Source of the DNA: an uncultured cyanobacterium
GTDB taxonomy: Bacteria; Cyanobacteriota; Cyanobacteriia; Cyanobacteriales; Nostocaceae
Assembly: GCA_963706595.1 (NCBI GenBank)
Contig: OY970166.1
Location: forward strand, 4,352,001-4,416,000
Length of the DNA stretch: 64,000 bases
Direction: 5' to 3'
A program made the translations under genes and the position numbers. The notes below the pieces were generated by a model. That model ran no database searches and was not told where the DNA came from. It saw only the letters and a list, made by a program, of their open reading frames with translations. Below are positions 1 through 64,000 of this stretch, in pieces. The first letter of the stretch is position 1; each line of letters begins with the position of its first letter.

Positions 1-75
1 CTGCTGGGATATCAGGCGGTAATTGTACTGTAATTTTACCGTCTTTTGTGACTGTGGCAATTGTTTCTATACTTT

Positions 76-1299
76 TCATACATCTTCCTCAATTACTGCT
101 AATACGGCTTTTGGTAATAACTTATCTTTAAACCAGACAATTTTGGCGGGGACATTATCTAATTTTACTCCAGCTTTTTCTAAGTTTAATCTTTCGGAAA
201 TAGCTAAAATTAAATTGTCACATCCAGAACTACGCACTTGATAAAATTTCTTTTGCAAATATTCTGGTCGCCAATAACCAACTATTTCTAATAAATAGTC
301 TCTCCCATCAGGATGGACTAACCGAAAATCGGGAATCATCACACTACCAGGAACGGGTAATAAATCCACTTCTCGCTCTAATACCCAATCTGTTTTAAGT
401 GCATCCCATTTATCGGCAAAGGATGACTCTAGCATACTATCGTAAGGCTTACCCTTGGAATAGTGAGACACTAAACCACATTCAGAATTGAGGGTAAATC
501 TTCCCGTGTTCCATGCTTTGGTGTAAGGATCACGAGTTTGCAACGTCGCGGAAAGACTCCATTTAGTGACATGAAGTAAAGCCGGAATTAATTTGGCGAT
601 CGCTAGCCCATATCTTGTACTAGGATTAAATAAACTCGTCGGTCCATCAACGGTAATTGTAAACCCGTGGTCAGCATCACCTTCAATATAAGCCATTAAT
701 TGAAACAACTTCAAATAACGAAACAACAGCTTATATTCCCCTGGAACATTACGATGAGCATTTAAAATTAACTTACTGGCTTTATAAAAAATTCCCTGTA
801 CCTGAGACAAATTATATCTATTTAATAAATCCACCGGACTCGGCGCATCAAAATTAGTTAAAATCTTATTTTCAGCCAAATCAGCATATAAACCATCGCG
901 TACCTGTTCCAACAACACCTCACGTTCCAATTCCTGACTCAACTCATCAGCAATCTTCGTTAAAGTCACCTGAGTAGACTCCCCACTAGGAACCGACTTC
1001 GCCGCCAAAGCAAACACCCGTTCCCGTAACATAGGCGGTTCCAAAGGACTCACCACCTCAAAAGTGCAGAAACTACTCTTGAGAATATAAGCCAAACCCC
1101 GCTTCACCCGATAATCAGTAGCATCACCCTCCAAATCTAAAAGCTGACGTTCCAACACCCCCTGAGTCTTCCCTTTCGCCTCCTCAAAACAACCAATCAA
1201 CTCATTCCCCAAATCCAAAGTTTTCTGATCAATCTTCAACCTCTTCGGAATTATTTCCTCTCCGTTTTGGCGATGACTGAGTAAATCCGTCGGTAACAT
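76..1299 (-). CDS. DUF790 family (Bax1-like) endonuclease
   Basis: 407 aa ORF; C-terminal PD-(D/E)xK-like segment IPDFRLVHPDGRDYLLEIVGYW typical of DUF790; overlaps the upstream XPB-like helicase by 71 nt. Confidence 0.85.
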   Translation of the reverse strand: MLPTDLLSHRQNGEEIIPKRLKIDQKTLDLGNELIGCFEEAKGKTQGVLERQLLDLEGDATDYRVKRGLAYILKSSFCTFEVVSPLEPPMLRERVFALAAKSVPSGESTQVTLTKIADELSQELEREVLLEQVRDGLYADLAENKILTNFDAPSPVDLLNRYNLSQVQGIFYKASKLILNAHRNVPGEYKLLFRYLKLFQLMAYIEGDADHGFTITVDGPTSLFNPSTRYGLAIAKLIPALLHVTKWSLSATLQTRDPYTKAWNTGRFTLNSECGLVSHYSKGKPYDSMLESSFADKWDALKTDWVLEREVDLLPVPGSVMIPDFRLVHPDGRDYLLEIVGYWRPEYLQKKFYQVRSSGCDNLILAISERLNLEKAGVKLDNVPAKIVWFKDKLLPKAVLAVIEEDV

Positions 1300-2803
1300 T
1301 GTTCTTATCCGTTGAATACTTAATCTCTACCTGTTCCGCAGCTTTAGGAGTACTACCCTTCCCACCCCCATAAACAACCTGCAAATTCCCCCTCTTTTCT
1401 TGGCGACCTTGGCGACTTGGCGGTTCGTTACTCCTCTCTTCCCCCCTACGTCGCGCCGAAGTCCCCTCCTCACTAGTATCCTCAGCCACCACCTCATATA
1501 AAATCGCCCGCTTATTAGCCACATTCCCCTTTCTCAACACCCGACCCAAACGCTGAACATACTCCCTAGTCGAACCAGTCCCCGACAAAATAATCGCCAC
1601 AGAAGCAGCAGGAACATCAACCCCCTCATTCAACACATGAGAAGCCACCAAAGTATTGTATTCCCCCTCCCGAAACTTAGTTAAAATTTCATGACGTTCC
1701 TTCACAGGAGTTTGATGAGTAATCGCCGGAATTAATAACTTTTCAGAAATACTATAAACCGTCGCATTATCAGCCGTAAAAATGAGAATCCTTTCCGGAA
1801 AATGTTCCGCCAATAAATTAGCTAAAATCCTTAACTTACCATCAGTACCCAAGGCGATGTTTTTCGCTTCCCGGTGTGCTAACATAGCCCTACGTCCAGC
1901 AGGCGATCGCGCACTCATTTTCACAAACATTTGCCAACCTTGAATACTCCCCAAAGAAATCTTTGATTGGCGCAAAAAATCATTGCGAGTTTGAATTAAT
2001 TGATTGTATCTCTCTCGCTCATTCTGTGATAACTTCACCTTAATTTGGACAATTTCATGGTTAGCTAAAGCACTTCCCGCTAAATCCTCAGCGCGTTTGC
2101 GATAGACTTCCGGTCCAATGAGAATATTTAAATCTGCGTGTTTCCCATCAGTGCGTTCTGGTGTTGCTGATAATCCTAAACGATAAGGTGCGATCGCATA
2201 CTCTGCAATTACCCGTCCAAAATCCGTAGGTAAATGATGACATTCATCAAACACCAGCAAAGCATACTTATTTCCCAAGCTTTCCGCATGAATAGCCGCA
2301 CTATCATAAGTCGCCACTAATATTGCAGTGCGATCGCGTGAACCACCACCCAACAAACCCACCTCAGCATCAGGAAAAGCCGCCACCAAATGAGCATACC
2401 ATTGATGCATCAAATCCAAAGTTGGAACCACAATTAAAGTAGTGCGGGGTGTAGATTGCATCGCCATTTGCGCCAAATAAGTCTTTCCCGCCGCAGTAGG
2501 TAACACCACAACCCCCTGTCTTCCCTCCAACTTCCAAGCTGCTAACGCCTCAACTTGGTGGGGGTAAGGCTCCATTTCCATACTCGGAATTAAATCCACC
2601 GGATAAAATTCCTTAGCCTCATCCACAAAATCAACATCTTCAGCTTGTAGTGCTTCCACCAAAGCCCGATATCTCATGGCGGGAATGCGAAACTTCTCCA
2701 CCCGATCATCCCAAGTAGCATAATCCATCCAACCCTTACCCCGTGGCGGTGGATGTAAAATTAATGTACCGCGATCAAATTTTAAGGTGGGTGTGCGAGC
2801 CAT
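1229..2803 (-). CDS. XPB/Rad25-like SF2 DEAD/DEAH helicase
   Basis: Walker A LPTAAGKT, DECHH, GLSATPER, NEGVDVP, QRLGRVLR motifs. Confidence 0.9.
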   Translation of the reverse strand: MARTPTLKFDRGTLILHPPPRGKGWMDYATWDDRVEKFRIPAMRYRALVEALQAEDVDFVDEAKEFYPVDLIPSMEMEPYPHQVEALAAWKLEGRQGVVVLPTAAGKTYLAQMAMQSTPRTTLIVVPTLDLMHQWYAHLVAAFPDAEVGLLGGGSRDRTAILVATYDSAAIHAESLGNKYALLVFDECHHLPTDFGRVIAEYAIAPYRLGLSATPERTDGKHADLNILIGPEVYRKRAEDLAGSALANHEIVQIKVKLSQNERERYNQLIQTRNDFLRQSKISLGSIQGWQMFVKMSARSPAGRRAMLAHREAKNIALGTDGKLRILANLLAEHFPERILIFTADNATVYSISEKLLIPAITHQTPVKERHEILTKFREGEYNTLVASHVLNEGVDVPAASVAIILSGTGSTREYVQRLGRVLRKGNVANKRAILYEVVAEDTSEEGTSARRRGEERSNEPPSRQGRQEKRGNLQVVYGGGKGSTPKAAEQVEIKYSTDKNNVTDGFTQSSPKRRGNNSEEVED

Positions 2804-2925
2804 TTAGGGATTTTCCAGAGATATATTTAGAAAAAAAATTGTCAAATATTTGGATATATATAATATAGGATTTTCGGCGATTTATTCAGGTTTATTCACA
2901 AGTAAAAATTGCTGATAATAACTTT

Positions 2926-3648
2926 TCACGAATACTTCCCAAGAGATAAAGTTTGAATAAAAGTACGAGATTCAGGAACATGGTAAAAAATTCTGCCTAT
3001 ACTTTCCATTGTTATAAAATCTAATGCTTTGCTCTGAAGGTCTTCTTCTCGAAGAGTTTGAAGATTCGTAGTACCGTAAAGTAATTGTTTTAATTCTCCT
3101 GGTTTCTTCCCTGGTTTTCTGCCAATTAAGTCTTTTGCAGCAGCGATAAATATCTCAGTTGAGGGAAATGTCACAAGCGGAATTACCACAGGTAAGTATT
3201 CGTGGGTGTAACCTTCTCGTGCCTTCGCTCCATAAAATGTTTCTATTCCTCCTACTAATATTTTAGATATACTGAATCTCCAATCCTTAAAGTAGTCATC
3301 AGGCGTAGTAAGCGTATGTTCACTATCAGCCGTGAGTAGTATGATATCCCGGTTACTAACTTCCGTAACTTCTTTTTCAAATTCTGCAAAAGCACCGTAA
3401 AGAGTATTGGTAACTGATCTTCTAAATTCAGCAGCTTGTTCACCTGTTAAATAGCAACCACTATTTAATTTTATAACTTCTCTACAATATTTTTCTACTG
3501 GATCATGCAGTGTTTGCCTTTTTAATTCAAAATAGTTAAGAGTCACATTATTTTCATAACCATTAGATAGAATACATTCAGAAATTTTTCTAAAAATTGC
3601 CCTATCAGTAGCTCCATCTCCAATAATCCCTATATTTCTCTCTGGCAT
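2926..3648 (-). CDS. Hypothetical protein, probable TOPRIM-like (DUF4276-like) partner of the adjacent ATPase
   Basis: 240 aa ORF; IGIIGDGATDRAIF (variant of hhVEGxxD), LTADSE, STEIFI; starts 14 nt after the ATPase stop. Confidence 0.5.
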   Translation of the reverse strand: MPERNIGIIGDGATDRAIFRKISECILSNGYENNVTLNYFELKRQTLHDPVEKYCREVIKLNSGCYLTGEQAAEFRRSVTNTLYGAFAEFEKEVTEVSNRDIILLTADSEHTLTTPDDYFKDWRFSISKILVGGIETFYGAKAREGYTHEYLPVVIPLVTFPSTEIFIAAAKDLIGRKPGKKPGELKQLLYGTTNLQTLREEDLQSKALDFITMESIGRIFYHVPESRTFIQTLSLGKYS

Positions 3649-3662
3649 TACATTTTACCCAA

Positions 3663-4919
3663 TTACCCAATTGTCCCGGAGTACCAAAGTTCTGCTAATT
3701 GATACTTTGGTATTTGTACTATCCGTTTCCCTGTAGTTTCATCATCTATTATCTCACCTTCTACAGTACCTATACCGACAAGTGTTTCCAGAGATGTATT
3801 TAGATTTCTGACATCACTTGTTCTATTACGTTTTTCTAAACGAACTGTATAAACATGATCTAAGTAATTATGAAATTCACGTAAGACAGAGGGACTATGA
3901 GAAGTAATAATAAATTGAGATGTATATCCTTCTGAAGTTGGAGATGTCATTTGCCAAATCCAATGCATTAGTTCTTGAATATTCCCAGGATTTACACCAT
4001 TTTCAATTTCTTCTAAAAGTATCAAACTTGGTGGTCTATAAAGAGAAGCTAGAAGACTAATAGCCGCCGCTTTCATAAATCCATCTGAAACCGAATCTGG
4101 AGTGAACTCCTCTACAGTTGTTTTTCTGCCAAAATCGAACTCCCAAACCAGTTTAGAAATCTTCTCATTATAGCGAACACCTTGAAAATTATTTTCAAAT
4201 CTCCTCATTAAAGCTGTAAATCTTGTAAATGTCCGTTCCTCTTTTTCTTTAATATATTTAACAACTGCTTGCAATCCCAGCCCTGTACTACCTAATTCAG
4301 CAGGAATTTTAATATAATCACTTTTTCCTATTTCATGAGGAGAATCATCAAGATTCCCCATTTGCTCATCTTTAACTAAACCTTTGAGAAAAGCAGGTTG
4401 AAAATGATAACTATATGTATTTGCAAAATCCCCAAAAAACTCTTTACACAATTGTTTTTCTGCTGTTTGCAAAGATGCATTGTCTTCAAGGTCTTGCCTT
4501 AAAGCCATTAAGTTAGTTGACTGGTCATGTCCACTGGTAATTATCTTTTCATCTGCACTATCTAGCCTTATTGTTATTTTTTCTTTGCAGCTAGCAGATT
4601 CTGGAAAATGCCTATTTTCATATAATTCCATTTCATAGATAATACTTCCCTTTAAGTTATTCCAAGTTATTATAAATCCCATTGGTTCATGATCAGCAGC
4701 TAGCCTATAACGATGAGGATATAAATCTCTATGAACATTAACTGTTTTATTAATATTTCCAGGACGACCTCTTCTTACTAGCCTACAAAAGTGTTGTATC
4801 CCTGTTAAAAGGTTAGACTTGCCTGAATTATTATTACCAATCAGCAAGGTTACTGGATGAAGCTGTACAGTAGTCAGTTTATGTGTTTTAAAGTTTTTAA
4901 GTGTAACTTGTTTAAACAT
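3663..4919 (-). CDS. AAA_21/AAA_15-type ABC ATPase
   Basis: N-terminal LKNFKT, Walker A GNNNSGKS, signature VSDG, Walker B LILLEEIENG, H-loop ITSHSP. Confidence 0.85.
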   Translation of the reverse strand: MFKQVTLKNFKTHKLTTVQLHPVTLLIGNNNSGKSNLLTGIQHFCRLVRRGRPGNINKTVNVHRDLYPHRYRLAADHEPMGFIITWNNLKGSIIYEMELYENRHFPESASCKEKITIRLDSADEKIITSGHDQSTNLMALRQDLEDNASLQTAEKQLCKEFFGDFANTYSYHFQPAFLKGLVKDEQMGNLDDSPHEIGKSDYIKIPAELGSTGLGLQAVVKYIKEKEERTFTRFTALMRRFENNFQGVRYNEKISKLVWEFDFGRKTTVEEFTPDSVSDGFMKAAAISLLASLYRPPSLILLEEIENGVNPGNIQELMHWIWQMTSPTSEGYTSQFIITSHSPSVLREFHNYLDHVYTVRLEKRNRTSDVRNLNTSLETLVGIGTVEGEIIDDETTGKRIVQIPKYQLAELWYSGTIG

Positions 4920-5115
4920 GATTTTTTTTAGTGATGAACAAGATTTTACATTGCTACTCTTAAAAATACAACTGTTTCGCTTGTTTGCTGACTTAAAGCA
5001 TTAATCTTTTGAGCGATTGCTTGCAACACAAATTGTTCAGTTGAAACTCCCTAAATACTTACCCATTTTTCAATCTTTTGTTGGAGTTGATCAGGAAAAT
5101 TCATATTTTTAACCC

Positions 5116-6264
5116 TTAAAGTGACAGTCTTTGCAAAACTTGCTTAAACACCATCGCCGCCCAATCAACATCAGCCTCCGTAGTATCACGCCCCAAAGTC
5201 AAGCGCACCCCTCCCAAAGCAGCTGATTCGGGATAACCCATTGCTAAAAGTATCGGACTAGGGCTAAGTTTACCACTGTGACAGGCAGAACCGGCACTAA
5301 TACCAATACCAGCCAGATTCATTTGTCTTACCAAAGCTTTACCACTGATTTTTTTACCATCGGCGTGTTCTAGACAGAAACTGACATGGTGAGGTAAACG
5401 ATGATTGCGATCGCCTGTGGGAATTAAACCAGGAATATCTGCTAAGTGAGAAAATAGGCGATCGCGCAACTTGATTAAACGGGGGATTTCACTCAGTAAT
5501 TCTACGGTTGCTAATTCGGCTGCAATTCCAAAACCGGCGATCGCAGGTACGGCTTGAGTCCCAGAACGCAATCCCATTTCTTGACCACCACCACCCAACA
5601 AAGGCACTAATTCGATATTCGGACGCACATACAGCGCCCCAGCCCCTTGGGGACCATATATCTTATGACTGGAAAGGCTGAGTAAATCTACGGGCAATTT
5701 CTGCACATCTATGGGTACACGTCCCGCAGCTTGGACTGCATCTGTGTGAAATAAAACCCCATGTTTTTGGGCAATATTTCCTAATTCTGCAATTGGTTGG
5801 ATAGTACCGATTTCACTTTGTCCGTAAATCACCGACACTAAAACAGTGTTATCTTGCAAAGCTGCTGTTAAATCCTGGGGGTGAACTCTTCCTTTAGCAT
5901 CTACACCCAAACGTGTCACTTTCCAACCCCAGATTTCCAATAATCGCGCTGGTTCAGAAATGGCGGAATGTTCCACCTGGGAAATAATTATGTGTTGCGG
6001 TACAGTATATAATCTGGCAATGCCCATAATGGCTAAATTATTAGCTTCTGTACCACCCGCAGTAAAAATAATCGATTCTGGATGAGCCGCATTAATTAAA
6101 CCTGCAACTTGGATTCTCGCTTGTTCTACCATTGTGGCGGCTCGTTGTCCCCACTCATGTAAGCTAGAAGGATTGCCCCATTGTTGATTGAGGGCTGTTT
6201 GCATAGCTGCGATCGCTTCTGGGCGAGTGGGAGTAGTGGCGCTGTAATCTAAATATATTTGCAT
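5116..6264 (-). CDS. iscS: Cysteine desulfurase (NifS/IscS family)
   Basis: YLDYSATTP, HTDAVQ, SSHKIYGP (PLP Lys), SAGSACHS (catalytic Cys). Confidence 0.9.
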   Translation of the reverse strand: MQIYLDYSATTPTRPEAIAAMQTALNQQWGNPSSLHEWGQRAATMVEQARIQVAGLINAAHPESIIFTAGGTEANNLAIMGIARLYTVPQHIIISQVEHSAISEPARLLEIWGWKVTRLGVDAKGRVHPQDLTAALQDNTVLVSVIYGQSEIGTIQPIAELGNIAQKHGVLFHTDAVQAAGRVPIDVQKLPVDLLSLSSHKIYGPQGAGALYVRPNIELVPLLGGGGQEMGLRSGTQAVPAIAGFGIAAELATVELLSEIPRLIKLRDRLFSHLADIPGLIPTGDRNHRLPHHVSFCLEHADGKKISGKALVRQMNLAGIGISAGSACHSGKLSPSPILLAMGYPESAALGGVRLTLGRDTTEADVDWAAMVFKQVLQRLSL

Positions 6265-6394
6265 ATTATCAATAATTGTGTTAATGCACGAACTACCTAT
6301 ATTTTCAGGAATATCAGTCAGTGGCTGAATTTGGGATACTAAATTTTGGGAAATATAAATGTGTTCATCCCCAATCCACTTTTAACAAATTACC

Positions 6395-8023
6395 GTGCAG
6401 ATTTTCCCACAACGAAAATATTTCCTGATCTTTTTTCTGATTCTCGCCATAGCTGCTTGTCAAAAAGCCCAACCCAAAAATCAGCTTCTAGCAGCCTTAC
6501 CACAAGATCCATTAGTTCAAGTTTACTTTAACCATTCCCAAGCTTCAGAATACCAAGAACCTTACCGCCAGCAAACACGCCTGGGGGATAATTTAGAACA
6601 ACAGATTATTGATGCTATTTCTCAAGCTAAAACCACAGTAGACGTAGCTATTCAAGAATTTCGTTTACCTAAAATTGCTCAAGCATTAGCCCAGAGACAA
6701 AAAGCGGGTGTGAAAGTGAGAGTAATTTTAGAAGATAATTACAGTCGTCCTTGGAGTAGTTTAACACCTGGGGAAATCCAAAAGTTCACACCTAGAGAAC
6801 AAGCTCGTTATCAGGAATTTTTTAATTTTGTTGATTTAAACCAAGATAATCAACTGAGTCCCGAAGAAATTAATCAAAGGGACGCATTAATAATTTTAAA
6901 TAATGCCAAAATTCCTTGGATAGATGATCGGGCTGATGGTTCAGCCGGTAGTAATTTGATGCATCACAAATTTGTGATTGTTGATAATCGTTGGGTAATT
7001 AAAACTTCGGCTAATTTTACTCTGAGTGATATTCATGGTGATTACAGTAATCTTAGCAGTTTAGGCAATGCCAACAATTTCTTAGAAATTGATAGCCCAG
7101 AATTAGCTGTGTTATTTACTGAGGAGTTTAATATTATGTGGGGTGATGGTCCAGGAGGTCAGCCAGATAGTAAATTTGGCATCCAAAAACCAATGCGATC
7201 GCCTCAAACTATAACATTAGGTGAAACTAAAATAACCGTAAATTTTTCGCCTATTTCCCCAACGCAACCTTGGCAGAAATCGAGTAATGGTTTAATCGGA
7301 AAAACTTTAGATTCTGCAAGCAAATCTATTGATATGGCGTTGTTTGTTTTTTCTGAACAGCGTCTAGCTAATATTCTCAAAACCCGTTATCAAAATAATG
7401 TTTCCATTCGGGCTTTAATTGATTCACAATTTGCCTATCGTTATTATAGTGACGCTATGGATATGATGGGAGTAGCGCTGAGTAATGATTGTAAATATGA
7501 AGTAGATAATAATCCTTGGCAAAATCCTCTAACTACTGTGGGTATACCTACTTTAGCTAGAGGTGATTTATTGCATCACAAATTTGGCGTTATTGACCAA
7601 AAAACAGTCATTACAGGTTCTCATAATTGGTCAAAAGCTGCCAATCATGGTAACGATGAAGCACTGTTAATAGTGGAAAATCCGACAATTGCAGCCCATT
7701 ACGTGCGTGAATTTGCCCGTCTTTATGGTGATGCTAAACTGGGTGTACCGCCATCAGTTCAACAAAAAATTGCCTCAGAGAAAAAACAATGTCCTCAGAT
7801 AATAAGTCAGACATCGAGTAAGTCTCTAGAAATTAAACCCGTAAATATCAATACTGCGTCCTTAGAAGAATTGGTAACTCTTCCGGGAGTAGGTAAAAAA
7901 TTAGCCCAAAAAATCATAGTTGCTCGTCAGCAGCAAAAGTTTACATCTTTAGAAGATTTAGCCAGAGTCTCAGGCATTAGTACCAGGATGACAGAAAAAT
8001 GGGGCGATCGCATTAGTTGGTAA
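6395..8023 (+). CDS. comA: Competence nuclease ComA (two PLD HKD domains + ComEA helix-hairpin-helix), lipoprotein
   Basis: Lipobox IAAC; HHKFVIVD and HHKFGVID; C-terminal VNINTAS..LPGVGKKLA HhH. Confidence 0.8.
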   Translation: MQIFPQRKYFLIFFLILAIAACQKAQPKNQLLAALPQDPLVQVYFNHSQASEYQEPYRQQTRLGDNLEQQIIDAISQAKTTVDVAIQEFRLPKIAQALAQRQKAGVKVRVILEDNYSRPWSSLTPGEIQKFTPREQARYQEFFNFVDLNQDNQLSPEEINQRDALIILNNAKIPWIDDRADGSAGSNLMHHKFVIVDNRWVIKTSANFTLSDIHGDYSNLSSLGNANNFLEIDSPELAVLFTEEFNIMWGDGPGGQPDSKFGIQKPMRSPQTITLGETKITVNFSPISPTQPWQKSSNGLIGKTLDSASKSIDMALFVFSEQRLANILKTRYQNNVSIRALIDSQFAYRYYSDAMDMMGVALSNDCKYEVDNNPWQNPLTTVGIPTLARGDLLHHKFGVIDQKTVITGSHNWSKAANHGNDEALLIVENPTIAAHYVREFARLYGDAKLGVPPSVQQKIASEKKQCPQIISQTSSKSLEIKPVNINTASLEELVTLPGVGKKLAQKIIVARQQQKFTSLEDLARVSGISTRMTEKWGDRISW

Positions 8024-8030
8024 AAATTTT

Positions 8031-8137
8031 GGCGTTGCTAATTTGATCATGAATTGAGATTTTTGTAATCTGCCTCAAGGTAGACTTTGCGAGCCTGAGA
8101 GCAAAATAGCACAATTCCTACGATCAATCAGCAACGC
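8031..8137. mobile_element. MITE-like element (GGCGTTGCT...AGCAACGC ends)
   Basis: Imperfect terminal inverted repeats; same end family as 23688-23799 and 27979-28041. Confidence 0.5.
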
Positions 8138-8773
8138 TCTTTTTGAACATTTTTGACTTGAGATACCTATTGCTAAAGGCTATTTAGCGAATGTGAATGG
8201 TTAATAATTATAGTTAGCTGACAAATCAGGTAGCGCGATCGCCCTACTTGTTACTTAACTTATTATAAAAATTAAAAAATCTTTTAATCATAAACCCTTA
8301 GTCTTTTACTTGGTTTTTCTTTAATCAAATAACACACAATCTTCACAAACCCAGAATTATTTATTTAGTCTATTTCTCCGAAAAATTGCCGTGTAATTCA
8401 TGTTGCTTGTAAATTTGAGAAATTTGGTAATTTAACTTTACTTTGTAATTTTTACATAAAGTTCCGGGTTACTACTGGCAAAACACTCAAGTAAACAGTA
8501 TGGTGTAAAAGTGAACTTACGAAGTATTGCTTAGTAAAATAAGCCATTAGTGTACTCGCTGAAGTTCAAGCCTCGCTAGTGCTGGAAAAAGTCATAAAAA
8601 TGCCTGATTTTTAGGTATTTACCACACTTAAGTATCTGCGATCGCGGCAAAAGTTGGATTTACGGACTGTCGTCACAAAAAACTTGAGTACGATTTTAAA
8701 CTTCTCAAGAATCTGACGACATGGATTTCAGAACATCTCAGTAATAACAGTTACAATAGGAGACATCACATCA

Positions 8774-9967
8774 ATGCTGAATTCCAAAAAAAACTTGTCT
8801 CAATTGGCAGCACGTGCTGCTGTATGTTCATTCGCAATAGCTGGAATATTCGTCCCATCGGCAGCTCGTGCGGCCAGCTTAGTCACAGGTTTTACTCCTT
8901 CGGGCGGTGCAGTTGAACCCGGTAACTATGACGTATTTTTAGATGCTGGTGACCCACTACACATAGATGTGACTGTAACCGTCCCCGCAACACCTTCCAA
9001 ACTGGACTTATTCCTACTGGAAGACCTGTCTGGTTCATTTGGGGATGATCTTAATGTAATCAAGACTTTAGTACCAAATTTAGTCACTTCCATCACAGGT
9101 ATTGTGTCTGATACCTTCTTTGGTGTTGGCTCTTATGTTGACAAACCAATTTCCCCATTTGGTTTTTCTGGTGACTATGTATATAGAACCGACTTAGCTC
9201 TGACTGCTGACACAGGTTTACTGCAAACGACTGTCAATGGACTCACCATTAGAAATGGTGGCGATTTCCCTGAATCACAACTAGAAGCACTGTTACAAAC
9301 AGCAGTTCGCGCTACTGGTGAAGTTGGCTTCCGGAATGATGCCTTTAAGGTTGTGGTTTTATCTACAGATGCTACTTACCACAAAGCTGGTGATTTTGCC
9401 TCTAGACCTCCAAATGACGGAGATGCCATTCTTGATGGTAGTCCAGAAGGAACTGGTGAAGATTATCCCAGCATTGCTCAGGTAAAAAATGCCTTACAGG
9501 CTGCTAACATTATCCCCATCTTTGCAGTCACAACCAATGTCATATCTACCTATGAAGATTTGGTAGCTCAGTTAGGATTTGGTTCAGTAGTCCAACTGTC
9601 AAGTAATAGTTCTAATTTGGTAACTGCAATCACCAGTGGTTTATCAGATGTTTTCAGAGACATCACTCTGAATGTAGAAGGTGATGATTTTGGTTACGTC
9701 CAGAGTATTACTCCTGGTGTATTTACAGATGTACCAGAAGGAGACAGCAGAACCTTCAAGGTAGAATTACTCGCTGATGGTGTTGATGATGCCAACGATA
9801 CTCTGAGTTTAGTTGCTCCTGGATTCGGAACAACATTGGTTAACGTTACTGTCAGTGATACAACCTCTGTACCCGAACCAACCACTATGTTGGGTCTGTT
9901 GGCATTCGGTGCTGTTGGGGCTTCCACCGCATTGAAACGTAAACAAAAAGCTGTCGCTACAGTGTAA
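8774..9967 (+). CDS. PEP-CTERM surface protein with integrin-beta-like VWA (beta-I) domain
   Basis: Signal peptide; MIDAS DLSGS followed by DD, GSYVDK, DFPES, STDA, DYPSI; C-terminal VPEPTT + TM + KRKQK. Confidence 0.85.
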   Translation: MLNSKKNLSQLAARAAVCSFAIAGIFVPSAARAASLVTGFTPSGGAVEPGNYDVFLDAGDPLHIDVTVTVPATPSKLDLFLLEDLSGSFGDDLNVIKTLVPNLVTSITGIVSDTFFGVGSYVDKPISPFGFSGDYVYRTDLALTADTGLLQTTVNGLTIRNGGDFPESQLEALLQTAVRATGEVGFRNDAFKVVVLSTDATYHKAGDFASRPPNDGDAILDGSPEGTGEDYPSIAQVKNALQAANIIPIFAVTTNVISTYEDLVAQLGFGSVVQLSSNSSNLVTAITSGLSDVFRDITLNVEGDDFGYVQSITPGVFTDVPEGDSRTFKVELLADGVDDANDTLSLVAPGFGTTLVNVTVSDTTSVPEPTTMLGLLAFGAVGASTALKRKQKAVATV

Positions 9968-9991
9968 AACATCACTTATATATTTAGTAAC

Positions 9992-10028
9992 TGCTGTGTT
10001 TTCTGTTGAAAGACACGGCAATTTTTTT
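9992..10028 (+). terminator. Rho-independent terminator
   Basis: Stem tgctgtgttttc/gaaagacacggca followed by a T-tract, just after the PEP-CTERM gene. Confidence 0.65.
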
Positions 10029-10206
10029 ATGTTGAGATTTGCCGAAATCGGGGCATGATATCATGCCCGCCTAATTAGCGCTCTTTTATGACTCTGATGA
10101 AAGAAAAGATGTAGCTTGCTTCCCCCCACTCCCCACTCCCCACTCCCTTTTTTAAGGAATTACTAAGACAGTTGTGTACCCCTCCGGTGCTAGAGTGTAA
10201 GATGAC

Positions 10207-10386
10207 CGAGAATAACGGGATACAAGCCCAGTCCTTCTACGGCTTTCTGGTAAAATCGGAATATAGTCGCCTTATGGCATGGGGAGACTTTAAACGGACG
10301 TGGAGGGATGGTAAGACTATCTTGGGAGCATCAACCCGAAGAAGCGTCAAGGAATCCTCGGACTTTAGGACGAGGAGGTATGTCAA
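10207..10386 (+). mobile_element. Non-autonomous IS200/IS605-family mini-element (PATE-like) with probable TnpB omega-RNA scaffold
   Basis: TGAC just outside the left end; CAAG before a left hairpin; right end GAAT-CCTCG..CGAGG-..TCAA (IS608-type architecture); no transposase ORF. Confidence 0.75.
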
Positions 10387-10422
10387 ATTGCATAATCTTA
10401 TGTCTTCCCAGACCCTATCTGA

Positions 10423-11895
<1,473 letters not shown>

Positions 11896-11898
<3 letters not shown>

Positions 11899-11931
11899 TC
11901 ATTAGTCATTAGTCATGGGTCATTAGTCATT
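11896..11931 (+). repeat. STRR heptamer repeat (TAGTCAT)n
   Basis: About 5 tandem copies, one variant, between atpD and atpC. Confidence 0.8.
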
Positions 11932-11994
11932 AATGTAATTACTTAATGACTAGTGACAAATTATCAAAAATCACAGACAAAGGACAAAGGACAA

Positions 11995-12408
11995 ATGACT
12001 CTAACCGTTCGTGTAGTTTCCCCAGATAAAACAGTATGGGATGCCGCAGCTGAGGAAGTAGTTCTACCCAGCACTACTGGTCAGTTAGGTATCCTCAGTG
12101 GACACGCGCCGATGTTGACAGCTTTGGATACAGGTGTGATGCGCGTCCGTGCTAGCAAAAACGACAATTGGCAAGCGATCGCTTTATGGGGTGGCTTTGC
12201 TGAAGTCGAAGAAGATGAAGTAACCATTCTGGTGAATGGTGCTGAACGTGGCGACGCGATTAAACTTGAAGATGCTCGTGCTGCTTTCAATCAAGCACAA
12301 ACACGTCTAAATCAAGTGAATCCAGGCGAAAAGCAAGCCCAAATTCAGGCGACTCAAGCCTTCAAACGCGCCCGCGCTCGCTTCCAAGCGGCTGGCGGTT
12401 CTGTCTAA
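11995..12408 (+). CDS. atpC: F0F1 ATP synthase subunit epsilon
   Basis: [27 protein letters not shown]; start taken at ATG 11995 rather than GTG 11953. Confidence 0.97.
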
Positions 12409-12486
12409 ATTTACACATAGACAGCTTTGTTTTGTGGGGTGGGCAAGGATTGCCCGCCCCTTGGTGTTTTTAAACGCAGAGTTTTG

Positions 12487-13707
12487 TTATTTTTTCTGCA
12501 TGAGTTGCCAACATTGTTGCGCGATCGCCCAATCTTCTTGAGTCCGAATTACTAATACGCGCACAGATGAGTTAGCTGTGGCTATATCTTGATCAATCGG
12601 CTGTTGCTGATTTTTTGAGGGGTCAATTTTTAAGTTCAAAAATCCAAAGGCTTCGCAGGCTGCTTGGCGTATTCCTGCCGATTTTTCCCCGATACCTGCG
12701 GTGAATACTAAGGCATCTAATCCGCCTAAGCTGGCTAGCATGGAGCCAATACCAGAGCGTAAGTGATGCACATACATATCCCAAGCTAGTTGAGCGCGAT
12801 AATTCCCTTCGGCGATCGCGGCTATGACTTGGGGTAAGTCGCTGGATACACCCGAAATTCCTCGTAAGCCAGAACCTTTATTTAATACATAGTCTAACCT
12901 TTCCGCAGAGTAATTTGATTGCCGCAACAAATAAATTAAAATCCCTGGATCAACCGAGCCAGAACGACTACCCATCATTAACCCATCCAGGGGAGTGAAA
13001 CCCATAGTAGTATCAATACTGCGTCCATTTTTAATCGCCGCTAAAGAGCAACCATTGCCTAAATGACAGGTAATTAAGCGCAGGGATGCTAAATCTCGGT
13101 TGAGGATTTGAGCCGCACGATTTGAGCAATATTGATGACTGATACCATGAAAACCGTAGCGGCGAATACCTTCCTCTACCCATTCATAGGGACCTGGATA
13201 GATGGCTGCGGCATCAGGGAGAGTGGCATGAAATCCCGTATCAAATACTGCTACTTGGGTGACATCTCCCAAGCTTTGCTCAATGGCTTCTATGCCTTCT
13301 AAAGCGGCTGGATTATGTGCTGGCGCTAAACTAGATAATCTAGAGATTGTCTGTTTGACCTCTTCAGTAATTACTACACTTTTTCTGTATTCCTGACCAC
13401 CATGTACTACACGATGCCCCACCATATCGATTTCTGAGAGATGTTCGATTACCTTGGTAGCACCACGAGTCAGGGTATAAAGCATATAGGCGACGTGTGC
13501 GCGTCGTGAGTCGCCATAAATGGATTCTTGCAGAGTTTCACCCGTAGCTGTTTTCACCTCAATTTCTGCCACACCCCGGTCTTGAGTCCAGTTAACTTTT
13601 CCTGACCACAGAGGCTGGGGTGCGACCGTGGGTAAACAATTATCTGCAATTTCATACAAACAACTTTTTTGGCTACTAGATCCAGCATTTAAAACTAATA
13701 CTTTCAT
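12487..13707 (-). CDS. ackA: Acetate kinase
   Basis: VLNAGSSS, GHRVVHGG, RRYGFHGISH, CHLGNGCS, FTAGIGE. Confidence 0.95.
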   Translation of the reverse strand: MKVLVLNAGSSSQKSCLYEIADNCLPTVAPQPLWSGKVNWTQDRGVAEIEVKTATGETLQESIYGDSRRAHVAYMLYTLTRGATKVIEHLSEIDMVGHRVVHGGQEYRKSVVITEEVKQTISRLSSLAPAHNPAALEGIEAIEQSLGDVTQVAVFDTGFHATLPDAAAIYPGPYEWVEEGIRRYGFHGISHQYCSNRAAQILNRDLASLRLITCHLGNGCSLAAIKNGRSIDTTMGFTPLDGLMMGSRSGSVDPGILIYLLRQSNYSAERLDYVLNKGSGLRGISGVSSDLPQVIAAIAEGNYRAQLAWDMYVHHLRSGIGSMLASLGGLDALVFTAGIGEKSAGIRQAACEAFGFLNLKIDPSKNQQQPIDQDIATANSSVRVLVIRTQEDWAIAQQCWQLMQKK

Positions 13708-13806
13708 TACCTTTACCTCTTTGACGTTTGTGAACGCTTAACTATATGGTTACTAATTTTCAGCTATTAAATAAACTAAGTACCGCTAATTGCAGAAAGG
13801 CAAAAC

Positions 13807-14160
13807 GTGAAAAGATTCCAGAAGCTATATTCAATTACGCTCTTGCTATTTGCCTTCATCTATCCGTCGGCTATAGCTGAAGCTAAAGATAGTAATGTCA
13901 ATAATCTTCTCCATCAGCAGAATCTAGAACTAGAGACAAATTTAGTAGAGGGAGATACCAGCCCAGAACTTTTGTTGGCTCATAGAAAGCATAAGCGGCG
14001 TTATCGTAAGAGACGCTCCACAGGACACCACTATCATCGCAGAAGGCGCAATCAACGATATCAACGCATTCGTTATAAGGGACAACCCTATCGTCGTGGG
14101 CGATGGCAGCGAGTCCGCGATCGCCATGGTAGATTAATGTATGACTGGCGAAGACATTAA
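13807..14160 (+). CDS. Secreted protein with Arg/His-rich C-terminal half
   Basis: Signal peptide ending AEA, acidic linker, very basic tail; upstream AGAAAGG RBS-like sequence. Confidence 0.7.
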   Translation: MKRFQKLYSITLLLFAFIYPSAIAEAKDSNVNNLLHQQNLELETNLVEGDTSPELLLAHRKHKRRYRKRRSTGHHYHRRRRNQRYQRIRYKGQPYRRGRWQRVRDRHGRLMYDWRRH

Positions 14161-14322
14161 ATCAGTGAACAGTTATCAGTTGTCAGTTATCAAGGCATAA
14201 GGTAGGGGACTTAAACCCCATTATGTCTCTTAACTGATAACTGATAAAGCACGCACAAAATAGGGGACGAGATGAGCAGGTTGAGGATTTACTCAACCTT
14301 TAATACTGCTCAGGATAGTGCC

Positions 14323-15327
14323 TTAACGGCTGGCTATCACTTCTCCCTCAAGGCTAGCTAGTCGCTCTGCTAATAGTTTTTCGAGAGCAACTAATGCTTT
14401 GGTAAAGCCATCAATACCTTCTGCTAGTTTGTCAGATGCCATGCGGTCAGCAGCGTGCATCTTGTCATAGGTAGCTTTATCAACGGATATCTTTTTGATT
14501 TCCATGTTTGCTACTTTAGCAGGATCAAGTTTGCGTGGCAATTCTCCCTCAGTTGCTTGCAATTCTGCCAATAGTCCGGGAGAAATGGTCAGCAGGTCAC
14601 AACCAGCCAGTTCGGTAATTTCGCCAATGTTGCGGAAGCTAGCTCCCATAACTTCGGTTTTATGTCCGAATTTTTTGTAGTAGTTGTAGACTGTGGTTAC
14701 AGATAATACACCTGGATCTTCGGCGGCTGGATAGCTATCACTTCCAGTATCTTTCTTGTACCAGTCGAGAATCCGACCGACGAAGGGAGAAATTAAGGTA
14801 ACGCCGGCTTCTGCACAGGCGATCGCTTGGTGCAGACCAAACAACAATGTTAAGTTACAATGAATACCTTCTTTCTCCAGGATTTCCGCAGCGCGAATGC
14901 CTTCCCAAGTGGTGGCAATTTTAATTAGCACGCGATCGCGATCAACACCAGCCGCCTTGTATTGAGCAATCAATTCTCTGCCTTTGGTAACAGTAGCTTC
15001 GGTATCAAAAGACAAGCGAGCATCTACTTCTGTAGAAACACGACCAGGAATAATTTGTAAAATCTTCAAACCGAAAGCCACTGCTAAACGGTCAAAAGCC
15101 AAAGTCACGATATCTGCTTGACTAGCAGCAGCACCAGCATCTTTCTTCGCTTGGAGTAAAGTTTGATCAACAATTTCCTGATATTCCGGCATTTGTGCCG
15201 CCGCCGTAATCAGAGAAGGATTAGTAGTAGCATCTTGGGGTGTAAACTTCTCAATCGCCTTGATATCCCCTGTATCCGCCACCACAACGGTCATTTGGCG
15301 TAATTGTTCTAGTAAAGTTTTAGACAT
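14323..15327 (-). CDS. tal: Transaldolase
   Basis: [35 protein letters not shown]. Confidence 0.97.
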
Positions 15328-15555
15328 ATTTTTCTCCGTAAGTTGTGCTGGTTTCGGACGTACTTAATTCCTTACTTGTTTACACTCTTGACTGTTCCTC
15401 AGAATTCCGATTTTGGCAACTTTTCTTAAACATTGCCCACATTGGCTAGCTAAAATTAACCACAGCCCTATTTTAGGTGCGTTATGCCAAAATTGGCTGT
15501 CCAATGGAATGCACTTTAATTAAATCGGTTGTTCCCAACTTAGCCATTTCGCTTG

Positions 15556-15647
15556 TAGAGACGCGATTTATCGCGTCTAATTATCGCGTCTAATTATCGC
15601 GTCTAATTTATTTGATTTATCGCGTCTGTGGGATAAATCGCGTCTCT
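15556..15647. repeat. GTAG-type REP element with tandemly expanded TTATCGCGTCT core
   Basis: GTAGAGACGCGATTTATCGCGTCT followed by several ATCGCGTCT copies. Confidence 0.7.
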
Positions 15648-15670
15648 CACCAAGCACCAACACCAGTGAG

Positions 15671-16774
<1,104 letters not shown>

Positions 16775-17109
16775 TTAACTAGTTAAGGCATATTTACTTG
16801 GCATCTTTTAAGGTTTCTGAATTCTGTGAGCGTAGGCGGTGTAGGGCTATACACGGGATATCCATAAATTTGACTGTGGATTTTTAGACACGAAATTGCG
16901 CGTTAAATTGGTAACATTAATTATGATTAATTTTTTGGCGCTCAATGGTTTGCTTGAGGTGAAGTAAAGGCACTGGTAGAAATAAATTTTGTATTTCAAA
17001 GTACATATAAAAAACCCCTAGCACACGCAGACTAGGAGCTTTTAATTTTCCAATATTTCTTGTGAATCATGTACCTATCCAACTTTATGGTAAATGCTTG
17101 GGTATGAGA

Positions 17110-17540
17110 CTAAGCTACTTCTAAAAAATCTCTGTCTGATGGATTTTCCGGGAAGAATACAGCAGGTGAAACATTGAAAAATTCCGCAAGCTTTTGAATA
17201 TGTTCAACCGTTAATTTACGCTTGCCTTTAAGTACATCAGAAACAATGGATTCCGTTTTAAAAATAGGAACTAAATCCTTTTGTTTGAGGTTCAATTCCA
17301 TAATTAAAACTTTGAGAAGTTCTATCCCATAAATATCTGGAACCAAATCCTGCTTTTCTTCGTATTCATAAATTAACATTCCCAGTAAATGCAAATAGTC
17401 TTCTTCCTCATCAGTTAGTTCGCCTTTATCAAGTAGATTATCGACCACTGCTTGAATTTTGTGTAAATCTTCTTCATCTTTTATAGGGCGTGGGGGAAAG
17501 ATGTAAGTAATTCCATGTAGCTGTTGTGATGATATAACAT
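17110..17540 (-). CDS. HigA-like HTH antitoxin/regulator, apparent frameshift near 17492-17496
   Basis: C-terminal HTH LKQKDLVPIFKTESIVSDVLKGKRKLT; upstream MLYHHNSYMELLTSF joins PPRPIKDEED if one base is added in the C/T run. Confidence 0.7.
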
Positions 17541-17687
17541 TTCTTCATTATGGTATTGGTTGCTTAATTATTAGCGCTCTTTTATGACTCTGAATGAAAG
17601 AAAAATGTAGGTTGGGTTGAACAAAGTGAAACCCTACATATACTTAGATTTTTTCAAGAATCAAATCGGATTCCTATAGTTTTATGA

Positions 17688-17933
17688 TTAACTAATCCCC
17701 AAATCTTTCTTACTACTTTTCAACTGTTTCCAAAGAATCTGAATTTGTTTGTAAGCATCCTCCGGAGAAAGCTTACCACCAGTTTGTAAACTACAAATAT
17801 AACTTACTCGTTGAGAAAAATCTTGGAGATTAGCATTAAATTTCAAATACTCTTGTTTAAACTCCCCAGAATATGGACTGCGGGGATAAAGAAAATCAGA
17901 TAATTCCGAGAGAAAATTATTTGGCTGGTTCAT
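17688..17933 (-). CDS. Small conserved cyanobacterial protein of isiB clusters (IsiD-like)
   Basis: FLYPRSPYSGEF..FNANLQDFSQRVSYICSLQTGGKLSPEDAY motif; position in the isiB cluster. Confidence 0.7.
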   Translation of the reverse strand: MNQPNNFLSELSDFLYPRSPYSGEFKQEYLKFNANLQDFSQRVSYICSLQTGGKLSPEDAYKQIQILWKQLKSSKKDLGIS

Positions 17934-17993
17934 AGGTATTTAGATGTGAAAGTTAATAGTAATAGAAATTAAAAATTATCCAGTTTAAAAATT

Positions 17994-18269
17994 TCATCCA
18001 AGCTTGTGCCGTCCCCTTTGAGAAGCATTACAGTTACAAGTCTTAGGTTCAAAATCAATGCAACCAATCGACTCCTCAGAACAAGCTTTAACTGGGTTAA
18101 CTGTGCATTTGAGGCGATAATCATTGGTAAAAAACTCACAATTATGGCAAGGTATTTGGTGTAGCTTTTTTAAATGATTTGTGCCTTTTTTCAAAGTCAA
18201 CCAGACACTGAAGCTAGACAAAATCAAAATTACCCAACTACAGAAAGCGCAAAAAATCATAGCTAACAT
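17994..18269 (-). CDS. Small Cys-rich membrane protein (IsiE-like)
   Basis: N-terminal TM; HQIPCHNCEFFTNDYRLKCTVNP..C..C..C motif. Confidence 0.7.
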   Translation of the reverse strand: MLAMIFCAFCSWVILILSSFSVWLTLKKGTNHLKKLHQIPCHNCEFFTNDYRLKCTVNPVKACSEESIGCIDFEPKTCNCNASQRGRHKLG

Positions 18270-18396
18270 GAGAAATCCTCAAATAAATTCAAATAAAAAG
18301 CCTACAGTTGACTGCTGTGAACCGCAGGCGTTAGAAAATATTTAGCTAGTGTTGAGCGAAACTTAATTAATTATTAACTTGACGCGAACTGACAAG

Positions 18397-18653
18397 TCAG
18401 CGCTGGCGCGATCGCCAAGAGTGCCAAACGTAACCCAAGAAAGCCAATACACCAATAAAAAATTGAATGTTTGCCAAACCCAGACGTTCAGAACCATAAA
18501 ATTCTCTAGGGAAAACCGTTGTGTTATATCCCACAAATGCAGCCGAAATCGAAGCCATTAAAGCTAAACCCAGCAAGCTATAAGACAGAATATCCTCACC
18601 ATTTTCTATGGGTAAAATCTTTCTTACCCAATTAAGATGAATTATTTCTTCAT
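18397..18653 (-). CDS. Mini IsiA/CP43-family protein (last two TM helices only); needs +1 A near the start
   Basis: Hand translation NWVRKILPIENGEDILSYSLLGLALMASISAAFVGYNTTVFPREFYGSERLGLANIQFFIGVLAFLGYVWHSWRSRQR*; resembles IsiA helices V-VI; not in the ORF track. Confidence 0.7.
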
Positions 18654-18670
18654 CTCCCTCTAGTTTTTCA

Positions 18671-19426
18671 TTAATATATGGAAATAGTGGAAGGTTGTGC
18701 AGATATTGCGAGCGATGATCGCCTCTGGTAACAGCCCCAAAAATTTAAAATTTGTTCGCCCACTTCTTGAGGGTGAAAATAGTGAAAGAAATGATAACCT
18801 TGAGGAAATTGCCAAAGTTTATCTTCCGGCTTTAACCAATTGCGCCAGTCATCTAAAGCAGGTGGATTAACTACCGAATCAGTTTTGCTACCGCAGACCA
18901 TCATCGGCATAGAAACGCCTCCCTTGGGTAAATAAACCAACTTAAAAAGAGAATGGGGTGAAGGCGATCGCTCTAAATCCTTATCTAAAGCCGTAATTAA
19001 TTTTTTAGTGGTGTGACATGGTTGTTTACCAAAGAGACTGCGAACACTGTTAGCTAAAACTTGCTCACGACTAATTGTAAACATTTGTCGTTGAAAGTAA
19101 TAATGAGCGTGCCAAGTATTAGCAGGTTGAGATGCTACAGCCAGGAGAGTAAGCGATCGCACCTTTTCAGGATAACGTCTAGCATAAGTTAATGCGATCG
19201 CACCACTAATTCCATGACCACCCAAATGCACCGCATCCGGGTAAGAAGCTAAAAATTCATGCAACAACAGCACAGCTTGATCTATAGAACTAGCTTCATC
19301 CCTAGTTTGTTGATATTCCCACTGAGCGATTTGCAGATACCCAGACAAGTGTTGAAGCAATGGTTGATCAAAACGCTTCAAACTGGGACTAGCATTTAAC
19401 CAAAGAACATCGAATAAATCAGACAT
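18671..19426 (-). CDS. isiC: Alpha/beta hydrolase-fold protein (IsiC-like)
   Basis: HLGGHGISG elbow-like motif, GYHFFH; next gene downstream of flavodoxin. Confidence 0.75.
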   Translation of the reverse strand: MSDLFDVLWLNASPSLKRFDQPLLQHLSGYLQIAQWEYQQTRDEASSIDQAVLLLHEFLASYPDAVHLGGHGISGAIALTYARRYPEKVRSLTLLAVASQPANTWHAHYYFQRQMFTISREQVLANSVRSLFGKQPCHTTKKLITALDKDLERSPSPHSLFKLVYLPKGGVSMPMMVCGSKTDSVVNPPALDDWRNWLKPEDKLWQFPQGYHFFHYFHPQEVGEQILNFWGCYQRRSSLAISAQPSTISIY

Positions 19427-19537
19427 ATTAAATCAGTGAACAGTGAACAGTGAACAGTTATCAAGAGACTTAAATCAGTAAATAATGAACAGTTATCAAG
19501 TCCTATAGCAAAGAACTTAGACCCAATTATGTTTCTT

Positions 19538-19668
19538 ATACCAATTATTTGTGAGGCTGCATATTATTTTTAACCCACCCCTTACCCCGGAGAAATCCGG
19601 TTCCCTCCTCGCTTGCGGGGAGGGTTAGGGAGGGGTTCTTTTTATGCATCTTTATATAAAATTGGTAT
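19538..19668. mobile_element. MITE-like element with GC-rich REP hairpin core
   Basis: Ends ATACCAATT...AATTGGTAT; internal ccctcctcgcttgcggggaggg. Confidence 0.55.
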
Positions 19669-19696
19669 TAACTGATAACTGTTCACTGATTATTTT

Positions 19697-20209
19697 CTAC
19701 AAACCAAATTCTGTCTTCAACTGTGCAACCCAAGCCTTAATGCGCTCATCTGTCAGGTCAGATTGATTATCATCATCAAGAGCTAAACCACAAAACTTAC
19801 CATTTCGCAAAGCTTTAGAATCGCTAAAATCATACCCATCAGTTGACCAATACCCGACCGTTTTACCCCCCTGTTGGGCAATCTTTTCTTCCAAAATCCC
19901 AATAGCATCCTGAAAATTATCACTATAGCCAATTTGGTCTCCCGTACCAAAATAAGCCACCGTTTTACCGTTAAAATCAACATCATCCAAATCAGGATAA
20001 ACACCTTCCCAATCGCTTTGAAGTTCACCAATATTCCAAGTTGGGCAACCAATAATCAGACATTCATACTCATCAAAATCAGCAGTATCCGCCTGAGACA
20101 TATCATGTAATGTCACCACATCACCGCCAAAAGCATCACGAATAATTTCAGCAGCAGATTCAGTCTTGCCAGTTTGAGTACCGTAGAACAAACCAATTTT
20201 TTTCGACAT
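19697..20209 (-). CDS. isiB: Flavodoxin (long chain)
   Basis: GLFYGTQTGKTE, GCPTWNIGELQSDW, FGTGDQIGYSDNFQDA. Confidence 0.97.
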   Translation of the reverse strand: MSKKIGLFYGTQTGKTESAAEIIRDAFGGDVVTLHDMSQADTADFDEYECLIIGCPTWNIGELQSDWEGVYPDLDDVDFNGKTVAYFGTGDQIGYSDNFQDAIGILEEKIAQQGGKTVGYWSTDGYDFSDSKALRNGKFCGLALDDDNQSDLTDERIKAWVAQLKTEFGL

Positions 20210-20441
20210 TTTGACACCTAATAAATATTTTTAACTTGAGTTTGAGGAATGAGACTTCCTCAATCTCCAACCCCTACAGAAAAGAGACTGAAAATATCTT
20301 GTGGGGTGGGCATCTTGCCCGCCCTAAACGTGTAGCCACGATTAACCCAGCATGAATCGACTTTGGTGTTTGAACAGCCATGCTGGTCATCAGATTAGCT
20401 CCTGAGAAATTGTGCCTATGCCTGAGATCAATCAACCCAAC

Positions 20442-20510
20442 TAATGAGTATCTATCTCAATAAACATTTAGAAACATATTATCAGACTTATTGAAATTAT
20501 TTATCACTAA
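20442..20510 (-). promoter_or_regulatory. Putative tandem Fur boxes upstream of isiB
   Basis: AT-rich imperfect palindromes aatgagtatctatctcaata and ttattgaaattatttatcactaa resembling TGAnAATnATTnTCA; upstream of an iron-stress gene. Confidence 0.55.
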
Positions 20511-21060
20511 TTTAGTGTAAATTTTTGTAACGCAGCCTATAACTGGATCTGTAAAATGCTTGTATGCCATAGCTTCACAGGATATTAGTGCTTAAAAAAT
20601 CTGTAATGATAAAGAAATAATTAATAAAAAAGTGCCATGAAATCTCAATAAGCTCATGGTAAACTGGAAGCTACTCGCACAATGTCAATAAACCTTCCGC
20701 ATTCATAAGGCTGAATCATGTTTTGAGAACTTGAGATAACAAAACAAGGATTTAGCCTTTTTTGTATGCTACAGAAACTTTTAAAATCCTGACTCTCTGC
20801 GTTCTCTGTGCCTCTGTGGTTCAAAAAGTATTTTATTTAACTACACCAGACGCAGAGGACACGGAGTAAAGAGGAATTTTACCCATCTTTAAAAAGGTAA
20901 TTCTTATAAATTAGATATTGACACAATAGACTAAATATGTTTTTAGAAACAAGAAAGCATCAGGACGATGTAATTTCTCTATTTTTCGCAAAAAAGTGAA
21001 AAACTGACGATTTTTGGGAACAATAACCCTATTGAAGCTTAGGCAAATAGGGTAAAAGCA

Positions 21061-21408
21061 TTGACAAATCAAGCGGCTGAACAGTTGCGCCCCTCTGTGG
21101 AGAAGTTAGTTAAGGAAATTGTCGCAATTAACCATGCGTGGAAAGTCGCGCGTGAATTATTTGGAGAAGATTCACATCTATCTATTTCTTCACGCGATTT
21201 AAAAACCTGTTTGCAGGTTCGTTTGTTGCGAAGTTATGCACCAAAACAGGTTTATTTAATTGAGGATAAAGAATCAGAAGGTGAACCCGCTTATGGTTTA
21301 CGTCTTCGGGAACCTATAGGAAACCGCCAGTATGCAGAACATCTGCCAATACGGGTAGCGCAAAAAGTTCTCACAGATAAAGAATTAGAACAATTTCAAA
21401 AGATATAA
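21061..21408 (+). CDS. Hypothetical protein, first gene of Zorya-like operon
   Basis: 115 aa ORF (TTG start) ending 25 nt before the zorA start. Confidence 0.7.
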   Translation: MTNQAAEQLRPSVEKLVKEIVAINHAWKVARELFGEDSHLSISSRDLKTCLQVRLLRSYAPKQVYLIEDKESEGEPAYGLRLREPIGNRQYAEHLPIRVAQKVLTDKELEQFQKI

Positions 21409-21433
21409 CCAAGATAAACAAGAAGGGTGCAGT

Positions 21434-23682
21434 GTGGAAATAACGAAAGTTTGGGACATTATTTGGGATAACGGACCTTTTCATTGGACAATTGCTTTTC
21501 TGTTAGGAGTCGCAATTATTCGCGAATTTTACACAGTATGTAAGTATTTATGGCAGGATTTGGGGGCGACTAAAGCCGCTATTAAATTTTTGAGTAAGTA
21601 AAAACGGTAAAATGTAAACGTAAAAGATAACGAGTGGTTCAAAGAGCATTTCGGAACCGACGATGTAAGCATAATTCGTCAAGAGAGAGAAAAAAACGGC
21701 AAATTCTTACTAATAAAGTATCCATCTGTTTTAGTCCGCCCAGTACCTCGAACTTCTTTGCGTTTTGTGACAACTTTATGTACTGCTATCGGCGTTTTAG
21801 GAACATTTTATGGCATACAACAGGGACTTCAAGGAATTAACTTATCTACAGAAGTCCTGAACAACTGATGAGTGATAGTAAGGTGCTACTGGTAGGAATG
21901 AAAACAGCGTTCTCTACTTCCTTGATGGGGCTTGGTTCTGGTAGCTTGTTTACTTTAGTTTTGTTTGGCAGTGATTTTGTACGGCAGAAAAGGCGTGATA
22001 GTTTGCGTGATGATTTGAAGGCGATTGCCACTTTAAAAACCACAGAGAATGATAACCTTGAAGTTGCTCAAGCACTTACGCTTGTAGCACAACAATTGAC
22101 CGGATTCAAACAGCTAAAAGCCGAAGATATTGGTCAATCTGTAGGTAGGAATATAGCAGAACAGTTCGCAGGTTTAAATCAGTTGTCAGCCCAAGCTATT
22201 GGAGAATCTGTCAGACAGCAAATTTTACCACTTTTGAGAGATATATTCAATGAACAGAGAAGACTTCGAGAACTCCAAGAAAATCAGGGACAGAGAGTTT
22301 TAGAAGAACTTATTAATGATTTGCGAATTCAGGTACTAGAACCGATTGCAGACCGACTAGACAAAAGTGCCGAGTTAACCCAGCAAGCTTCCACCGCCGT
22401 GCTGAATCTACATCAAGAACTTGGCGGAATCTCTGAAAGTTTGGCAAGTTCTATCCTAACAATTCAGAACTTTCAACAAGAGACTTTGGTACAACTCCAA
22501 GGATTTGCTCATAATTTGGGAGATACTTTAAATGATTTTAAAACAGATACAAGAGGTGTTTTACAACAAACAGCCCACGAAATTAATCGAGCTGTAAACC
22601 AGAGTATTGAGGGAATGACAGCCCAACGTAGTGCTTTTAAAGCAAGTGCAGACGAAGCTGCTGATACTTTCCGAGGCATTCGAGAAGAACTGCAAATAGC
22701 ATTACAAGAACGCGCCACAGTCGAACAAGAAATGCTTCAAGGATTTGCTCACAATATGGGAAAAACTTTGAGCCAATTCAAAACTGAAACCACAGGAGTT
22801 TTACAACAAACATCTCAAGAAATTCATCACGCTGTAGTCGCAAGTATTGAGGGAATGACAGCCCAACGCAGTGCTTTTGAAGCCAGTGCAGTTCAAGCTG
22901 CTGATACTTTCCGAGGCATTCGAGAAGAATTGCAAACAGTATTACAAGAACGCGCCGCAGTTGAACAGCAGATGCTTCAAGCTACTCAAACTGGAATTAT
23001 CCGAATTCTCACCCAAGCAAATATAACCTTTCATCAGCAAACTAATACGCTAAAAACAGTGGGTGAAGAAGCCTCTGGATTGATGAATGATGCTAAGGAT
23101 AATCTTTTGGCTACTTTAGGAAATATTGACGAAAGACTCACAGCCACTCGCCAAACAGTAGAAGATGATTTGACAAGGTTTAGGGAAGAATATCAACGGA
23201 ATTTACAGATGTTTTTTGAAGAGCAAAACACCTTACTTGACGATACACTAGGCAGACAACAGGAAGGATTATCTGGAGTTGTGAACAATCTGGATCAAGT
23301 CTTCCGAGATGAATGTCAAAGACGTAGTGAATTGACTCAAGAAGTAGATGCAAGTATGAATAAAGTTCAGGCATCTGTCATAACTATTCACGAATTAGTT
23401 ATTGCTGCTGGATTAAACGATGGAGAACGACTCATACAACTACAAAATCTAGCTCGTGGTATTGGCGAGGAAGTGGAAAGAGTGGAAAACTCATACAGAA
23501 ATTTAAATCACAAATTTGACGATAGTCTTCATGCTTGGGAAGGTCATCTTCAAGGTTATATGAAAAAGACTGTTGAGTTCCAGGTGGACTTTTTCCAACA
23601 AGCAGATACTGCTATGTCTAAAGTTTGCGAAAATGTACTCAAAACAACAGAAGTGCTGCTAGAAGCAAATAATAAATACTAA
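21434..23682 (+). CDS. zorA: Zorya ZorA-like protein (MotA-like TM domain + long helical tail), 5' part interrupted in this sequence
   Basis: GTG 21434 after AAGGG; TM1 FHWTIAFLLGVAII, TM2 TTLCTAIGVLGTFYGI, TM3 GMKTAFSTSLMG; two stops at about 21599-21610 and a frameshift at about 21852; 604 aa downstream ORF is mostly coiled-coil tail. Confidence 0.8.
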
Positions 23683-23687
23683 ATTAC

Positions 23688-23799
23688 TGGCATTCCTGGT
23701 TGGAAGTATGAACAAGTTTTTGATAATATCAAAGCCCCTGTAGAGACGTGATATGTCAAGTCTCTACACCTAAATTCATACTTGGTTTCAGCCACGCCA
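23688..23799. mobile_element. MITE-like element with GTAG-REP core between zorA and zorB
   Basis: Ends TGGC..GTATGAA / TTCATAC..GCCA; core GTAGAGACGTGATATGTCAAGTCTCTAC. Confidence 0.55.
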
Positions 23800-23821
23800 A
23801 ATTACCAATGGAGTCATAAAA

Positions 23822-24475
23822 ATGGTTGATTTGAGCAGCGACGAATTTGTTGATGCAGAGATTACAGAGGATGATGATTCTAGTATTTATCTGTCTATTG
23901 GCGATTTGATGTCTGGTTTGCTGATGTTTTTTGCTTTGCTATTTATCACTGCACTACTCCAGCTTGCACAAAAGGATGTACCAAAACAGCAAGTAATTAG
24001 TAATGTTGTGGAAGAGATGCAAAACAACAATATCAATGTCAAAGTTAATCCAGATACTGGGGATATTACTATCCAAGAATCGATTTTGTTTGCTCAGGGA
24101 AGTGCCGAACTAAAACCAGAAGGTAAAGCCTTTCTACGCAGCTTTATTCCCGTTTATAGTGGGGTAATTTTCTCAAAAGAAGAATTTCAGCAGGAAGTTA
24201 GCCGTGTAGTTATAGAAGGTCATACTAGCTCGGAAGGAGATGAACAAATAAATCTGGAACTGAGTTTAATGCGGTCTGCATCAGTTCATAAATACATTTT
24301 TTCGGACATTGATTTTGATAACAAAGCACTTTTAAGCCAGAAAATACTAGCTGCTGGTCGTGGAGAAATTGAAGCTGATCAGAGTCGGGATAATCCAGGC
24401 GATCGCAAGGTGGTTTTCCGCTTTCAGTTTCGTAATGATGAGTTAAAAAAAGATATCGCTGAAACCTCATTTTAA
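23822..24475 (+). CDS. zorB: Zorya ZorB-like (MotB/OmpA-like) protein
   Basis: TM LSIGDLMSGLLMFFALLF with conserved Asp; OmpA-like EGHTS, NLELSLMRS, AGRGE, DRKVVF. Confidence 0.85.
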   Translation: MVDLSSDEFVDAEITEDDDSSIYLSIGDLMSGLLMFFALLFITALLQLAQKDVPKQQVISNVVEEMQNNNINVKVNPDTGDITIQESILFAQGSAELKPEGKAFLRSFIPVYSGVIFSKEEFQQEVSRVVIEGHTSSEGDEQINLELSLMRSASVHKYIFSDIDFDNKALLSQKILAAGRGEIEADQSRDNPGDRKVVFRFQFRNDELKKDIAETSF

Positions 24476-24488
24476 AGGATAAATAATC

Positions 24489-25883
24489 TTGAATTTTCAA
24501 TTTTCTCTTCCTTCCCTACCTGAACCTCCCCAATGTATTCCCAATCAACTAATTCAGCTTACAAGTAATTTACCAGAGCCAACAATCTCAATACCAAGTG
24601 TTGATAAAGTATTAGCAGCGATTGAACAGGGTAAAGCTGATCAAGTAAGTCAATTAGACTGGATTTACTGCATCCATGCTAAAGCACAGTGGGATAAACA
24701 AAATACTGACCGTTCTAGGGAAACATCAGCAGCCATTTGGAAGGTAGCAATTTCTAACTCATGGTTACAACATCAGCTATTGTGGCGTTTAGCTCTTTAT
24801 TCTCATCATCAGCAAGAACAAGTCTTAGCCAAGTCTCTAGCTGAATCTTTTGATATTTTTGCTAATTCTAAGTTAGTTAGTCACCTGCTACCAGTTCAAA
24901 TTGTGCAGGCGCTTTGCAGTCAACAACCAGGGAGAAAGTTAGCAAAACTTGCTTATAAGCAGCGTGTCAATCAAACTGAATTAGTTAACATAATTCGCCA
25001 AGATTTACCAGTTTGGATTCCATCATTCAGCCAATTCGTAGAAGAGATAACACCATATTTTGTAAAAATTATTTCTCCCAATCAGCAGCAAGTAACTTGG
25101 TTGTTAAGTTGCTTAAATGAAATGTCAAATAATCAGCAAATACAAGCTGTTGATTATTTACTCACCCATATTTATAATGATGTAGTAAAAAATCATTCTT
25201 TCTTAGTTGACTGGTTGCTAAATAACTACAGAAGTGGTGAAAACTGGTATGAACTTTCCGAACCAGCTAGGCAAAGGCTTCGAGAGTGGATTGGAGGCAT
25301 TAATTATGGTGATTTCCAAAGGTTAGTAGATGTCATATTAAGCCGGATAGCTTTAGAATCCTCCGAGTCAGATAGGCTAAGTAGTCGCAGAAAATTCTGG
25401 GCTAACTACAGTAACCGCTTTGAACGGCTTCGGATTTTGTTACCCAGGACATCACAAGATGCTATAGGATATCAAATTCAAGGTGATGTCGATCTACTAG
25501 AGGATGATGGTAGTGATCCTACAGAGGTTTGTATATTCGATTTTGGTGACTTGTTTGTAGTCGAATTTTTCCGTGGAAAAGGTAGTGAGATGCGCCTGTT
25601 TCCTAATAATTCCCAAACTCAACAAATCCTTTTTGGTGAATCAAGGCTTTCAGTTAAACGGATTCGCTGTCTGGGTGGCGATAAGCACGATCATGTATTT
25701 CTTTGGCAGTTTTTTTGCCGCCAATGGCTGGTAAATCAGGGAGTTAACCCAAATCCAGGAACTGAACCGTACACAAACCCAACAGCATATAAATTGCAAC
25801 AGCGAGAATACAAGCTTGAACGCTGGAAAGGAGAAATTAAGTATCTAGAACGGGAAGCTAGACTCTACTGTGATTTTCAGTAG
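24489..25883 (+). CDS. zorC: ZorC-like EH-signature domain protein
   Basis: RRKFWANY, FVVEFF, HDHVFLWQ pattern; starts 13 nt after the zorB stop. Confidence 0.75.
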   Translation: MNFQFSLPSLPEPPQCIPNQLIQLTSNLPEPTISIPSVDKVLAAIEQGKADQVSQLDWIYCIHAKAQWDKQNTDRSRETSAAIWKVAISNSWLQHQLLWRLALYSHHQQEQVLAKSLAESFDIFANSKLVSHLLPVQIVQALCSQQPGRKLAKLAYKQRVNQTELVNIIRQDLPVWIPSFSQFVEEITPYFVKIISPNQQQVTWLLSCLNEMSNNQQIQAVDYLLTHIYNDVVKNHSFLVDWLLNNYRSGENWYELSEPARQRLREWIGGINYGDFQRLVDVILSRIALESSESDRLSSRRKFWANYSNRFERLRILLPRTSQDAIGYQIQGDVDLLEDDGSDPTEVCIFDFGDLFVVEFFRGKGSEMRLFPNNSQTQQILFGESRLSVKRIRCLGGDKHDHVFLWQFFCRQWLVNQGVNPNPGTEPYTNPTAYKLQQREYKLERWKGEIKYLEREARLYCDFQ

Positions 25884-25947
25884 CTAGACACTAAAATACA
25901 AAAAATTAACTGTAGGGTGTGTTGTCGCGCAGCGCAACGCACCGTTA

Positions 25948-26110
25948 GAGGATGTTTTAAAAGTAGTTGGCTGTAATGTTAAGCACGAGTTGATCCCCCC
26001 TAGCCCCCCTTTTTAAGGGGGGAACTAGAATCAAAGTCCCCCTTTTTAAGGGGGATTTAGGGGGATCTAAAGCGTTTTGCTACTAAAAAGAGGACTCTTA
26101 AAACATCCTC
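25948..26110. mobile_element. MITE with TTA target duplication (IS5-like ends) carrying REP hairpins
   Basis: TTA-GAGGATGTTTTAA...TTAAAACATCCTC-TTA; internal cccccttttaaggggg-type hairpins twice. Confidence 0.7.
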
Positions 26111-26386
26111 TTAGGGACTAACAAATAAAAAAACATTCCAAATTTTATTGTGGGATGGGTGTCCCCACCCGTCCTTTAATCAGAGCTACACAGGCGAAAC
26201 CAGCACTATGGCTAACGCCACGCTACGCTAACGACAAGCTCAGTGACCACCTACGCGGGTTAAAAACCTTGATTTCCTGTTAGTCCGCGCAGGCGGACTT
26301 TGTTTTGTATAGCCGCGACTTCTAGTCGCCTGGACTAGGTGCAAGATGTGTTTCTATGGATTTGGACACCGCGTAAATATTTTACT

Positions 26387-26800
26387 ATGGCCAAAGACCT
26401 ATTCCACCAAGCCGTCAAGCAAGCGTTAATCAAAGATGGATGGACAATTACTAACGATCCATTAATCATTCGCATTGATCGCGTTAAACTAGAAATTGAT
26501 CTGGCTGCTGAAAAAGTATTTGCTGCTGAGAAAGATGGTCAGAAAATTGCTGTAGAAGTTAAAAGCTTTATCAATCCTTCCGCTATTAGTGACTTTCATA
26601 ATGCACTAGGTCAATTTCTCAACTATCGCTTGGCATTGGAAATGACCGAGCCTGCTCGTATCCTCTATTTAGCCGTTCCTATTGATGTTTTTAATACATT
26701 TTTTCAAGAGCGTTTTACTCAAGCTGCGATCTTGCAATATGCCATAAAAATAATAGCATATAAACCGAATACAGAGGAGATAATCGAATGGAAAAACTAG
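26387..26800 (+). CDS. xisH: XisH family protein
   Basis: MAKDLFHQAVKQALIKDGWTITNDP, IDLAAE, IAVEVKSF. Confidence 0.93.
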   Translation: MAKDLFHQAVKQALIKDGWTITNDPLIIRIDRVKLEIDLAAEKVFAAEKDGQKIAVEVKSFINPSAISDFHNALGQFLNYRLALEMTEPARILYLAVPIDVFNTFFQERFTQAAILQYAIKIIAYKPNTEEIIEWKN

Positions 26801-27117
26801 CCAAATATCGCCAAATTGTGCGCGAATTATTAATTGCTCATGCCACCCCAAACGAGCCAAATATTGAATGTCAAATCATTTTTGATACAGAACACGATCA
26901 TTATCAAATTCTAGATATCGGTTGGCAAAAGTTTAATCGCATTTATGCCTGTTATATCCATTTAGACATTAAAGACAACAAAATCTGGATTCAGCACAAT
27001 ATGACAGAAGCTGATATTGCTCAAGAGCTAGTGGAAAGAGGAGTTCCACCTTCAGATATTGTTTTAGGCTTGCATCCTCCATACAAACGTCCTTATACCA
27101 AATACGGTGTTGCCTAA
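26788..27117 (+). CDS. xisI: XisI family protein
   Basis: FDTEHDHYQ, IHLDIKDNKIWIQHNMTE, DIVLGLHPP; overlaps the xisH end. Confidence 0.93.
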   Translation: MEKLAKYRQIVRELLIAHATPNEPNIECQIIFDTEHDHYQILDIGWQKFNRIYACYIHLDIKDNKIWIQHNMTEADIAQELVERGVPPSDIVLGLHPPYKRPYTKYGVA

Positions 27118-27173
27118 AAAGTTAAAAAGGGGGATTACAGTGATTTTCAGCTAAATGAACTGTTAAACTTGCA

Positions 27174-27434
27174 TCAGCCGTGAAGATTGGCTTGCTCTTG
27201 TAACCAGGGGTCTACAGGCTGTCCATCTTTGCGACGTAGTTCAATTTCTATGGCTATAACTTCTTTGGAACCAGGAGGCGCAGGTTTTTGATGGAAAATA
27301 ATGTCATAATCTAATGGATCATGTTTGCGTTCTTTTAACCAGTCCTGCACTTTAGTTGTGGCAAAAAATGATTGCCCTTGCTCAAACATCCGGGTAATCT
27401 GCATTTGTAATGTGTAGGGATTGATGCGACCCAT
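27174..27434 (-). CDS. Conserved cyanobacterial hypothetical protein
   Basis: 86 aa ORF with AAAGGG RBS-like sequence; MGRINPYTLQMQITRMF. Confidence 0.7.
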   Translation of the reverse strand: MGRINPYTLQMQITRMFEQGQSFFATTKVQDWLKERKHDPLDYDIIFHQKPAPPGSKEVIAIEIELRRKDGQPVDPWLQEQANLHG

Positions 27435-27582
27435 TTTTTAGACCCTTTCTTAAGTAAACCTCATATTCTAGTTTATCTTAAGGACGGTTGGAAAAGTTTC
27501 TGGAGTACGGGAAACTGTAATACTCCACATATTATGTGTTCGTTACAATCAGAGTTATAAACTAAGTTGAGAGGACACCAGA

Positions 27583-27957
27583 ATGAAAGTTGGATATGAT
27601 TCTGATAAGCGTAAATTGCTATCATCGCTGTGCCACGGGGCGATTTTCTTTAGTACAACACTATTCTCTATTGGGGTTCCAATTGTCATTACCTTCATTT
27701 CTGATGACCCAGTTGTAAAAAGCAACGCTAAAGAATCGATTAATTTTCACTTTAATGTTTGGTTTTGGGCAACTGTAATTGGGGTTCCAATGGGGATTCT
27801 ATCTTTCCTCACCTTTGGACTGGGGGGACTTTTATTCTTTCCCGTGGTGGCGTTGGGTTTTGCTCTGCACTGGGGATTGACAATTTGGGCGCTGCTGCAC
27901 TGTTTCAGCCAGCCGGATGAACCATTCCGTTATCCGTTTATCTTTCGAGTTTTCTAA
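27583..27957 (+). CDS. DUF4870 family membrane protein
   Basis: NAKESINFH, three hydrophobic segments, C-terminal FRYPF. Confidence 0.8.
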   Translation: MKVGYDSDKRKLLSSLCHGAIFFSTTLFSIGVPIVITFISDDPVVKSNAKESINFHFNVWFWATVIGVPMGILSFLTFGLGGLLFFPVVALGFALHWGLTIWALLHCFSQPDEPFRYPFIFRVF

Positions 27958-28263
27958 TTGCAGTCAGTTAATTTTTGCTGTTGCTGATTTCAAATATGGA
28001 TTTTTGTCACGCAGAGGCGCAAAGGTAATTGAGGCATTTCATATTCTGATTCAGCAACGCCCAATTTTTTCTTTATGAAAAAGGGCGCGAAAATAATAAT
28101 AATACTGTTTCTCTATTTTACCATGCTGTTTGACACAGTGGTAATTAAATCGGTGAACAGGGTAATGATGAAGCAAATTATCTTCCTCAAGGATTTGTGT
28201 TTTCTTACTTGGGGAATATTTGAGTATAGTAACAAGATATATCTTAAGTTATATACAAATAGA

Positions 28264-28376
28264 TAAGTAGGTCAACCTAATTAAACATAAAACCTTGACA
28301 ATATAGATCCCCGACTTCTTTGAGAAGTCGGGGATCTGGATATTGGATATGGCATTTTTTAAGTTTGAGCTACTTA
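28264..28376. mobile_element. TA-flanked MITE with REP hairpin core
   Basis: Ends TAAGTAGGTCAA...TTGAGCTACTTA; core agatccccgacttct/agaagtcggggatct. Confidence 0.65.
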
Positions 28377-28482
28377 ATGAATTCAGGGCAAATATATTCC
28401 CTAAATTCAGCCGCCAGCCAGAGGAAAACTAGGATGAGAATATTTACACTCATGAGTATACATATTCTGCACTTGGAAACTT

Positions 28483-29322
28483 ATGCCTCTTTACAAACTC
28501 GAACATTTTGACCCTAACTACCGAGAAACCTTTGGCGGTGATGATGTAAAGGCTTTAGAGCTTTACACCGAAGGAGGAGTAAGAATCGGCTCGGTGGCTG
28601 ATGCTTTAGTTGACCAAGGTGGACGTTTTCGGTATTTAGTTATTGACAGCAGTTGGGATTCTATTACTAAGAAAATATTACTACCAATTGGGCTTTCCCA
28701 CATCAATTATCCTGCTAAACGTGTTTATGTTGATGGATTGAGTAAAGAACAAGTCGAACATTTACCAGAATATCAGGAAAGCATGACTGTTGATGAAGAT
28801 TATGAAAAACAGGTACGTCATGTTTTTCGCCCTCAAAGCAGAAATGAAGCTGATAATCGCGAGATATCTATTTACGAAAGAGAACCAGATTTATATAATT
28901 TAAATGAACAATATCATCAAACTCTCAGGTTGTATGAAGAACGATTGATTGCTAACAAACATCGGGTTAAAACTGGAGAAGTAGCAGTTGGTAAGCATAT
29001 TGAAACGCATACTGCAAGGGTGACAGTACCTGTTAAAAAAGAACGTGTTTTGATTGAACGAGTTCCACCAACAGAAACAGGAACAGTTGTAGACCCAAAC
29101 GCACTCAAGTTTCAAGAAGGGGAAGTAACACGCATCGAATTGTACGAGGAAACGCCTGAAGTTCGCAAAGAAGCTTTTGTGCGCGAAGAAGTGAGAGTGA
29201 AAAAAGTTGTAGATCGGCAAACAGTAGAAGCACAAGACACAATTCGTCGAGAACAGTTAGATATTAATACTACAGGCGAATTGTATGTGGATGAGACTGG
29301 AAAAACAGAGGAATCTGTTTGA
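28483..29322 (+). CDS. PRC-barrel + DUF2382 (YsnF/AvaK-like) protein
   Basis: GRFRYLVID..LLPIG PRC barrel; LRLYEERLIANK..GEVAVGKHIET DUF2382. Confidence 0.85.
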   Translation: MPLYKLEHFDPNYRETFGGDDVKALELYTEGGVRIGSVADALVDQGGRFRYLVIDSSWDSITKKILLPIGLSHINYPAKRVYVDGLSKEQVEHLPEYQESMTVDEDYEKQVRHVFRPQSRNEADNREISIYEREPDLYNLNEQYHQTLRLYEERLIANKHRVKTGEVAVGKHIETHTARVTVPVKKERVLIERVPPTETGTVVDPNALKFQEGEVTRIELYEETPEVRKEAFVREEVRVKKVVDRQTVEAQDTIRREQLDINTTGELYVDETGKTEESV

Positions 29323-29591
29323 GTAGCTGGGTAATGAATTTGCTTTTAAGATTGATATTAAATTATACAGGCAGGGAAAGGCTTCACTCTGTCTGTACTT
29401 TTTTGGATTTTGCTTAATTACGATCATAAAAATCTAATTTTGCGAGTTTTTATCTGATTAAATCAGGAAATATCTATAACTTTTGATGTCGTCGTTTTGA
29501 AGGAAGTCAGTCGATGGTAGGAGGTAAATCAGTATAGAAAGATTTACATTCTTTATTAAGAGATGGTATGAAAAGTCAGAGGTTAATTTTA

Positions 29592-30452
29592 ATGGCACTT
29601 CATAAATTGGCAGATTTTGATCCAAATTATCATGACACTATTCAAGGTCATGATATTAAAGGATTAGGGGTTTATACAGACGTAGCTAATGAAAAGATTG
29701 GCACTATCAGCGATGTTTTAGTTGATGACGAGGGACATTTTCGCTATCTAGTGGTTGATTTAGGTTTCTGGATATTTGGGAAAAAAGTATTACTTCCAGT
29801 TGGGCGTTCTCGGATTGATTATGATGCTAATCGCGTCTACGCTATTGGTATGACTAGAGAACAAGCGGAAGATTTACCGAGGTTTGAAGAAGGTAGAATA
29901 CTTGATTACGACTATGAAGAACAGGTGCGCGGTGTTTATCGCGATAGTAAGTATGGTACTAGACCTGTAGAAGCATCGACCCGCACAGCAACAACTACAC
30001 CAAGTTACAGTCGTGACAGTTATAGTTACGAGCATGAACCTTCTTTGTACAATCTAAATCAGCAAGACCATCAAACTCTACGATTGTATGAAGAACGCCT
30101 AATTGCTAACAAAATTCGCCAGAAAACTGGAGAAGTGGCAATTGGTAAACACGTTGAAAGTGAAACTGCAAGAGTTTCAATACCTCTAGAAAAAGAACAC
30201 GTTGTGATTGAGCGTATTACTCCTGAAGATGCGGGTAGGGTGGTTTCTGCTCAGGAAGCTAATTTCCGTGAAGGTGAAGTTGCTCGTGTAGAACTCCATG
30301 AAGAAACACCTGAAGTTCGCAAAGAGGCGTTTGTACGTGAAGAAGTTAGAGTTAAAAAGGTTGTAGATCAAGAAACTGTTGAGACTCAAGGAACTGTACG
30401 ACGCGAGGAGTTAGATGTGACTTCTCCTAATCTTCCCGTTGAGGAACGTTAA
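29592..30452 (+). CDS. PRC-barrel + DUF2382 protein (paralogue 2)
   Basis: MALHKLADFDPNY, GHFRYLVVDLGFWIFGKKVLLPVG, LRLYEERLIANK; start at second Met after AGAGG. Confidence 0.85.
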   Translation: MALHKLADFDPNYHDTIQGHDIKGLGVYTDVANEKIGTISDVLVDDEGHFRYLVVDLGFWIFGKKVLLPVGRSRIDYDANRVYAIGMTREQAEDLPRFEEGRILDYDYEEQVRGVYRDSKYGTRPVEASTRTATTTPSYSRDSYSYEHEPSLYNLNQQDHQTLRLYEERLIANKIRQKTGEVAIGKHVESETARVSIPLEKEHVVIERITPEDAGRVVSAQEANFREGEVARVELHEETPEVRKEAFVREEVRVKKVVDQETVETQGTVRREELDVTSPNLPVEER

Positions 30453-30586
30453 TTAAGTCAGTTGACAGTTATCAGTTATTAAGGCATAAGGTGGGAAATA
30501 GACCTACTATCAATGTTTAATATTAATTGGCTTTTAGTGATGAGATGTCAGTTTACATTGATGTAATACCAAGTATTAAAAGGGGA

Positions 30587-30679
30587 TATAGCGGTTATCA
30601 ATTAAGTGCGATATAAGAACCCCTCCCCGCAAGCGAGGAGGGGGCTATGATGTACTTCATTGAAGTGGATACCGCTATA
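30587..30679. mobile_element. TA-flanked MITE with REP core
   Basis: Ends TATAGCGGT...ACCGCTATA; core cccctccccgcaagcgaggagggg. Confidence 0.6.
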
Positions 30680-30806
30680 TAAACCGAATTATGTCTCTTT
30701 ACTGATGACTGATAACTGATAACTGATAACTGATAAGTCAACAGGATAAATTATATAGCTAGTTTTTATAAAAGCATTTCATCATTTTTTTAGGAACAGC
30801 CAACCA

Positions 30807-31688
30807 ATGGCAAATGACTTTAAACAAGTAACCCATCAGGCTAGTATCCACAGCTTGCTAGAAAGTTTGAGAAACAAGGTAAAAAATTTTTCTGTGACTG
30901 ATCCGCAAGGTCAAATAGTAGGCAAAGTTAAAGATTTAATTTTGGATGCTAATCGTCGGCTCAATTTAGTTATAGCTCAACAAGGGAATCAAAAAGTTAT
31001 CACAAATGGTACACCTGATGTGGATGCACATCGCTTAGTTTTATTGTTGAGTAGAAAAATCAACAAAATCGACAATTCTACGCAATCTATTCTCCTAGAT
31101 ATAGAAAAATCCGAAATAGAGCTTATGCCTGAATATTTAGAACCAGAAACACAAGACGATCAAAAAACAGTAGATAAATTCACTGAACTAAATCATCCCA
31201 CAATGGTGACAAGTCAAATTGAAACAGCTAATACAGCAAGAGTTGATGAAGAAAGTATTGTTCGTTTAATAGAAGAACGATTGATTGCTGATAGCAGCAG
31301 ACGCAAATTGGGTGAGGTGATTGTTCGCAAAGAAATTGAAACTCGGATGGTACAAGTACCTGTCCGACGAGAAAAATTGATTGTGGAACAAGTTGGGGCA
31401 GAAAATAAACAACTTGCTGAAATTGACTTAAGCCAAGGTGAGATTTCTGGGATTGAGTTGATGGCAGAAGAAAGACCTGAAGGTACAATTCTAGATGGTC
31501 ATTTAACAGTGGGTGGTAATTTTACTTCTCCGAAAATTGCTAGTTTACTTTTAAATGCGATCGCTCTCGAAAAAAATCACGGCTGTCGGCAGGTGAAAAT
31601 CACAATTGCTGTTACAGATGAGTCACTTCAGCAAAAATATCAGGAGTGGTTTGATCGTTGTTCTAAAGGTCAAAAACCCAAGGTGTAA
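30807..31688 (+). CDS. PRC-barrel + DUF2382 protein (paralogue 3, divergent)
   Basis: GQIVGKVKDLILD; VRLIEERLIAD..GEVIVRKEIET..VPVRREKL. Confidence 0.8.
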   Translation: MANDFKQVTHQASIHSLLESLRNKVKNFSVTDPQGQIVGKVKDLILDANRRLNLVIAQQGNQKVITNGTPDVDAHRLVLLLSRKINKIDNSTQSILLDIEKSEIELMPEYLEPETQDDQKTVDKFTELNHPTMVTSQIETANTARVDEESIVRLIEERLIADSSRRKLGEVIVRKEIETRMVQVPVRREKLIVEQVGAENKQLAEIDLSQGEISGIELMAEERPEGTILDGHLTVGGNFTSPKIASLLLNAIALEKNHGCRQVKITIAVTDESLQQKYQEWFDRCSKGQKPKV

Positions 31689-31841
31689 AAATTAGCTTAC
31701 AGCTAGTAAATTAACAGGGTGGGCATGATTGTCAACCCTATATTTGTTTGTGCATTATTTATTGCTTTATTTTTAATTAAAATATCTTATAACTAAGTTT
31801 AGGAGTGCTAAATTTAACAATAATATAGTAATTATATTAAA

Positions 31842-33506
31842 TTGATGAAAAAATTTGGTAAATATTTAGGGTTAGGGCTACTATCTACGTTCCTGACTGC
31901 TACTCCTGGACTGGGGGCGGAACGAATTAGCTTTTTTTACCCTCCCTATGGTGAATTCTCCCTGAGTGTTGACTCTTTAGAAACATTTGCCAAGTCAGGC
32001 AAAATCACTGATGAATTTGCGTTTTACGCTAGCCGTGCTAATGCCCAGCAACTGGCTCAATTACGAGAACTACTTCAGCAGCAGTTTAATGTCACTCCTA
32101 CCCTAGTTTCTCAGGTGACTTACTCACCTATTGGCGAAGACCTCATACAACGTTTAGGAAGCTTAATTCGCACTGAATCTAAACAAAATGGCTTTTTTGC
32201 CCTCAGAGGTGCTTTGATATTAGCTGCGGCTGATTCAGAGGGTTTAACAGTGGTGAATTTTCTGCGTCAGTTTCCTTCCCGGACGATGCGGCTAAGTTTT
32301 ACAGAAGGGCTAAAGTTGGTCGATGATTTATTGCAAGTATTACAGAAAAGGGATGAGGTTGTGGCTTGGATTCAACAAGAAGCGATCGCTAGCACCGCAA
32401 AAGTTGCCAATCCTACCATTGACTGGTCTCAAATGCCAGATTTGCGATCGCCTGGTTCATTTACTTGGCAACGCCAGGAATTGATTCTCCGGGATAGGTC
32501 GCGAAATCGCATTATCCCAACGCATATTTATATCCCAGCAGCCACACCATTAACTAGCCCTGAAGATCCCTCAGCGCCCTTTCCCCTGATTGTGATTTCT
32601 CATGGTGTGGCTTCAGACCGTTCTTCTTTTGCTTATTTGGCGGAACATTTAGCATCCTACGGTTTTGCAGTGGCTGTATTAGAACATCCTGGGAGTAATG
32701 CTGAACGGGTTGAGCGTTATTTGACAGGTTTAGCTGGACCACTGGAAGCAAAAGAATTTATCAACCGACCTTTGGATGTTAAATTTCTCCTTGATGAACT
32801 TGAGTACAGGGCAAAATCAAATTCTGACCTTCAAGGAAAACTCAATCTTCAGCAAGTCGGGGCAATTGGCCATTCTTTTGGTGGTTACACTGTTTTAAGT
32901 TTAGCAGGGGCAAAGATTAATTTTGAGCAACTACAAAAAGACTGTGGTGACAATATTTCCTCTTTTAATTTGTCGCTGTTTTTGCAGTGTCAAGTGACTG
33001 AGTTAGCAGCACAAGATTACCAACTCCAAGATGAACGCATTAAAGCCGTATTGGCGATTAATCCCTTATCTAGCTCAATTTTTGGTGAAAGTGAGGTTAG
33101 TCACATTCAAGTGCCTGTGATGCTAGTTGCCAGTACTCAGGATATAGCTACTCCAGTTGTATCTGAACAGGTTCGCCCTTTCACTTGGCTGGCTACTCCG
33201 GATAAGTATTTGGTATTAATTGAAAACGCGACTCATTTTAGTGCGATCGCAGAACCAACTCCAGGTAATAATGTGTTACCCATACCACCCACCTTACTCG
33301 GACCGAACCCTACGCCGGCTTATGGTTATCTGAAGGCTTTGAATGTGGCTTTCTGGCAAACATACCTGCTTAACCGACCTGAATACGCCTCTTACTTGCA
33401 ACCATCTTATGCCCAATATCTGAGTCAAGCTCCCTTAAATCTCAGTTTATTACAGTCGTTATCAACAGACCAATTAAATCAAGCTTTGAAAGAATTAAAT
33501 CCCTAA
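31842..33506 (+). CDS. DUF1400 + alpha/beta hydrolase
   Basis: Signal peptide, AERISF, VISHG, GHSFGG nucleophile, ATHFS. Confidence 0.88.
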   Translation: MMKKFGKYLGLGLLSTFLTATPGLGAERISFFYPPYGEFSLSVDSLETFAKSGKITDEFAFYASRANAQQLAQLRELLQQQFNVTPTLVSQVTYSPIGEDLIQRLGSLIRTESKQNGFFALRGALILAAADSEGLTVVNFLRQFPSRTMRLSFTEGLKLVDDLLQVLQKRDEVVAWIQQEAIASTAKVANPTIDWSQMPDLRSPGSFTWQRQELILRDRSRNRIIPTHIYIPAATPLTSPEDPSAPFPLIVISHGVASDRSSFAYLAEHLASYGFAVAVLEHPGSNAERVERYLTGLAGPLEAKEFINRPLDVKFLLDELEYRAKSNSDLQGKLNLQQVGAIGHSFGGYTVLSLAGAKINFEQLQKDCGDNISSFNLSLFLQCQVTELAAQDYQLQDERIKAVLAINPLSSSIFGESEVSHIQVPVMLVASTQDIATPVVSEQVRPFTWLATPDKYLVLIENATHFSAIAEPTPGNNVLPIPPTLLGPNPTPAYGYLKALNVAFWQTYLLNRPEYASYLQPSYAQYLSQAPLNLSLLQSLSTDQLNQALKELNP

Positions 33507-33514
33507 TCTGTCTA

Positions 33515-33616
33515 TATAGCCATCCTATCTGATTTATGAATTTATCTAACCGCCAAGTCGCCAAGGTCGCCAAGTGAAGAAGTAAAGAGGTTCAGAAATG
33601 ATTTAGGACTGCTATA
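33515..33616. mobile_element. TA-flanked MITE-like element
   Basis: Ends TATAGCCATCCTA...TAGGACTGCTATA; core cgccaagtcgccaaggtcgccaag. Confidence 0.6.
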
Positions 33617-33731
33617 GTTGCGTTTGAGCGCCGCTTGATTTCTGCTAGGCGTACCCCAGGCGATCGCACATTTTTTCATTCCTCACTGTTACAAATGCTA
33701 AAATCCTCTCGTAAATAGTGAGGACACCTCA

Positions 33732-35171
33732 ATGGCAGTTGCTGCTAACTCCATTAAATTTGGTACAGATGGCTGGCGGGGCGTTATTGGTGATGAGTTC
33801 ACCTTTGAACGCCTCGCCCTAGTCGCGCCAGTTGCTGCACAAGTATTATATAATACATATTTTTCTACAGTTGGCAGCAAAACAATTATTGTCGGTTACG
33901 ACCGCCGCTTTATGGCGGAAGACTTTGCTCGTGCTGTGGCTGATTCGGTCACTGGTATCGGGTTTGATGTCTTACTCAGTGAAAGCTTTGCCCCAACTCC
34001 GGCTTTTAGTTGGGCGGCTAAAGACCTGAATGCTTTGGGGGCGTTAGTCATTACAGCCAGTCATAATCCTGGTACATATTTAGGTCTAAAAGTCAAGGGT
34101 TTCTTTGGTGGTTCAGTACCGCCAGAAGTGACACAAGAAATAGAAGCTTTATTATCTGCGGGTGTACCTGAACAAGTGGCTAACCCTGGGAAACAAGAGC
34201 CGTTTAATCCTTGGCCGAGTTATATCACAGCATTAAAAGCTAAGGTGAATATTACCAAGATTCAAGCAGCGATCGCCTCTGGTAAACTAACATTATTTGC
34301 TGATGTTATGCACGGTGCGGCGGCTGGGGGGTTAGGGAGATTGCTAGGTGATGGTGTCCAAGAAATTAACAGCGATCGCGATCCTTTATTTGAAGGTGGT
34401 GCGCCAGAACCTTTACCAAAATACCTGAGTCGTTTATTTTCGGTGATCAAAACTTACCGACAAACAGATAAATCAGGTTTAGCAGTGGGGTTGGTATTCG
34501 ATGGTGACTGCGATCGCATTGCCGCAGTGGATGGCAACGCTAACTTTTTAAGTTCCCAAATCTTAATTCCCATTTTAATCGATCACTTAACCCAAAGGCG
34601 CAACTTTAGCGGTGAAATCGTCAAAACTGTGAGTGGTTCTGATTTAATTCCCCGTGTCGCAGGATTGCATAACTTGTCACTTTTTGAAACCGCCGTCGGA
34701 TATAAATACATCGCCGATAGAATGTTAGTTGCAGATGTATTGTTAGGTGGGGAAGAATCGGGAGGAATCGGTTATGGTAGCCATATTCCTGAAAGAGATG
34801 CACTGCTATCAGCGCTGTATGTTCTAGAGGCGATTGTGGAATCTGAGTTAGACTTAAGCGATTATTATCATTCTTTGCAAGAAAAAACAAATTTCACCTC
34901 AGCTTATGATCGCATTGATTTACCCTTAGCAAATATGGCAGTGCGATCGCGTCTTTTAGAACAACTGCAAAGCCAACCATTAACAGAAATTGCCGGTAAA
35001 GCAGTAATTGATTGTCAAACCATCGACGGCTATAAATACCGCCTAGCTGACAACAGCTGGTTAATGATTCGGTTTAGCGGTACAGAACCAGTATTACGCT
35101 TGTATTGCGAAGCCCCAACCATCGAACAAGTGCATCAAACCCTAGCTTGGGCGAAAAATTGGGCAGAATAA
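33732..35171 (+). CDS. Phosphoglucomutase/phosphomannomutase
   Basis: FGTDGWRG, ITASHNP, FDGDCDR, GGEESGG, RFSGTEP. Confidence 0.95.
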   Translation: MAVAANSIKFGTDGWRGVIGDEFTFERLALVAPVAAQVLYNTYFSTVGSKTIIVGYDRRFMAEDFARAVADSVTGIGFDVLLSESFAPTPAFSWAAKDLNALGALVITASHNPGTYLGLKVKGFFGGSVPPEVTQEIEALLSAGVPEQVANPGKQEPFNPWPSYITALKAKVNITKIQAAIASGKLTLFADVMHGAAAGGLGRLLGDGVQEINSDRDPLFEGGAPEPLPKYLSRLFSVIKTYRQTDKSGLAVGLVFDGDCDRIAAVDGNANFLSSQILIPILIDHLTQRRNFSGEIVKTVSGSDLIPRVAGLHNLSLFETAVGYKYIADRMLVADVLLGGEESGGIGYGSHIPERDALLSALYVLEAIVESELDLSDYYHSLQEKTNFTSAYDRIDLPLANMAVRSRLLEQLQSQPLTEIAGKAVIDCQTIDGYKYRLADNSWLMIRFSGTEPVLRLYCEAPTIEQVHQTLAWAKNWAE

Positions 35172-35231
35172 GTTAAGAGTGCTGAGTGCTGAGTGGTAAG
35201 AAGAAATCTCACAGCCTTTTTAACTCAGCAC

Positions 35232-35281
35232 TACGAATTACGAATTACGAATTACGAATTACGAATTATGAATTATGAATA
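35232..35281 (+). repeat. STRR heptamer (TACGAAT/TATGAAT)n
   Basis: About 7 tandem copies running into the rdgB start codon. Confidence 0.8.
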
Positions 35282-35862
35282 AAATACTCGTAGTAGCTAC
35301 CGGAAATCCCGGCAAATTACCGGAATTACAAGCTTATTTAGCTGATTGTGGTTGGGAATTAACTCTCAAACCAGCAGAATTAGATGTTGAAGAAACAGGC
35401 GCAACCTTTGCCGCGAATGCTTGTTTGAAAGCTTCCCAAGTGGCTCAAGCTACAGGACAATGGGCGATCGCCGATGATTCTGGTTTACAAGTAGATGCCC
35501 TGAATGGCGCACCAGGGATATATTCAGCACGTTACGGAAACAGCGACTCAGAACGGATTGCGAGGCTATTGCGGGAATTAGGTAACGCCGTCAATCGCCA
35601 AGCACAATTTGTCTGTGCCGTGGCGATCGCACGTCCTGATGGTACAATAGCTTTAGAATCAGAAGGCTTATGTCGCGGCGAAATTCTTCATGCACCCCGT
35701 GGCGAAGGTGGTTTCGGTTATGATCCTATATTTTACGTCCCAGAAAAACAATTGACTTTTGCCGAAATGTCACGGGAGTTGAAAAGGTCAATTAGCCATC
35801 GAGGTAAAGCTTTAGAGGCTTTAGTTCCTCAGTTAGCAACAGTCAATATTGATGTGAAGTGA
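35275..35862 (+). CDS. rdgB: Non-canonical purine NTP pyrophosphatase (RdgB/HAM1)
   Basis: ATGNPGK, ADDSGL, PGIYSAR, GFGYDP, SHRGKA. Confidence 0.95.
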   Translation: MNKILVVATGNPGKLPELQAYLADCGWELTLKPAELDVEETGATFAANACLKASQVAQATGQWAIADDSGLQVDALNGAPGIYSARYGNSDSERIARLLRELGNAVNRQAQFVCAVAIARPDGTIALESEGLCRGEILHAPRGEGGFGYDPIFYVPEKQLTFAEMSRELKRSISHRGKALEALVPQLATVNIDVK

Positions 35863-35899
35863 TAAAATATTGTAGTCATTGCTCTAATCCCCGCTCTAG

Positions 35900-36391
35900 A
35901 TGAACAAAGCACTGAATGAAGCGCTTTCAATTGAAATTGCCCAAAGCATAAAAAGCAAAGCTAATCAGCCATTTAATAATGCTTATAAAGCAGTATTAGC
36001 AACAGAGAAAGCCAAGTATGTACAGGGATTTTTAGCTGCTGCCCAAATGCCATACGAACCAATTGAACATGGTTGGATAGAATTAAGCAATGCTGATGTC
36101 AATGAGTCTGTTATCAGTATTATTGATCCGACTTTACCACACTTGCACAAAAACCCCCAAGAACTTTGGTATTTCGCCGCCCAAAGCTTTAGTATCAAGC
36201 AACTGAAAGCGATTATGGAAGAATCAAAAGAAGATTATCCAGAAGACGATCCATTACCAATCTATGGTGATGCACCTTATGAATATTACGGTGATGTCAT
36301 GTTGGGTGGACAAGAATATTTAGCAGCTTATCAGGCGGCAGAGATTAAGTGCAAAGAACTCAAACAATTACACGCCATGAGCAAGGAATGA
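35900..36391 (+). CDS. Hypothetical protein
   Basis: 163 aa ORF in operon context; PIEHGWIE..IIDPT motif. Confidence 0.7.
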   Translation: MNKALNEALSIEIAQSIKSKANQPFNNAYKAVLATEKAKYVQGFLAAAQMPYEPIEHGWIELSNADVNESVISIIDPTLPHLHKNPQELWYFAAQSFSIKQLKAIMEESKEDYPEDDPLPIYGDAPYEYYGDVMLGGQEYLAAYQAAEIKCKELKQLHAMSKE

Positions 36392-36440
36392 GGATTAAGT
36401 GTCAAAATAAAGAAATATTAAACTGCATTAAAAAAACTGC

Positions 36441-37121
36441 ATGAGTCAAACTGCCTTAAATTTAGTGGCAATATCTATATTTCTGATGACCTTCTCAGTG
36501 CTGTTGGGGCCATTAATTCATTTGTCCCCAGCCGTACCAGCATTAGCTACCTTCGCTCTTTTGGGAATAGCCACTTTCGATAATTTCAGTTTGCAAGGTC
36601 AGGGAGGTACTATAATATTAGACTGGATTGCTGGTTTTTCTCCTAAACACCGCGATCGCATTATCCACCACGAAGCCGCTCATTTTCTCACCGCCCATCT
36701 GCTGGATATTCCTGTAACTGGCTATACACTCAGTGCTTGGTCAGCTTGGAAACAAGGGCAACCCGGACAAGGTGGTGTGAGTTTTGATGATGGTGAATTA
36801 GCCACTCAATTAGAACGGGGGACAATCAGCGCCCAAATCATCGACAGATATTGTACAGTTTGGATGGCGGGTATTGTGGCAGAAACTTTAGTGTTTAATC
36901 ATGCCCAAGGTGGGGCTGATGATCAAAGCAAACTAGCTGGAGTCTTAGCAGGTTTAGGTTTTTCCCCATCAGATTCCGAACAGAAACAACGGTTTCATAT
37001 TCTGCAAGCCAAAAATTTACTGCAAGAAAATTGGTCAAGTTACGAAGCTTTAGTCAAATCCATGCAACAACGCGCCTCTGTAATCGATTGTCAGCGTGTG
37101 ATTGATGATGCTGCTGCATGA
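36441..37121 (+). CDS. Membrane M41-like Zn protease domain protein lacking an AAA domain
   Basis: Two TM segments, HEAAH zinc motif, MAGIVAE, GGADD. Confidence 0.8.
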   Translation: MSQTALNLVAISIFLMTFSVLLGPLIHLSPAVPALATFALLGIATFDNFSLQGQGGTIILDWIAGFSPKHRDRIIHHEAAHFLTAHLLDIPVTGYTLSAWSAWKQGQPGQGGVSFDDGELATQLERGTISAQIIDRYCTVWMAGIVAETLVFNHAQGGADDQSKLAGVLAGLGFSPSDSEQKQRFHILQAKNLLQENWSSYEALVKSMQQRASVIDCQRVIDDAAA

Positions 37122-37128
37122 ACCCCTT

Positions 37129-37362
37129 GTAGAGACGCGATTCATCGCGTCTGTCTGTCCTGTCCGATTGATTCATCGCATCTGTCTGTCCTGTCTGTCC
37201 GATTGATTCATCGCATCTGTCTGTCCTGTCTGTCCGATTGATTCATCGCGTCTGTCTGTCCTGTCCGATTGATTCATCGCATCTGTCTGTCCTGTCTGTC
37301 CGATTGATTCATCGCGTCTGTCTGTCCTGTCCGATTGATTCATCGCGTCTGTCGCGTCTCTA
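37129..37362. repeat. Tandem 31/35-bp repeat expanded inside a GTAG-REP
   Basis: Six full units GATTCATCGC(G/A)TCTGTCTGTCCTGT(CTGT)CCGATT plus a partial one, bounded by GTAGAGACGCGA...TCGCGTCTCTA. Confidence 0.9.
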
Positions 37363-37372
37363 TTCAGTTTAT

Positions 37373-38398
37373 TCATGAAGAAACTGCTTTGAGATGGGAA
37401 ACAGAAGAAGAATAGTCACGCCCCACAGCTTGATTACGTCCAGTAGCTTTAGCTTGCAACAAATATTGATCCGCACGATACAGCAAGTTTAACCCATGAA
37501 CATCATCTTTTGTTTGCAGACTAGCAACACCTAAGCTAATGGTCATATTAATAACTATTTTTCTGTTGATTTTAAACGGTTCCTCGCCAATAATGCGGTT
37601 GAGACGCTTTGCTACCAGAATTGCTTCCTGGCCATTGGTGTTCGGTAAAACCACCACGAATTCCTCTCCACCATAACGGAAGGGAGTATCTTGAAACCGC
37701 AGATTATGCCGCAGACGTTCACATAGTAATTGTAAGAGGCGATCGCCAACTAAATGCCCATAGGTATCGTTAACTTTTTTAAAATAGTCAATATCTAAAA
37801 TAATTAAACTTAAGGGAGTTCCTTCAGTCCGCGCTTGGATGATTTTCCTCGGTAATTCCCATTCCAAAGCCCGTCGATTATTGATATCTGTCAACGCATC
37901 AGCTAAAGCGAACCCTGACAATAAATCATTTGTCCGCAGCAAATCACGGTATTTCTGCGCCTTCCGCACACCCACCATCACTTGAGCTAGCAATAAGCTA
38001 TGATGTGCGGTGATAGGCGTGATGGTTCTGTCTATTTTTGTCTCAGCAAATTGCCAAACATAAGCATCAGCCCCTTGTCTGAGTGCATTTGCCGTCATTT
38101 CTAGTTCCCATTCCCAGTCATGCTGATTTCTATCAACTAAATGTTGGGGACAATCTTCGACCAGGATACAGTATATCCATGATAACTCAGTCTGGATTTT
38201 CAACCAACGGCACAGTTCCATACTGTCAGGCATACTCGCTTGTGCAAGTATGACATCCGGCAGAGCAATTTGAATGTGCGATAGTGCCTGATTAATATCT
38301 GTGATAATTGTTACCTTAAAATCAGTGGCATCAAGGATATGATGGGGAAGTGTCGCGAGAAAGTTTTCACTTCCAAAGACCAAAATAGAAATTTTCAT
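37373..38398 (-). CDS. Diguanylate cyclase with degenerate receiver domain
   Basis: DIDYFKKVNDTYGHLVGD, RFQD I-site, RYGGEEF. Confidence 0.9.
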   Translation of the reverse strand: MKISILVFGSENFLATLPHHILDATDFKVTIITDINQALSHIQIALPDVILAQASMPDSMELCRWLKIQTELSWIYCILVEDCPQHLVDRNQHDWEWELEMTANALRQGADAYVWQFAETKIDRTITPITAHHSLLLAQVMVGVRKAQKYRDLLRTNDLLSGFALADALTDINNRRALEWELPRKIIQARTEGTPLSLIILDIDYFKKVNDTYGHLVGDRLLQLLCERLRHNLRFQDTPFRYGGEEFVVVLPNTNGQEAILVAKRLNRIIGEEPFKINRKIVINMTISLGVASLQTKDDVHGLNLLYRADQYLLQAKATGRNQAVGRDYSSSVSHLKAVSS

Positions 38399-38819
38399 TC
38401 CTGTGCTTTTAAAGGATTTAAAACTAAAGTTTACTGCTTTTTTGGTGAATAATAAATATCACCGGATTACGGCATATTTGGAAATTTCTTCCAAAGTATT
38501 AGTTTGATTTGCCAGAATGAGTGCTTTTAAAAAAGATATAGTCAAAAAATTGGTATTTAGCTGAATTTTAAAAGAAGCAATCTTTTTTATTAACAATATT
38601 AATAGAATACAAAGTTTCATCTTATTTCGTAAAAATCCAGTAACTTTTTGCATAAAAAATATATAAAACTTAGCATTTACAGTAATAAAGCAGCTCTAAA
38701 CCCCTAGATTTAGATGGGGGATCAATCCAAAATTCCAAATCTAAAATTCACATTTTTTTGACTTTTTCGTAGCAGTAATAGTTTCACCTGTGATTTTTGG
38801 AGAAAATTGCCGATGATCA

Positions 38820-39020
38820 TCAATAGCCTTCAATGTGAAAACCAGCAGCAACAATTACCTGTTTAATTGATTCCTCAGCCGCAGAAGATTCCACCGTGAC
38901 AGTTTTATCTTGCACATTTACATCTACTAAAGCATGAGGTTCCATCACATGAATAGATTCAATGATTTTTTCTGCACAATTATCACAAGCAATATCTGTA
39001 ACTTTTAGTTTTAGTGCCAT
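38820..39020 (-). CDS. Heavy-metal-associated (HMA) chaperone-like protein
   Basis: MALKLKVTDIACDNCAE with CxxC; GAGG RBS before ATG 39020. Confidence 0.85.
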   Translation of the reverse strand: MALKLKVTDIACDNCAEKIIESIHVMEPHALVDVNVQDKTVTVESSAAEESIKQVIVAAGFHIEGY

Positions 39021-39207
39021 GACTGACCTCGGTATATGAATTTTATTTTTGCTGATTGAACCAATAATATAGATGCAGATAGCGATGGGCAAAGCCCCAC
39101 CTCCGGCGATAGCGTTCGCGGAGCGTGTGCTTTACACTCAGCGCTGCTGCAAGCAGATCGCACATCTAACTAAAGTTAGGTAATGGGGGAATTTACAGAT
39201 AGATAAG

Positions 39208-39358
39208 TATAGGAATCCGATTTGATTATTGAAAAATCTAAGTATATGTAGGGTGTGTTATGGCTTTAGCCTAACGCATCCAGACCTGGAAGACGGTGCG
39301 TTACACTTCGTGATCACACACCCTACTGGTGTTTCATAAATCAAATATGAGTCCTATA
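39208..39358. mobile_element. TA-flanked MITE with GTAG-REP core
   Basis: Ends TATAGGAATCCGATTTGAT...ATCAAATATGAGTCCTATA; one end matches about 17630-17678 in reverse orientation. Confidence 0.7.
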
Positions 39359-39593
39359 TACAATGGCTGCAATAACCCCCCACGGGCAAAAAGGGCTGGC
39401 AGGAAACTCAAACAAAATGCCAAAATATAAATACAGCAGCTTTCATTGAGATAAATTAAAGAGTTATCTGTGTTTATCTGTGTCCATCTGTGGTTGATTC
39501 TTCATTGATATCCCAACTTATGGCATAGAGTCCCTATCCTGGGGCATACTTTTTCTGTAAAAACGACTATTATTGAAACTAATTTTGCAACTC

Positions 39594-42235
39594 ATGCCTA
39601 AAAATCCCCAAAAACTGAGCGGTAATGCAATTCGCGACATATTTCTGAACTTCTTCGCCGAAAGAGGACACCAAATACTCCCCAGCGCTTCCCTCGTCCC
39701 GGAAGATCCCACCGTGCTGCTGACAATTGCGGGGATGCTACCATTTAAACCGATATTCCTGGGACAACGCACAGCAGAATTTAATCGCGCTACCACATCG
39801 CAAAAGTGCATCCGTACCAATGACATCGAAAACGTGGGACGCACCAAACGCCATCATACATTTTTTGAGATGTTGGGTAACTTCAGCTTTGGGGATTATT
39901 TTAAACCACAAGCGATCGCCTGGGGCTGGGAATTATCAACTCAAGTTTTCGGCTTACCACCAGAAAAGCTAGTTGTCAGCGTCTTTGAAGATGATGATGA
40001 AGCTTATAATATTTGGCGCGATGACATCGGCGTACCCGAAGCTAGAATTAAGCGCATGGGCGAAGACGATAACTTTTGGGTATCTGGACACACAGGCCCT
40101 TGTGGTCCTGTTCCGAAATTTATTATGATTTTCACCCAGAATTGGGAGATGAAAACATTGATTTAGAAGACGATACCCGGTTTATCGAGTTTTATAACCT
40201 GGTATTCATGCAATATAACCGGGATGCTGAAGGTAATTTAACACCTCTGCAAAACAAAAACATCGACACCGGCATGGGTTTGGAAAGGATGGCGCAAATC
40301 CTCCAACAAGTCCCGAATAACTACGAAACTGACTTAATTTTCCCGATTATCGAGACAGCAGCCGAAATTGCCGGCATTGATTACCACAAAAGCGACGAAA
40401 CCACCAAAGTTTCCTTAAAAGTTATTGGTGATCATGTCCGTTCTGTGGTACAAATGATCGCCGATGAAATTCGCGCCTCCAATGTGGGACGGGGTTATGT
40501 GCTGCGGCGCTTAATTCGGCGGGTGGTTCGTCATGGGCGATTATTGGGAATTAACAGTGAATTTATTACCCAAGTTGCGGAAACTGCAATTTCCCTCTCA
40601 GAATCAGCTTACCCCAATGTCCGGCAACGGGAAGCAGCAATTAAAGCTGAGTTGCAACGGGAAGAAGCCAATTTCCTCAGAACTTTGGATAGAGGCGAGA
40701 AACTTTTAGAGGAAATCATCCAAGAGGTGAAACAGGAAGGCCAAACCTCTATTAGCGGTGAAAGTGCCTTTACTTTATACGATACCTTTGGTTTCCCCCT
40801 GGAACTGACTCAAGAAATCGCCGAGGAAAATCAGTTAACTGTGGATGAAGCGGGATTTAACGCCGAAATGCAAAAGCAGGTAGAACGTGCCAAAGCTGCC
40901 CACGAAACCATTGATTTAACTGTGCAAGGTTCTCTGGATAAGTTAGCCGAACACATCCAGGCGACGGAATTTATCGGTTATACTCAACCTGCGGGGACTG
41001 CAAATGTTGAAGCCATATTAATAGATGGCATTGCCCAAGAGGAAGCAGAAGCCGGGACAGAAATTCAAATTGTGATCAATCAAACCCCATTTTATGCCGA
41101 GTCTGGGGGACAAATTGGGGATAAAGGTTATATCTCCGGTGATGGTGTGGTGGTGCGTGTGGAAGATGTGAAAAGAGAATCTGACTTTTTTATCCACTTT
41201 GGACGCATCGAACGCGGTACAATCCGAGTAGGAGATTCTGTGACTGCTCAAATTGATCGGGCTTGTCGTCGTCGCGCTGAAGCTAATCATACTGCAACGC
41301 ACCTATTGCAAGCGGCGTTAAAGAAACTTGTGGATGATAGTATATCTCAAGCCGGTTCCCTGGTTTCCTTTGATAGATTGCGGTTTGACTTTAACTGTCC
41401 CCGTGGTTTGACAGCAGCAGAAGTGGAACAAGTGGAAGCCCAGGTAAATACTTGGATTGCGGAAGCACATACTGCAAACATAGAAGTATTACCTATAGCC
41501 GAGGCTAAGGCTAGGGGTGCTGTGGCGATGTTTGGGGAAAAATACGGTGAAGAAGTGCGGGTGATTGATTTTCCTAGCGTGTCAATGGAACTCTGCGGTG
41601 GAACTCACGTAAGTAATACTGCGGAAATTGGCATCTTTAAGATTATCTCTGAGGCGGGTGTGGCTTCTGGGGTGCGACGCATTGAGGCTGTATCTGGCCC
41701 GGCAATCTTGGATTATCTCAATGTTCGCGATAAAGTAGTTAAGGATTTAAGCGATCGCTTTAAAGTTAAACCCGAAGAATTACCAGAGAGAATCACCACT
41801 CTGCAAACTGAACTGAGAAATAGTGAGAAACAATTAGCCACACTGAAATCACAATTGGCGATCGCAAAATCAGACAGTTTGCTGCAAACAGTGGAATCTG
41901 TAGGCGAGTATCAAATTTTGGTGGCGCAAATGGAAGACGTTGACCCGGAATCATTGAAAACTGCGGCGGAAAGGTTACTGCAAAAAATCGGTAACGGTGC
42001 AGTGGTGCTGGGTTCGGTTCCGGAAGCTGGGAAGGTGAGTATAGTTGCAGCCTTCAGTGCAGAGGTGAATAAAAAGGGACTACAAGCGGGTAAATTTGTC
42101 GGTGCTGTAGCGAAGATTTGCGGCGGTGGCGGTGGTGGGAGACCGAATTTAGCCCAAGCCGGCGGACGTGATGCGAGTAAGTTACCAGAAGCGTTAGCAA
42201 AGGCGCAGAGTGATTTGCAGTCAGCACTGAGTTAA
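39594..42235 (+). CDS. alaS: Alanine--tRNA ligase (single-base frameshift at about 40107-40109 in this sequence)
   Basis: [21 protein letters not shown] split across two frames, [38 protein letters not shown]. Confidence 0.97.
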
Positions 42236-42281
42236 TTATCTTCTCTTGTGGGGCAGGCATCTTGCCTGCCATAATTTTTTA

Positions 42282-42431
42282 CGAATTTAGCCCAAGCCGG
42301 CGGACGCGATGCGAGTAAGTTACCAGAGGCATTAGCTAAGGCGCACAGTGATTTACAGTCAGCACTGAGTTAATTACCTTCTCTTGTGGGGCAGGCATAC
42401 TTCGACAAGCTCAGTACAAGTCTTGCCTGCC
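42282..42431 (+). repeat. Diverged direct duplicate of the alaS 3' end and downstream hairpin (copy of 42144-42270)
   Basis: Aligns at +138 offset with mostly third-position changes and an extra ACTTCGACAAGCTCAGTACAAGT insert. Confidence 0.9.
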
Positions 42432-42511
42432 TTTGATATTTTTAAGTTGATTACTCATCAGGAAAAAATATTCCCTCACCTTGACATCGCACTACAATTT
42501 AAGAAACGATC

Positions 42512-42751
42512 ATGATAGCTACCGACATGGTATCAATTCCAATCACCTTGGAACAACTCATTACGGCGGTACAACAGTTGCAGCCAGATGAACGGGCAAA
42601 AGTCGCCAAAGCCTTGATTCAACTAGATTTACGTTCAGATTTGACGGCTTTAATTCAAGAACTTTATGCTGAACCCCCAGTTGATGATATTACAGACGAT
42701 GACATCATGGCTGAAATTAAAGCTGTGCGTCAGGAATCCCAGCCGATATGA
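42512..42751 (+). CDS. Putative antitoxin
   Basis: 79 aa acidic ORF overlapping (ATGA) the downstream PIN gene. Confidence 0.7.
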   Translation: MIATDMVSIPITLEQLITAVQQLQPDERAKVAKALIQLDLRSDLTALIQELYAEPPVDDITDDDIMAEIKAVRQESQPI

Positions 42752-43194
42752 CGTTGCGAGTAGTCATTGACACCAAAATTTGGATTCGCATTTTGCTAAA
42801 AGGACGAGTTACGTTGCCGATTTTGGAAGCATTTAATCAACACAAATTCCAGTTGGTAATGAGTCAACCTCTCATGGAAGAACTCCATCTTGTTTGGAAT
42901 CGCCCCCGTTTAAGAAAGCGGATTGATCCGAGTCAGGCAATGCGCCTGGAACAACAATTGCAGTACCGCTCATTATGGGTTGAATTGAAAACTATTCCGC
43001 CTCATTGTCGAGATCCTAAAGATTTACCTGTGTTGGCAACAGCTATTGATGGCGAAGCGAAAATTATCGTATCTGGAGATGATGACTTGCGGGCTGATGA
43101 TGACTTGAGAGCGCTAATGGGAAGCTATAGTATTCAGTTACTGGGCGTTAATTCTTTCCTGAAATATTTGGATGAAAGTGGTGAGTCAGGATGA
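42748..43194 (+). CDS. PIN-domain toxin (PIN_3-type)
   Basis: VVIDT, CRDPKD, IVSGDDDL. Confidence 0.85.
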   Translation: MTLRVVIDTKIWIRILLKGRVTLPILEAFNQHKFQLVMSQPLMEELHLVWNRPRLRKRIDPSQAMRLEQQLQYRSLWVELKTIPPHCRDPKDLPVLATAIDGEAKIIVSGDDDLRADDDLRALMGSYSIQLLGVNSFLKYLDESGESG

Positions 43195-43241
43195 TCTCTC
43201 TACTAATGTGCCGGGCTTTTTCTATTTTCATCGATACCTTT

Positions 43242-43577
43242 ATGACTATCAAAAAACTCCTTTTCCAAGAAATTGAATCTTCCCCAGACTCTCTTCTAGA
43301 AGAAACACTAGACTTTTTGCGCTTTCTCAAGACTAAGCAAGAAGCAGACAAAAAAGATATACCTGTCTCACCAATTAAATCAGAAGATACCCAGCGACTA
43401 CCAGAATCCAATTCAACAGAAAATTCTCAATTACCCTACCGTCCAGCTTCCGGGCGTTCCATTTTGAGACACGCGGGAACCTGGGAAGGCGATGATTTTC
43501 AAGAGTGTCTTCAGTCGGTTTACGCTACTCGTGGTAAAGCCAAATTCGATTATGACTTAAATCCTTTTGAGTCATGA
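43242..43577 (+). CDS. Putative antitoxin (DUF2281-like)
   Basis: [37 protein letters not shown] overlap with VapC. Confidence 0.7.
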
Positions 43578-44016
43578 ATCTATTAGATACCAACCACTGT
43601 AGTGCTATCATCCTCGGCGAACCAAACGTGATTCGTCGAATAGCTGAGGTAGGAGAATTAAATATTGCTACCTGCGTAATTGTGCAGGGAGAACTTACAT
43701 ACATGATGGAAAATTCTGCCAAGAGAGAAACTAATCTCGCTCGGTTGAAAGAATTTCTCGCAGATATACGCATCTACAGCGTTACAGAGGACACTGCTAG
43801 CATTTATGGTCAACTCAAAGCGGCCTTAATGAGACAATTTGGCCCAAAGACAAAAGCAAACGCAGAAAAACTCAAATAACAGACCTGGGTTTTGATGAAA
43901 ATGACCTCTGGATTGCTGCTCTGGCTCTACAGTATAGTTTTACTGTTGTATCTGCCGATAGCGACTTTCAGCGAATTATACAGGTAATAGCATTATCTGT
44001 TGAATCTTGGCTATAA
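43574..44016 (+). CDS. vapC: VapC PIN toxin (frameshift at about 43846-43848)
   Basis: LLDTNHC..GEL; adding one A restores [39 protein letters not shown]. Confidence 0.85.
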
Positions 44017-44188
44017 ATATTACTTTTTATCACAATATCTGCTGGCAACTATTCAAAATATTATCAATAGAAAAAATGATCGCACAACTCTAACTTACAC
44101 CAAGTGCGATGGCACTTTGCGCCCGCCGGAGGCGATCGCCTGAATTAGCGGTATCATATTAAAGATTTAAGCGAAGGCAAAACGAGCC

Positions 44189-45472
44189 ATGAGCCAAACA
44201 TTTGTGTGGATAATTTTTCCTATTAGCCTACTCATTCTCGTTACTTTCATAGTTCTCTATTTCCGAGGGGTATTCCGTTCTCGAATTTTCTACAAAATTA
44301 AGAATTTACCCTCACCAACCACAGCTAACTTTCCTGTCACCATAGCTAGTCTGTCAGATTCCTTTATCACTCAGGGTAAAAGTACCGGATTTTGTCGGGA
44401 AGCGACAGATATTTTTGCGGCGCGACTGGAAGTAATCAATAGTGCTTGTAAATCTATTCAGTTTGAAACATATATTATCACCCCCGGAAAACGTGCTGAT
44501 GATTTTGCTCAAGCTTTAATCAAAAAAGCCCAAGCAGGTGTTATCGTCCAAGTAATTGCTGATACTTATGGCGCAAAAACTATACCTAATAAATACTGGC
44601 ATACACTCAAAGCCGCAGGGGTGGAAGTGCTGCTGTTCAATCCTTTGACTTGGAGAGATCCCGCCGCTAACCTCAGACGCAACCATCGTAAGTTACTGAT
44701 AGTAGACGGAGAAACAGTCCTGATTGGGGGCGCTGGAGTTTCTGACTTGTGGGATGGAAAGGACGAAACTGAAAATAAGCAACCTTGGTTAGATTATGAG
44801 GTTAGTTTTCAAGGTTCCTTAGTGACTCGTTTCCAAGGTATTTTTCTCCAACACTGGCTAGAAGCGGGTGGCTCATTAGATTGGAACTCGGCGAGTAGTT
44901 CTCAGCGTCACGAACAAGAGGAAACCTTATTAATTACCAAGGGAGAAGATCCCACTCAGAAAGATTCGGGAATTCGCGCTCTGTTTGAATCATTACTACA
45001 AGCTGCGAGAAAGCGGATTTGGATCGCTAGCCCCTATTTTTTACCTAATCCCAATTCCTGCAAAATATTACAGCAAGCAAAATCCAGAGGAATTGAGATC
45101 AAAATTTTGACAATGGGAGTGCATAATGATAAACCGCCAGTCCGCTATGCTTCTCGGCGATTGTACCCAAAACTGTTAAAAGCGGGTATTGAAATCTATG
45201 AATATCAGCCTAGCATGATGCACGCCAAGTGCTTATTAATAGATGATGATTGGGTCAGTTTGGGTAGTGCTAATCTTGACTCCCGCAGCTTATTTCATAA
45301 TGACGAGTTAAATATTTCTACAAGCGATCGCTATTTATTCCCGCAGATGGAGCAATTTTTTCTCGATGGTTTTGCCAAGAGTCGGCTGGTTTGCAACAGA
45401 GATTTACGCCATCGTTCCTTGCAGGAGCATTTAATTGGAAGTTTGACGCTGTTGTTTCGCTGGTATTTGTGA
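44189..45472 (+). CDS. Cardiolipin synthase-like phospholipase D
   Basis: N-terminal TM, NHRKLLIVDG, SPYF, MHAKCLLID, GSANLD. Confidence 0.88.
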   Translation: MSQTFVWIIFPISLLILVTFIVLYFRGVFRSRIFYKIKNLPSPTTANFPVTIASLSDSFITQGKSTGFCREATDIFAARLEVINSACKSIQFETYIITPGKRADDFAQALIKKAQAGVIVQVIADTYGAKTIPNKYWHTLKAAGVEVLLFNPLTWRDPAANLRRNHRKLLIVDGETVLIGGAGVSDLWDGKDETENKQPWLDYEVSFQGSLVTRFQGIFLQHWLEAGGSLDWNSASSSQRHEQEETLLITKGEDPTQKDSGIRALFESLLQAARKRIWIASPYFLPNPNSCKILQQAKSRGIEIKILTMGVHNDKPPVRYASRRLYPKLLKAGIEIYEYQPSMMHAKCLLIDDDWVSLGSANLDSRSLFHNDELNISTSDRYLFPQMEQFFLDGFAKSRLVCNRDLRHRSLQEHLIGSLTLLFRWYL

Positions 45473-45592
45473 ATTTATCCTCAAAACCTCTAATTAGATA
45501 GATATAGATATTAGTCTGTAGATAGATTAAAATTAGCACTATTTTATCACAAAATAACGGAGTGATAGCTTTTTTTGGTGTTTAGATATATT

Positions 45593-46201
45593 ATGCAATC
45601 AAAACCTTTAATCTTACAAAAAATCATCCCTTTATCTTTAATTGTGCTTCTTCTTCCCTTGGCATCCTGTCAAGTAGAGCGAGAACAAGCAGGTCGCTTA
45701 CCTGATGTGAATGTAGAACCCGGAAGGCTACCACAATATGATATTCAAGGACCCGATGTGAAGGTCGGAGTGGCAAAGCGCACGGTTACAGTACCCAAAG
45801 TAATCGTCATACAGGAAGAACAAACCGTTGAAGTTCCTTATATTGATGTTGATGTACCTGGAGCAGACAGAAAAGAGCGGACCATAACAACTGAAGTTGA
45901 GGTTCCTTCTAGTGGTTACAATCTGGAAATTCAAGGTATATATGCCCTAAACAATGAGCTTTGGGTGGTTTCTCAACTTGAAGAAGAAAATCCCAATGCA
46001 CCAAATACAAGAGTACGTGTTTCTGATCGCGTTGTTGTTAATAGTCCCGATATACCAGTACGTCACTACATTATTGGAGAGCGTCCTGTGGGTAGCTTTA
46101 ACGAACAGTACACATTTATTAATAGTCGTCAGCCAATTGCTTCAGAATTAGAGTCAGGACAACTGCTATATCAAAAGCCGGAAGAGACTGCTTTAAAATA
46201 A
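45593..46201 (+). CDS. Lipoprotein of unknown function
   Basis: Lipobox LASC; GRLPDVNVEPGRLPQYDI repeat. Confidence 0.75.
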   Translation: MQSKPLILQKIIPLSLIVLLLPLASCQVEREQAGRLPDVNVEPGRLPQYDIQGPDVKVGVAKRTVTVPKVIVIQEEQTVEVPYIDVDVPGADRKERTITTEVEVPSSGYNLEIQGIYALNNELWVVSQLEEENPNAPNTRVRVSDRVVVNSPDIPVRHYIIGERPVGSFNEQYTFINSRQPIASELESGQLLYQKPEETALK

Positions 46202-46269
46202 ATCATCACCTAATTCATTGCACCAAATACAATTAATCGTAAAACTCTGAATAGTTTCCCACCTTAGTA

Positions 46270-46374
46270 GTGGCGTGACAAGCTTAAAGTAGTGCATTAG
46301 GAAAAAGCCGAAAACATTGATTTATCTGAATTTTCTCAAAAATCTATTGCAACATTTTAGCCTTGCCACGCTAG
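46270..46374 (-). mobile_element. Solo copy of the 105-bp TA-flanked MITE that forms the 56-kb array
   Basis: Reverse-complement match to array units; flanked by TA; followed by REP TAGGGTGCGTTA..TAACGCACC. Confidence 0.85.
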
Positions 46375-46490
46375 TAGGGTGCGTTATAAAGTCCATAACG
46401 CACCGAAAATCCAGGATGGTGCGTTAGCCCTACGGTTAATTTATATTTGTTCATAGAGATTAAATTCTTTTCGCCGCCTTGCTTACTCAA

Positions 46491-48887
46491 TCAGCATGAT
46501 TTATTACTTTCAACTTCAGCAACTCGGCGCTTCACTGCAATTACACTATCAGGGTTGAGGGAAATTGAATCAATCCCCGCTTCTACAAGAAAAGCCGCAA
46601 ATTCAGGATGATCACTGGGTGCTTGACCGCAGATACCCACCTTGCGATCGCTTTCATGAGCAGCTACGATTAAACGGCGAATCATTCCTTTGACTGCTGC
46701 GTTACTTTCATCAAATATATACGCCAATTCGGAGGAATCACGGTCTACTCCTAAAACTAGCTGGGTTAAATCATTACTACCAATAGAAAAGCCGTCAAAC
46801 CGTTGGGAAAACTCAGCAGCTAACTCAATATTTGAGGGAATTTCTGCCATTACATAAACTTGCAGTTTATTTTCGCCCCGCTTCAAGCCATTTTCTGCCA
46901 ATACTTGCAAAACCTGATCGGCTTCTTGGAGAGTGCGACAGAAAGGAATCATCATGATGATATTTGTAAATCCAATTTGTTCACGGGCGCGTTTCATAGC
47001 CCGACACTCTAAAGCAAATCCTTCACGGTAGCGATCGCTATAATAGCGAGATGCGCCCCGAAATCCTAACATCGGATTTGCTTCTTTTAACTCAAATTGT
47101 TTACCACCAATTAAATTAGCATACTCATTGGTTTTAAAATCGCTCATTCGCACAATCACAGGACGGGGATATTGAGAAGCGGCAATTTTTGCCATCCCCC
47201 GCGCCAAATGATCCACAAAATACTCGGTTTTATCTTGATAGCCGTAAGTTAAATTCTGAATCTGCTTACGTGTACCTCTATCTTTTAAATCATCAAAATG
47301 CACCAAAGCCATCGGGTGAATTTTAATAATATTATTGATAATAAATTCCATCCGCGCCAAACCAATACCATCACAAGGTAAACGCCACCAACGCAAAGCC
47401 GCCCCCGGACTGGCAATATTTAGCAATATCTGCGTTTTGGTGTGAGGGATATTTTCCACATTTACCTCAGTCTCCTCAAACTGCAAAATGTCCTTATAGA
47501 TATAGCCTTGGTCGCCCTCAGCGCAAGAAATCGTAATTTCCTGCTGATTTTGCAAAACTTCGGTTGCTTTATCCGTGCCGACAATCGCCGGAATTCCTAA
47601 CTCACGGCTGACAATCGCAGCGTGACAAGTTCTTCCACCGTGGTCTGTGACAATCCCGGCGGCGCGTGTCATTACTGGAACCCAGTCAGGGTCTGTCATC
47701 TGCGTGACGAGAATTGACCCATCTTGAAAATCTCGAATATCTTCGGCACTTTCAATGAGACATACTTTACCAGATGCGATCGCCTCGCCAATACTCAAGC
47801 CAGTCAGGATTTTCTCACCCTTTTCTTGCAAACTATAAGTCTTCAGAGAAGCAGCCACTTTTTGCCTTTGGACAGTTTCTGGACGCGCCTGGACAATAAA
47901 CAAATCACCCGTTTCGCCATCCTTCGCCCATTCCATATCCATCGGCTGGTTATAGTGGGTTTCAATCACAGTCGCCCAAGCAGCTAATTGTAAAATCTCC
48001 TGATCTGATAGCACAAAAGTTTGACGTTCTGCTGGAGATGTGTTAATGTTTTTAGTAGACTGAGTACCACCCTTGGCATAAACTAGCTTTTTCTGTTTAT
48101 CCCCCAAAGTTTTCTCAATCACAGGTTTAAAATTATCTTGATGTAGCAAAGGTTTAAACACCCGATACTCATCCGGTGTCACAGTTCCTTGGACAACATT
48201 TTCACCTAAACCCCAAGCCGCATCAATCAAAACAATATCTGGGAAACCCGTTTCCGTATCAATGGAAAACATCACCCCAGCACTGGCTTGATCAGAGCGT
48301 ACCATCTTTTGCACACCAATGGAAAGAGCCACTTTTGTATGCTCAAAACCTTGGGCTTCTCGGTAACTAATCGCTCTGTCTGTAAATAGTGAAGCGTAGC
48401 ATTTACGGCAGGCATCTAATAATTCTACTTCACCGGTGATATTTAGAAACGTTTCCTGCTGACCGGCAAAACTCGCTTGGGGTAAATCTTCGGCTGTGGC
48501 GCTGCTTCTCACAGCCACATCAACCTCATGGTTATGGTAGTTTTGACAAAGTTGATGATAAGCATCTTTAATCGCTGCGGCGATGTCTGCGGGAAATTCC
48601 GCCGCTAAAAATAACCGCCGGATAGACTTACCAACCTTATCTAAGGGAGTTTTACCGCTTTGCAGTTGTTCTAAATGAGACTGAATTTTCTCTGTGAGTT
48701 GATTTGCTGTTAAAAATTGCCAATAAGCATCGGCGGTAGTAGCGAAACCATCAGGAACGCGAATACCTTTATCTTTGAGACTGGCTATCATTTCTCCCAA
48801 AGAGGCATTTTTACCGCCGACAATGGCGACATCATCGGATTTGAGAGTTTCAAACCAACGTATATGAGAGTTTTGCGGAGTTGACAT
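46491..48887 (-). CDS. ppsA: Phosphoenolpyruvate synthase
   Basis: VGGKNASLGE, AVRSSATAED, GGRTCHAAIVSRE, SIGSNDLTQ, GICGQ. Confidence 0.96.
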   Translation of the reverse strand: MSTPQNSHIRWFETLKSDDVAIVGGKNASLGEMIASLKDKGIRVPDGFATTADAYWQFLTANQLTEKIQSHLEQLQSGKTPLDKVGKSIRRLFLAAEFPADIAAAIKDAYHQLCQNYHNHEVDVAVRSSATAEDLPQASFAGQQETFLNITGEVELLDACRKCYASLFTDRAISYREAQGFEHTKVALSIGVQKMVRSDQASAGVMFSIDTETGFPDIVLIDAAWGLGENVVQGTVTPDEYRVFKPLLHQDNFKPVIEKTLGDKQKKLVYAKGGTQSTKNINTSPAERQTFVLSDQEILQLAAWATVIETHYNQPMDMEWAKDGETGDLFIVQARPETVQRQKVAASLKTYSLQEKGEKILTGLSIGEAIASGKVCLIESAEDIRDFQDGSILVTQMTDPDWVPVMTRAAGIVTDHGGRTCHAAIVSRELGIPAIVGTDKATEVLQNQQEITISCAEGDQGYIYKDILQFEETEVNVENIPHTKTQILLNIASPGAALRWWRLPCDGIGLARMEFIINNIIKIHPMALVHFDDLKDRGTRKQIQNLTYGYQDKTEYFVDHLARGMAKIAASQYPRPVIVRMSDFKTNEYANLIGGKQFELKEANPMLGFRGASRYYSDRYREGFALECRAMKRAREQIGFTNIIMMIPFCRTLQEADQVLQVLAENGLKRGENKLQVYVMAEIPSNIELAAEFSQRFDGFSIGSNDLTQLVLGVDRDSSELAYIFDESNAAVKGMIRRLIVAAHESDRKVGICGQAPSDHPEFAAFLVEAGIDSISLNPDSVIAVKRRVAEVESNKSC

Positions 48888-48987
48888 AGGTTTTTTTTAA
48901 ACGCAAAGGTACGCGGAGGTTAACGCAAAGGTACGCAGAGATTTCTTTCTTCTCTTCCTTGGCGTTCTTGGCGACTTGGCGGTTCGT

Positions 48988-50004
48988 TTAAACAGTTTGC
49001 AGAGGTCGAGAGATTTTCGCCATTTTTTGGGCTTGTCGAACCATTTGACTGGCGTAACCCCATTCATTGTCATACCAACTCATGATTTTTACTAAGTCGC
49101 CATCGACAACTTGAGTCATGCTTAAATCGACTATGGAGGCGCGCGAATCTTGGATGATATCAGATGAAACTATCGGATCTTCGCAGACACCTAAAATACC
49201 TTGGTATCGTTGGTTATTGGTTTCTTCTCTAAAAATATTGTTGATTTCTTCGACAGTGGTTGGTCTTTCGGTGACAAAGGTGATATCTGCAATGGAACCG
49301 ACTGTTACAGGAACCCGTATCGCCGCGCCATCAAACTTGTTTGCGTATTGGGTGAGAACTTGAGCAGTGGCGATCGCAGCCCCGGTTGTAGTTGGTACTA
49401 TATTAGCAGCCGCAGCTCTACCCCTAGTAAACTTCTTATGCGGTCTATCTACTAATTCTTGAGTGGAAGTATAGGCGTGAACTGTGGTCATAATCGCCTT
49501 TTTTACTCCGATTTTTCTGCCCATCACTTCGACTACAGGAGTAATGCAATTAGTGGTACAACTGGCACAAGAAACCATCCGCTCTGATTCCGGGATTTCG
49601 TTAACGCCGTACACAATTGTCTGAATACCTTCACTCTTGGGTGGAGCCGATAAGATCACGTTTTTAGCTCCGGCTTGCAGATGTTTTTTTAATTCTTGTT
49701 TCTTCGTGAATCTTCCTGCACATTCAAAAACGATATCAATATCTAAATCACGCCAAGGCAGGTTAATTGGGTCTTGCTCGTTAAATACTGGATATTTTTT
49801 ACAACTAATTATTAAATTATTACTATTGCTTTCTACAGGTTTTTCATATCTACCATAAACAGTATCATATTTCAATAAATAAGCCAAGTTATCTGGGGGG
49901 ATGATCTCGTTTATAGCTACTAATTCTAATTCGCTAGTATTCAGGACAATCTTTAAAACTGCTCTGCCAATTCTACCTAATCCATTAATTGCTACTCTTG
50001 TCAT
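48988..50004 (-). CDS. gap3: Glyceraldehyde-3-phosphate dehydrogenase (Gap3-type)
   Basis: [38 protein letters not shown]. Confidence 0.85.
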   Translation of the reverse strand: MTRVAINGLGRIGRAVLKIVLNTSELELVAINEIIPPDNLAYLLKYDTVYGRYEKPVESNSNNLIISCKKYPVFNEQDPINLPWRDLDIDIVFECAGRFTKKQELKKHLQAGAKNVILSAPPKSEGIQTIVYGVNEIPESERMVSCASCTTNCITPVVEVMGRKIGVKKAIMTTVHAYTSTQELVDRPHKKFTRGRAAAANIVPTTTGAAIATAQVLTQYANKFDGAAIRVPVTVGSIADITFVTERPTTVEEINNIFREETNNQRYQGILGVCEDPIVSSDIIQDSRASIVDLSMTQVVDGDLVKIMSWYDNEWGYASQMVRQAQKMAKISRPLQTV

Positions 50005-50131
50005 AATTTACCTGCTTTTGGAATTAATGAATGTTATTTTTTATGAGGAAGGAAATCAGGCAATTTAGCGATATGATTCAATCAGGAAGGCGGGCAGGAT
50101 GCCCACCCCACAATATGGCTAAAATCTTCAC

Positions 50132-50365
50132 CTAATGGGCTACAAGTTGCTCGGTGCGCTGTGCTAATAGCTGCTTGGCTCGCTCTGCTGTATTCTGGTT
50201 TTGCTTTTTCACGTCTTGGAAGAATTGAGTTAAATCGCGATCGCCTGCTTGTTGGGCATCGTTAAGATATGTTTCACAGCAAGCACAACATTGCAAAGCG
50301 TGGTATAATACACTAATCAAATTAAAGTGTTCGTCGCTTGTTCCAGTATGATATTTGTCAGGCAT
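50132..50365 (-). CDS. Small conserved helical protein
   Basis: 77 aa, NLISVLYHALQ..YLNDAQQAGDRDLTQFFQ; AGGAG RBS. Confidence 0.75.
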   Translation of the reverse strand: MPDKYHTGTSDEHFNLISVLYHALQCCACCETYLNDAQQAGDRDLTQFFQDVKKQNQNTAERAKQLLAQRTEQLVAH

Positions 50366-50453
50366 TGTCTTGACTCCTGGTGACAGTAGTTTCTAAGGTA
50401 ACTGTGTCTTTTGCAATTAACTCCTACCAGAGGAAATAATTAGACATTAATGC

Positions 50454-52343
50454 TCATACTCCTACTGGCTGTCTAACTTGCGATTTCACAGCTTCTACAA
50501 TGGCATCCGCATCAATTTTGGCAGCATGAAGTAGTTCTTCTGGTGTCCCTGAACTCGGCATATCTCGTACCGCTAATTTAATTAATTGCAGTTGGGGACC
50601 ATCATAAATGGGTGTATTGCTAGTACCTGCAAAGGCATCCAGTACCGCCGCACCGAGTCCGCCTTCTATCCAATGGTCTTCTACAACGACTAAATTTCCT
50701 TCTGTATCCCGTGCGGCTTGATGCAATGTCTGCACATCAATGGGTTTGACTGAGTACGCATCGATGACGCGGACTGTGATTCCTTCGTCTTTCAGTCTGT
50801 CGTAAGCCTTAATGGCTTCATGGAGAGTAATACCTGCACCAATTACCGCCGCTTGATCTTGGTCAGAACTGCGAATGATTTTGCTACCACCAATGGGAAA
50901 TTCTTCCTGAGCATCATAGATGATATCTGTTTTTTCTCTGGTTGTGCGAAGATAAACAATACCATTGCGATCGCTCATTTGGGCAACTAATTTCGCTGTC
51001 TGATTGGCATCACTGGGATACAGTACAGTACTACTCCACACAGCGCGAAATGCGGCTAAATCTTCCAAACCCATCTGTGAAGCACCATCCTGTCCAATGG
51101 ATACTCCAGCATGAGAACCCACTAATTTAATATTGGCACGAGAGACAGCCGCCATCCGTACAAAGTCGTAAGCACGAGTGAAGAAAGCCGCGAAAGTAGA
51201 AGCGAAGGGTTTGTATTCTCGCACCTGTAAACCCACCGCAGCTGCTACCATTTGCTGTTCAGCAATGTACATTTCAAAGTAGCGCTCAGGGTAAGCTTCG
51301 GCAAAATCTTCGGCGTAAGTGGAATTACTCACCTCTGCATCAAGGGCAATGACATTGGGTTGTGCAGCACCTAATGCAACTAAAGCATCACCATAAGCGC
51401 GTCGTGTTGCGACTTTTGCACCTTTGTTGTACGTAGGTAGTTGCAATGGTTGAGCATTCCCAATACTTGCTGGTTGTCCTTGGTCGTCAGGTGTATCCAC
51501 TGAAATTATAATCTGTCTTTCACCACCTAACTCAGCGATCGCTCGTTTCGCATCCTCAGATTCCAGGGCTTTACCATGCCAACCACCCAAATCTTCTAGA
51601 GAAGCGACACCTTTACCTTTCTTCGTGCGGGCGATAATCACTGTGGGGCGATCGTTAACAGCCACAGCAGCGCTATATGCTTGATCTATCTCGGTTAAAT
51701 CATGACCATCAATTTCAATGGCTTGCCAACCAAAGGCTGTAGCACGTTTAGCATAGGCTTTTGTATTCCAACCCAATTCAGTTTGACCCCGTTGACCGAG
51801 GCGATTAACATCGATAATGGCAATTAAATTATCTAAGGTATAGTGTGCAGCATGATCGAAAGCTTCCCAAACTGAGCCTTCGGCGGTTTCACTATCACCC
51901 AGCAGCACCCAGGTATGATAAGGTAATTGGTCTAAATATTTACCTGCTAAAGCTATCCCCACACCAATGGGTAAACCTTGTCCTAAAGAACCGGTGGCGA
52001 CATCAACCCAAGGTAAAAGCGGTGTGGGATGACCTTCTAAACGACTACCAAAATGACGAAGCGATCGCAATTCGTCATCGTTGATTACACCTGCTGCTTT
52101 ATACATACTATATAATAGTGGTGCAGCATGACCTTTAGAGAGAATCAAGCGATCGTTATTGGGGTTATCTGGATTATTGAAATCATAGCGGATATACTTA
52201 GAGAGTAAAACCGCCATCAAATCAGCCGGCGACATAGACGAGGTAGGATGACCCGAACCCGCAACGGTAGTAGTGCGAATACTATCTACGCGTAACTGTT
52301 GCGCTAATTCATGCCATCTGTGCAGTTGCTCCTGTGTAGTCAT
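50454..52343 (-). CDS. tkt: Transketolase (short, animal/actinobacterial-like subtype)
   Basis: GHPTSS, SKGHAAP, TGSLGQG, GDSETAEG, IAEQQMV, SHAGVSIGQDGASQM. Confidence 0.93.
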   Translation of the reverse strand: MTTQEQLHRWHELAQQLRVDSIRTTTVAGSGHPTSSMSPADLMAVLLSKYIRYDFNNPDNPNNDRLILSKGHAAPLLYSMYKAAGVINDDELRSLRHFGSRLEGHPTPLLPWVDVATGSLGQGLPIGVGIALAGKYLDQLPYHTWVLLGDSETAEGSVWEAFDHAAHYTLDNLIAIIDVNRLGQRGQTELGWNTKAYAKRATAFGWQAIEIDGHDLTEIDQAYSAAVAVNDRPTVIIARTKKGKGVASLEDLGGWHGKALESEDAKRAIAELGGERQIIISVDTPDDQGQPASIGNAQPLQLPTYNKGAKVATRRAYGDALVALGAAQPNVIALDAEVSNSTYAEDFAEAYPERYFEMYIAEQQMVAAAVGLQVREYKPFASTFAAFFTRAYDFVRMAAVSRANIKLVGSHAGVSIGQDGASQMGLEDLAAFRAVWSSTVLYPSDANQTAKLVAQMSDRNGIVYLRTTREKTDIIYDAQEEFPIGGSKIIRSSDQDQAAVIGAGITLHEAIKAYDRLKDEGITVRVIDAYSVKPIDVQTLHQAARDTEGNLVVVEDHWIEGGLGAAVLDAFAGTSNTPIYDGPQLQLIKLAVRDMPSSGTPEELLHAAKIDADAIVEAVKSQVRQPVGV

Positions 52344-52779
52344 AATACTTTTCCTAAATGAAAATACAGGTAATTTATAAAATTCGGCAATTTTTTTGGC
52401 TAAGTTGAGCTATTTACCCGGATAAATTCCCACTATGCTCTATCCCCAAACAAAGATTTTCATGTTTAATTTTGTTATGAGTAATAACTAGCCAATAACC
52501 AAAATTGCTCAGAAAGTTATTTATGTCTTCCTGGGTTCACTTTAGAGAGTAGGAGTTATAATAACTTCTTTCTAATGGAATAACTACCCTTTCTTTCTTA
52601 GGGTATATATAGCTAATTCCAGTATTTATGTATTTTTATAAAGCATAAATTTTAGATAATTAAAGAGTTATAATTGTGCTTACCAATGACTAAATCTGAA
52701 TGTGGGTGAAAAAGTCCGCCTGTATATCAAGGTTGCTCAGGAATATGAATTAAATAACATCCAAATTCTGGTTTTTGAC

Positions 52780-52921
52780 CAAAGAAAAAAAGGAGACAAG
52801 CCCCTAAATTTATTTATGGAGAATAAAAAAGTGAAACAACATTAATTCAAGCCCACGGATAAATCCGGGGGGTATTTAATTTTGAATTTTGAATTTTGAA
52901 TTCGGAGCGCAGCGACGTGAC
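52780..52921 (+). mobile_element. Putative IS200/IS605-type palindrome-associated mini-element
   Basis: TGAC before the left end, CAAG+hairpin twice, ends in TGAC; contains (TTTTGAA)n. Confidence 0.5.
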
Positions 52922-53030
52922 CTCACCTCGCCTTTAACGTGCGTCAAATTCTCCCCTCTCCTTAGTAAGGAGAGGGGTTGGGGGTGAGGTTCTGTATTTT
53001 ATTAAATCCGCATTCCTAATGCAAAATAAT

Positions 53031-53501
53031 TCATCCATTCGCTAATAATTTTTCCATGACAAAATTGATTAATTTTTGCCCTCTTCGTTCTACTTCTTGT
53101 TTTTTCACAACCATAAAATTCTTTCTTGCAAAAAAAGGTTTAGCTGTAATACTGGCTTCTACAAATAACTTTTTAATTTCTAAACCTCTGGCTGTTAATT
53201 CAATTTCCTCTAAGATTTTAGTCCCAACTCCTTGCCCTTGAAAATCTTTATGGCAATAAAAGCGGTCAATGTGTCCATTTGCCTCTAGTTCCCCAAAACC
53301 CATAATTTTACCATCCTCTTCCGCGACATAAGTAAACTTACTTTTTAAGCTGTTCATCCAAACTTCAACATCCATATTTACTGAGGTCCAAGCATCGATT
53401 TGTTCTTTGGTATAATCACGAATATTCACTCCCTGAATAGTGTCATAGAACAACTGCATAATTGCTTCCGTATCACCTATTTCGTATCTTCGTACTTTCA
53501 T
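53031..53501 (-). CDS. GNAT N-acetyltransferase (YafP-like)
   Basis: HIDRFYCHKDFQGQGVG, EASITAKPFF. Confidence 0.9.
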   Translation of the reverse strand: MKVRRYEIGDTEAIMQLFYDTIQGVNIRDYTKEQIDAWTSVNMDVEVWMNSLKSKFTYVAEEDGKIMGFGELEANGHIDRFYCHKDFQGQGVGTKILEEIELTARGLEIKKLFVEASITAKPFFARKNFMVVKKQEVERRGQKLINFVMEKLLANG

Positions 53502-53517
53502 AATTAATGTATATTTT

Positions 53518-53757
53518 ATGATTTCACAATCTGAAAACCCATTACCCAGTACAATTCAAGAAATTCCCTCCTCCGAACCGATGCAGCAAGATTCACTCAT
53601 TGCTAAAGGCTGGGAACGGGAACAGTACATTGGCATTGGTATACTGGCTATTGTCTTGATTGCTGCTGTCGGATATTTTAGTCGGCGATTTGCATATGCC
53701 TTGTTGTTTGCTTTTACCCTTAGTATAATATTGATAGTTTTTTTTATAACGATTTAA
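53518..53757 (+). CDS. Small membrane protein
   Basis: 79 aa with two C-terminal TM segments. Confidence 0.6.
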   Translation: MISQSENPLPSTIQEIPSSEPMQQDSLIAKGWEREQYIGIGILAIVLIAAVGYFSRRFAYALLFAFTLSIILIVFFITI

Positions 53758-53840
53758 GGATATGCTCTGTCCAGTATATATTTAAATTTTAAAATACCAA
53801 ATGCTATTATTCTACCTCTAGACCATTGAATAAATGAACA

Positions 53841-55934
53841 ATGCTCAAATTTTTTGCTGACCGAGGTGGTACATTCACAGATATAGTTGCTGTCACTGAT
53901 AATCAGGTAATTATAGACAAACTTTCCAGACATCCTGACCGTTTTTTAATTGTGCCGATTCCTGAACAGCAATGGGTTATAGTCTACAAACTACTTTCCG
54001 AAAATCCCGAACAATATCAAGATGCAGCTATTCAAGGTATTCGGGATATCATGAGTCTGACAGCTAACGAACCCATTCCCACAGCAGCCATAGAAGTAGT
54101 CAAAATGGGGACTACAGTAGCCACCAATGCCCTCTTAGAAAGAAAAGGCGATCGCGTCGTTCTTCTGATTACCAAAGGCTTTAAAGATGCCCTCAGCATT
54201 GGCTACCAAAATCGCCCTGATATCTTTGCCCGTCATATCGTTTTACCAACGATGCTGTACGAACAGGTCATTGAGGTAGATGAGCGCTATAATGCCCACG
54301 GAGAGGAATTAACCCCCGTTAATATTCAACAAGTAAAACAGGATTTAGAAACAGTTTACCACACAGATATTCGCAGTTGTGCCATAGTTTTCATGCACAG
54401 CGATCGCTATCCCCATCACGAACGACAAGTAGCCCAAATCGCCCAACAAATCGGCTTTACACAAATATCTATATCTCATCAAGTTAGCCCCTTAATGAAA
54501 ATAGTTAGCCGAGGTGATACAACAGTTGTAGATGCTTATTTAACACCGATTTTGCGTCGCTACGTCAACCAAATCGCCAGTCAGTTACCCGCAGTCAAAT
54601 TAATGTTTATGAAATCCGACGGCGGATTAGTAGCAGCCCAACAATTTCAAGGTAAAGATAGTATTTTAAGTGGACCGGCTGGGGGTATAGTTGGTGCAGT
54701 CCAAACCAGTCAAAGAGCCAATTTCCAGTTAATAATTACCTTTGATATGGGCGGAACCAGTACAGATGTTGCCCACTTTAAGGGAGAGTACGAACGCCAA
54801 TTAGATTCCGAAATTGCAGGGGCGAGGATGCGAGTTCCCGTATTAGCAATTAACACCATTGCGGCTGGTGGCGGTTCAATTCTATTTTTTGATGGTTCGA
54901 GTTACCGTGTCGGACCCGAATCAGCAGGTTCAAATCCTGGTCCTGCTTGTTACCGCAGAGGTGGTAAATTAACAGTAACAGATGCCAATGTGATGTTAGG
55001 CAAAATTCACCCGCAATACTTCCCCTCTGTCTTTGGCATTGATGGTAATTTGCCTTTAGATCAAAACATTGTCATTGAGAAATTTACCCAATTATCCCAA
55101 GAGATTGCAGACGTTACCGGGAATCAGCGTACACCCGAACAAGTAGCAGCTGGATTTATCGCGATCGCAGTCGAAAACATGGCAAATGCCATTAAAAAGA
55201 TTAGTTTACAACGAGGTTATGACGTTAGTCAATATACCCTTTGTTGTTTCGGCGGTGCTGGCGCACAAGTTGCTTGTTTAATCGCCGATACATTAGGAAT
55301 GAAAACGATATTTCTGCACCCTTACGCTGGAGTTTTATCCGCTTATGGTATGGGATTAGCTGATATTAGATCAATTAGAGAAAGTGGAGTAGAACAGCCT
55401 TTAACCCCAGAAATCATCCCCCAATTACAGCAACTAATGCAGACATTAGAAACCCAAGCTAGAAAAGCATTAACTTCAGAAGGCGTAAATAGTCAACAAT
55501 CAGTAGTCCAAAAAGTTAACTTAAAATATGTAGGAACTAACTCAACCTTAAATATCAACTTTTCCTCAGATGTGGCAATAATGCGACAAGAATTTGAGCT
55601 TGAACATCAAACTCGTTACGGTTTCATTCAACTAGAAAAACCCTTAATTATCGCATCTGCATCAGTAGAAATAATTCAAAAAATGGATACACCTGAAGAA
55701 CCCTTAATTACTCGTACCCGTCCCATAGATGCAGCACCCAAACCTGTGGAAATAGTCAGAATGTTTACAAATGATCAATGGCATAATACACCAGTTTACC
55801 GGCGAGAAGATTTACAACCAGAAGATATCATTAATGGGAGTGCAATCATAGTAGAAAAAATTAGTACAATTATAGTTGAACCTAATTGGCAAGCCAGATT
55901 AACTGAACGCAATCATTTAATTTTACAGCGCTGA
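53841..55934 (+). CDS. Hydantoinase A / 5-oxoprolinase ATP-binding subunit
   Basis: DRGGTFTD, GTTVATNALLERKG, LSGPAGG, DMGGTSTD, GPESAG. Confidence 0.92.
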   Translation: MLKFFADRGGTFTDIVAVTDNQVIIDKLSRHPDRFLIVPIPEQQWVIVYKLLSENPEQYQDAAIQGIRDIMSLTANEPIPTAAIEVVKMGTTVATNALLERKGDRVVLLITKGFKDALSIGYQNRPDIFARHIVLPTMLYEQVIEVDERYNAHGEELTPVNIQQVKQDLETVYHTDIRSCAIVFMHSDRYPHHERQVAQIAQQIGFTQISISHQVSPLMKIVSRGDTTVVDAYLTPILRRYVNQIASQLPAVKLMFMKSDGGLVAAQQFQGKDSILSGPAGGIVGAVQTSQRANFQLIITFDMGGTSTDVAHFKGEYERQLDSEIAGARMRVPVLAINTIAAGGGSILFFDGSSYRVGPESAGSNPGPACYRRGGKLTVTDANVMLGKIHPQYFPSVFGIDGNLPLDQNIVIEKFTQLSQEIADVTGNQRTPEQVAAGFIAIAVENMANAIKKISLQRGYDVSQYTLCCFGGAGAQVACLIADTLGMKTIFLHPYAGVLSAYGMGLADIRSIRESGVEQPLTPEIIPQLQQLMQTLETQARKALTSEGVNSQQSVVQKVNLKYVGTNSTLNINFSSDVAIMRQEFELEHQTRYGFIQLEKPLIIASASVEIIQKMDTPEEPLITRTRPIDAAPKPVEIVRMFTNDQWHNTPVYRREDLQPEDIINGSAIIVEKISTIIVEPNWQARLTERNHLILQR

Positions 55935-56050
55935 TCATCATAGGAATTTATAATGTTCATTATCTAATAAAATATATTTTTGTAGGTTGGGTTGAACAAA
56001 GTGAAACCCAACATTTTCACGAATTTGTTGGGTTACGCCTTCGGAAAACT

Positions 56051-56828
56051 ACTGGCGTGACAAGGCTAAAATGTTGCAATAGATTTTTGAGAAAATTCAG
56101 ATAAATCAATGTTTTCGGCTTTTTCCTAATGCACTATTTTAAGCTTGCCACGCTAGTAGTGGCGTGGCAAGCTTAAAATGTTGCATTATATTTCTCTTGT
56201 GGAACAGGCATCTTGCCTGTTCTGGGCGGGCAGGATGCCCACCCCACAATAGTTTTGTCTATTGCACTATTTTAGGCTTGTCAGTCCAGTAGTGGCGTGA
56301 CAAGGCTAAAATGTTGCAATAGATTTTTGAGAAAATTGAGATAAATCAATGTTTTCTGCTTTTACCTAATGCACTATTTTAAGCTTGTCACACCAGTAGT
56401 GGCGTGACAAGGCTAAAATGTTGCAATAGATTTTTGAGAAAATCGAGATAAATCAATGTTTTCTGCTTTTTACCTAATGCACTATTTTAAGCTTGCCACG
56501 CTAGTAGTGGCGTGACAAGGCTAAAATGTTGCATTAGATTTTTGAGAAAATCGAGATAAATCAATGTTTTCTGCTTTTTACCTAATGCACTATTTTAAGC
56601 TTGCCACGCTAGTAGTGGCGTGGCAAGGCTAAAATGTTGCAATAGATTTTTGAGAAAATTGAGATAAATCAATGTTTTATGATTTTTCCTAATGCACTAC
56701 TTTAAGCTTGCCACGCCAGTAGTGGCGTGACAAGGCTAAAATGTTGCAATAGATTTTTGAGAAAATTGAGATAAATCAATGTTTTCTGCTTTTACCTAAT
56801 GCACTATTTTAAGCTTGTCACACCAGTA
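56051..56828 (+). repeat. Head-to-tail array of seven TA-separated MITE copies (period 107-108 bp; unit 2 is longer with a different core)
   Basis: TIRs (C/G)TGGCGTG(A/G)CAAG..TAAAATGTTGCA / TGCACTATTTTAAGCTTG(C/T)CAC..AG repeated seven times. Confidence 0.92.
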
Positions 56829-57098
56829 GGGTGGGTTAGGACGGTAGTCCGTAACCCACCATTATTTAAGTTTATGGTGGGTTACGCGGCGCTTTAGCGG
56901 AGCCATGCCCCTTGGGCTATACCCACCCTACAATTTTTGGGTAATTTATTTTTTGGTGTTCCCTAATACACAAACCTAGACGAGTAGCCGCAACTTCTAG
57001 TTTCCATTGTTATTATTAATAAATTAGACTGGACAAACAGCCTCTAATATGCAGAAACAATGAAAACTCGGCGCTATATTCGGAGGAAAAAATTAATT

Positions 57099-58085
57099 TT
57101 AGATTATATCTTTTTGGTACATTTCCCAGGCCAAAGTTGTGGACACAATTTGGTCTAAATTATTATATTTTGGTTGCCAACCCAGTAACTTGCCAATTTT
57201 CTCAGCACCAGCTATCACACAAGCCGGATCTCCAGGGCGACGTTCTGTTTCAATCACCGGAAAATCTACCCCAGAAATCACCTTAACTCGTTCAATAACT
57301 TCACGAACACTGTATCCTTTTCCATAACCACAGTTGAGAACTTGGCTTTCCTTACCTTGCTCTAAATAGGTCAAAGCATCTAAATGCGCTGCTGCTAAGT
57401 CTTCAACATGAATATAGTCTCTAATTGCTGTTCCATCTGGTGTCGGAAAATCTGTACCAAAAATTTTTACTTCTGTTCTACGTTGGAGCGCAGTATCACA
57501 CGTAACGCGAATTAAATGAGAAGCGTCTTTTAACATCTGCCCCAATCGCCCACCAGGTTCGGCTCCGGCAACATTAAAATATCGTAAAATTACATAACGT
57601 AAATCAGAAGCCTTAGCATAGTCACGAATCAGCCATTCACAAGCAAGTTTTGACCGCCCATAGGGGTTAATAGGTTCAGTTGGTGAAGATTCAGTCACAG
57701 GAATCTTTTCTGGTTGTCCATAAACAGCTGCTGTGCTAGAAAAGATAATTTGGTTCACACCCACATTTTCGCAACAACGGAGTAAATTCAGAGTGTTGCA
57801 AGTATTGTTAGCGTAATAATCTAGAGGACGAGAAACAGATTCGGGTACATTCAGACTAGCAGCAAAGTGTAAAACTGCCGCAAACTGATGCTGAGAAAAT
57901 ACTTGAGAAAGACATTCAGAATCTTTTAAATCACCAACAATTAAATCACCATGTAGTACAGCTTGGGGTGAACCAGTAGAGCAATTGTCATACACCACAA
58001 CATCGTAACCTGCTTCGCCCAACTGACGAACTACATGAGAGCCAATGTATCCCGCTCCACCAGTGACTAAAACTTTTTTATTCAT
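57099..58085 (-). CDS. galE: UDP-glucose 4-epimerase
   Basis: GGAGYIGSH, FSSTAAVYG, YGRSK, LRYFNVAGA, RDYIHV. Confidence 0.96.
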   Translation of the reverse strand: MNKKVLVTGGAGYIGSHVVRQLGEAGYDVVVYDNCSTGSPQAVLHGDLIVGDLKDSECLSQVFSQHQFAAVLHFAASLNVPESVSRPLDYYANNTCNTLNLLRCCENVGVNQIIFSSTAAVYGQPEKIPVTESSPTEPINPYGRSKLACEWLIRDYAKASDLRYVILRYFNVAGAEPGGRLGQMLKDASHLIRVTCDTALQRRTEVKIFGTDFPTPDGTAIRDYIHVEDLAAAHLDALTYLEQGKESQVLNCGYGKGYSVREVIERVKVISGVDFPVIETERRPGDPACVIAGAEKIGKLLGWQPKYNNLDQIVSTTLAWEMYQKDII

Positions 58086-59497
58086 CTACCCTTACCTAAT
58101 AGTACTACTCTAATGGTTTTGAAAAAGATTGCCAAATCCAAAGCCAGAGAATAATTTTTGATGTAGTAGAGATCATAAGCTAACTTCTCGTAAGCATCTT
58201 CTACCGATGCGCCGTAGGGATACATAACCTGCGCCCAGCCTGTAATTCCAGGTTTGACGACATAACGTAAGTCATAGTAAGGAATTTCTTCTCGCAACTT
58301 GACATCAAATTCTGGTCGTTCTGGACGGGGGCCAATAAAGCTCATTTCTCCCCGGAGAACGTTTAATATTTGTGGTAGTTCATCGATTCTTGTTAGGCGT
58401 AACCAGCGTCCCACCGTCGTGATTCGAGGGTCTTGTTCACCAGCCCACTGCGCCCCCCGTTTTTCGGCATCTTGATACATAGAGCGGAATTTGTACACTC
58501 TAAAGGGCTTACCTTCGCAACCAGTTCGCATTTGTGTGTAAAACACAGGACCTGGACTATTCAACTTAATAGCTATTACTACTAGCAACATCACTGGAGA
58601 TAAAATCACGAGCAATAACCATACCAAAATAATATCTGTCAACCGCTTGAGTCTTTGACTGATGCTATCAGCCGCTAAATTAAAACCATTGCCAAAAGCC
58701 AGCCAGTTACGCTGAAGCAAAGATGAAGGAAGTTTGTACCATAGGGTTTCACAAATATCGGGAATTTTGTAGATGGAGACACCAGATAATCGTAACTGGA
58801 TTAACTGCTGTATCTGTGCATCAGATAATTTTGTTGTTACTACTACCCCTGACCAAGATTGTTGACTCCATTGGGTTAGGTCATTAAGACTCCCGGTAGC
58901 AACTCGATTACTTTTTGTGAGCGAATTGATGTTATTATGCTCTGCGCTGCTTAAAACAACTAAGCGGCCTAATGAACTGCGTTCTAGAAAATATTCTACA
59001 AAGAGGATAGCTTTTTTGTCAGCACCCAAAATTAGCCAACGACTGTTTTCAGCTTGCACTCTTGTCCACTTGGCCGCGCATATTCTTAATCCCATAGCCC
59101 AGAGTGTAAATAGCCCTAAACTGGGAAGCAAAGTACCCCGTTGCAGAAATGTCTCTGTTCTCCAACTACCAGTAAAATAAATCAGCGAGGCCACAATACA
59201 GCCGACAATAAAATTACTAATCAAAATCCGGTATGGAGCGCGTAGACCTGATATTTGGGTCTGTGGATGGTAAGTATCTGCTAAATACAGTCCCGCAATC
59301 ACTAAGAGAGCAAATAGATAAATCAAAGGGTCAAAATTATTCAGATTTTTGCCCCATCGCCACCATAGAGAGGTAGATAAACTCAAGATTAATCCCAAGA
59401 TATCCGCCAATAACAACAGGACAGAAATAACATTTCCGAATAGGATATTATTATTTTCCGATAACTTATTTTTGCCAACAGTAATATTAATAGTCAC
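58082..59497 (-). CDS. Priming glycosyltransferase (polyprenyl glycosylphosphotransferase, WcaJ/WbaP-like)
   Basis: N-terminal TMs; [34 protein letters not shown]. Confidence 0.93.
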
Positions 59498-60199
59498 TTA
59501 GGTTTTTCTTCCACGCTAAAGACATTTGCAAAAAAGTAAATAACCTTAAAATTACAGGTTGTATTTACTACATTTTTCACCCAATATATATGTATCATAT
59601 ATTTAGACATTTATGGAGACGTAAAATTTACTGATTTTACTATTGTAACTTTTGTAACAGATACCGCTAACCCCAATTATTTTAGACAGACAGTAAAAAT
59701 ACAGTGGATAAATTTCTTTGTGAAGATCGCTTGATTAGCCAACTTTCTCGCCAACTCTACCTAGAGGTGACGGCACTAGCCCCTGCTGATTACGGTTAAC
59801 ACTATACTTTTCCTAAGAAATATAGCAAGGGACAGGGAGCAGGCTTAAAACTCCTTAACTACAAGGGTTTTATGATCTGTTTTTGTCCTAACCACCTTGG
59901 TGGTTACTATACTTTTGAGTTGGTCTGGCTGTATTATAGTAGTATTACTTAAGTAATACTACTATTGAATAAAGTTCTGAAGAAATATTTTCATAGATAC
60001 AAAAGATACAATAAAATTACTTATTGCTTTTTTTTGAAAAAAGCATAAGATATAGGGCGTATGAAAATAAATTAACTAAGTACCATTATCAGCTAACAAT
60101 CGGATACAATGTTTCACTTAGCGATCGCCATAGACCATACATAACCCATAGTCTATGGCAATATAATAGAAGACCTGTATAATTTGAGTCATCTAGTTT

Positions 60200-62395
60200 A
60201 TGCCTTCCTATCAAGAAGACCAAGACGAGATTAATTTCCAAGAGTATTGGCTGACGGTGAAAAGACGATGGTTTCTCATAGCAACCATCATCGGTTCTGT
60301 TTTTGGCCTCACGGCGTTCATTACTTTTAGTCAAAAGCCGATTTATCAAGCCCAAGGCAAGCTGATTTTTGATAAAAATAGTGTTTCTTCCCTAGCAGGT
60401 ATCAGTGAGGGGCTGGGAGGATTAGGAGGACTAAGCGGGGTGACAAATCTCTCCAACCCTTTGGAAACCCAAGCCGAAATTATTCGATCCCACCCCCTGA
60501 TCCAAAAAACTATTGATAATTTGCAGCTAAAAGATCAAGAGGGAGAACCTTTAAAGATAGATAATTTTATGCGGAAGTTTAAAGTCCAAAGTAATCGAGG
60601 TACAGATATTTTGGACCTTTCCTACCGTAGTATTGATCCTCAAGAAGCCAAGGATACCGTCAATCAATTGATGGATGCTTATCTGGAAAATAATCTTTCT
60701 ACCAACCGTTCCCAGGCTAAATCTGTACGAGATTTTTTAACCCAGGAATTACCCCAAGTTGAGGCACAAGTTTCCAACGCGGAATTTGCATTACGTCGGT
60801 TTAAAGAAAAAAACGAGGTTGTTGCCTTAGAAGAAGAAGCTAAACAACGACTTGAAAGGGTGTATGAAATATCCAACCAAATAACTTTACTGCAGGCGCA
60901 ATTAGTAGATGCTAACAGCCGTTCTGATGCTTTGCAAAATCAATTGGCATTGAACACACAGCAAGCCACAGCACTTAGCACTTTAAGCCAGTCAAGAGCA
61001 GTACAACAAGTTTTATCAGAATACCAGAAAGTTCAAGACCAGTTGGCTGTGGAAAGATCACGATTGACAGAAGAACACCCAGTAGTCGTGAACTTGTTAA
61101 GCAAAGAAGCAGCTCTGAAAGTACAGTTAGAAGGCAGAGTAACCCAAACTCTAGGTAATTCACAGCCTATTCCAGATCAAGATTTACAAATAGGAGAACT
61201 CAAGCAAGCCTTAACTGCTAATTTGGTGCAAGTAGAAGTAGAACGGTTGGGATTGGAGAATCAAGTTAATGTTTTGACACAGGCATTTACAGGTGATCAA
61301 GCACGTCTAAGAAGCTTACCCAGGTTAGAACAAGAACAGCTACAGCTACAACGACAGCTACAAGTGGCACGAGCCACCTATGAACAAATGCTGAGACGAC
61401 TCAAAGAAGTTCAATTGCTGGAAAACCAGGATGTAGGTAATGCCAGGATTATTTCTCAGGCTTTATTGCCAGAAAAATCAGTTTCCCCGCGCATTGCCTT
61501 GAATTTGGCACTAGGAGGATTTTTAGGGATCTTATTGGCTTTTGCATCTGCTTTATTGTTAGACGCTGTAGACAAGTCAGTGAAAACAGTGGACGAAGCC
61601 GAGAAGTTGTTGGGCTATCCTTTATTAGGTAAAGTTCCTAAGCTGCCTCTTGATGAGAGTACAAGCGAGTTACCCTTATTAGATAATCCTTATTCATCCG
61701 TGAATACTGCCTTTGAAATGCTACAAATCAACCTTGGTTTTACCGTTTCTGACAAGAAACTCAAGGTAATTGTGGTGAGCAGTTGTTTGCCAGGGGAGGG
61801 AAAATCTTTTGTCACAGCTAATTTGGCAGTGGCTACAGCCCAGATGGGACAGCGAGTTCTATTGATTGATGCTGATATGCGTCGCCCTCGCCAACAAGAG
61901 GTGTGGAAAGTACGCAATTTGATGGGCTTAAGTAATATTCTGGTGGGGCAGGCTAGTTTAGCACAGAGTTGTCACGAACCATTAGTAAATTTACACTTAC
62001 TAACTGCTGGAACCATACCGCCTAACCCTGCTGCGCTCCTAGACTCAGAGCGTATGCATGAATTAGTGCAGCAAGCTGCTCAAGATTATGATTGCGTAAT
62101 TATTGATACGCCACCGTTAACATTTATTGCTGATGCCTCAATTATAGGCAAATTGGCAGATGGAATATTGTTAGTTTCTCGTCCTGGTGTGGTTAATTCG
62201 GATGCGATTAAGACTACAAAGACATTGCTAGAAAACTCACGGTTGTCGGTATTGGGTATGGTCGTGAATGGTGTATCTGGTGATAGTAGTTACTACTACA
62301 GCAATTATAATTATCAACAAAAAAATGGGGATGGTAAAAAGCATACGATTGAGTCTCAATTCAAAGAAATCACGGAGAAATGGCTAAAAAAATAG
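60200..62395 (+). CDS. wzc: Polysaccharide co-polymerase / BY-kinase (Wzc/GumC)
   Basis: Two TMs flanking a coiled coil; PGEGKS, IDADMRRP, IIDTPP, C-terminal Tyr cluster YYYSNYNY. Confidence 0.92.
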   Translation: MPSYQEDQDEINFQEYWLTVKRRWFLIATIIGSVFGLTAFITFSQKPIYQAQGKLIFDKNSVSSLAGISEGLGGLGGLSGVTNLSNPLETQAEIIRSHPLIQKTIDNLQLKDQEGEPLKIDNFMRKFKVQSNRGTDILDLSYRSIDPQEAKDTVNQLMDAYLENNLSTNRSQAKSVRDFLTQELPQVEAQVSNAEFALRRFKEKNEVVALEEEAKQRLERVYEISNQITLLQAQLVDANSRSDALQNQLALNTQQATALSTLSQSRAVQQVLSEYQKVQDQLAVERSRLTEEHPVVVNLLSKEAALKVQLEGRVTQTLGNSQPIPDQDLQIGELKQALTANLVQVEVERLGLENQVNVLTQAFTGDQARLRSLPRLEQEQLQLQRQLQVARATYEQMLRRLKEVQLLENQDVGNARIISQALLPEKSVSPRIALNLALGGFLGILLAFASALLLDAVDKSVKTVDEAEKLLGYPLLGKVPKLPLDESTSELPLLDNPYSSVNTAFEMLQINLGFTVSDKKLKVIVVSSCLPGEGKSFVTANLAVATAQMGQRVLLIDADMRRPRQQEVWKVRNLMGLSNILVGQASLAQSCHEPLVNLHLLTAGTIPPNPAALLDSERMHELVQQAAQDYDCVIIDTPPLTFIADASIIGKLADGILLVSRPGVVNSDAIKTTKTLLENSRLSVLGMVVNGVSGDSSYYYSNYNYQQKNGDGKKHTIESQFKEITEKWLKK

Positions 62396-62689
62396 TGATT
62401 CAAGCTATAAAAAATTTGTGACTCAGTTGCAAATTGAGATAATTTAACAGCAAAATATGACTTAATTTGTTTGAATGCCCTCAAAAGGCAACAGTGAAGG
62501 CGCAAGAGTCAATAACTACGCGTTACGAATTCCTCACTATGGTATTGTACATAAGGTGCTAGTTTTTAGGAGTTGGGCTTCGATGGTCTAATTGATCTCA
62601 GTCCCTCCAAACGTAACCTTCCTATCTTAATTTATATATAGGAGGTCGAATTGCAGAGAAGGTGTGACCGAAATTAGAAGCACTGAAAA

Positions 62690-62882
62690 TAGGACTTACG
62701 CATTGACAATAAATCCCAAATATTATGTATAACTAAAAGGCACATATTTCGTAGAGATTTAGCAATGCTAAACCCCTACAACACGTGTATATTTACTATC
62801 AACATCGTCATTGTTCAAAGCCGGAAATTGGCTATTTTGGTGACAGCATACCATGATTAATTTGTACAGTGCGTAAGTCCTA
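62690..62882. mobile_element. TA-flanked MITE with GTAG-REP core
   Basis: Perfect 13-bp ends TAGGACTTACGCA...TGCGTAAGTCCTA; core gtagagatttagcaatgctaaacccctac. Confidence 0.8.
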
Positions 62883-62910
62883 GATTAATCCAGTCAACCC
62901 TTAACCGTAT

Positions 62911-64000
62911 ATGCAGAGCAAAAAGCGACACAATCAGAGTCAAACCCTCATTCAAGATTTACGACAGTTGTGGGGCTACCTCAGCCGTCGCCGTCGGGTG
63001 CAGTTGGGGGTTTTGCTGCTGCTGATGCTTGTGTCTTCTCTGAGTGAGATGATTAGCCTGGGGGCAATTTTTCCCTTTCTAGGAGCCTTGACCAATGCAG
63101 AGTCGCTTTTGAATGCGCCCCAGATGCAGCCAGTATTGAAACTGTTGCAGATTGAGTCACCAGTGCAACTGGTGACGGTCTTAGCCGTGGGATTTATTGC
63201 TGCGGCACTGCTGGCTAATGGGCTGCGCTTGCTGACGCTGCACGTACGTCTTCGTTTGGCGGCAGCAGTTGGGGCTGATGTGAGTAGTCGAATTTACCAC
63301 ACCACACTACGGCAGCCCTATAGTTTCCATGTGCAGCACAACAGTAGCGATTTGATGCAGACGCTAACGGGGGATACGACGCTTCTCACTAACAATATTT
63401 TAATACCACTTCTGGCGTTGCTTACTGATGTGCTGCTGGTACCAGCTTTGATAGGGACACTGCTACTTATTGATGGCAAAATTGCCTTATGGACAGCGGT
63501 GATTTTGGGGGGAGCCTATACGCTGATTTACCGTACCCGACAACGGTTGCTGAAGCGCAATAGCCAGATTATTTCCCAATCGGGGCAGCAAAAAATCAAG
63601 GTTGTACAGGAGGGTATAGGCGGCATTCGGGATGTACTTCTAGCACATTCCCAGGACTTTTTTGAGCGTGTGTATCTGGAGGCGGAGGCTTCTTTCAAGC
63701 AGGCGACGGCAACTAATTTAATTATTTCCCAGTCACCGAGATATCTCATAGAAGCGCTGGCCTTGTCGGCGATCGCTCTACTGGCTCTGAGCTTGGGGCA
63801 AAATGGTGACTTTAGTCAAGCAGTGCCAGTGTTAGGTAGCCTAACCCTGGGGGCGAAGCGGTTGCTGCCTGCGTTGCAAGAAGGATTTGCGTCTATGGCG
63901 AAAATTCAGGGGTCACGGGCGGCTCTGGCGAGGGTGTTGGTGGCTTTGCAGCGACCAGTTGATCCGCTACTACGTACTGCTCCAGCCATGCCCTTGGGAT
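62911..64000 (+). CDS. ABC transporter permease/ATP-binding protein (HepA/MsbA-like), truncated at window end
   Basis: Open frame from ATG 62911 (MQSKKRHNQSQTLIQDLRQLWGYLSRRRRVQLGVLLLLM..) with several TM segments and PRYLIE; ATPase domain lies beyond the window. Confidence 0.8.
   Translation, partial: MQSKKRHNQSQTLIQDLRQLWGYLSRRRRVQLGVLLLLMLVSSLSEMISLGAIFPFLGALTNAESLLNAPQMQPVLKLLQIESPVQLVTVLAVGFIAAALLANGLRLLTLHVRLRLAAAVGADVSSRIYHTTLRQPYSFHVQHNSSDLMQTLTGDTTLLTNNILIPLLALLTDVLLVPALIGTLLLIDGKIALWTAVILGGAYTLIYRTRQRLLKRNSQIISQSGQQKIKVVQEGIGGIRDVLLAHSQDFFERVYLEAEASFKQATATNLIISQSPRYLIEALALSAIALLALSLGQNGDFSQAVPVLGSLTLGAKRLLPALQEGFASMAKIQGSRAALARVLVALQRPVDPLLRTAPAMPLG

Follow-up and report, generated by a model that had tools for sequence, protein, structure and literature searches.

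A predicted minimal integrin beta headpiece with a PEP-CTERM tail at an exchangeable surface-display locus of a cyanobacterium

Why does a cyanobacterium carry a gene whose product resembles the head of integrin beta, what could such a protein do, and where does the resemblance come from? The gene lies in a 64,000-nucleotide stretch of DNA (the window) from an uncultured member of the Nostocaceae and encodes a protein of 397 residues (Table 1). It is present in a single copy in the genome. An earlier note, made from the sequence alone, had read the protein as a homologue of the integrin betaI domain, displayed as a PEP-CTERM surface protein. It had proposed a metal-dependent adhesin relevant to the origin of integrins or to gene transfer between eukaryotes and bacteria.

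Table 1. Features of the gene and its surroundings (positions in the window; residues refer to the 397-residue protein).
Feature	Positions	Strand	Basis or remark
Left slot boundary: gene with PLD domain and helix-hairpin-helix	6395..8023	+	Pfam, congener comparison
Upstream non-coding stretch	8320..8520	+	Common to both PEP-CTERM genes at the same slot in congener G318
Gene of the 397-residue protein	8774..9967	+	Signal peptide, hybrid domain with inserted betaI domain (predicted), PEP-CTERM tail
Likely Sec signal peptide, residues 1-33	8774..8872	+	Judged by eye; pLDDT <50 at residues 1-31
Hybrid (Ig-like) domain, N-terminal strands, residues 34-75	8873..8998	+	Strands 36-41, 51-56 and 62-69; structure and profile alignment with the hybrid domain of integrins
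Integrin betaI (VWA) domain, residues 76-296	8999..9661	+	Pfam, PDB sequence matches, model
Hybrid domain, C-terminal strands, residues 297-363	9662..9862	+	Model, structure alignment, profile alignment
PEP-CTERM sorting signal of cyanobacterial type, made up of VPEP, a hydrophobic helix and a basic tail	9869..9964	+	Pfam and NCBIfam
Terminator-like hairpin, then T run	9992..10020	+	3' arm conserved behind both G318 passengers
Right slot boundary: ATP synthase beta subunit gene	10450..11898	+	Congener comparison

Domain layout, fold and metal sites

The integrin motifs quoted in the earlier note are all found in the translation. It contains DLSGSFGDD (residues 84-92), YVDK (121-124), NGGDFPESQ (161-169), STDA (197-200), HKAGDFASRPPNDG (203-216), EDYPS (229-233), LSSNSSN (275-281) and VPEP (366-369). 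Pfam places Integrin_beta (PF00362) on residues 77-290 with 133 bits (E 1.9e-38, cut-off 24.8), against 55.5 bits for vWA_SIBA-E and 14 bits for VWA_4. Integrin_beta outscores the VWA families; therefore a better score for ordinary VWA domains, the outcome that the earlier note had set against its own claim, was not found. A PDB sequence search matched 60 sequences, each of them an integrin beta chain or the domain of Pactolus, which is beta-2-like.

The predicted fold points the same way. An AlphaFold2 model (41 sequences in the alignment, mean pLDDT 87) has three strands, then a Rossmann-type domain, then four more strands. Compared with 48,161 chains, the model matches beta-7 best (9p96_B; Z 34.8, rmsd 4.6, 321 residues, range 35-361). 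The top eight matches are integrin beta or Pactolus chains, with Z falling from 34.8 to 19.6, and the best non-integrin chain reaches Z 16.6. Taken separately, the betaI part aligns with the beta-6 head 5ffg_B (Z 31.4, rmsd 1.5, 219 residues), and the hybrid part aligns with 2p26_A, a beta-2 fragment without betaI (Z 14.2, rmsd 1.8, 109 residues, model range 32-363). Foldseek, which the earlier note had suggested as a check, also assigns the predicted model to integrin beta. Its best fit is to one open integrin (TM 0.70, rmsd 3.9), and its worst fits are to other extended or ligand-bound ones (rmsd 8.4-9.6), a pattern that favours neither the open nor the closed conformation.

Generic VWA identity can be rejected on the Pfam scores and the structure ranking. 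A profile of 41 close homologues aligns to residues 73-419 of beta-2 in a single continuous alignment (186 bits). Because strands of the hybrid domain flank betaI in both the model and the profile alignment, the protein is predicted to be a minimal integrin beta headpiece, a hybrid domain into which betaI is inserted. The layout given in the earlier note was thus correct for betaI and the PEP-CTERM tail, but overlooked the hybrid domain around betaI (residues ~36-72 and 297-363).

The two ends of the chain suggest export and sorting. By eye, the signal peptide has a basic N-terminus, a hydrophobic stretch and A-x-A at residues 31-33. At the other end the chain finishes with the PEP-CTERM signal (residue 397), which scores above the cut-off both in Pfam (21.5 bits) and as NCBIfam TIGR04155 cyano_PEP (23.5 bits), in line with the predicted surface display. 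The genome has two matches to the exosortase family PF09721 and 13 PEP-CTERM-like open reading frames, counted by sequence pattern. In all this the protein resembles the cyanobacterial PEP-CTERM/cyanoexosortase system (TIGR04155; CrtB of Nostoc punctiforme, accessible text of PMC12188702): signal peptide, tail and exosortase genes are there. It differs in its passenger, since PEP-CTERM passengers mostly have no known domain and this one is an integrin head. The word "integrin" is absent from the main text of that paper.

With metazoan integrin beta headpieces (beta-7 9p96_B, beta-6 4um9_B, beta-2 9t5z_B) the protein shares fold, topology, homology in both domains, MIDAS and ADMIDAS. In contrast to them it has no beta-tail, and Pfam finds no match to PSI, to the EGF stalk or to the integrin transmembrane helix with its NPxY tail. 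The last Cys stands at residue 18 or before, so that the mature part is cysteine-free. The earlier note was right that both the Cys-bridged loop and the EGF legs are absent. An alpha chain is not linked to the gene, and the sequence has no RGD, KGD or LDV motif that could serve as self-ligand. The protein belongs to the betaI domain family and to the PEP-CTERM proteins; it is not an integrin beta subunit.

We assigned the metal sites from residues only, using the consensus quoted in the accessible text of 10.1101/2020.04.29.069435 together with PDB and family alignments. All MIDAS residues (D84, S86, S88, E167, D199) and all ADMIDAS residues (S88, D91, D92, D199) are present, as the earlier note had stated. 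The third site, SyMBS, keeps D123, D164, P166 and E167, but its Asn position is Gly162, and by sequence it is not intact. Across 324 bacterial domains (duplicates included) D84 is conserved in 319, S88 in 322, E167 and D199 in all 324, D92 in 319 and D123 in 323. The Asn position is Gly in 316 of them, and position 86 is Thr instead of Ser in 55. Given the Thr in some relatives and the change from Asn to Gly, the three-metal geometry may differ from that of integrins. In solved integrins Mg2+ sits at MIDAS and Ca2+ at the flanking sites, and ligand binding is coupled to the hybrid domain (accessible text of PMC3317794).

The loops differ more than the metal sites. A specificity loop closed by two Cys is found in 18 of 20 animal domains and in none of 284 matched core bacterial domains; the 397-residue protein lacks it as well. 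The loop behind HxAGD is eight residues long in 19 of 20 animal and 126 of 265 matched bacterial domains, and five in our protein. In integrins a Lys or Arg in this loop enters the alpha propeller. The alpha-binding loop of the cyanobacterial protein has no Lys at that position, and AGDG-Lys/Arg is kept in 16 of 297 unique core bacterial domains. Other motifs that face the alpha subunit in integrins are common in the same 297 domains (HxAGD in 251, DYP in 295). The earlier note had overlooked both the shortened alpha-binding loop and the altered SyMBS. One betaI domain, from a Rubrivivax metagenome-assembled genome (L200), has the same eight-residue loop sequence behind HxAGD as an animal integrin beta (locus L022).

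The bacterial family and the origin of the integrin beta head

A protein of this kind was already known from Trichodesmium erythraeum, and the earlier note, correct about homology to integrins, had missed it. The Trichodesmium sequence is homologous to over 450 integrin beta residues, including the betaA domain, and has no EGF or transmembrane parts; bacterial integrin-type propellers are described as well (accessible text of PMC3192720). It is 54% identical to our protein over 208 betaI columns. Hybrid flanks stand on both sides of its betaI domain, and it too lacks EGF legs and an integrin tail. Trichodesmium-type proteins differ in that they keep the full AGDG-Lys loop and have close relatives with cadherin-like repeats, whereas the 397-residue protein consists of head and PEP-CTERM tail only, with a shortened loop. 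CglD of Myxococcus xanthus and SibA-E of Dictyostelium are likewise exported VWA/MIDAS proteins that have been likened to integrin beta. Unlike them (CglD was compared by description), our protein scores far better with Integrin_beta than with vWA_SIBA-E and combines a hybrid domain with loops specific to integrins. The accessible text of 10.1101/2020.04.29.069435 describes the three cation motifs as absent from Sib proteins.

The nearest relatives of the 397-residue protein are cyanobacterial PEP-CTERM proteins with 55-93% identity; the closest named ones are from Nostoc and Halotia (66-73%). About 30 relatives have full length and the same architecture, and one orthologue is 93% identical. 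A homologue search at near-length gave 114 matches, of which 110 bear betaI and 34 of these are PEP-CTERM-like. Among longer proteins the search gave 272 matches, with RTX repeats in 100 of the 120 listed. Besides RTX-repeat proteins, cadherin-like proteins and Calx-beta proteins carry the same betaI domain. In a scan of GTDB, 217 of 327 pattern matches were relatives, and the 78 loci kept from it come from cyanobacteria, alpha-, beta- and gammaproteobacteria and Myxococcota. Some bacterial members are already auto-labelled as integrin beta VWA proteins in databases. A hybrid flank is detectable in 123 of the 324 bacterial domains, and therefore the hinge is dispensable in the family.

A deeper group stands behind this core. 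The search with one divergent member returned 1,249 representatives with E no higher than 0.001, some of which may be eukaryotic integrins. The best 150 of these representatives belong mostly to a deeper group with a short loop. Named members come from Desulfurobacterium and Ectothiorhodospiraceae. The model of the Desulfurobacterium member (pLDDT 89) is hybrid plus betaI and matches beta-6 with Z 24.9 over 307 residues. For 71 of 148 divergent proteins no domain passed the length filter.

Several side observations concern family members. The deeper group (P0111, P0386, P0235-P0382) is large, divergent and prokaryotic, and its betaI is often fused behind subtilase or other domains. Two betaI domains occur in one chain in the bacterial proteins P0115-P0119, P0255 and P0272. 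In the gregarine apicomplexans Porospora and Polyplicarium two proteins have tandem betaI domains of bacterial type (dataset entries P0279, P0334 and P0385); the word "integrin" is absent from those papers on gregarine genomes that a literature search listed. In one Mastigocoleus assembly two contigs carry one and the same PEP-CTERM betaI locus with identical neighbours (L132 and L168), by duplication or assembly redundancy.

Some members combine betaI with a propeller in one chain. Among the 120 long homologues listed, 25 have a full N-terminal propeller and two a truncated one, as counted with a profile built from those 25. In these proteins the propeller is followed by RTX repeats, betaI and more RTX repeats. 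They form one proteobacterial family with 51-73% identity to its first member, and 12 of the 90 loci that were scanned have it (P0160, P0198 and related proteins; loci L179, L182, L183, L189, L191, L193, L198, L202, L205, L207, L208 and L209). The propeller has seven DxNxDGxxD/E repeats (FG-GAP), and its 32 matches in the PDB, of modest E-value, are without exception integrin alpha chains. In the Asticcacaulis protein P0160 propeller and betaI take up residues ~24-492 and ~1114-1338. Such a chain may be a single-chain integrin head. Yet propeller and betaI are ~600 residues apart, the loop mostly lacks Lys and RTX proteins are mosaic, so that it may also be one chance fusion.

Where, then, does the integrin beta head come from? 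A recent transfer from an animal is rejected: the nearest relatives are bacterial and GC3 is host-like. The transfer between eukaryotes and bacteria raised by the earlier note is not supported in this recent form, given 55-93% identity to cyanobacterial PEP-CTERM proteins, when the identity of core bacterial to animal domains has a median of 32%. The relevance to integrin origin is real, but it comes through the whole family and not through this gene alone. Eukaryotic contamination is rejected too, as the gene lies in a 5.57 Mb single-contig genome between genes common to congeners.

The careful tree has 47 rows and 208 columns, with 10 generic VWA sequences as outgroup and 8 animal domains; rows were picked, with identity thresholds, out of 421 domains plus 25 outgroup sequences. 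A search for protist integrins yielded none for the tree: a motif scan led to animal-type loci, and a search among long proteins listed 120 animal-type proteins, mostly beta-4. In the maximum-likelihood tree the animal domains lie inside the bacterial core (83/87, 86/82) beside Trichodesmium (88/61), with none of these branches starred. Among 200 bootstrap trees, the share in which a single branch sets the bacterial core apart is 0%. The phylogeny that the earlier note had called for thus nests animals in the core, but a placement of animals as the first branch is not rejected by an AU test on a quick tree (p = 0.379). In a FastTree without outgroup 43 of 78 inner branches are open. The SyMBS position points the same way as the tree: Gly is found in 24 of 25 outgroup VWA domains, 63 of 63 domains of the deep group and 276 of 291 core domains. 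Animals have Asn there, in 20 of 20 domains of one set and in 113 of 120 of another. Together these data lend modest support to animal betaI being nested in bacteria, in a tree that holds no protist integrins. According to the accessible text of 10.1101/2020.04.29.069435, amoebozoan type II integrins are placed between Trichodesmium and Didymoeca.

Two origins have to be weighed, and we regard them as about evenly balanced. The first has close to an even chance: an ancient eukaryotic integrin beta head entered bacteria once, lost the Cys loop and spread as an adhesin module. The accessible text of 10.1101/2023.10.19.562135 treats the Trichodesmium integrin beta as the lone prokaryotic detection and attributes it to horizontal transfer. 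The few AGDG-Lys/Arg loops and the many loops of animal length fit a relic of alpha binding, and the AU test leaves animals-first standing. The animal stem is long (0.8), and with a tree without protist integrins the nesting may be an artefact. Against such a transfer stand the nesting itself with the bootstrap split of the core, and the hybrid-plus-betaI fold without the long loop in the divergent prokaryotic group. Furthermore, with Gly in bacteria and outgroup and Asn in animals, an animal-type donor would require reversion to the outgroup state.

The second origin, which we propose tentatively and hold somewhat less probable in its full stepwise form, is that bacteria invented the integrin beta headpiece as an adhesin module, complete with MIDAS, ADMIDAS and the loop that was to bind the alpha subunit in later times. 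It would have arisen stepwise, from generic VWA through the deep short-loop hybrid-betaI family to the long-loop family; eukaryotes would have taken it from the latter, and the SyMBS Asn, the Cys loop and the legs would be their additions. The propeller-betaI chain may then be a single-chain head, and the 397-residue protein the smallest soluble, alpha-free model of betaI-hybrid allostery.

An exchangeable slot upstream of the ATP synthase gene

The gene of the 397-residue protein is missing from all ten congeners, and the betaI family is found in 21 of 401 genomes of the phylum. What stands in its place? In seven of the ten congeners one to three other PEP-CTERM genes lie directly upstream of the right-hand boundary gene, which we take to be atpD. 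Congener G318 has two choice-of-anchor L PEP-CTERM genes (assigned by profile) with a similar upstream stretch, tail and terminator arm, that is, a PEP-CTERM tail like that of our protein on unrelated passengers. Genes that resemble choice-of-anchor L are also found in G402, G403 and G404, NIDO in G403 and G406, DUF1194 in G405 and an unnamed passenger in G408. G407 has a DUF29 gene instead of a PEP-CTERM gene. In G376 the flanks are ~43 kb apart, and no PEP-CTERM gene was found in the stretches read (all but 4.5 kb). In G401 the flanks are on different contigs, and the side read, that of the ATP synthase gene, has no PEP-CTERM gene. Hence at the same locus the gene is replaced by unrelated passengers in congeners, and the slot is the setting of an exchangeable surface-display cassette. 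The conserved upstream stretch is possibly a regulatory region; no sigma-70-like site was found upstream of the gene.

Some further features of the window were noted. The slot (8024-10449; loci L129 and L243-L250) is hypervariable in the genus, with tandem arrays and passengers that include nidogen-like NIDO and VWA-like DUF1194. A non-coding element of ~190 bases at 10203-10388 has eight further copies in the genome (77-87% identity over 149-213 bases), five shorter matches in the genome and copies in congeners; its end presumably resembles an IS200/IS605 remnant. A short repeat just behind the ATP synthase gene (11890-11960) has dozens of matches in two congeners, and we take it to be a short tandem repeat family of filamentous cyanobacteria. 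On the minus strand at 76-4919 GC is low (0.33-0.38) at an ATPase gene and the unnamed open reading frame that follows. This region presumably also holds a DUF790-like gene with a helicase-like partner.

Predicted function and what it means

We predict that the 397-residue protein is probably a monomeric, Mg/Ca-dependent surface adhesin. By analogy with PEP-CTERM biology it would be exported by Sec, cleaved by exosortase and attached to the outer surface or to exopolysaccharide. By analogy with integrin structures Mg2+ would bind at MIDAS, its shell completed by Asp or Glu of a protein or by uronic acid of the sheath, and Ca2+ at ADMIDAS together with the hybrid hinge could tune affinity, possibly under tension. 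The head would act without a partner at the surface or sheath of the cell. Both the Cys loop and the loop that bears Lys/Arg are lost, which suggests that there is no alpha-type partner. The metal residues are conserved family-wide on carriers of several kinds, and PEP-CTERM-type loci examined contain no propeller gene. The integrin fold of the model, the exosortase genes and the exchangeable slot fit the prediction as well, and in Nostoc punctiforme exosortase is required for motility, biofilm formation and adhesion to polysaccharide (accessible text of PMC12188702). The changes at SyMBS and position 86, and a hybrid flank found only in part of the family, weaken the prediction. So do the alpha-facing motifs HxAGD and DYP, for which a monomer has no obvious need, and an unlinked FG-GAP repeat protein encoded in the genome.

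It is less probable, indeed unlikely, that the protein is a structural calcium-binding part of the coat or a variable shield against phages or grazers, with a MIDAS that has no specific ligand. Slot passengers turn over quickly among congeners, as under diversifying pressure, and acidic residues prevail in the mature part (33 Asp and 11 Glu versus 14 Lys/Arg). PEP-CTERM proteins stabilise polysaccharide on the cell surface (accessible text of PMC12188702). However, MIDAS and ADMIDAS are near-invariant across different carriers, which argues for a working ligand site.

Less probable still, and very unlikely in our view, is a heterodimer in which the protein is one half of an integrin-like pair and the FG-GAP propeller protein encoded elsewhere is the other. 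Of 16 FG-GAP matches in the genome, 13 fall in a single frame of 1359 codons, and the conserved alpha-facing motifs as well as the propeller-betaI chains of proteobacteria would fit a pair. But the FG-GAP gene is 2.6 Mb away, FG-GAP matches also occur in 3 of 14 control genomes, and the Cys loop is missing and the alpha-binding loop short. Moreover, no conserved partner gene was found beside the PEP-CTERM-type betaI loci, two of which duplicate others; shared neighbours are confined to copies of one genome or evident close kin. The FG-GAP protein (G000:C1:1754774-1758905, outside the window) has one extra match in a short frame beside the long one, possibly the sign of a break at the protein's start.

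The least probable reading is a silent or neutral passenger of recent acquisition: the gene's absence from congeners and the family's rarity in the phylum would fit, but the frame is intact, about 30 relatives and a 93% identical orthologue keep the architecture, and the GC3 value of 0.31 is no outlier beside those of six nearby genes (0.26-0.45). The best sequencing-run shares for the locus (0.29 and 0.21) are both from DNA, and the one RNA run at 0.08 is no evidence of expression.

For the monomeric adhesin, what would be new beyond the Trichodesmium type is the minimal PEP-CTERM form, the swappable locus, the breadth of the family and the propeller chain. No description of any of these was found in a literature search that had subscription journals mostly outside its reach.

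In the papers cited here the integrin beta of cyanobacteria figures as an isolated oddity due to horizontal transfer. With hundreds of bacterial members, a deeper prokaryotic sister group of the same two-domain fold and chains with both head domains, phylogeny and structure can put the origin of integrins to a direct test. The cysteine-free headpiece of 330 residues should be expressible in E. coli and would show whether metal-linked switching between betaI and hybrid domain takes place without an alpha subunit. For cyanobacteria, it is one of few PEP-CTERM passengers with a clear mechanistic hypothesis, and it stands at a locus where domains of adhesin type are swapped.

Follow-up and report, generated by a model that had tools for sequence, protein, structure and literature searches.

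The cassette zorX-zorA-zorB-zorC, found in a 64-kb window (the whole stretch of DNA analysed) from an uncultured member of the Nostocaceae, is probably a conserved relative of the Zorya systems that has no ZorD and likely acts against phages, with motor sensing passed to a remodelled ZorC and with ZorX as the likely partner that replaces ZorD. It is best read as a putative Zorya subtype, previously undescribed, in which ZorC and ZorX together would provide the output. The features of the locus, numbered from the start of the window, are:

zorX, 21061..21408, plus strand: conserved protein of no known family, 115 aa
zorA, 21434..23682, plus strand: MotA-like three-TM head and long helical tail, broken as assembled (PDLC00597)
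Tandem duplication in the ZorA tail, 22495..22974, plus strand: 240 nt (80 aa)
zorB, 23822..24475, plus strand: one TM helix and an OmpA-like peptidoglycan-binding domain (PDLC00609, PF00691)
zorC, 24489..25883, plus strand: EH-signature protein, 464 aa (PF15611, AF2 model)
Inverted-repeat element, 25942..26116, no strand assigned: 3' of zorC, membership in the system not shown

The four co-oriented genes described in the first-pass annotation are present at these positions, and the unit recurs in dozens of genomes, which is beyond chance. The identities proposed for three of them hold, with PADLOC matching its models ZorA1 (PDLC00597, 1e-269), ZorB1 (PDLC00609, 4e-74; the second-best ZorB match was a type II model) and ZorC1 (PDLC00618, 9e-190), and Pfam returning OmpA and EH_Signature for the zorB and zorC products, as had been proposed. 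The repeats reported after the fourth gene correspond to the inverted repeat, downstream of which lie xisH and then xisI, and the reported lack of a Snf2 helicase-nuclease is borne out in that the window contains no Snf2 gene. A promoter scan found 17 candidates where 13.9 were expected, no better than chance.

The description of ZorA as a protein with three TMs and a long tail was correct, but zorA is not an intact ORF here, being interrupted by two stops and one frameshift. Reading from the GTG start at 21434, TAA stops fall at 21599 and 21608, the frame shifts near 21854 and the long ORF follows at 21868-23682, and the three hydrophobic helices are split over three separate pieces in this assembly; the breaks were placed by reading frames and by DNA alignment with four relatives. 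They may be assembly errors, because one sample of conserved genes from this genome has frameshifts in about 6% as well, and the odds between assembly error and recent decay are about even. None of the sequencing runs searched for this strain matched (best share of words, 0.37). The features expected of a Zorya motor are otherwise in place. The Thr/Ser ion-filter pair of the ZorA head is invariant across 46/46 homologues, the 80-aa tandem repeat of the tail occurs in one to three copies among them, and ZorB, which matches 8qyd_F (E 9e-10), combines an OmpA-like domain with a transmembrane Asp28 that aligns with Asp26 of E. coli ZorB and is likewise invariant (46/46). The filter-bearing head and long tail of ZorA and the Asp and OmpA-like domain of ZorB are as in type I (PDB 8qyd), and the ZorAB motor is also common to type II, ZorABE (PMC11890865), but the ZorBs of the present clade form a single branch separate from types I and II (support 95/97). 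Assembly as ZorA5B2 and ion-driven rotation are predicted by homology.

ZorC carries the EH-signature domain (PF15611) and the EH motif (E359/H402), and its AF2 model (pLDDT 89) matches type I ZorC (8r68; Z 15.5, rmsd 9.6, 347 aligned), sharing with it the fold, the R/W residues and the EH Glu/His. E359 aligns with E400 of type I ZorC, and H402 was paired with H443 by their equal 43-residue spacing, MAFFT placing H402 elsewhere for the E. coli-type sequence. The model follows 8r68 to residue 424/476 and then continues as a single helix (433-463), whereas type I ZorC has a C-terminal globular domain (E. coli residues 487-560) that is absent from the clade and is required for DNA binding in the E. 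coli system (PMC11946911). Its place is taken by one helix in cyanobacteria or a different extension in other hosts, and these extensions show no similarity to type I tails. Clade ZorC has also acquired extra charged residues: E346, R362, R369 and D401 are invariant in 47/47 clade members, and the same four positions differ in 4/4 type I ZorCs.

ZorX is predicted to fold as a helical hairpin with a three-stranded sheet (AF2 pLDDT 92). Its family comprises 141 homologues, and 154 representatives at 50% identity. Among 101 aligned members, Q52 and H94 are invariant (101/101), N24 and K48 are each found in 100/101, and W27 is nearly invariant; net charge is slightly negative (median -2). The best VIA-align result (Z 6.7, rmsd 3.0, 82 aligned) was among helical look-alikes with no clear match, Foldseek against PDB and BFVD gave nothing at E<=0.001, and a PDB sequence search gave 0 matches. 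ZorX therefore has no matched fold, although failed fold searches do not prove a new one. The 101 members gave only scattered weak matches to Pfam and PHROGs and only unnamed clusters in Atlas, nothing tied it to a nuclease family, two pattern scans of IMG/VR found none, and a weak search for longer, fused forms found none. Its motif presumably resembles that of the YkyB-like family PF14177; this family was not among the best 25 of 32 weak Pfam families over the 101 members, and its profile had no match on zorX loci in 401 genomes. That ZorX derives from a fragment split off type I ZorC or ZorD was considered and rejected, on a weak test: the hhalign probability was 0.1-0.2% against single sequences, and type I tails gave no profile match. 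Prediction of a ZorC-ZorX complex gave a score of 0.00 (mark, 0.32), which weighs neither for nor against such a complex.

The cassette is a conserved unit and not a one-off loss. Using a ZorD profile built partly from two type I loci (both detected as controls, one independently by PADLOC), and counting informative loci in sets that overlap slightly, no ZorD-like gene was found within 4.5 kb after clade ZorC in 35 GTDB loci, 18 zorX-first genomes, seven metagenome contigs, eight further EH loci or one plasmid. Linkage of the fourth gene is tight, zorX adjoining zorA or zorC in 28/29, in 21/22 (genomes) and in 31/32 (metagenome contigs) zorX-holding loci; in one branch (5/22 and 2/32 loci) it lies 3' of zorC, in the slot of zorD. 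All four genes are under purifying selection, with dN/dS values of 0.20 for zorX, 0.23 for zorA, 0.11 for zorB and 0.27 for zorC. The distribution is defence-like: patchy (zorX was found in 23/401 genomes), often broken or partial (13/34 fully visible GTDB loci), with one plasmid-borne copy, and with Zorya II, DruE3, DruH3 and a type I restriction subunit as neighbours in defence islands. One genome (G312, locus L173) has an intact-looking zorABC in which no zorX was found, and ZorX may for this reason be dispensable. Of the two explanations offered in the first-pass annotation, a ZorD-less subtype is supported, but calling it cyanobacterial is too narrow, the unit being carried by non-cyanobacterial defence islands too; a recent loss of zorD from a type I locus is unlikely, given the depth of the clade and the fourth gene peculiar to it.

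The cassette departs from each of the known Zorya types. It shares the order zorA-zorB-zorC with type I, but no zorD follows zorC and the fourth gene is zorX. Type II has a ZorE HNH nuclease after zorB, whereas here zorC follows zorB and the unit holds ZorC and ZorX in place of ZorE. Type III, with ZorF (DUF3348) and ZorG (DUF2894) (PMC8565338), likewise joins ZorAB to two soluble proteins without a recognised nuclease domain, and one soluble-protein gene may precede zorA, as zorX does here; however, the present locus has an EH-signature ZorC and no match to the ZorF or ZorG references. The statement that type III includes ZorC was in error, none being present in the type III example or in the gene orders of PMC11946911. 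Single references for ZorE, ZorF and ZorG gave nothing at E<=1e-3 against the whole genome, those for ZorF and ZorG had no match in loci L001-L039, L064-L118 and L169-L179, and Pfam, PADLOC and NCBIfam gave no ZorF or ZorG match for the four proteins. The refuting observations named in the first-pass annotation were looked for and not made: neither zorD nor zorF/G was found beside the homologous loci, nor zorD elsewhere in this genome.

In the mechanism proposed here, a predicted ZorA5B2 ion motor would sense the disturbance of the envelope upon DNA injection and recruit ZorC, whose remodelled EH pocket would likely bind the injected DNA and may also attack it; ZorX, standing in for ZorD, would be the likely partner of ZorC. 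The E. coli type I system (PMC11946911) is the source from which the 5:2 rotary motor, peptidoglycan sensing, recruitment through the tail and DNA binding by ZorC are inferred, while a catalytic ZorC and any role for ZorX are putative and speculative. In the type I system studied, ZorC does no more than bind DNA, and the essential ZorD does the cutting. That all four type I genes are needed in E. coli (PMC11946911) counts against the main reading. So do the absence from this ZorC of the domain that type I needs for DNA binding, the one intact-looking zorABC without zorX, the slightly negative charge of ZorX and the lack of any nuclease family linked to it, the housekeeping surroundings of most cyanobacterial copies and the interrupted zorA. 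A bolder version, possible but doubtful, would make this a fourth Zorya architecture, in which ZorC itself attacks phage DNA through a clade-gained acidic/His pocket (E346, E359, D401 and H402 with R300, R362 and R369), switched by ZorAB and controlled by ZorX as a new fold.

Could the cassette instead be a sensor or recruiter that borrows an outside nuclease, whether ZorE of a nearby Zorya II, Druantia III, restriction enzymes or a resident Snf2 ATPase related to the ZorD C-terminal domain? ZorE genes, belonging to separate neighbouring Zorya II systems, lie directly upstream in 10/32 metagenome loci (about seven distinct), making type II a frequent neighbour in these contigs; DruE3 is upstream in two metagenome loci, DruH3 downstream in three and HsdR downstream in one, and helicases follow the cassette in L020 (DpdE/DrmD-like) and on the plasmid (L181, as annotated). 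Zorya II and Druantia III are weakly synergistic according to 10.1101/2025.09.22.677730. ZorD models are matched over their Snf2 half, to which the nuclease activity of E. coli ZorD belongs (PMC11946911), by two resident Snf2 proteins, but the N-terminal half of ZorD is missing from both, and the cassette-free genomes G376 and G032 show edge matches of a similar kind. Borrowing is unlikely given that partners vary between loci and most cyanobacterial copies have none nearby. Individual candidates were also rejected: as ZorD, the Snf2 genes of L020 (DpdE/DrmD-like) and L025 (which has the Snf2 half alone and lies some 5.4 kb upstream of zorX), and, as the missing nuclease, XisH/XisI (XisH-like in 1/39 related loci, XisI-like in 2/39). 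It is also quite unlikely that the effector is ZorX, as a small enzyme or toxin that the motor frees or activates while ZorC serves as adaptor or inhibitor: its invariant polar N24, K48, Q52 and H94, kept over 101 diverse sequences, resemble an active or ligand site and it occupies the zorD slot in one branch, yet searches linked it to no enzyme family, one zorABC locus that looks intact does without it, and it was ZorC instead that gained the extra invariant charged residues.

Repurposing for a non-defence job, such as envelope-stress sensing, would fit the housekeeping genes among which most cyanobacterial copies lie, outside defence islands, the solo zorC genes with H402->R that three genomes of one genus keep as open reading frames, and the RNA-library contigs of a relative that span the cassette (DNA carry-over being possible). 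This is nevertheless very improbable in view of the patchy occurrence, frequent decay, shifting genomic sites, plasmid copy and defence-island neighbours. The reading of these loci as type I relics, non-functional after losing zorD or served by a zorD elsewhere in the genome, is largely refuted and has very little probability left. PADLOC does assign all three clade models to type I, many copies are broken, including zorA here, and a V. cholerae cosmid with zorABC only is called truncated in 10.1101/2024.04.05.588314; but purifying selection acts on all four genes, the clade is deep with no linked zorD, the ZorD N-terminal half (a weak query) had no match in 17 cassette-bearing relatives or this genome, and this genome has Snf2-domain matches only.

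Such loci probably pass for incomplete type I systems, and at least one published survey, by dropping non-canonical gene arrangements, excluded them (PMC11946911). No description of a fourth or ZorD-less Zorya type was found in the literature searched, mostly non-subscription, and older tables may list these loci. To our knowledge, little is known of Zorya in bloom-forming cyanobacteria. The cassette offers a compact system of about 4.8 kb for asking what the EH-signature domain does, and ZorX a small family whose confident model has matched no fold. A selected, widespread clade that keeps the motor and ZorC while lacking ZorD indicates that the Zorya motor can drive another output.

The first-pass annotation had placed four co-oriented genes here, a 115-aa ORF, zorA, zorB and an EH-signature zorC, and this arrangement is borne out by the ORFs and by PADLOC and Pfam matches; the four-gene feature is real. 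The assembly consists of one 5.57-Mb contig with a completeness rating of 94%, and the host genome is, as judged by sequence, Nodularia-like (Nostocales), the closest named ZorC homologue being from a Nodularia MAG (90% identical). The genes are:

21061-21408, co-oriented with zorA, zorB and zorC: zorX (our name), 115-aa ORF
GTG start at 21434, co-oriented with zorX, zorB and zorC: zorA, PADLOC ZorA1 (PDLC00597)
23822-24475, co-oriented with zorX, zorA and zorC: zorB, PADLOC ZorB1 (PDLC00609), Pfam OmpA
24489-25883, co-oriented with zorX, zorA and zorB: zorC, PADLOC ZorC1 (PDLC00618), Pfam EH_Signature

ZorA, ZorB and ZorC were all matched by one set of PADLOC models, those of the ZorD-less clade to which the cassette belongs, and PADLOC gave no match for ZorX. 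An inverted repeat lies 3' of zorC. One flank holds what we take to be a flavodoxin-like gene, and past the cassette come xisH and xisI (26339-27117), which do not adjoin it as a rule in relatives. About 3.6 kb upstream, a small HTH_3 protein (17110-17448, minus strand) is presumably antitoxin-like.

As annotated earlier, zorA is present, starting 25 nt past zorX as in most Nostocales homologues, but its ORF is not intact as assembled, with stops at 21599 and 21608 and a frame change near 21854. An alignment with four relatives shows bases missing from the window at these sites, and the breaks fit single-base losses in A runs. We regard assembly error and real decay as about equally probable. 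An error would agree with the frameshift counts among conserved genes of this genome, 10 of 170 in a first sample (11 were flagged, one being dropped as a tandem-paralogue artefact) and 1 of 116 in a second, and with the dN/dS of 0.27-0.39 obtained when the long zorA ORF is compared with three relatives, which indicates no strong relaxation; murD and hisD are presumably among the frameshifted genes. Real decay is favoured by the background indels, 9 of the 12 examined being insertions and not deletions, and by the related loci, 13 of the 34 fully visible ones being broken or partial. No sequencing run of this strain was found. One- or two-base indels occur in many conserved genes of the window genome (G000, contig C1, near 1,982,900-1,984,400, and ten further genes at 3.07-4.52 Mb), so frameshift findings from it need caution. 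In another genome (G074, L077:7799), an unrelated ORF of 344 aa, a probable insertion element, divides zorA into two parts.

The claim that zorD is missing was pursued in homologous loci, and no linked zorD was found. A ZorC-first survey gave 39 GTDB loci (21 complete four-gene units, 5 cut by contig ends, 13 broken or partial), and a zorX-first survey of the phylum was positive for 23 of its 401 genomes, from 11 families and including the window genome, as well as for 32 metagenome contigs. When the ZorC-first search was repeated with the Pfam model, 31 of the 401 genomes were positive; 11 further loci were fetched. In six-frame profile scans, counting loci where 3.5 kb or more of sequence follows the clade ZorC, a ZorD-like gene was seen in the 4.5 kb past it in 0/35 GTDB loci, 0/18 zorX-first genomes, 0/7 metagenome contigs, 0/8 further EH loci and 0/1 plasmid, sets that overlap by a few contigs (e.g., L032/L071 and L018/L169) and include kin that are not independent. 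True type I loci with a full ZorD and a different ZorC occur in two genomes of other families of the phylum (L175, L177), and both contributed to the building of the ZorD profile. Elsewhere in the window genome no full ZorD was detected: two Snf2 proteins match ZorD models in the Snf2 half only and a third is DpdE-like; with true ZorD, by contrast, the match to most models begins at about position 35-85. A ZorD N-terminal query gave nothing but Snf2-edge matches in 23 genomes, the two type I controls being set aside, and is a weak test because the second true ZorD was barely detected (E 4.5e-6).

The motor residues are conserved. In alignments, Asp28 of ZorB pairs with Asp26 of the E. coli protein, and a Thr and a Ser of ZorA pair with Thr147 and Ser184 of E. 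coli ZorA, the ZorA alignment being weak (E 0.55; numbers counted by hand); all three are invariant in 46/46 homologues, and the E. coli residues are necessary for defence according to PMC11946911. Tail length in ZorA changes stepwise, by 80 aa, and the 80-aa repeat at 22495-22974 is present in 1, 2 or 3 copies in Nostocales homologues. In the ZorB tree the clade forms one branch (95/97), separate from the rows of type I (4) and type II (6); a quick ZorA tree was less clean owing to a long type III row inside the clade.

The predicted ZorC model (pLDDT 89) superimposes residues 35-424 onto 58-476 of E. coli ZorC (8r68; Z 15.5, rmsd 9.6, 347 aligned), and R300, W304, E359 (44/47) and H402 are counterparts of the EH network. 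In cyanobacterial ZorC a single helix replaces the C-terminal globular domain that, according to PMC11946911, is necessary in E. coli for DNA binding and defence. E346, R362, R369 and D401 are invariant in 47/47 clade sequences, and 4/4 type I ZorCs differ at all of them. Non-cyanobacterial clade ZorCs (L096, L100, L105, L106, L109, L111, L115, L116) reach 558-995 aa through C-terminal extensions that are mutually related, weakly TPR/SEL1-like and without a nuclease match in Pfam. Solo clade zorC genes with open frames (483-503 aa) occur in three genomes of one genus (L170:8700 in G056, L172:8864 in G292, L174:9605 in G324), where zorAB was not found nearby nor zorX in the genome. In 3/3 the EH histidine H402 is R, probably through one event, and they are possibly domesticated, disarmed ZorCs; two adjoin a gene we take to be of PAPS-reductase type.

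Several observations tie zorX to the system. In 28/29, 21/22 and 31/32 zorX-holding loci it immediately precedes zorA or immediately follows zorC, the exceptions being two relics and one short contig, and the order with zorX after zorC marks one branch in gene trees. Its dN/dS of 0.20 is similar to that of neighbouring genes (171 non-independent pairs), its predicted structure is confident (pLDDT 92), and Q52 and H94 are invariant in 101 sequences. Tree distances correlate with those of ZorA (0.92), ZorC (0.93) and ZorB (0.83) over 46 loci which, having no control gene, shows co-inheritance only. The five GTDB loci with room for zorX but without it are all relics. Counting against membership, zorX was not found in genome G312 (a search without positive control), which has an intact-looking zorA-zorB-zorC (L173:9024-13460) with Q for R362; this is either a three-gene form or a recent zorX loss.

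The Zorya classifications, in the accessible text of PMC11946911, PMC11890865, PMC8565338, PMC13434031, PMC12409362, 10.1101/2025.09.22.677730 and 10.1101/2024.04.05.588314, give at most three types, and the literature searched yielded no description of a fourth or ZorD-less type. The cassette differs from type I in lacking ZorD and the ZorC C-terminal domain, from type II in lacking ZorE, and from type III in lacking ZorF/G. Since PADLOC has models for clade ZorA, ZorB and ZorC, these loci were probably gathered before as type I.

The 'cyanobacterial' subtype of the first-pass annotation proved too narrow. Cyanobacterial copies lie mostly amid housekeeping genes, at changing sites, with one on a plasmid; RNA-library contigs from a related organism cover the cassette, with DNA carry-over possible. 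In the Atlas, ZorX relatives fall mostly into Pseudomonadota clusters, a Deltaproteobacteria record supplies one homologue, and the 32 metagenome contigs, judged by neighbouring genes, are in most cases proteobacterial in appearance. On these contigs the unit sits in defence islands. In 10 loci, about 7 of them distinct, it is immediately preceded by ZorE of a Zorya II system; DruE3 lies on the upstream side in 2, and the downstream side has DruH3 in 3 and HsdR in 1. Two different ZorAB motors, a Zorya II unit and then, directly, zorX-zorABC, stand in tandem in L098, L099/L100, L105, L106/L107 and L108.

By analogy the cassette would work like Zorya: the motor would sense injection, as that of type I does, and the output may be the remodelled pocket of ZorC, partnered by ZorX, with catalysis as a hypothesis. 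The unit is a Zorya variant of putative function, its zorA interrupted in this assembly; it is not limited to cyanobacteria, and is more general than had been supposed.
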